Source: a virus. Taken from it: a stretch of 6,712 nucleotides of DNA. The notes under the pieces are model-generated. The model worked only from the letters and a program-made list of their open reading frames with translations. It had not been told where the DNA came from and did not search any database. The stretch spans positions 1-6,712 of the IMG/VR virus record IMGVR_UViG_3300029783_000068, one strand, 5' to 3'. Made by a program: the position numbers and the translations under genes. Shown one piece after another: positions 1-6,712 of the stretch. How positions within the stretch are numbered: the first letter of the stretch is position 1; each line of letters opens with the position of its first letter.

Positions 1-497
1 AGCAACAGATGCAGCTTTATTCGTATTCCGCTAATTTGTTTTCTCAGTATGCGCAAGGTTTGTTGTCTTTGGCTACCATTAAGAATCGATTGGCAGAATA
101 TAGTGAATCTATTGCCCGTACCCGAGGTTTAAATATTTCTAACGAGCAGTCCGAGAAGCTTTCTGAATACTTTATTCGTGCGATGAAAGAGGAATATCAG
201 TCTAATGCTGCTTATTATCGTTCATACAAATCTATTGCCGGTGCTGTTGCTACTAGTCGTGGTAATATGGATATTTATGAATCTCAGCTTTCCCGCCTTC
301 AGAGAGATATGCAGGAATTGTTTGCAAAGCGTGAAGGCCATTCCTTGATGAATCGCAAGGCTTATTTTCGTGCGCAGCAGATTTGGCGTGATTTTATTGG
401 TGGTATTATGTCTGGTGCTGCTGCCGGTACTGGTGTTGGTGCCATGTCTAATTATCCTCGCGCCTCGCATAAGACGGTTAAAGGTTTTAGTCGTTAA
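1..497 (+). CDS. VP2: minor capsid / DNA pilot protein (VP2/H-like), C-terminal part; continuation of CDS 5860..6712 across the circular junction (complete codons begin at 3; stop TAA 495-497; whole protein ~416 aa)
   Basis: The frame opened at ATG 5860 runs through 6712 and continues in phase at window start, since 1-99 are identical to 6614-6712. The N-terminal region contains the Microviridae VP2-like segment NAEQAAINREWQTSERDAQNQWNLDQWNRENEYNSPAAQRARLEEAGYNPYM. T-rich third codon positions. Confidence 0.8.
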   Translation, partial: QQMQLYSYSANLFSQYAQGLLSLATIKNRLAEYSESIARTRGLNISNEQSEKLSEYFIRAMKEEYQSNAAYYRSYKSIAGAVATSRGNMDIYESQLSRLQRDMQELFAKREGHSLMNRKAYFRAQQIWRDFIGGIMSGAAAGTGVGAMSNYPRASHKTVKGFSR

Positions 498-501
498 TTA
501 C

Positions 502-524
502 TCCTCCGGTTTACAACCGGAGGA
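502..524 (+). other. perfect 10-bp inverted repeat hairpin TCCTCCGGTT-tac-AACCGGAGGA, 5 nt after the VP2 stop; possible terminator or ssDNA structural element
   Basis: Read directly: 502-511 is the reverse complement of 515-524. No T-tract follows immediately (TTTTT only at 541-545). Confidence 0.5.
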
Positions 525-568
525 ATCTACTCGATTAACATTTTTATATGTTATTTAACATTATATTC

Positions 569-599
569 TTTGGAATTGCATAATAAAATGCTATCTTTG
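569..599 (+). promoter_or_regulatory. candidate Bacteroidetes-type sigma-A promoter: -33 TTTG (569-572), 19-nt spacer, -7 TAtcTTTG (592-599), about 24 nt upstream of ATG 623
   Basis: Exact match to the TTTG...TAnnTTTG consensus, as I recall it for Bacteroides promoters, with canonical spacing. The surrounding DNA is AT-rich, so a chance match is possible. Confidence 0.4.
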
Positions 600-622
600 T
601 AATGTAATCAAAAACAAAGGAT

Positions 623-898
623 ATGAAAACAAACAAATTATTTCGGGTTAATTTTGAGAAAGCTAATGCTATTTATTCAGTTTTTAAAACTTGTAATGTT
701 TTTACAATATTGTTGGATGGCACTTTGCTTCCTGTCTATGATTTTAGTGGTAATAACTTTCGTTCGTCTTTGAATAGTCTTCGCAAGTATTATCCTGACT
801 CTGTAGTTAGGTATCATTTTGAGTCTTCTTTTTATGATCAGAATACTTTACCTACTCCTTTTCATTTAACTTATTCTGATTGTATTCTGTTCTTTTAG
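623..898 (+). CDS. hypothetical protein, 91 aa
   Basis: ORF with strong T bias at third codon positions like the confirmed genes. Same strand as all other genes. Preceded by AAAGGA and the candidate promoter, followed by a GC hairpin. No recognisable motif. Confidence 0.45.
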   Translation: MKTNKLFRVNFEKANAIYSVFKTCNVFTILLDGTLLPVYDFSGNNFRSSLNSLRKYYPDSVVRYHFESSFYDQNTLPTPFHLTYSDCILFF

Positions 899-915
899 GG
901 CTGTTTTTACAGCCC
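898..915 (+). terminator. GC-rich hairpin GGGCTGT-tttt-ACAGCCC (7-bp stem) overlapping the stop of ORF 623-898, followed by TTTAA; weak terminator-like structure
   Basis: 898-904 is the reverse complement of 909-915. Only 3 T follow, so not a canonical intrinsic terminator. Confidence 0.3.
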
Positions 916-957
916 TTTAACACTGTCCGTAGGACACCATTAACGCAGTGAGAGCGC

Positions 958-970
958 CGGACGAAGTCCG
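958..970 (+). other. mini-hairpin CGGAC-GAA-GTCCG (5-bp stem, C-GAA-G triloop)
   Basis: 958-962 is the reverse complement of 966-970. Confidence 0.55.
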
Positions 971-983
971 TGTCGCGGAATCG

Positions 984-994
984 CGTAAACATCC
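984..994 (+). repeat. 11-nt direct repeat CGTAAACATCC, copy 1 (copy 2 at 1083-1093, 99 nt away); both copies lie just 3' of a GAA-triloop hairpin beginning ACGAAGT
   Basis: Exact 11/11 identity read from the sequence. Chance expectation in a 460-nt region is about 0.03. Confidence 0.6.
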
Positions 995-1066
995 TAGCGC
1001 CCTTGAGAATAGTTCCTACTCTTGCGGCGCTCTTTCCCTTGCTTTGTGTTAACCACGTCTCACGCC

Positions 1067-1081
1067 GTCAACGAAGTTGAC
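1067..1081 (+). other. mini-hairpin GTCAAC-GAA-GTTGAC (6-bp stem, C-GAA-G triloop)
   Basis: 1067-1072 is the reverse complement of 1076-1081. Confidence 0.55.
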
Positions 1082-1082
1082 C

Positions 1083-1093
1083 CGTAAACATCC
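1083..1093 (+). repeat. 11-nt direct repeat CGTAAACATCC, copy 2
   Basis: Identical to 984-994. Confidence 0.6.
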
Positions 1094-1128
1094 ATTACGT
1101 CATGTTCAGTCACGTTAGGTTTCGTGTA

Positions 1129-1146
1129 GGGCGCGATGCTGCGCCC
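1129..1146 (+). other. hairpin GGGCGC-gatgct-GCGCCC (6-bp all-GC stem)
   Basis: 1129-1134 is the reverse complement of 1141-1146. Confidence 0.5.
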
Positions 1147-1151
1147 GGAAC

Positions 1152-1164
1152 AGACCGAAGGTCT
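1152..1164 (+). other. mini-hairpin AGACC-GAA-GGTCT (5-bp stem, C-GAA-G triloop)
   Basis: 1152-1156 is the reverse complement of 1160-1164. Confidence 0.55.
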
Positions 1165-1176
1165 ACAAGCGGAGCG

Positions 1177-1191
1177 CCGACCACAGGTCGG
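1177..1191 (+). other. hairpin CCGACC-aca-GGTCGG (6-bp stem, 3-nt loop)
   Basis: 1177-1182 is the reverse complement of 1186-1191. Confidence 0.5.
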
Positions 1192-1226
1192 ATAACAAAA
1201 AACAAAAGGAATAAGAAAGGAATTTA

Positions 1227-1242
1227 GGCTTCCTTAGAAGCC
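1227..1242 (+). other. hairpin GGCTTC-ctta-GAAGCC (6-bp stem), downstream of the purine-rich tandem AAAGGAAT x2 (1205-1223)
   Basis: 1227-1232 is the reverse complement of 1237-1242. Confidence 0.45.
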
Positions 1243-1299
1243 GTTAAGAATTTCTTTATTGTTCCGGTCCGAAGGATTTGTTGTCCTTTAAACGTTGTT

Positions 1300-1308
1300 T
1301 GGCGAAGC
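1300..1308 (+). other. canonical d(GCGAAGC)-type mini-hairpin, GGC-GAA-GCC
   Basis: The sequence GGCGAAGCC contains the GCGAAGC heptamer, known to form an extraordinarily stable DNA mini-hairpin. Confidence 0.5.
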
Positions 1309-1353
1309 CGCGTACATGGAGAATTTAGCGTAGCCTACACTTTTGCCCGAAGG

Positions 1354-1378
1354 GAATCGATGTCACCTTCATCGATTC
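1354..1378 (+). other. 9-bp stem / 7-nt loop hairpin GAATCGATG-tcacctt-CATCGATTC at the boundary between the GC-rich hairpin region and the AT-rich tract 1380-1547; candidate origin-type stem-loop
   Basis: 1354-1362 is the reverse complement of 1370-1378. Each arm contains a palindromic ATCGAT. Confidence 0.45.
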
Positions 1379-1379
1379 A

Positions 1380-1547
1380 ACTCTCTCGTCCTTACTATGC
1401 AAAAGTGACACCTATCCTACTGAATTTGAAGAATTTATTAAATTTTATTTCCTATAGAAATTATCTATACATTTTTCTGTTCATTTATTTTGTATATTAC
1501 CTTTTAGTTTTTATTATTGCATTGTTATTCATCAAAATAATTGTACT
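1380..1547 (+). promoter_or_regulatory. AT-rich non-coding tract upstream of the small ORF and Rep operon; probable promoter and/or DNA-unwinding region (no exact consensus promoter located)
   Basis: Very AT-rich. The only ORF over it (1360-1566) is low-complexity and lacks the T3 codon bias. Near-matches to TAnnTTTG occur (e.g. around 1486-1492) but none is exact. Confidence 0.3.
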
Positions 1548-1742
1548 ATGTTATTCAAAGTCTTAAAACATGCTAAAAACAACGATCCTCAGCGTCCTGT
1601 TGAACCTGTTGTTTATGTTGTTGAGGAAGCTGAACTTCTTCATTTTCTTCATGAAAATTTAAAACCTAGTTCCGGAAACGTGCTTGTGTTCGATTCCTTC
1701 CCCGAAGAGAATCTTTACCTTTTGTCTAACGATAAGGATTAG
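1548..1742 (+). CDS. hypothetical small acidic protein, 64 aa
   Basis: T-rich third codon positions like the bona fide genes. Ends 10 nt before the Rep ATG, giving an operon-like arrangement. No motif recognised. Confidence 0.4.
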   Translation: MLFKVLKHAKNNDPQRPVEPVVYVVEEAELLHFLHENLKPSSGNVLVFDSFPEENLYLLSNDKD

Positions 1743-1752
1743 GTTTTACATC

Positions 1753-3354
1753 ATGGATACCGCAGAGTTCGTCAATAAGTTTTACACTGAATGTCAACAC
1801 AAACGTGAAGTTATTAACCCCTATACTGGTGATATTATTCTCGTTCCCTGTGGTGTCTGTGATGCTTGTAAGGTTTCTAAGTCTGTTCTTGCTGAAAATC
1901 GTATTTATGCTCAGAAGTCTGTTTCGAAACATTGCTATTTTGTTAGTCTCACTTATAAAAATGAGTTTGTCCCTTATTATGAAGTTGAGACTCAGGAGAT
2001 CGATGAAGATAATATTGCTGTTCATGCTTTTGTTCGTCCTCGTCGTAGGCTTACTCGTACTTTCACTTTTCATGGTATTAAGCACGTTCGGCCTGTTCTC
2101 GGTTTAGCGATGGATCAGCAGTTTGACTTTGATTTTTCTTGTAAGAAAGAATATTGGAATCGTTATGCTCTCCAGGCAGATTTGTCTTTTAAAGGAAAGT
2201 ACCCTCAGTATGCCGGTCGTTATGGTTTTCTTTGTCATAAGGACTTGTCTTTATTTATGAAACGTGTACGTAAGCAGATCTTGCTTCGTGATTTAAATCC
2301 TGACCATGAAAAATTACATACATACATTGTGGGAGAGTACGGACCCGTCTCTTTCCGCCCGCATTTCCATATCTTATTTTTCTTTGACTCCGACAAACTC
2401 GCCAAGAATTTTATCCGAGTTGTTAATTCATGCTGGAAATTTGGACGTGTCGATTGCTCTACGTCCAGAGGAAAGGCTGAGTCGTACGTTGCGGGATATC
2501 TTAATAGCTTTACATCTCTTCCCCTACATTTCAAAGAAAATCGCTGCATTCGTCCTTTTGCACGATTCTCTAACCGCTTTGGATTTCAGTTCTTTTCATC
2601 TTCCATTGAAGAAAGTAGGAAAGGAGACTTTTCTAAACTCCTTGATGGAATCAGCGTGCCGGTCAATGGCAAGTATAGAGTTATTCGGCCATGGAGCTCG
2701 ATTATCGATACCTGCTTTTTTCGACCCGTCGCACATAGCCGTCGTACTGTATCTGAATATGTTGAGATATTACGACTTGCTCGGAATATCTGCCAGCGGC
2801 CAGCCTACTGGAAATCATCCATCTTCCAGATACCCAGGCTAATTTATTGGCATTACTACTCGTCTGACCGACAAAGCCAGACAGTGAAAGAGTTGTCTGA
2901 AGATTCTGTCATGACTGATATTATGCAGTTTCTTCATATCGATCCTACCCGAGGCGCTCTTGGTGATGAGTTTTTTGAGCGTTCTTTTTGTAGCCGTTTT
3001 TATATATTTTTTCGGCATTGTGAGAGTTTTCTGTCTTCGATGGGATTCTCCCTTTTCTCTCCGCGAGTAGATTATAATAGGATCCATTCCGCGATTAAGT
3101 TATCTAAAGAGTTTTTTGATGTCAGAGAAAAACAAAGCCTCCAAAATCTTTTTTCAGATTCTCAGTCTTTTGAAAGCGATTGGTCGGATATTTTTTGGAA
3201 TCAAACCGAAGAAAGACAAAGAGAATTTGCAGAGTCCGGATTAGGCTCTATGTGTCGTTCCAAACTTTCTGCTCTTGTACATTCGAAGGTGAAGCATCGG
3301 CACTTGAATGATATGAATAATTTTTTCACGGAGAGAGCTAATTATAATGTCTAG
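1753..3354 (+). CDS. VP4: rolling-circle replication initiation protein (Microviridae VP4 / gpA-like, HUH endonuclease superfamily), 533 aa from ATG 1753 (ORF opens at 1684)
   Basis: Motif I FVSLTY is at 1939-1956 and motif II HFHILFF (HUH) at 2362-2382. Motif III, with two catalytic tyrosines, reads YVAGY at 2485-2499, compared with phiX174 gpA YVAKY. There is an N-terminal Cys cluster C-x18-C-x2-C-x2-C. The conserved-looking N-terminus starts at MDTAEF. Confidence 0.9.
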   Translation: MDTAEFVNKFYTECQHKREVINPYTGDIILVPCGVCDACKVSKSVLAENRIYAQKSVSKHCYFVSLTYKNEFVPYYEVETQEIDEDNIAVHAFVRPRRRLTRTFTFHGIKHVRPVLGLAMDQQFDFDFSCKKEYWNRYALQADLSFKGKYPQYAGRYGFLCHKDLSLFMKRVRKQILLRDLNPDHEKLHTYIVGEYGPVSFRPHFHILFFFDSDKLAKNFIRVVNSCWKFGRVDCSTSRGKAESYVAGYLNSFTSLPLHFKENRCIRPFARFSNRFGFQFFSSSIEESRKGDFSKLLDGISVPVNGKYRVIRPWSSIIDTCFFRPVAHSRRTVSEYVEILRLARNICQRPAYWKSSIFQIPRLIYWHYYSSDRQSQTVKELSEDSVMTDIMQFLHIDPTRGALGDEFFERSFCSRFYIFFRHCESFLSSMGFSLFSPRVDYNRIHSAIKLSKEFFDVREKQSLQNLFSDSQSFESDWSDIFWNQTEERQREFAESGLGSMCRSKLSALVHSKVKHRHLNDMNNFFTERANYNV

Positions 3355-3568
3355 TCGTCGTCCTTACAAGGCGTATTTGTATCAGTCTTCCAATATGCTG
3401 GAAGATAATCAGTTTTATCTCGTGACTGAGATTTATTTGAATGCTCGGTCTTTCGTGGAATTTTCTCATAAGGTTTCAAAACTGAATCAGATCCTTTCGG
3501 ATTCTCATTATGCAGAATCTTTTTATTCTGTTGTTAACCTTGGCGATATTTATTATCGCGAAATTTAA
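3347..3568 (+). CDS. hypothetical small protein, 73 aa, basic N-terminus (MSSRRPYKAY); its start overlaps the Rep stop (ATGTCTAG)
   Basis: T-rich third codon positions. An 8-nt overlap with the rep stop suggests translational coupling. Sits between rep and VP1. A DNA-binding (J/VP8-like) role is speculative. Confidence 0.45.
   Translation: MSSRRPYKAYLYQSSNMLEDNQFYLVTEIYLNARSFVEFSHKVSKLNQILSDSHYAESFYSVVNLGDIYYREI
3543..3559 (+). other. hairpin GCGATA-tttat-TATCGC 14 nt upstream of the VP1 start codon
   Basis: 3543-3548 is the reverse complement of 3554-3559. Could modulate VP1 translation or be incidental. Confidence 0.3.
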
Positions 3569-3572
3569 TTTT

Positions 3573-5438
3573 ATGGCTTCAAACTTATTTTCTTTTGGAG
3601 ATGTTCGGAATCACCCTCACAGGTCCGGTTTCGATCTTTCTCGTCGTATCTGTTTCACCAGCAAGGCTGGTGAACTTTTGCCAGTTTATTATAAACTGGT
3701 TTATCCAGGTGACAAATTTCAGATTCGTCATCAGTTGTTTACTCGTACTCAACCCGTTAATACAGCTGCGTATACTCGTATCCGTGAATATTTGGACTGG
3801 TATTTTGTTCCGTTGCGTTTGATTAATAAGAACCTTCCTCAGGCTCTTATGAATATGCAGGATAATCCGGTTCAGGCATCAGGCATTAACGCTAATAAGA
3901 TTATTACAAATGATATTCCTTATTTTGTTCTTTCTGGTTCTACTGTGTCCCTTGCTGATCTTTTAACAATTATGTATGGTTCTAAAAAGGACGGATCTGC
4001 TGCTGTTTTGAATTTTTTTGGTTTTAATACTGCCTCTCTTTCTGCAAAGTTACTTATGATGCTTCGTTATGGTAATTTTGTTAGTGATATTGTAGATGCT
4101 AATCTTTATGGAAATTCTTTTGGATTGAGTTCTGATCCTAATTTTTCTTTGCGTGCTTATAATAGTAGTTATGCTTTAAACATTTTGCCTCTTGCGGCTT
4201 ATCAGAAGATTTATGCAGATCATTTTAGGTTTTCTCAATGGGAGAAGAATGAGCCTTATACGTACAATTTTGATTGGTATTCAGGTGGTAATGTTTTTGC
4301 TTCTATTGGGCTTAATCAAGTTCGTGAGTATATCGAGAAAAATAATCTTTTAACTCTTCGTTATGCTAATTGGCCGAAAGACCTTTTTATGGGTGTTATG
4401 CCTAATTCCCAGTTAGGTGATGTTTCTGTTGTGGATATTTTACCTACATCCTCTGCTTCGCCTAATCTCATTGGTGATGTTGTTGGTGTTACTGTTGACA
4501 ATGTCAATGCTACCGGATTGATAGCCATGAATGGTACTACTGAGCCCGGAGTGTTTAATATGAGGCCTGCTCGTACGCCTCAGACTGATGCTGTTTTGAG
4601 AGCTGTTATTTCTAATCCTTCTCTTCAGGCTTCTTTTTCTGTTCTTCAGCTTCGTATGGCTGAAGCTGTTCAGCGTTACCGCGAAGTTTCTCAGGTTGCT
4701 GATCAGACTGCCCGCGATCAGATTTATGCGCATTTTGGTGTAAGTTTGTCTCCTGCTTTGTCTGATACTTGTTTCCGCATTGGAGGTTCTGCTTCTAATA
4801 TCGATATTTCTGAGGTAGTCAATACTTTTTTGGGTCCTGATACAGAAACTGAAGCTAATATTAAAGGTAAAGGTGTTGGTACTGGTCAAGGTGGAACTTC
4901 TTTTTCTTCTGACGAATATGGTATTTTGATGGCTATTTATCATATTGTTCCTCTTTTGGATTATGTGATTACTGGTCAGCCTCAGGATCTTTTGTACACT
5001 AATACTGCTGATCTTCCTTTTCCGGAGTTTGATAGTATTGGCATGCAGTCACTTCATTTTGGTCGGTTTTTTAATTACAAGACCGCTGCATTTACCTCTG
5101 ATCCTACAGGTTCGGTTATGGGTTATACTCCGCGTTTTATCGATTTAAAGACTGACTATGATGAGGTATACGGAGCTTTCCGTTCTACTTTAAAATCTTG
5201 GGTTGCTCCGCTTGATCCTACGTATCTTTCTAAATGGGTATCTTCTACCATTCTCCCTGGTGAATCTACTCCTGTTTATTCGTTGAATTATGGTTTCTTT
5301 AAAGTGAATCCGTCTGTTTTGGATAGTATTTTTAGACTTAAGGCTGATAGTTCGATGGATACTGATCAGTTCTTGAGTTCTCTTTATCTGGATGTCAAGG
5401 CTGTCCGGAATTTCGACTATGATGGTATGCCTTATTAA
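3573..5438 (+). CDS. VP1: major capsid protein (Microviridae VP1 / F-like), 621 aa from ATG 3573 (ORF opens at 3510)
   Basis: N-terminus MASNLFSFGDVRNHPHRSGFDLS...LPGDKF...REYLDWYFVPLRL matches the conserved Microviridae VP1 N-terminal jelly-roll region. Size is typical. Strong T3 codon bias. Stop TAA at 5436-5438. Confidence 0.92.
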   Translation: MASNLFSFGDVRNHPHRSGFDLSRRICFTSKAGELLPVYYKLVYPGDKFQIRHQLFTRTQPVNTAAYTRIREYLDWYFVPLRLINKNLPQALMNMQDNPVQASGINANKIITNDIPYFVLSGSTVSLADLLTIMYGSKKDGSAAVLNFFGFNTASLSAKLLMMLRYGNFVSDIVDANLYGNSFGLSSDPNFSLRAYNSSYALNILPLAAYQKIYADHFRFSQWEKNEPYTYNFDWYSGGNVFASIGLNQVREYIEKNNLLTLRYANWPKDLFMGVMPNSQLGDVSVVDILPTSSASPNLIGDVVGVTVDNVNATGLIAMNGTTEPGVFNMRPARTPQTDAVLRAVISNPSLQASFSVLQLRMAEAVQRYREVSQVADQTARDQIYAHFGVSLSPALSDTCFRIGGSASNIDISEVVNTFLGPDTETEANIKGKGVGTGQGGTSFSSDEYGILMAIYHIVPLLDYVITGQPQDLLYTNTADLPFPEFDSIGMQSLHFGRFFNYKTAAFTSDPTGSVMGYTPRFIDLKTDYDEVYGAFRSTLKSWVAPLDPTYLSKWVSSTILPGESTPVYSLNYGFFKVNPSVLDSIFRLKADSSMDTDQFLSSLYLDVKAVRNFDYDGMPY

Positions 5439-5449
5439 ATGTGTTTGTT

Positions 5450-5860
5450 ATGAGTAAAAGTGAAACTTTTGTTATTTCTGGAATGTCTTCAGCTATTGCT
5501 GTTGTTGTTCAACCTATAGAGTCTCTTCGGTTTTATACTGATGAAGATGGTTGTGTTCACATGAATTCTGACGTCAATTTGCTTATGAATGCTGAGCGCA
5601 TTCGCAATCAGATTGGTGAAGAGAATTATTTGAATATTGTTCGTTCTATTCAGCCTTCTCGATCTCCTTATAAGCAAAAGTTGGATGATGATGCATTGAT
5701 TTCTACTTTGAAGTCTCGTTATCTTCAGTCTCCTGCCGAAGTTGATGCTTGGATGGCTGGTCTTGATCAGAAGTATGAGGATATGGTTGCTGAGGTTAAA
5801 GCGGCTGCTATTGCTTCTCAGGTTCCTGATGATTCTCAACCTGTTCAGTCTACTGAATAA
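5450..5860 (+). CDS. putative internal scaffolding protein (VP3-like), 136 aa from ATG 5450 (alternative GTG 5441), acidic
   Basis: Lies between VP1 and VP2 as in gokushoviruses. Size is about that of VP3, with an acidic C-terminal half. Its stop overlaps the VP2 start (TAATG). The functional assignment rests on position and size only. Confidence 0.55.
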   Translation: MSKSETFVISGMSSAIAVVVQPIESLRFYTDEDGCVHMNSDVNLLMNAERIRNQIGEENYLNIVRSIQPSRSPYKQKLDDDALISTLKSRYLQSPAEVDAWMAGLDQKYEDMVAEVKAAAIASQVPDDSQPVQSTE

Positions 5861-6712
5861 TGGGCCCGCTTGTTGGTGCCGCACTTATTAAAGGTGGTTC
5901 CGGACTTCTTGGTTCTGTTTTTAATGGCAGCATGAATAAGCGTGCTGCCAAGGCTTATAACAAAGGTCAGAAGGAGATTGCCCAGATGAACAATCAATGG
6001 AATGCCGAACAGGCAGCCATTAATCGTGAGTGGCAGACCTCTGAACGTGATGCTCAGAACCAGTGGAATTTGGATCAGTGGAATCGTGAAAACGAATATA
6101 ATTCTCCGGCCGCGCAGCGTGCCCGCCTTGAAGAGGCCGGATATAATCCTTACATGAATGGACTTGATGGTAATACAGCAGGTACTGGTGTTACTTCTGC
6201 CGGTGTTTCCGGTGTAGGTAATCCTACCGCCGAAATGCCTAATCAGGTTCCTGCTGCTTTCAATATGGATTTCAGTTCTATTGGCGATGCTATTAATTCT
6301 TACTATCAGAATCAGCTTTTAGCTAATCAGGCTAAAGGACAGGATATTCAAAATACTTTTGATCTTCAGTTCGGCAGTGATTTTCGCAAAGCTCAGATAG
6401 CAAGTTTGATTGATGGTCGTTATGAGTTCTTGAACCCTTCTTACAGAAATCTTCGTGATCTTTATGCGCCTCAGCAGGCTGTTACGGATTTAAGTAAGTC
6501 CCGTCAGGAACTTGCAGGTCTTCGTACCCAGACTCAGCTTACAGCTGCTCAGGCTTTTCTTACTGGTTTACAAGGTAAAGCACAGGAGATTATGAATAAG
6601 TATTTGCCTGCTCAGCAACAGATGCAGCTTTATTCGTATTCCGCTAATTTGTTTTCTCAGTATGCGCAAGGTTTGTTGTCTTTGGCTACCATTAAGAATC
6701 GATTGGCAGAAT
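5860..6712 (+). CDS. VP2: minor capsid / DNA pilot protein (VP2/H-like), N-terminal part; truncated by the window end and continues at 1..497
   Basis: ATG 5860 overlaps the TAA of the upstream gene. The product begins with a Gly-rich N-terminus MGPLVGAALIKGGSGLLGSVFNG, followed by the Microviridae VP2 motif region ...AQRARLEEAGYNPYM. The ORF track shows no stop because the frame is open to the window end. Confidence 0.85.
   Translation, partial: MGPLVGAALIKGGSGLLGSVFNGSMNKRAAKAYNKGQKEIAQMNNQWNAEQAAINREWQTSERDAQNQWNLDQWNRENEYNSPAAQRARLEEAGYNPYMNGLDGNTAGTGVTSAGVSGVGNPTAEMPNQVPAAFNMDFSSIGDAINSYYQNQLLANQAKGQDIQNTFDLQFGSDFRKAQIASLIDGRYEFLNPSYRNLRDLYAPQQAVTDLSKSRQELAGLRTQTQLTAAQAFLTGLQGKAQEIMNKYLPAQQQMQLYSYSANLFSQYAQGLLSLATIKNRLAE
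6614..6712. repeat. 99-nt terminal redundancy of the window (identical to 1-99), reflecting a circular 6613-nt genome
   Basis: Exact 99/99 identity. The VP2 frame is continuous across the junction. Confidence 0.95.

Follow-up and report, generated by a model that had tools for sequence, protein, structure and literature searches.

A modular hairpin element on the virion strand of a gut microvirus, a candidate complementary-strand origin

The noncoding region that follows an intrinsic terminator and precedes the promoter of the next operon in this microvirus genome most likely acts in cis, as DNA, in the virion (+) single strand, as judged from a conserved structure, folding of the + strand, loops of the DNA type, the location between terminator and promoter, and modularity. 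We consider the chances about even that this element is a complementary-strand origin, made up of an essential core and accessory mini-hairpin modules. Our literature search found neither an earlier description of the element nor, in the abundant gut microvirus clades, a defined origin for the plus or the minus strand.

Layout and folding of the noncoding region

The window (the whole stretch of 6,712 nt that was analyzed) holds a genome of 6613 nt, with positions 6614–6712 repeating positions 1–99. The initial annotation described a noncoding block at 899–1378 that takes up ~7% of the genome; noncoding it is, but the true gap without coding spans 899–1547, or ~10% of the genome. Its GC enrichment is borne out (0.494 in 899–1378 against 0.395 for the genome, and 49% against 39% when 899–1411 is considered), as is the lack of open reading frames: each of the six frames contains 3–12 stop codons in 899–1411, the longest open stretch is 61 codons, no conserved ORF was found there among the relatives, and indels in the alignment are mostly not multiples of three.

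Rather than the single block originally proposed, the flagged region comprises four elements, namely, a terminator hairpin (898–915), block A (921–1115), a 214-nt insert (1116–1329), and a core, block B (1330–1411), and the conserved structured part thus runs beyond 1378, to 1411. The first hairpin, previously counted into the array, lies outside it: with its stem GGGCTGT/ACAGCCC, loop TTTT, and trailing TTTAA, it forms the intrinsic terminator (898–920, + strand) of the ORF at 623–898, and overlaps the TAG stop codon at 896–898. Relatives keep a hairpin at this position with another stem sequence and a longer T run, e.g., AGCCTGGT..ACCAGGCTTTTTT in bajarodmic 502/273. On the other side, an AT-rich spacer (1412–1547, + strand, 19% GC) upstream of orf1548 and Rep (1753–3354) is, from its composition, probably the promoter region, and lies outside the structured element. 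At the position of this spacer, relatives show a perfect –7 box of the Bacteroidota type (TATATTTG or TATCTTTG), while the window spacer has near matches only, with no perfect TAnnTTTG upstream of orf1548/Rep. A –7 box within the structured region was also considered and rejected, there being no exact TAnnTTTG in it; the segment CACTTTTG of block B is a 5/6 match to the box, and is degraded to CTCTTTTG in distant relatives. The host of this microvirus is probably a member of the Bacteroidota, not E. coli.

All of the perfect stems listed in the initial annotation are present, at or within 1–2 nt of where they had been placed: GGGCTGT/ACAGCCC (898–915), CGGAC-GAA-GTCCG (958–970), GTCAAC-GAA-GTTGAC (1067–1081), GGGCGC/GCGCCC (1129–1146), AGACC-GAA-GGTCT (1152–1164), CCGACC-ACA-GGTCGG (1177–1191), AGGCTTC/GAAGCCT (1226–1243), GGC-GAA-GCC (1301–1309), and GAATCGATG/CATCGATTC (1354–1378). 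The suggestion that the region is unusually stable as single-stranded DNA also holds, with 880–1400 folding at –91.9 kcal mol–1 whereas 100 dinucleotide shuffles give –65.6 ± 4.8 kcal mol–1 (z = –5.5). When the genome is scanned in 150-nt sliding windows, its lowest energies fall in this region, with z-scores of –3.8 to –4.8 in four windows, although not all windows of the region are significant and z < –3 is also reached at three other places in the genome. For 880–1400 folded as RNA, z is –4.55, and for its minus strand folded as DNA, –4.7. The fold z-scores are equal on both strands, and the assignment of the strand is based on loops and wobbles only. A long-range pairing between 951–964 and 1020–1033 was discarded, as it is not conserved (GGCAC stands opposite GCGCC in relatives).

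Loop chemistry and the folding strand

Hairpins with a GNA triloop closed by C-G occur 7 times in 899–1412 compared to 2 times in the other 6.1 kb, where shuffling predicts 0.18 for the region (maximum of 3 in 2000 shuffles), and the complementary cTNCg type is absent from 899–1412. The same asymmetry is seen across 33 genomes, with 79 cGNAg hairpins in the 20 kb that surround block B and 69 in the other 198 kb, where cTNCg hairpins number 0 and 19, respectively. Where loops have mutated, they stay GNA or GNNA (GAA, GTA, GCA, GGA, GAAA, GATA, and GGTA), and the wobbles in the helices are G.T in 46 cases vs A.C in 6. The heptamer CCGAAGG occurs three times in the window, and GCGAAGC (1302–1308) and GCGTAGC (1326–1332) once each. 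The presence of GNA loops on the virion strand only, together with the excess of G.T wobbles, therefore points to + strand DNA rather than RNA as the folding molecule, which bears out the earlier proposal that these hairpins form in virion ssDNA. No loops other than GNA and GNNA make DNA mini-hairpins extraordinarily stable; mini-hairpins of this kind are poorly bound by SSB, and occur at the priming sites of G4, St-1, and alpha3 and in RSF1010 ssiA (CCGAAGG) (PMC13037366).

A conserved core and exchangeable modules

Block B (1330–1411, + strand) is a three-helix core of 90 nt. The 5′ arm of helix P1 (CACTTTTG, 1338–1345) is followed by mini-hairpin a (CCC-GAA-GGG, 1346–1354), hairpin b (AATCGATG..CATCGATT, 1355–1377), the single-stranded segment J (CAACTCTCTCGTCCTTACTATG, 1378–1399), and the 3′ arm of P1 (CAAAAGTG, 1400–1407), after which comes ACAC. 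With a covariance model (R1), every relative searched, even at only ~30% Rep identity, yields a single block B match, always on the gene-sense strand. In the alignment, 96.8% of cells pair, a value reached by 0 of 500 shuffles, and hairpins a and b show compensatory changes at 9 of their 11 pairs; block B alone has a DNA fold z-score of –5.4, and hairpin a of the window is absent from the nearest-neighbor model prediction. P1 behaves differently in that it never shows compensatory change: its 3′ arm is invariant, whereas its 5′ arm drifts to T.G, G.T, or T.T. Selection therefore acts on the primary sequence and not on the helix alone, a pattern compatible with either the phage Rep or a host enzyme as the reader. 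The sequence GCAAAAGTGAC is invariant in full-length + strand block B matches (the next two bases being AC or AT), and a YCTCTYGTCC motif in J is conserved between clades, with CTTTTATCC or CTCTTAATCC in the X clade where others have CTCTCGTCC. In distant relatives, the core alone is the whole element, and the gap consists of the terminator, block B, a short palindrome, and the promoter only. To judge from the genomes compared, block B is universally conserved in the clade, and block A together with the insert forms a lineage-specific accessory array.

Block A opens with H1 (TGTCC-GTA-GGACA, 924–936, + strand), a cGNAg DNA mini-hairpin whose loop is GTA, GCA, or GAA across relatives, and thus always GNA, on a stem that covaries (TGCC/GGCA, GTGC/GCAC). 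Domain I (943–986, + strand) consists of an outer stem ACGC (943–946)/GCGT (983–986), an inner stem GCG (954–956)/CGC (974–976), and the apical hairpin CGGAC-GAA-GTCCG (958–970). The outer stem changes to ACCG/CGGT in 7 of 17 sequences, the inner stem replaces C:G by A:T in 5 sequences, and the apical stem has tandem G.A pairs in three relatives (CGAAC-GAA-GTGAG). Domain II (998–1026, + strand) places a stem CGC (998–1000)/GCG (1024–1026) around the hairpin GAG..CTC (1005–1021), with a compensatory CAC/GTG in Dulem 265 and compensatory changes at 3/3 pairs of the inner helix. The cGNAg hairpin H4 (GTCAAC-GAA-GTTGAC, 1067–1081, + strand) shows 100% pairing over 17 sequences, A:T pairs covarying to G:C, and has GAA or GGA as its loop. 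H5 (CGTA[AACATCCAT]TACG, 1083–1099, + strand) is 97% paired, with G:C to G:T changes in 4 sequences that are tolerable on the + strand only. Its loop displays the second copy of the direct repeat CGTAAACATCC, the first copy of which (984–994, + strand) is partly single-stranded between domains I and II; the two exact copies in block A lie 99 nt apart (chance expectation 0.34), the repeat is kept in all relatives bearing block A, and a 99-nt tandem duplication gives one relative, L037, a third copy. Overall, block A is 95.4% paired, with compensatory change at 11 of 32 pairs, compared to 24–44% pairing in slid controls. Covariation, which the initial annotation proposed to look for, is thus seen in the helices of both blocks, and the compensatory substitutions and retained GNA loops of block A among lineages at 45–50% Rep identity show selection on its structure.

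The insert (1116–1329, + strand) is a dispensable module of 214 nt. It carries hairpins at 1129–1146, 1152–1164 (AGACC-GAA-GGTCT), 1177–1191, 1268–1276 (TCC-GAA-GGA), and 1301–1309 (GGC-GAA-GCC), a long A/T-rich hairpin at about 1205–1265 with its tip at 1226–1243, and the heptamer GCGTAGC (1326–1332). Dulem 265/266, L026, and L036 lack this module, L006 retains a part of it, and bajarodmic 502 has a different insert in its place; distant relatives have neither block A nor the insert, and near-identical ones can also lack the insert. As the core stands alone in distant relatives, most of the flagged region is nonessential.

The insert is 91–98% identical in L017 and L249, where the 5′ part of the Rep gene has 53% nucleotide identity to that of the window (48% at the protein level between the Rep of L017 and that of the window). 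More generally, block A is 84–93% and the insert 91–98% identical where the 5′ part of the Rep gene is at 53–55% (nt), with near-identical copies of the array in genomes that are ~45–55% identical in nucleotides over the 3′ end of the pilot gene and the 5′ part of Rep. By these identities, block A plus the insert is swapped as one cassette among genomes whose Reps have diverged. In this sample, the variant of block B goes with the Rep clade, unlike block A and the insert. Exchange of the array independent of Rep would be expected of a module read by host factors, and the sso cassettes of rolling-circle plasmids are likewise interchangeable.

The region is present in at least 30 independent assemblies, and is hence not an assembly chimera, a possibility that had been raised initially. 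A BLASTN comparison, also suggested at that point, against 50,697 phage records returned only 6 gut microviruses, and host-sized contigs and plasmids gave no match to the region among the matches listed. In a metagenome scan with the insert 18-mer GGGCGCGATGCTGCGCCC, the insert context was found only in microvirus contigs of 3–6.7 kb, among the matches listed. A host origin of the insert was rejected: outside the clade, the shared motif TACAAGCGNAGCGCNGA has only chance matches in IMG/VR, and a 16-mer has only chance matches in bacterial genomes, among the 80 matches listed. Block B was found neither in PLSDB plasmids nor in the large phage contigs that share its degenerate pattern; its occurrence in no other type of replicon means that there is no independent sign of its being read by a host factor.

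Proposed role, rival readings, and known origins

As a complementary-strand origin, the element would serve the conversion of the incoming ssDNA to the double-stranded replicative form. After ejection, the circle would be coated by host SSB, while the cGNAg mini-hairpins and block B, being too stable to melt, would remain folded and presumably exclude SSB. The resulting SSB-free island could then be recognized by a host primase, RNA polymerase, or PriA-type loader, with a primer made on exposed single strand, the candidate sites being J in block B and the AACATCC loops in block A, and the circle would subsequently be copied by the host polymerase. Block B would be the ancestral and sufficient core, and block A and 1116–1329 accessory modules of the same hairpin type that have been gained, lost, duplicated, and swapped between phages. 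A more specific version, which we regard as distinctly unlikely, holds both that block A and the insert are an autonomous, horizontally traded origin cassette of DNA mini-hairpins and AACATCC loops, irrespective of Rep, and that block B is an ssDNA promoter for the Bacteroidota RNA polymerase; in this version, the TTTG of the –7 box TAnnTTTG would be imitated by the CTTTTG/CAAAAG duplex of P1, which is invariant, and the J strand, unpaired at all times, would offer a template that is already open. If true, it would be the first minus origin of the RNA-polymerase (M13/sso-like) type in the Microviridae, and no origin would have been defined earlier for an ssDNA phage of the Bacteroidota.

Independent of these details, a testable 90-nt core is available in every member of a broad gut clade, with GCAAAAGTGAC, YCTCTYGTCC, and AACATCC as candidate recognition sequences, and with natural variants that have or lack the accessory modules. 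The link between GNA mini-hairpins and ssDNA initiation, until now based on a few examples in E. coli, gains a statistical signal that is strand-specific and spans the family, and cassette recombination of putative origin modules bears on both microvirus taxonomy and metagenome assembly.

The main rival reading, though fairly unlikely, is that block B is or contains the viral-strand (double-strand) origin, with Rep binding the invariant GCAAAAGTGACAC and nicking the exposed J strand, e.g., at CTCTYG|TCC, and the upstream array acting as minus origin or accessory. A rolling-circle double-strand origin is defined by its cognate HUH Rep, which nicks it at a specific site and becomes covalently attached. 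The invariant 3′ arm of P1 and the lack of covariation in this helix favor such a site, as does the co-segregation of block B type, and not of block A or the insert, with the Rep clade, although the distance of ~340 nt could explain the linkage to Rep. Block B also lies upstream of rep, like the double-strand origins of rolling-circle plasmids, of which those of the pC194 type are nicked in the context CTTG|ATA. The conserved YCTCTYGTCC is loosely similar to the CTTG|ATA context of phiX174, which is nicked at G4305/A4306 (bioRxiv 10.64898/2026.07.25.740675); however, CTTTTATCC/CTCTTAATCC replace CTCTCGTCC in the X clade, such that the putative nick site is not invariant. The first 18 nt of the 30-nt phiX174 ori(+) (CAACTTG|ATATTAATAAC..., in the Rep gene) have no match in the window with ≤3 mismatches, exact CTTGATA is absent from the window, and no other ori(+) candidate was found, since the stretch of rep at 2353–2390, near-invariant even at synonymous sites, has a better explanation in a conserved ORF overprinted in the +1 frame. 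On the other hand, the phiX ori(+) needs no hairpins and sits inside gene A, whereas the features selected here are two strongly covarying hairpins and a DNA mini-hairpin, typical of single-strand initiation signals, and distant relatives would be left without an evident minus origin except for the terminator hairpin.

The remaining readings concern what the hairpins would do other than initiate replication. It is quite improbable that block A and the insert play no part in replication and are passengers, selfish or neutral, such as a REP/MITE-like recombining cassette or a capsid-filling stuffer: while presence/absence polymorphism in close relatives, the 99-nt duplication in L037, and near-identical copies in otherwise ~45–55% identical genomes would suit a passenger, as would the GTAG before the 1129–1146 palindrome, which presumably recalls REP elements, the compensatory changes and kept GNA loops of block A, the constant position and orientation, the absence from anything but microvirus contigs among the matches listed, and junctions without visible terminal repeats or target duplications speak against it. 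Action as RNA, through read-through from the ORF623 promoter, as an attenuator, stabilizer, 5′ leader for Rep, or structured noncoding RNA, is very unlikely. The RNA fold is also significant (z = –4.55), and read-through of the weak terminator (3 T) is conceivable given that no perfect TAnnTTTG precedes orf1548/Rep, phiX terminators being leaky as well; however, C-G-closed GNA triloops are a motif whose stability is specific to DNA, no GNRA or UNCG tetraloops occur, and relatives have a canonical promoter downstream of block B and a strong terminator upstream. Rfam 15 (E ≤ 10) yielded no family (the best hit, PrrB_RsmZ, scores 18.2 bits with E = 0.7, the gathering score being 44), and ARAGORN no tRNA or tmRNA. 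A minus-strand RNA with cUUCGg tetraloops, an idea arising from CCGAAGG being the reverse complement of CCTTCGG, was rejected, as the UUCG register is off by one base relative to the stems and the outer C/G is missing at 3 of 6 CGAAG sites. Finally, a role in ssDNA packaging, ejection, or capsid contact seems extremely improbable, even though the structure is specific to the packaged strand: nothing points to capsid contact, modular gain and loss are hard to square with a fixed structural role, and, to our knowledge, the studied Microviridae (phiX174) package their DNA as Rep drives its synthesis and use no dedicated pac site.

Returning to the complementary-strand origin, its likeness to the G4 and phiX174 origins invoked in the initial annotation stands as far as the hairpin motif found at primase-dependent origins is concerned, but does not extend to sequence homology with either G4 oric or the phiX n′ site; R1 matched neither G4 nor phiX174 (filters off, E ≤ 10). 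The ssoA, ssoU, ssoT, and ssoW elements and the M13/f1 minus origin are structured, orientation-specific modules of 150–300 nt read by host RNA polymerase on ssDNA, and the sso elements resemble block A and the insert in being exchanged as cassettes between replicons with unrelated Reps. The CS-6 sequence of ssoA (TAGCGT), conserved there in a terminal loop, occurs at 1324–1329 of the window outside any terminal loop, and relatives have TAGTGA or TATGAA. RSF1010 ssiA has a CCGAAGG mini-hairpin within its priming signal, a heptamer also found in the window, and the N4 virion-RNAP promoter hairpins use 5-bp stems with GAA or GGA triloops as ssDNA recognition elements (PMC13037366). The readers of RSF1010 ssiA/ssiB and of N4 are plasmid- or phage-encoded (RepB′, vRNAP), however, whereas this microvirus encodes no primase or polymerase.

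The n′ (PriA) primosome assembly site at the phiX174 ori(–) is likewise a noncoding intergenic hairpin that adjoins or overlaps a terminator and acts in ssDNA. In phiX174, where four noncoding regions total 217 nt, ori(–) is intergenic and overlaps the terminator hairpin, ori(+) lies inside gene A, and the PriA site is recognized by structure (bioRxiv 10.64898/2026.07.25.740675); unlike at that site, the invariant GCAAAAGTGAC argues for sequence-specific recognition here. Closest in kind are the G4-type oric elements (G4, St-1, alpha3, and phiK), which are also intergenic GC-rich clusters of stable virion-strand hairpins in microviruses and share the GCGNAGC/GCGNNAGC mini-hairpin motif (PMC13037366), present here as 7 strand-specific, conserved cGNAg hairpins. 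As a control, the 136-nt intergenic hairpin cluster of G4 oric, also GC-rich, with GCGAAAGC in hairpin I, gives z = –4.7, compared to –5.4 for block B of the window, and both have a single-stranded segment 3′ of the hairpins as a possible primer start. At the G4-type oric, primase makes its primer on SSB-coated ssDNA, beginning from a set trinucleotide located 3′ of hairpin I. With the host probably belonging to the Bacteroidota, the CTG rule known for DnaG of E. coli need not apply here. The two also differ in architecture, G4 oric consisting of three hairpins in 136 nt, and the element described here of a 90-nt three-helix core with a long-range stem, joined by 200–400 nt of accessory hairpins.

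Genome Layout and Anatomy of the Hairpin Region

The window holds a complete circular microvirus genome of 6613 nt, with positions 6614–6712 duplicating 1–99. Its + strand carries all genes: a pilot-like protein (5860 to 497), ORF623 (623–898), an orf at 1548–1742, Rep (1753–3354), an orf at 3347–3568, the major capsid protein (3573–5438), and a scaffold-like protein (5450–5860). As the gene-sense (+) strand is the packaged strand in Microviridae, this gene orientation identifies the + strand as the packaged one. A perfect Bacteroidota-type -7 box (TATCTTTG) lies at 592–599, 24 nt upstream of the ORF623 start, and the relatives come from mammalian gut samples; based on these promoter motifs and gut-derived relatives, the host is probably a member of Bacteroidota. 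We note also a GC-rich hairpin, CTCCTCCGGTT..AACCGGAGGA, at 500–525, just 3' of the pilot gene, which is an apparent terminator without a T run, and that the ORF623 homologue of Dulem virus 265 is annotated as a "replication initiator protein", for which PHROGs give no support.

Within Rep, a 178-codon ORF occupies the +1 frame (2306–2842, + strand). Every lineage checked keeps this frame open for 179–209 codons (292 in L142), with Rep itself only about 30% identical and the third frame across the overlap open for 12–44 codons only. The ORF has a conserved start, MKKY(I/L)HTL, and the motifs ARISISYFSLT, VVSIRN, and TLRDILIAL. It looks like an overprinted gene, comparable to phiX174 B/K inside A, which would explain the near-total synonymous conservation at 2353–2390 of Rep (the HUH motif).

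The initial annotation described 899–1378 as a single GC-enriched, ORF-free block packed with hairpins. Every hairpin that it listed is present in the sequence, the GC content is 0.494 compared to 0.395 genome-wide, and all six frames are closed. Folded as DNA, 880–1400 yields -91.9 kcal/mol versus -65.6 ± 4.8 kcal/mol for shuffled sequences (z -5.5), bearing out the proposed stability; the RNA fold gives z -4.55 and the minus strand folded as DNA z -4.7, and folding energy fails to discriminate the + from the minus strand. In a sliding scan, the lowest energies of the genome map to this region, and low energy alone is not unique to it. As a separate observation, the start of the capsid gene (3526–3750) is also more stable as DNA than its shuffles (z -4.2 and -4.3), with hairpins CACCAGC-AAG-GCTGGTG and CCAGTTTAT/ATAAACTGG, followed at 3738–3801 by nucleotide-level conservation in 20 distant genomes.

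We compared the window with six GenBank relatives, none of which has the region annotated, and with more than 40 others from IMG/VR and metagenomes. While the hairpins of the proposed block are real, this alignment resolves 898–1411 into four + strand parts, the last of which ends 33 nt beyond the block's assigned end. These are a hairpin with a T run (898–915) directly on the ORF623 stop codon, an intrinsic terminator at whose position relatives have different stem sequences and at most six Ts; block A (921–1115); a 214-nt insert (1116–1329); and block B (1330–1411), directly followed by an AT-rich stretch (1412–1547, GC 0.19). Dulem viruses 265 and 266, L026, and L036 lack the insert; L006 has only part of it, and bajarodmic virus 502 carries a different one in its place.

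Conserved Structure and the Folding Strand

Our covariance model of block B has three helices: P1 (CACTTTTG/CAAAAGTG), a long-range stem of 8 bp; mini-hairpin a (CCC-GAA-GGG), of 3 bp; and hairpin b, of 8 bp. Each related genome searched gave exactly one match, on the gene-sense strand; these include at least 20 genomes with Rep only 27–40% identical, as well as partial contigs. In the distant genomes, block B shares the noncoding gap only with a terminator, a short palindrome, and a TAnnTTTG promoter; thus, block B alone appears to be sufficient, and block A and the insert are lineage-specific additions. Of the cells in 49 distinct sequences, 96.8% pair, compared to 28–48% when the pairing is slid, and none of 500 shuffles reaches the observed value. 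Hairpins a and b show compensatory changes at 9 of 11 pairs, a count that, like all covariation counts here, comes from related sequences in alignments partly fitted to the model. Within P1, GCAAAAGTGAC is invariant among full-length + strand matches (the next two bases being AC or AT), and the 5' arm keeps CTTTTG alone, with its outer two pairs drifting to T.G, G.T, or T.T. The single-stranded segment J (1378–1399) retains YCTCTYGTCC in most clades. Taking the covarying hairpins together with the conserved P1 arm and J motif, selection acts on block B structure and primary sequence alike.

The hand-built block A model has eight helices, with 95.4% of cells paired (24–44% when slid; 0 of 500 shuffles reach this value) and compensatory changes at 11 of 32 pairs, such as ACGC/GCGT to ACCG/CGGT in seven sequences. 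Block A also repeats CGTAAACATCC exactly, at a distance of 99 nt (0.34 expected by chance), with one copy in a linker and the other in a hairpin loop. In L037 (IMGVR_UViG_3300008081_000004), a 99-nt tandem duplication adds a third hairpin and GTAAACATCC unit, which we read as natural evidence that this unit can be repeated.

Hairpins with a C-G-closed GNA triloop (cGNAg) number seven in the hairpin region and two in the remaining 6.1 kb, compared to 0.18 in shuffles (maximum 3 in 2000), and the complementary type, cTNCg, does not occur in the region. Among 33 genomes, which are related and thus give nonindependent counts, cGNAg occurs 79 times in 20 kb around block B versus 69 times in 198 kb elsewhere (an 11-fold density), and cTNCg 0 versus 19 times. 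Mutated loops in relatives remain GNA or GNNA (GTA, GCA, and GAA in H1, the hairpin at 924–936; GAA, GGA, GCA, GTA, GAAA, GATA, GGTA, and GAAT in hairpin a, for which many relatives have exactly GCGAAGC). Extraordinarily stable DNA mini-hairpins, according to Hirao and colleagues, are solely those with C-G-closed GNA triloops and GNNA loops; these are poor SSB binders, present at G4/St-1/alpha3 priming sites, RSF1010 ssiA (CCGAAGG), and N4 vRNAP promoters (PMC13037366). In addition, the helices contain 46 G.T wobbles versus 6 A.C mismatches, H2 (958–970, the apical hairpin of block A domain I) has tandem G.A pairs in place of two Watson–Crick pairs in three relatives, an Rfam search of the region gave no match, and the region is flanked by a terminator and a promoter. 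Together, these features favor folding of the + strand as DNA.

Other elements recur near block B. A palindrome with 7-bp arms, AATAAAAATGC...ATATGTTGTATAACATAT, absent from the window, is conserved in the distant relatives L137–L158, where it lies 10–60 nt downstream of block B (e.g., locus 2988–3010 of L142) and upstream of the TAnnTTTG promoter; it could be an operator or dif-like recombination site. In L142–L158 and L043–L045, lineages with Reps both only about 30–40% identical to that of the window, the terminator hairpin that lies 3' of the pilot gene and immediately 5' of block B has the conserved sequence GGCTCGTGATGAGTCGG, with G.T wobbles. It may be a second conserved noncoding element, and recalls the overlap of phiX ori(-) with the T_F terminator.

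Exchange of the Array between Genomes

Five relatives (L012, L015, L018, L027, and L034) share ORF623 with the window at 95–97% protein identity, compared to 48–49% for Rep, 34–39% for the pilot protein, and 59–61% for the capsid, indicating mosaic genomes. Segment-wise nucleotide identity to mosaic relatives is about 45% at the pilot 3' end, 84–93% in block A, 91–98% in the insert (L017 and L249), about 75% in block B, about 40% in the AT-rich spacer, and about 54% in the 5' part of Rep (about 45–55% with the pilot 3' end). The flanking ORF623 is only 53% (L017) and 74% (L249) identical, and the value for L017 marks the noncoding array itself as the exchanged unit. The shared segment (498–1329, versus L012, L015, L017, and L249; 84–98% identical) is ORF623 plus block A, or block A plus insert in L017 and L249, with breakpoints at about 498–620 and precisely where the insert meets block B. 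The block B type (GAA/CGATG vs GAAT/CAGG) tracks the Rep clade in all cases seen. We note that L038 (IMGVR_UViG_3300045988_022360, 12,801 nt) has block B twice, in different types and at a distance of 6.76 kb, and therefore represents two distinct microvirus genomes head to tail, probably an assembly join via the common block A cassette.

Possible Function and Relation to Known Origins

Any microvirus is expected to have a minus origin. That the region is this complementary-strand origin, as initially proposed, is the best-supported reading of the sequence comparisons, held at about even confidence. The incoming single strand would carry an SSB-resistant folded island to be read by a host priming enzyme, with block B as the core and the mini-hairpin arrays as accessory, interchangeable modules. 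The main rival, a Rep nick site within block B, i.e., ori(+), would fit the invariant P1 3' arm, the conserved J strand, and the cosegregation of block B with Rep. However, selection is on hairpins typical of ssDNA signals, the putative nick motif varies, and distant relatives would be left with no evident minus origin; we consider ori(+) rather unlikely. RNA-level roles, a selfish cassette, and a packaging structure jointly share the remaining probability.

As a speculation, P1 could be a double-stranded mimic of the -7 box (CACTTTTG vs TAnnTTTG) beside a pre-opened template strand, and would then serve host RNA polymerase as an ssDNA promoter. In distant relatives, the resemblance to TAnnTTTG becomes weaker.

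We found no description of this element in the literature searched; the one related report (PMC9865509) concerns two other small microvirus clades, in which it notes no more than predicted hairpins close to Rep. What is surprising is a core conserved across the whole clade, a family-wide, strand-specific mini-hairpin signal, and an array exchanged like a cassette. Analyzed with the same tools as a control, the G4 oric proves similar in nature: it is a GC-rich stretch of 136 nt that folds with z -4.7 into three hairpins; hairpin I contains GCGAAAGC, and the primer starts 3' of this hairpin. The G4 oric lacks homology to block B. The block B junction at 1393–1407 (CCTTACTATGCAAAAGTG) resembles the surroundings of the G4 primer start (CCCTACTGCAAAGCC, G4 3992–4003), probably by chance. 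The phiX174 ori(-) is intergenic, like the region described here, and overlaps a terminator hairpin, whereas phiX174 ori(+) lies inside gene A. The region fails all homology tests against G4-type oric, ssi signals, and plasmid sso cassettes; its resemblance to these three is functional.

Follow-up and report, generated by a model that had tools for sequence, protein, structure and literature searches.

A conserved modular fold upstream of rep in Bacteroidales microviruses, tentatively read as a complementary-strand origin

What is the function of a long non-coding gap, densely set with mini-hairpins, in the otherwise compact genome of a microvirus? The question matters beyond a single record, as Bacteroidales microviruses are among the most abundant mammalian gut phages and largely uncultured, and no origin of replication has, to our knowledge, been mapped in them. 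The DNA analysed here, referred to as the window (6,712 nt; IMG/VR record IMGVR_UViG_3300029783_000068), is a complete Microviridae genome that is 88% identical genome-wide to Dulem virus 265, and prophage relatives of its phage are found in Bacteroidales. An initial inspection of the letters alone (the sequence-only reading) had taken the DNA to be that of a microvirus with a cluster of C-GAA-G triloop hairpins in its large intergenic region, and it was right on both counts: the gap at positions 898–1547 is non-coding. That reading went no further than ‘a recognition or structural role’. Our own answer, held tentatively, is that the gap contains a conserved, modular, structured element that may act as folded ssDNA of the packaged plus strand, being neither a gene nor an RNA.

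The element follows directly on the last ORF of the structural block, in the same sense as all genes, and adjoins rep on the upstream side. It is preceded by a terminator-like hairpin and followed by an AT-rich region upstream of rep (Table 1). An equivalent of the terminator-like hairpin precedes the element in relatives, with a clear T-run in baja502 and baja1133; in the window its T-run is short, and for that reason it escaped a simple terminator scan. The scan picked out none of the mini-hairpins, and these were rejected as intrinsic terminators, only the hairpin at 898–915 upstream being terminator-like. Protein coding was likewise rejected: ORFs 1102–1227 and 1360–1566 overlap the element and are unconserved, relatives lack part of the sequence (the insert described below), and unrelated sequence that keeps the pairing stands in for hairpin B of the 3′ domain. 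Among the seven ORFs scanned against PHROGs, only Rep and the major capsid protein were identified, and neither tRNA nor tmRNA was found in the window. Compared with baja502, the core of the element keeps ~75% nucleotide identity, whereas amino-acid identity is only 44% for Rep and only 52% for the capsid protein, and invariant runs within the element reach ~16 nt. On these comparisons, the element is non-coding yet conserved above the proteins.

Table 1. Parts of the intergenic element and its upstream edge, in window coordinates.
Feature	Position	Strand	Remarks
Terminator-like hairpin GGGCTG-TTTTTA-CAGCCC, then TTT	898–915	+	directly after ORF 623–898; upstream edge of element
H0, C-GNA-G mini-hairpin TGTCC-GTA-GGACA	924–936	+	missed in the sequence-only reading
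5′ module 1	937–994	+	CCATTAAC, P1, AGTGAGAG, P2, H1, GGAATC, GTAAACATCC
Helix P1	943–946 with 983–986	+	GC to CG at both pairs in 19/57 sequences
Helix P2	954–956 with 974–976	+	CG to AU in 16/57 sequences
H1, CGGAC-GAA-GTCCG	958–970	+	exact inverted repeat; loops GAA, GTA, GGA, one AAA across relatives
Single-stranded GTAAACATCC, copy 1	985–994	+	end of module 1
Long hairpin AGCGCC...GAGAA/TACTC...GGCGCT	996–1032	+	between the modules; tentative part of fold
5′ module 2	1067–1093	+	H2, then second GTAAACATCC (1084–1093)
H2, GTCAAC-GAA-GTTGAC	1067–1081	+	exact inverted repeat
Accessory insert, 225 nt	1100–1324	+	holds three of the six GAA hairpins
Insert hairpin GGGCGC-GATGCT-GCGCCC	1129–1146	+	
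Insert mini-hairpin AGACC-GAA-GGTCT	1152–1164	+	exact inverted repeat
Insert hairpin CCGACC-ACA-GGTCGG	1177–1191	+	stem varies to CCGGCC, CCGGTC with matching partners
Insert long hairpin, cap GGCTTC-CTTA-GAAGCC	1227–1242	+	coordinates of the cap
Insert mini-hairpin TCC-GAA-GGA	1268–1276	+	exact inverted repeat
Insert mini-hairpin GGC-GAA-GCC	1301–1309	+	exact inverted repeat
3′ core domain, three-way junction	1338–1411	+	covariance model R1
Stem P, CACTTTTG with CAAAAGTG	1338–1345 with 1400–1407	+	
Hairpin A, CCC-GAA-GGG	1346–1354	+	exact inverted repeat
Hairpin B, AATCGATG/CATCGATT	1355–1377	+	
Pyrimidine-rich joining strand	1378–1399	+	
Invariant 3′ end TATGCAAAAGTGACAC, 16-mer	1396–1411	+	
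H5, TGAATTT-GAA-GAATTTA, 7-bp stem	1421–1437	+	two G.T pairs in window

The hairpin cluster is real and stronger than first stated. Five of the six CGAAG copies start where they had been placed (962, 1072, 1156, 1270 and 1348) and the sixth, given as 1302, starts at 1303 on the plus strand; the six flanking inverted repeats, the canonical d(GCGAAGC) (1302–1308) and the threefold heptamer CCGAAGG (starts at 1155, 1269 and 1347) are all present as described. The background had been set too low, since chance expectation given the local dinucleotide content is ~0.9–1.0 copies rather than ~0.4, and the rest of the plus strand holds not about two further copies but five, with ten more on the minus strand. 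Even so, six copies were reached in only 1 to 3 of 20,000 shuffles. Counting structures instead of motifs gives a much stronger statistic: seven C-GNA-G hairpins with a stem of at least 3 bp lie on the plus strand in 924–1354 (counted over 917–1445), namely the six GAA hairpins and the GTA hairpin H0, against a shuffle mean of 0.16, with seven reached in 0 of 20,000 shuffles. For stems of at least 4 bp, four were observed and 0.04 expected. Only two such hairpins occur elsewhere on the plus strand and none on the minus strand of the window.

The same pattern holds in relatives. Across 42 related genomes, C-GNA-G hairpins have a density of 11.9 per kb within the element, against 0.28 per kb on the rest of the plus strand and 0 on the minus strand of the element; 2.2 Mb of unrelated viral loci have 0.17 per kb. 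General clustering of cGNAg is absent from unrelated loci, the one exception being an unrelated tandem repeat (L089). The sequence-only reading had named the motif's frequency in coding versus intergenic regions of relatives as the comparison that could overturn it, and with 11.9 against 0.28 per kb its interpretation is supported, including the claim that the motif is selected.

Selection does act on the motif, but the selected unit is C-GNA-G and not the GAA triloop as such. Position 2 of the triloop takes all four bases, and four-nucleotide GNAB and GNNA loops replace the triloop in relatives, so that the element family displays GAA/GTA/GCA/GGA, GAAT/GGAT/GTAT and GTTA/GTAA/GAAA loops on a closing pair that is nearly always C:G. 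The first G and the A at position 3 are retained in nearly all sequences, e.g. in 60 of 61 at H0, where 61 unique elements have the loops GAA (38), GTA (13), GCA (8), GGA (1) and ACA (1). All seven hairpins in 924–1354 close with C:G, and relatives keep this pair. It is seldom replaced; H5 of the window closes with T.G, and one relative's variant of H2 (L028) is another exception. Judged by their letters, these loops fit d(cGNAg), d(cGNABg) and d(cGNNAg), stable motifs specific to DNA, and not those of RNA: the GNRA pattern is matched by only two of ~24 loop variants (GTAA and GAAA, in two lineages), and UNCG by none of the ~24. The stems of the 3′ domain contain no G.U among 947 stem cells, while a few G.U pairs are present in the less certain 5′ helices.

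The three motifs are exceptionally stable in DNA, the C:G closing pair being worth ~2–3 kcal/mol (PMC13037366, PMC3201870). The window's hairpins obey exactly the rules established for d(GCGAAGC)/d(cGNAg) (Hirao, Yoshizawa)—G first, A third, a free middle base and C:G closing—and the four-nucleotide alternatives in its relatives equal the stable tetraloops d(cGNABg) and d(cGNNAg) (Nakano and Bevilacqua). Oligonucleotide work and in vitro selection had defined these motifs; in the element they emerge from natural variation under purifying selection inside a larger fold. The very sequence rules that biophysical work arrived at for hyper-stable DNA loops are under selection in this family, which supports a biological role for such loops past G4 and ssiA. 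It also offers a practical criterion, loop type together with missing wobble pairs, for telling ssDNA folds from RNA folds, a distinction that motif-discovery studies have called hard to make bioinformatically (PMC5737381).

The mini-hairpins, although present as claimed, are not independent stem-loops but parts of a multi-helix fold that is supported by covariation. The region folds with a z-score of −6.2 under DNA parameters and −4.9 as RNA, and covariation in both domains exceeds that in all 500 shuffles and all slid controls. In layout, a 5′ domain with two repeated modules, each followed by GTAAACATCC, is joined through a variable 225-nt insert to an older 3′ domain. Support is firmest for the latter: covariance model R1 has 77 matches with 97.5% of cells paired, and its pairs show double-sided changes in 11 of 19 cases and one-sided (G.U) changes at none, a result matched by 0 of 500 shuffles. 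H5, downstream, is in most relatives TGGATTC-GAA-GAATCCA, fully Watson–Crick and closed by C:G; GGA, AAA or GAG loops and GAATTC stems also occur.

Within the 5′ domain, the stem of H0 covaries (GTCC/GGAC, GTGC/GCAC, TGCC/GGCA), and H2 is 100% paired, with AU changed to GC in 13/57 sequences, GAA or GGA loops and, in one sequence, a 7-bp variant GTCAATC-GAA-GATTGAC. The stretches CCATTAAC, AGTGAGAG and GGAATC of module 1 are invariant. Single-sequence folding places GGAATC in a CGCG-GAAT-CGCG hairpin (973–984), which we rejected: relatives have CGGAATCCGG and covariation favours P1 and P2, by which GGAATC is an internal-loop strand. GTAAACATC occurs in the whole genome at 985 and 1084 only, and the copies of GTAAACATCC are ~99 nt apart. 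The helices of the long hairpin between the modules (alignment columns 80–85/113–118 and 89–93/102–108) are 84–90% paired with some double changes; part of the 5′ fold is nonetheless uncertain because one helix, in this hairpin, has a C.A mismatch at one pair in 36/57 sequences. RNAalifold also proposes a competing pairing (113–115 with 153–155).

Relatives further reveal that the element is modular. Three of the six GAA hairpins first noticed (962, 1072, 1348) belong to the conserved core, and the other three to the accessory insert, which is missing from Dulem virus 265, the closest relative, and from about two thirds of elements. Other relatives have a 14-nt stub or an 86-nt partial form at the insert site, baja502 has a different insert there, and where the insert is present its loops vary between GAA and GAAT, GAA and GTA, or GAA and GGA. 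The 5′ modules, too, come and go among close relatives with similar Reps. The 3′ domain, by contrast, is retained in all relatives, including Bacteroidales prophages and more distant IMG/VR microviruses, and appears to be older than the rest. In distant relatives and prophages, hairpin A reads TGC-GAA-GCA, CGC-GAAA-GCG or TCC-GTAA-GGA, and distant relatives do with a single mini-hairpin; the cluster itself is therefore not essential to the core function.

Outside this group, searches returned nothing. Sensitive blastn of 895–1420 against 50,697 phage records matched only Dulem, bajarodmic and Peromfec relatives, a gapped-pattern scan of IMG/VR was noisy and gave no new members, and a pattern-level search of one genome for each of 185,579 species had no matches. 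A host or plasmid origin of the element was rejected on the latter result and on the lack of hits in PLSDB.

The mini-hairpins are confined to one strand, and only the plus strand is ever free as ssDNA. We favour, short of real confidence, the reading that the element is folded viral-strand ssDNA, most likely a complementary (minus)-strand origin. The C-GNA-G mini-hairpins would be hyper-stable nucleation points that preserve the fold whether the viral DNA is naked or coated with SSB. Each hairpin unit has an invariant single-stranded motif on its 3′ flank, namely GTAAACATCC in two cases and, behind the 3′ junction domain, GTGACAC. After entry, host SSB would cover the circle except for the fold. 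A host priming enzyme, either primase or RNA polymerase of the Bacteroidales host, could then recognise the fold and the flanking single-stranded motif and lay a primer at the element, such that the ssDNA is converted to the replicative form as at the oric of G4 and similarly to priming at RSF1010 ssiA. Formation of the fold in vivo on ssDNA, exclusion of SSB and priming at the element are what we infer from these patterns.

Precedents for such a mechanism exist. GNA and GNNA mini-hairpins have been tied to ssDNA initiation sites—the oric of G4, St-1 and alpha3, ssiA of RSF1010 and the hairpin promoters of N4—and are nuclease-resistant and poorly bound by SSB (PMC13037366), in agreement with the early remark that such triloops lie near origins of ssDNA coliphages. 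The DnaG-primed oric of the Microviridae G4, St-1, phiK and alpha3 is, like the element, a non-coding intergenic site on the viral strand with stable hairpins, G..A loops and C:G closing, and a common logic is proposed, in which a fold left free by SSB flags the priming site (PMC13037366). Its loop is GCGAAAGC in G4 and GCGTTAGC in St-1 and alpha3 (PMC13037366); in one relative of the window (L210), hairpin A is literally GCGAAAGC. The blastn search described above revealed no sequence similarity between the two. A G4-type oric, moreover, has roughly 140 nt and one tetraloop, whereas the element is modular, spans 340–570 nt and has up to eight triloop mini-hairpins. It also differs in its covariation-supported three-way junction, in a host that belongs to Bacteroidales and is not E. 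coli, and in having no conserved CTG start site, since relatives do not keep the CTG that the window has at 1419–1421, 3′ of the 3′ domain.

The hairpin of RSF1010 ssiA is capped by CCGAAGG, the heptamer found three times in the window. At ssiA and ssiB, the primer begins at a GTG triplet within the conserved single strand that follows the hairpin on its 3′ side, and the layout of ssiA resembles that of hairpin plus GTAAACATCC and of junction plus GTGACAC. However, ssiA is a single 40-nt hairpin for a plasmid-encoded primase (RepB′), the element is not similar to it beyond the loop, and the PHROGs scan of the seven ORFs found no recognisable primase, of RepB′ type or other. ssoA-type plasmid origins and the Ff minus-strand origin are long, folded, orientation-dependent and non-coding ssDNA sites that recruit host polymerase for lagging-strand synthesis, and the element would be like them in being long, folded, non-coding ssDNA. 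The hallmarks of ssoA are a conserved RSB and CS-6 (TAGCGT). A TAGCGT at 1326–1331 of the window becomes TAGTGA, TTATGA or TGGCGG in relatives, meaning that this hallmark is not conserved, and searches for similarity to ssiA, plasmid sso elements and PLSDB plasmids found none. Neither was a promoter-like −35/−10 mimic found in the element. Promoter mimicry by the stems, of Sigma-70 or Bacteroides type, was rejected: GTGACA-N18-AAGAAT is present with unconserved spacing, and there is no Bacteroides-type −7 box (TAnnTTTG) within 900–1547.

As a candidate complementary-strand origin for gut microviruses, the element is concrete, and covariance model R1 allows searches for its conserved 3′ junction domain. 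Possible uses include an ssDNA origin for Bacteroides vectors and mini-hairpin modules as compact stabilising cassettes. A bolder reading, possible yet doubtful, would see in the element a multi-domain, tertiary-structured ssDNA, the counterpart of large structured ncRNAs, in which mini-hairpin modules have accreted round an ancient three-way-junction core. It would then represent a class of minus-strand origin that is new, host-primed and confined to Bacteroidales microviruses, and its loop pattern (cGNAg, cGNABg and cGNNAg without G.U) the first comparative-genomic signature by which functional ssDNA folds could be set apart from RNA folds.

Could the element serve the other strand? On this reading, of a plus-strand origin that is also a packaging signal, Rep would bind and nick the RF at the 3′ junction domain, alone or together with the GTAAACATCC repeats, end each round there and deliver the strand to the procapsid. 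The nick site of many HUH Rep proteins is in the loop of a hairpin or junction, the element is just upstream of rep, TATGCAAAAGTGACAC is invariant, GTAAACATCC is repeated in an iteron-like manner, and the part kept in all relatives and in prophages is the 3′ domain. We nevertheless consider this reading unlikely. Origins usually co-vary with their Rep, whereas here the recognition sequence stays invariant although Rep identity drops to 44%; close relatives whose Reps are similar gain and lose the 5′ modules and the insert; a nick would be expected in the joining strand, one of the parts that vary most; and hyper-stable loops on one strand only are of no help to cruciform extrusion from dsDNA. 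The invariant 16-mer TATGCAAAAGTGACAC, taken by itself, is equally suited to a Rep nick or recognition site, a point against a minus-strand origin.

The position of the element, directly behind the structural block and in the sense of all genes, would also suit an RNA, be it the 3′ end of the late or pilot-gene mRNA or a separate ncRNA, whose hairpins stabilise the transcript or bind a host protein. Sequence alone cannot decide on this point, the region folds well with RNA parameters too, and covariation tests are blind to the difference between RNA and DNA (PMC5737381). We regard an RNA as quite unlikely, since the loops follow DNA-specific motifs rather than GNRA or UNCG, the 3′ domain lacks G.U pairs, and a terminator-like hairpin precedes the element, with no promoter-like box inside it. 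A weak RsmZ-like match lies in the insert, but no Rfam family was assigned: searches with the whole window and with the region alone gave sub-threshold chance matches only, the best, PrrB/RsmZ, scoring 18.2 bits against a gathering score of 44.

Very unlikely, in our view, is a structural or protective role of the ssDNA without priming, i.e. virion condensation, capsid contact, or a shield or decoy against host SSB, nucleases and ssDNA-sensing defences. The nuclease resistance and poor SSB binding of mini-hairpins would serve such a role (PMC13037366), and modules that are freely gained and lost are expected of a dosage-type function. Yet a diffuse role needs neither invariant single-stranded motifs nor a conserved three-way junction, and the hairpins are confined to one intergenic region instead of being spread over the genome.

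Finally, it is highly improbable that the element is a folded-ssDNA attachment site for integration by host XerC/D, as in CTX-phi. Relatives do carry TTATGTTAA, which we take to resemble the XerD arm. Alpavirinae-like proviruses use dif-like sites upstream of rep, and in Bacteroidales proviruses Krupovic and Forterre located att sites of this kind at the same position and noted CTX-like inverted pairs (PMC3091885). However, the att sequence of one Bacteroidales prophage (L195) has no match in the window at up to three mismatches, and the junctions of this prophage, dif-like direct repeats at ~7745 and ~14273, led us to reject an XerCD attP for the element itself: they lie outside it, the latter ~470 nt downstream of a 3′ domain (13728–13803) that is internal and intact.

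The window spans an entire circular genome of the Microviridae; Dulem viruses 265 and 266, found in lemur faeces, are 88% identical to it across 96% of its length. In PHROGs, 1753-3351 is assigned to Rep and 3510-5435 to the major capsid protein. Because relatives of the capsid protein are found as prophages in Xylanibacter and a Bacteroidales MAG, the host itself belongs to the Bacteroidales, a setting matching that of the Alpavirinae-type proviruses of Krupovic and Forterre (PMC3091885). The hairpins considered here lie in a 650-nt gap (898-1547) without conserved ORFs, which is flanked by a small ORF (623-898) on one side and by a short ORF followed by rep on the other, and which has a G+C content of about 0.5 compared with about 0.3-0.45 in the remaining genome. 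The small ORF (91 aa) has a Bacteroides-type -7 box upstream (TATCTTTG, 592-599) and no PHROGs match; its homologue in the Dulem virus 265 record is labelled 'replication initiator protein', probably wrongly.

The sequence-only reading had described six C-GAA-G hairpins clustered at 958-1352, and all of the CGAAG and hairpin elements it listed are present, save for a one-base slip (1303, not 1302). Its background figures need revision: the remaining + strand carries five further CGAAG rather than about two, and local dinucleotide content predicts about one in the cluster rather than 0.4, yet the pentamer count is still rare (matched in 1-3 of 20,000 shuffles). Far more telling is the structural count. 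C-GNA-G hairpins, i.e. GNA triloops closed by C:G on a perfect stem of at least 3 bp, occur seven times on the + (viral) strand at 924-1354 against 0.16 expected, a number reached by none of 20,000 shuffles, and the + strand has just two outside the cluster, while the - strand lacks them altogether. The seventh hairpin, H0, had been overlooked because its loop is GTA. The enrichment anticipated for the noncoding region of relatives was borne out as well: across 42 complete related genomes, C-GNA-G density is 11.9/kb in the element (the structured stretch within the gap) versus 0.28/kb elsewhere on the + strand, with none on the - strand of the element and a background of 0.17/kb over 2.2 Mb of unrelated viral loci. 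Both the shuffle counts and this comparison across genomes exclude chance or composition as the cause of the cluster.

Alignment of relatives divides the element into a 5′ domain, a variable site and a 3′ domain (see table). Each 5′ module combines TTAAC with a short closing helix and a GNA hairpin, and also carries GTAAACATCC, which is invariant and single-stranded. Dulem virus 265 and roughly two thirds of elements cleanly lack the insert at the variable site; a few have part of it, and in baja502 (bajarodmic virus 502) a different insert occupies the same site. In the 3′ domain, hairpins A (CCC-GAA-GGG) and B lie within an 8-bp stem (CACTTTTG/CAAAAGTG); after them come a joining strand rich in pyrimidines and a terminal, invariant TATGCAAAAGTGACAC. 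H5 is the only GNA hairpin of the window's element without a C:G closing pair; it contains two G.T pairs, whereas the form found in most relatives, TGGATTC-GAA-GAATCCA, is Watson-Crick throughout.

Features of the element in the window
Feature	Position	Strand	Description
5′ domain	917-1099	+	H0 plus two similar modules
H0, seventh hairpin	924-936	+	TGTCC-GTA-GGACA
H1, GNA hairpin of 5′ module	958-970	+	
Invariant single-stranded GTAAACATCC	985-994 and 1084-1093	+	sole two copies in genome
H2, GNA hairpin of 5′ module	1067-1081	+	
Accessory insert, 225 nt	1100-1324	+	three of the six hairpins of the sequence-only reading plus four others
3′ domain	1338-1411	+	three-way junction
H5	1421-1437	+	TGAATTT-GAA-GAATTTA; downstream of 3′ domain

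Sensitive blastn showed this noncoding region to be common to bajarodmic viruses 502, 273 and 1133 and Peromfec virus RodF7_5, relatives from which whole-genome megablast aligned little else; amino-acid identity to baja502 is 44% for Rep and 52% for the capsid protein. About 70 further loci came from pattern scans of IMG/VR and metagenome contigs, most of them gut-derived circles of 6.3-6.9 kb, and the combined set comprises 61 distinct complete elements; the element pattern had no match in bacterial genomes, scanned at one per species over 185,579 species. The ancient core of the element is its 3′ domain: Peromfec RodF7_5, the prophages of Xylanibacter rarus and the Bacteroidales MAG, and several IMG/VR microviruses of more distant relationship have this part only, and in both prophages it directly follows the pilot-protein gene. 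As these distant relatives hold the 3′ domain alone, with one mini-hairpin each, the window's cluster has been built by accretion of modules.

That the region is folded is indicated first by its stability relative to shuffles (z = -6.2 with DNA and -4.9 with RNA parameters), and further by covariation. The covariance model of the 3′ domain, R1, recovers 77 instances; in its alignment the paired fraction of cells is 97.5%, with two-sided changes at 11 of 19 pairs, values that none of 500 shuffles reach, and when partners are shifted by one to three columns pairing falls to 22-49%. Hairpin B is swapped wholesale between lineages with pairing kept (AATCGATG/CATCGATT, AATCAGG/CCTGATT, AAGCGTCG/CGACGCTT and TTCGGGTT/AACCCGAA). 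For the 5′ domain, pairing in the hand-drawn structure reaches 94% and two-sided changes affect 13 pairs (0/500 shuffles): helix P1 shows GC to CG at both variable pairs in 19 of 57 sequences and helix P2 CG to AU in 16 of 57. The central long hairpin of this domain is less certain because 36 of 57 sequences have a C.A mismatch at one pair.

Since viral strand and mRNAs share the same sense, the strand of the motif cannot decide between a DNA and an RNA fold. The loops are more informative. The conserved hairpins keep G first and A third in the loop, with any base between them, and close with C:G; H0 loops are GAA (38), GTA (13), GCA (8), GGA (1) and ACA (1), H1, H2 and the insert hairpins show similar patterns, and hairpin A varies across relatives among GAA, GGA, GAAT, GGAT, GTAT, GTTA, GTAA and GAAA. 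The exceptionally stable DNA loops are d(cGNAg), d(cGNABg) and d(cGNNAg), to which closure by C:G contributes about 2-3 kcal/mol (PMC13037366, PMC3201870); the Tm of d(cGNAg) falls in the order A > G > C > T, and only GNA forms the mini-hairpin (PMC13037366). Judged by sequence, the element's variants correspond to these motifs, while only two fit the RNA motif GNRA and none UNCG. The 3′ domain has no G.U among 947 stem cells, all substitutions running from Watson-Crick to Watson-Crick, which to our knowledge is unusual in an RNA family. The element also starts past a terminator-like hairpin (with a clear T-run in baja502 and baja1133) and stops short of the AT-rich region upstream of rep, and no Bacteroides-type -7 box was found inside it. 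Together, loop substitutions, absent wobble pairs and position favour DNA over RNA without proving it; the element probably acts as folded viral-strand ssDNA and an RNA role is distinctly unlikely. The element offers natural comparative evidence for selection on biophysically defined DNA motifs, and possibly a sequence criterion separating ssDNA folds from RNA folds. An Rfam search matched no family; at 1128-1257, over the insert, which includes an AAAGGAATAAGAAAGGAATTTAGG stretch, a weak PrrB/RsmZ-like hit reached 18.2 bits where the gathering score is 44 and was treated as chance.

An invariant single-stranded motif lies 3′ of each hyper-stable hairpin on the viral strand, the only strand that is ever naked, within the one large noncoding region. 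This arrangement fits a single-strand initiation signal, and we therefore tentatively propose a minus-strand origin, a function that we infer at slightly less than even chances. The fold would outlast SSB coating of the viral strand, and a host priming enzyme would read it together with the flanking single-stranded motif; the 5′ modules and insert could serve as extra or enhancing sites of entry, in keeping with how freely they are gained and lost. For the 3′ domain the main rival reading, a plus-strand origin or Rep site, draws on the invariant 16-mer TATGCAAAAGTGACAC and the location upstream of rep, but is unlikely given that hyper-stability is confined to one strand, that the joining strand is variable and that the element does not co-vary with Rep; an element that stays constant while Rep diverges is more readily explained by recognition through a host factor than through Rep. 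A purely protective or structural role of the ssDNA would leave the invariant single-stranded motifs unexplained and is highly improbable. A XerCD attachment site is scarcely credible, as the Bacteroidales MAG prophage has an intact 3′ domain, with its bounding dif-like direct repeats some 470 nt further downstream, and the repeat sequence is missing from the window at up to 3 mismatches.

Precedents exist for the proposed minus-strand origin. In the microviruses G4, St-1 and alpha3, the complementary-strand origins, which depend on primase, bear GCGAAAGC or GCGTTAGC, and SSB binds mini-hairpin DNA poorly (PMC13037366). In RSF1010 ssiA, the hairpin is capped by CCGAAGG, a heptamer occurring three times in the window, and the primer begins in the conserved single-stranded stretch immediately 3′ to that hairpin; N4 virion RNA polymerase uses ssDNA hairpin promoters with GGA and GAA loops. 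While the element may work like G4 oric and ssiA, it shares no sequence with them and falls outside both families, is several times larger and modular with a junction domain, and belongs to a phage that encodes no recognisable primase. It would be an ssDNA initiation-type element made of DNA mini-hairpins in Bacteroidales microviruses, known in kind and new in form; we found no description in the literature searched on microvirus noncoding or structured-ssDNA elements, though one in other journals is possible.

Several further observations concern the wider family. Compared with Dulem virus 265 (88% identical), the window differs by one clean 225-nt indel spanning the whole accessory hairpin module; short repeats near its edges (ACGTTAG at 1113, ATTTAG at 1324) suggest that it may have arisen by microhomology deletion. 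The repeats of the Bacteroidales MAG prophage read TATTTATCATA(A/C)TACAAATTATAGGA (about 7745-7770 and about 14273-14298), and bajarodmic viruses 502 (about 4440-4465), 273 and 1133 have a similar CATATTATAAATTATAGGACA between element and rep; lacking such a site, the window's lineage may not integrate. A 9-mer in the 5′ domain (1049-1057), TTGTGTTAA in the window, is in most relatives TTATGTTAA, which matches the XerD-arm core of E. coli dif; no XerC arm or inverted partner matching it was seen, and the likeness may be coincidence. The sole unrelated locus with a comparable mini-hairpin cluster is a giant-virus MAG contig (L089, 9060-9360), where each unit of a tandem 15-nt repeat, GGTGC(T/A)TACGAAGTA, could form a TAC-GAA-GTA mini-hairpin. 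Finally, three contigs carry two element copies each (L038, 12,801 nt; L180, 12,938 nt; L145, 7,473 nt); in L038 and L180 the copies differ in type, one with a long insert and one short, which could reflect a hetero-dimer of two related microviruses or a chimeric assembly.

Follow-up and report, generated by a model that had tools for sequence, protein, structure and literature searches.

The two copies of the 10-mer GTAAACATCC located upstream of the Rep gene in this gut microvirus are genuine and conserved components of a non-coding stretch that is highly folded and had not been described before. The window, which designates the whole stretch of 6,712 nucleotides that was analysed, corresponds to a circular microvirus genome that is complete at 6,613 nt. 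We favour, with a probability of roughly 45%, the interpretation that both copies are largely unpaired segments of a multi-helix fold, referred to here as module A, which would belong to a single-stranded DNA (ssDNA) origin-type region where synthesis of the complementary strand starts.

All genes of this genome lie on the + strand. The non-coding region extends over ~650 nt (899-1547) between the pilot-protein gene and the Rep gene, carries neither a conserved ORF nor a match to any ORF family, and is composed of module A, a 230-nt hairpin-rich insert X and module B (Table 1). In relatives, modules A and B are separated by 18, 31, 85, 165 or 243 nt. The folded element is flanked upstream by a terminator-like hairpin (H0), whose stems differ among relatives and which is followed by T6 in some of them, and downstream by a promoter box, and it is situated outside transcription units. 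The presumed promoter box TATCTATACATTTT (1462-1475) has as its counterpart in relatives TATATTTG or TACCTTTG, which is the Bacteroidota -7 motif. The host of the phage is probably a member of the Bacteroidota, for which a scan for sigma-70 promoters and terminators was uninformative. ARAGORN reported neither tRNA nor tmRNA. Conservation counts given below refer to 56 distinct relatives obtained from human, lemur and rodent gut.

Table 1. Features of the non-coding region and their coordinates in the window.
Feature	Position	Strand	Remarks
H0 hairpin, AGGGCTG/CAGCCCT	897-916	+	terminator-like; directly after ORF 623-898
Module A, multi-helix fold of ~180 nt (921-1101)	921-1112	+	contains both motif copies; some lineages only
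P1 mini-hairpin, TGTCC-GTA-GGACA	924-936	+	stem covaries: TGCC/GGCA, TGTGC/GCACA
Helix P2, ACGC (943-946)/GCGT (983-986)	943-986	+	encloses P3 and P3a
Invariant block AGTGAGAG	947-954	+	within P2
Helix P3, GCG (954-956)/CGC (974-976)	954-976	+	covaries to GAG/CTC
P3a mini-hairpin, CGGAC-GAA-GTCCG	958-970	+	terminal on P3; first ACGAAGT hairpin of the original prediction
Invariant block CGGAATC	976-982	+	within P2
Motif copy 1, GTAAACATCC	985-994	+	exact in 53/56 distinct relatives
P4, sequence-variable hairpin	1005-1021	+	pair 1006-1020 AT in 47, GC in 4
Helix P5, GGC (1026-1028)/GCC (1064-1066)	1026-1066	+	two compensatory pairs, in bajarodmic viruses
P6 mini-hairpin, GTCAAC-GAA-GTTGAC	1067-1081	+	second ACGAAGT hairpin of the original prediction
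P7, candidate hairpin, CGTA/TACG	1083-1086/1096-1099	+	may display copy 2
Motif copy 2, GTAAACATCC	1084-1093	+	GTAAACA 98-100% per column; position 1091 T in ~80%
Insert X, GC-rich hairpin run	1113-1334	+	length variable in relatives
Insert X mini-hairpin, AGACC-GAA-GGTCT	1152-1164	+	
Insert X mini-hairpin, TCC-GAA-GGA	1268-1276	+	
Insert X mini-hairpin, GGC-GAA-GCC	1301-1309	+	
Insert X mini-hairpin, GCGTAGC	1328-1334	+	
Module B, three-way junction of ~80 nt	1335-1411	+	
Module B stem, CACTTTTG/CAAAAGTG	1338-1345/1400-1407	+	
Module B mini-hairpin, CCC-GAA-GGG	1346-1354	+	
Module B hairpin	1355-1377	+	
Module B single-stranded segment	1378-1398	+	contains CTCTCGTCC
Module B invariant GCAAAAGTGACAC	1399-1411	+	
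AT-rich region	1412-1547	+	~25% GC; holds the presumed promoter of the small-ORF and Rep operon
Degenerate GAA hairpin	1422-1436	+	inside the AT-rich region

The repeat had originally been noticed as an exact 11-mer, CGTAAACATCC, and this sequence is indeed present at 984-994 and 1083-1093 on the + strand; a search allowing up to one mismatch found no third copy, either direct or inverted. Because 32% of dinucleotide shuffles of the genome contain two identical 11-mers in direct orientation no more than 150 nt apart, the repeat taken alone is not significant. It is real nonetheless, since both copies and their spacing are conserved: the start-to-start distance remains constant at 98-101 nt over ~70 contigs, and both copies belong to the blocks of highest conservation in the element (identity of 96% or more among the 56 distinct sequences). 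The alignment of related genomes advocated by the original prediction thus bears out that this rolling-circle ssDNA replicon has a conserved motif with conserved spacing. In 18 of the 56 relatives, the 11-mer begins with G instead of C, in covariation with helix P2, and the conserved core is therefore restricted to the 10-mer GTAAACATCC. Within this core, GTAAACA is near-invariant in both copies and the nearby loops and stems are variable. Copy 1 is nearly fixed, and its AAACATCC is unpaired in the covariation-supported model; copy 2 is encountered in the forms ACATCC, ACACCC, ACATCT, ATACCT and ACATCA. The two copies evolve semi-independently.

The fold of module A is documented by compensatory changes. 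Its helices are 99.3% paired, with eight pairs changed on both sides, and its covariation reaches 0.248 versus 0.082 in shuffles (none of 500 attained 0.248) and near zero in slid controls. A separate all-against-all scan, in which G-T noise masked the signal, was limited to Watson-Crick pairs. Pairs 945-984 and 946-983 of P2 undergo a GC to CG swap in 18 of 56 sequences, pair 1071-1077 of P6 alternates between AT (43 sequences) and GC (13 sequences), and the loop of P1 reads GAA in 32 relatives, GTA in 12 and GCA in 8. Support for P5 is weaker than that for P2 and P3, and P7 is uncertain because it displays only G-C to G-T changes and no compensatory change. Two other pairings were discarded. 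The first, proposed by RNAalifold between AGGA (931-934) and the TCCT end of copy 1, was dropped in favour of P1, which has compensatory variants; the second, a long-range helix 951-958/1026-1033, would impose a C-A mismatch at position 1029, which is mostly A, and the perfect covariation partner of C955 is G975. In size and intricacy, module A exceeds the priming signals known so far, and its invariant joining segments are more typical of a ribozyme or riboswitch.

This architecture modifies the picture of a duplicated module in which an ACGAAGT hairpin would be immediately followed by the 11-mer. Both ACGAAGT segments (961-967 and 1071-1077) do belong to GAA-triloop hairpins, but the heptamer itself is not conserved and only the C-GNA-G loop is kept. 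Direct adjacency holds for copy 2, which is 1 nt away from its hairpin, but not for copy 1, which begins 13 nt after hairpin 958-970; this hairpin is absent from bajarodmic viruses 502 and 273, in which the motif is nonetheless kept. The CGT of copy 1 constitutes the 3' strand of P2 and copy 2 comes after hairpin P6. The copies occupy different positions within one covarying fold and do not form a repeated hairpin-plus-motif unit.

The hairpins of the region are mostly of a type known from DNA. C(GNA)G hairpins whose stems reach 3 bp or more number seven in 899-1547, for an expectation of 0.1 and a maximum of 2 among 2,000 shuffles; two others lie elsewhere in the genome and the minus strand has none. 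The middle base of the loop is free, which fits the DNA mini-hairpin consensus GCGNAGC/GCGNNAGC and mostly breaks the RNA GNRA rule. Besides GNA triloops, the loops comprise GATA, GGTA, GTTA and GAAT, and the drawn hairpins have neither GNRA nor UNCG tetraloops. Such DNA mini-hairpins are reported to exceed their RNA counterparts greatly in stability, to be poorly bound by SSB and to occur at the complementary-strand origins of G4, St-1 and alpha3 as well as in RSF1010 ssiA (CCGAAGG) and in the N4 hairpin promoters (PMC13037366). The ssiA-type CCGAAGG is found three times in the present element. In both modules, the wobbles produced by substitutions are of the G-T type when the + strand is considered. 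The fold z-score amounts to -5.2 for DNA, -4.7 for RNA in the + sense and -5.0 for minus-strand RNA, and covariation has no power to separate ssDNA from a same-sense RNA. UUCG tetraloops on a minus-strand RNA were considered and rejected, as complementing C-GAA-G gives a UUC triloop that is not in register with C(UUCG)G, DNA-type mini-hairpins do not occur on that strand and the wobbles would become A-C mismatches.

Module B is 96.4% paired with nine pairs changed on both sides, none of 500 shuffles attains its score, and the loop of its mini-hairpin is GAA, GGA, GTA, GCA, GAAA, GATA, GGTA or GTTA in relatives. It is encountered in all 17 of the VP4 (Rep) relatives with at least ~1 kb of upstream sequence, down to ~30% Rep identity, and a scan of 185,579 species genomes for its pattern gave no match. 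Module B would represent the core component linked to the Rep family, and it is a candidate for the (+)-strand nick site.

The distribution of module A is patchy, and this module is swapped between lineages by recombination, independently of Rep. Segment 529-1112 of the window, comprising ORF 623 and module A, is 96% identical to lineage-2 genomes, the remaining DNA of which is 67-79% identical, with a VP4 protein identity of 48%; the high identity of module A between lineages is due in part to recent recombination and not to selection. The L038 clade is ~70% identical to the window across module A and has kept the motif. Many relatives are devoid of module A, including Rep relatives at ~30% identity that keep module B, and since they still replicate, module A is not essential to the family. 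Moreover, ORF 623 is unrelated to the upstream ORF of bajarodmic virus 502, which indicates that module A does not depend on a single adjacent protein gene.

The preferred interpretation, complementary-strand initiation, draws on the conservation of the element, its fold, strand specificity, DNA-type loops, location outside transcription units and cassette exchange. After entry of the circular ssDNA, the C(GNA)G mini-hairpins would remain folded and free of SSB and would present the adjoining single-stranded motifs to host primase, to a PriA-type primosome or to RNA polymerase, and the host priming machinery would begin the complementary strand at these motifs. Module A would then act as an exchangeable 'single-strand origin' cassette and module B, just downstream, as the core of the Rep family. 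The priming function, the binding factor and this division of roles are put forward as suppositions; the observations do not link the 10-mer specifically to priming and its role as a recognition site is putative. The original prediction had invoked binding sites for either Rep or host priming proteins. The latter possibility is reasonable, given that the motif lies beside stable GAA-loop hairpins in an anatomy resembling known single-strand initiation signals; the former is argued against, as the same motif accompanies 48%-identical Reps and recombines independently of Rep. In rolling-circle plasmids, the single-strand origin (sso) is an exchangeable cassette just upstream of the Rep-specific dso, and the partition described here, in which module A swaps and module B tracks the Rep family, would match this layout.

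The comparison with known systems reveals both similarities and differences. The DnaG-dependent complementary-strand origins of G4, St-1, phiK and alpha3 are likewise found in Microviridae, in a non-coding stretch of the viral strand; they contain several stable hairpins free of SSB, as proposed for the present element, and share with it a candidate start region 3' of a hairpin as well as the mini-hairpin DNA motif, which is GCGAAAGC or GCGTTAGC in G4-type origins (PMC13037366) and takes the form of C(GNA)G and GNNA loops here. However, the present element is larger (300-650 nt with multi-helix junctions versus ~140 nt and three hairpins), lies in the gap between pilot-protein and Rep genes rather than between capsid and spike genes, carries two identical 10-mers and probably functions in a Bacteroidota host. 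A distant blastn against 50,697 phage records disclosed no homology to G4-type origins and matched only six uncultured microviruses (Dulem, bajarodmic and Peromfec).

The ssoA, ssoT, ssoU and ssoW origins of rolling-circle plasmids are likewise strand-specific folded ssDNA exchanged independently of Rep, and module A is positioned just upstream of the Rep-tracking module B, the presumptive dso. In contrast, the present element belongs to a phage and not to a plasmid. Plasmid sso carry conserved RSB and CS-6 (TAGCGT) boxes; a candidate counterpart of CS-6, TAGCGC (TAGCGT in some relatives), follows copy 1 outside any terminal loop. The ssiA and ssiB signals of RSF1010, used by the RepB' primase, have in common with it the CCGAAGG mini-hairpin with flanking single strands and the presence of two similar signals per replicon; the primase reads these flanks and starts a few nt 3' of the hairpin (PMC13037366). 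Each of these signals spans 40 nt and they are carried by opposite strands, whereas the motif copies described here share one strand and one larger fold, and the present genome encodes no RepB'-like primase. The phiX174 complementary-strand origin, with its PriA/n' hairpin overlapping T_F, is likewise an intergenic viral-strand hairpin region beside a terminator; it has no sequence similarity to the present element, and the non-coding DNA of phiX174 totals 217 nt compared to the single ~650-nt region found here. Iterons of plasmid and rolling-circle origins, to which the repeat had been likened, are likewise direct repeats of a short sequence in a replication-control region. They consist of at least three tandem or phased repeats of ~17-22 bp, which are equivalent duplex sites and track the cognate Rep. 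Here, only two copies of 10-11 nt exist, 99 nt apart, neither tandem nor phased, mostly single-stranded in the conserved fold and partly paired in different helices, and the motif does not follow Rep; the likeness to iterons was consequently abandoned.

Alternative roles must be considered. It is rather unlikely that the copies are sites for a phage protein, in the sense of iterons or of a (+)-origin, where both GTAAACATCC segments would be recognised by Rep (VP4) or by another, small protein of the phage, which would position rolling-circle nicking or termination, or the switch to packaging. HUH enzymes often read a hairpin together with the single strand located 3' of it, and copy 2 starts 2 nt after hairpin P6. 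The motif is furthermore invariant amid variable flanks, the region is situated just upstream of the Rep operon and next to an AT-rich stretch, and bajarodmic virus 1133 carries GTAAACATCT at both copies. Apart from this case, however, the copies vary independently, there are just two of them, 99 nt apart, and their structural contexts are not equivalent. The motif is identical across 48%-identical Reps, recombines independently of Rep and is absent from Rep relatives retaining module B; in addition, two direct nick sites would be expected to delete the intervening 99 nt during rolling-circle replication.

We regard as unlikely a role as structured RNA, in which transcriptional read-through or an unrecognised promoter would generate a non-coding RNA or a 5' leader of the Rep operon, with the 10-mers contacting a protein or another RNA. 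The element was searched against Rfam 15 in the window and four relatives without any match at E-values up to 1. The C(GNA)G triloops and GNNA loops are mostly outside the GNRA rule, RNA versions of such hairpins are much less stable (PMC13037366), and the element lies downstream of the terminator-like hairpin and precedes the promoter box that serves the following operon. An RNA would be compatible with the orientation of the element, which is that of all genes, with the significant z-score of -4.7 for the RNA fold, with the multi-helix junction, its invariant joining strands and G-U-compatible changes, and with H0, whose short T run in the window would make read-through possible.

A chance duplication inside a functional fold, which would render the identity of the two 10-mers meaningless in itself, is improbable: GTAAACA is conserved at 98-100% per column in both copies over 56 sequences, L038 clade included, and the spacing is constant at 98-101 nt, even though a nearby exact 11-mer repeat occurs in 32% of shuffled genomes and copy 2 drifts where copy 1 does not. 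An integration or recombination site, either a CTX-phi-like ssDNA attP or a dif-like XerC/D site, would agree with the dif-like att sites reported upstream of Rep in proviruses of Bacteroidetes-associated microviruses (Krupovic and Forterre 2011) and with the module A boundary (~1112) being a recombination breakpoint between lineages, but it is highly improbable as a scan for the dif core found no match within three mismatches, the helices, at 3-9 bp, lack the length needed to imitate the 28-bp duplex of dif, none of 185,579 species genomes matches the module B pattern and the sole genomic Rep relative is only 29% identical, so that no provirus of the present clade has been seen.

In a broader perspective, gut microviruses might possess a so far overlooked class of replication-control DNA, large, modular and assembled from GNA mini-hairpins, a generalization that we consider possible but doubtful. 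The universal three-way junction of module B, with its invariant GCAAAAGTGACAC, would then be the long-sought origin of the present Rep family, and swappable cassettes such as module A would show two identical 10-nt sites recruiting host priming enzymes. If this were true, such cassettes would travel horizontally and a phage could gain host-specific priming signals, much as rolling-circle plasmids swap their sso. Microviruses outside the phiX174 and G4 group dominate gut ssDNA viromes. Our literature search retrieved neither a description of the element nor a mapped replication origin for any microvirus outside that group, and module B together with module A and its two exposed 10-mers offer concrete, testable origin candidates. 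The link between mini-hairpins and single-strand initiation would be widened from E. coli phages and plasmids to a group of phages of probable Bacteroidota hosts. Thousands of metagenomic microvirus genomes could be annotated with the covariance-ready alignments; ORFs called over such GC-rich folds are likely spurious and should be treated with caution by annotators.

The first 99 bases of the window recur exactly at 6614-6712, so the genome is circular with a length of 6,613 nt. Every recognisable gene lies on the + strand. Among named records, the genome is nearest to two Dulem viruses of lemur faeces, 265 and 266 (88% identity genome-wide). The repeat motif lies within 649 nt devoid of genes (899-1547), the first 500 nt of which have a GC content of about 52%, versus 25-45% for the genome. 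The modular order of this region was taken from alignments.

Features of the genome and of its non-coding region, in window coordinates
Feature	Position	Remarks
Hairpin past VP2	502-524	perfect, 10 bp
Small ORFs	623-898; 1548-1742; 3347-3568; 5450-5860	+ strand
H0	897-916	terminator-like hairpin
Module A	921-1112	
P2	943-946 with 983-986	two pairs exchange GC and CG in 18 of 56 sequences
P3	954-956 with 974-976	GCG/CGC or GAG/CTC
P3a	958-970	first hairpin of the original prediction
Copy 1 of the 11-mer	984-994	+ strand
P4	1005-1021	
P5	1026-1028 with 1064-1066	
P6	1067-1081	one pair AT in 43 sequences, GC in 13
Copy 2 of the 11-mer	1083-1093	+ strand
P7	1083-1099	possible hairpin
Conserved blocks	947-954; 976-982; 985-994; 1064-1070; 1078-1090	AGTGAGAG; CGGAATC; GTAAACATCC; GCCGTCA; TGACCCGTAAACA; at least 96% identity, 56 distinct sequences
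Insert X	1113-1334	long form of the A-to-B linker
Module B	1335-1411	
Small GAA hairpin		after module B; degenerate in the window
Module C		about 125 nt, GC-rich, after the small GAA hairpin in many relatives; window without it
AT-rich promoter region		3' end of the layout, followed by a small conserved ORF, then VP4
Rep (VP4)	1753-3354	+ strand; PHROG replication initiation protein, Pfam REP_ORF2-G2P
Major capsid protein VP1	3573-5438	+ strand; Phage_F
DNA pilot protein VP2	5860 round to 497	+ strand; across the circle junction

Among genomes, the linker between modules A and B measures 18, 31, 85, 165 or 243 nt. In pattern scans of IMG/VR and metagenome contigs, the element turned up in about 70 contigs of microvirus size, many of which bear a human gut label. 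Among phage records, the blastn similarity of three bajarodmic viruses (502, 273 and 1133) and of Peromfec virus RodF7_5, from rodent faeces, to the window is essentially confined to the non-coding region, which is the sole megablast match of bajarodmic virus 502. The ORFs upstream of module A are unrelated among the genomes bearing it.

The original prediction had read an 11-nt direct repeat and two hairpins as an iteron-like composite module present twice. The 11-mer CGTAAACATCC does occur as copies 1 and 2, with no further copy on either strand of the window at up to one mismatch, and ACGAAGT is found at 961-967 and 1071-1077, both within GAA-triloop hairpins (P3a and P6). Copy 2 adjoins its hairpin as proposed, but copy 1 starts 13 nt past the first one. 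The repeat by itself is unremarkable: of 300 dinucleotide shuffles of the genome, 32% hold one or more exact direct repeats of 11 nt within 150 nt. Its reality is established by the relatives: nearly all of the approximately 70 contigs hold both motif copies, spaced by 98-101 nt. P3a is missing from two relatives that retain the motif, bajarodmic viruses 502 and 273. As the 10-mer GTAAACATCC, copy 1 is intact in 53 of 56 distinct sequences; the leading C of the 11-mer becomes G in 18 of the 56. The 3' end of copy 2 varies (ACATCC, ACACCC, ACATCT, ATACCT, ACATCA), so concerted change does not keep copies 1 and 2 identical. Directly 3' of copy 1, TAGCGC (995-1000; TAGCGT in loci L071, L092, L124 and L125) is reminiscent of TAGCGT, the CS-6 box found in ssoA-type single-strand origins, which could be a coincidence.

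The duplicated composite module gives way to a single fold, module A, whose helices are supported by covariation. The fold is 99.3% paired in alignment A2, where 8 of its pairs have changed on both sides; its covariation score of 0.248 (0.082 in shuffles) is reached by 0 of 500 shuffles; sliding the partners by 1-3 columns leaves next to no signal. The CGT of copy 1 forms the 3' strand of P2 and is followed by unpaired AAACATCC. Copy 2 comes after P6 and may open P7, a helix which is uncertain because its changes are from G-C to G-T only; pairing of ACG (1062-1064) with CGT (1083-1085) would offer copy 2 an alternative closure mirroring P2.

Module B is a three-way junction composed of a stem CACTTTTG/CAAAAGTG, a mini-hairpin and a 7-8-bp hairpin, along with a single-stranded segment containing CTCTCGTCC and an invariant GCAAAAGTGACAC. 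In alignment A4 this structure is 96.4% paired; 9 of its pairs differ on both sides, and covariation scores 0.365 versus 0.131 in shuffles (reached by 0/500). Module B is the universal core: nhmmer also detects it in microviruses far removed from the window (about 30% identity in VP4) that have no module A. Module A is dispensable for the relatives that lack it. The 12-mer GCAAAAGTGACA is present in 17/17 VP4-relative loci with about 1 kb of upstream sequence and was not found in six loci having less than 900 nt. As GCAAAAGTGACA(C) is invariant (window 1399-1411; loci L136 and L138-L158) down to about 30% Rep identity, it is a candidate for the (+)-strand origin, or the nick region, of this microvirus group. 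The module B pattern has no match in 185,579 species genomes, where neither a provirus of this clade nor a host copy of module B was seen and the sole genomic Rep relative is 29% identical.

The two modules differ in their inheritance. A second lineage (e.g. L026, L029 and L044) shares with the window 48% protein identity in VP4, about 60% in VP1 and about 36% in VP2. At the DNA level these three loci share 93-96% identity with window 529-1112, which spans the promoter, ORF 623, H0 and module A, versus 67-79% outside it and about 80% in module B, and ORF 623 is often just 47-69% identical within the window's own lineage. These contrasts indicate recent inter-lineage recombination, the breakpoint lying at the 3' edge of module A; module A thus passes from one lineage to another uncoupled from Rep. 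Distant copies of module A, such as those of the bajarodmic viruses and of the L038 clade (about 70% identity over A), keep the helices via compensatory changes and retain both motifs, so that helices and motifs are maintained by selection as well as by recent transfer.

C(GNA)G hairpins whose stems reach 3 bp or more occur seven times in the non-coding region and never on the minus strand, against a mean of 0.1 and a maximum of 2 in 2,000 shuffles; the remaining ~6 kb contain two. Among relatives the loop G, the loop A and the closing C-G are fixed and the middle base is free: P1 loops are GAA (32), GTA (12) and GCA (8), P3a loops GAA (45), GTA (6), GGA (2) and AAA (1), and those of the module B mini-hairpin GAA, GGA, GTA, GCA, GAAA, GATA, GGTA or GTTA. 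This pattern is the GCGNAGC/GCGNNAGC mini-hairpin DNA consensus. According to a review by the discoverers (PMC13037366), such DNA binds SSB poorly and its RNA counterparts are much less stable; the review places the motif where primase starts in three complementary-strand origins (G4, St-1 and alpha3), in RSF1010 ssiA (CCGAAGG) and in N4 hairpin promoters. CCGAAGG occurs three times in the window. In distant relatives (L138-L158), twin GCGAAGC-TT-GCGTAGC mini-hairpins lie inside a GC-rich palindrome about 250 nt upstream of VP4, and a TGCGCGGAGCGCA hairpin also recurs upstream of Rep; GNA mini-hairpins thus appear to be a general trait of these phages in the non-coding DNA ahead of Rep.

The data agree with a region of replication control that acts as folded viral-strand DNA, with module A resembling a single-strand origin, a reading to which we assign slightly less than even odds (about 0.45). 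The mini-hairpins would keep SSB off the region, and host priming enzymes would recognise, or start at, the unpaired AAACATCC segments adjoining helices, much as in G4 and ssiA. In rolling-circle plasmids a single-strand origin lies just upstream of the Rep-tied origin. Module A is like these single-strand origins in strand specificity, exchangeability and position just upstream, and module B tracks the Rep family as nick-site origins do; module A is, however, more elaborate than known priming signals. A structured RNA of the same sense is equally compatible with the covariation. Folding energies do not separate the two, being significant with DNA (z = -5.2) and RNA (z = -4.7) parameters alike, but GATA, GGTA and GTTA loops violate the RNA GNRA rule, no GNRA or UNCG tetraloop occurs among the hairpins drawn for the region, and searches against Rfam families, tRNA and tmRNA gave no match. 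Binding sites for a phage protein, Rep or other, were also considered: of the binders originally proposed, host priming proteins are partly vindicated, and Rep iterons are argued against. A meaningless duplicate inside a functional fold, a further rival, has the variable end of copy 2 in its favour and the retention of the two motifs in distant genomes against it. A Xer/dif-type attachment site finds no dif-like core. We rate the element as a probable variant of the signals that ssDNA replicons use for single-strand initiation or as origins; it belongs to no Rfam family, and the literature searched does not describe it. A 650-nt composite is unusual for the family, since the non-coding DNA of phiX174 totals 217 nt and its complementary-strand origin overlaps one terminator hairpin.

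The element begins 5 nt past H0, which is followed by T6 in bajarodmic viruses, and ends upstream of a conserved box, TATATTTG or TACCTTTG in relatives, corresponding to the Bacteroidota -7 promoter motif TAnnTTTG; the window version, TACATTTT, matches at 7/8 positions. An exact TATCTTTG (592-599) lies 24 nt upstream of ORF 623, and TAnnTTTG is found upstream of the Rep operon and downstream of the element in L002, L038 and L138-L158. Shine-Dalgarno sequences are absent before the main genes, and together with the promoter motifs this suggests a Bacteroidota host. The hairpin TCCTCCGGTT-TAC-AACCGGAGGA, directly past the VP2 stop codon, is probably the VP2 terminator. The 64-aa ORF 1548-1742, directly upstream of VP4, is 75-100% identical among the module A-bearing genomes compared, even at 48% VP4 identity; neither Pfam nor PHROG gives a match for it, and by eye the distant group appears to have a counterpart (MKLLMTVQPKNGEKPSDP...). 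The homologue of ORF 623-898 in Dulem virus 265 (L001 344-619) is labelled 'replication initiator protein' in GenBank, a name which looks unfounded because the ORF 623-898 protein is without Pfam or PHROG match. Module C corresponds to L001 907-1040, with equivalents in L016, L017, L015, L025 and others (GGATTC-GAA-GAATCC ... GGACAC-GTA-GTGTCC ... GGTCAC), and the 'hypothetical protein' CDS drawn over it in the Dulem virus 265 record (L001 1000-1353) is probably spurious.
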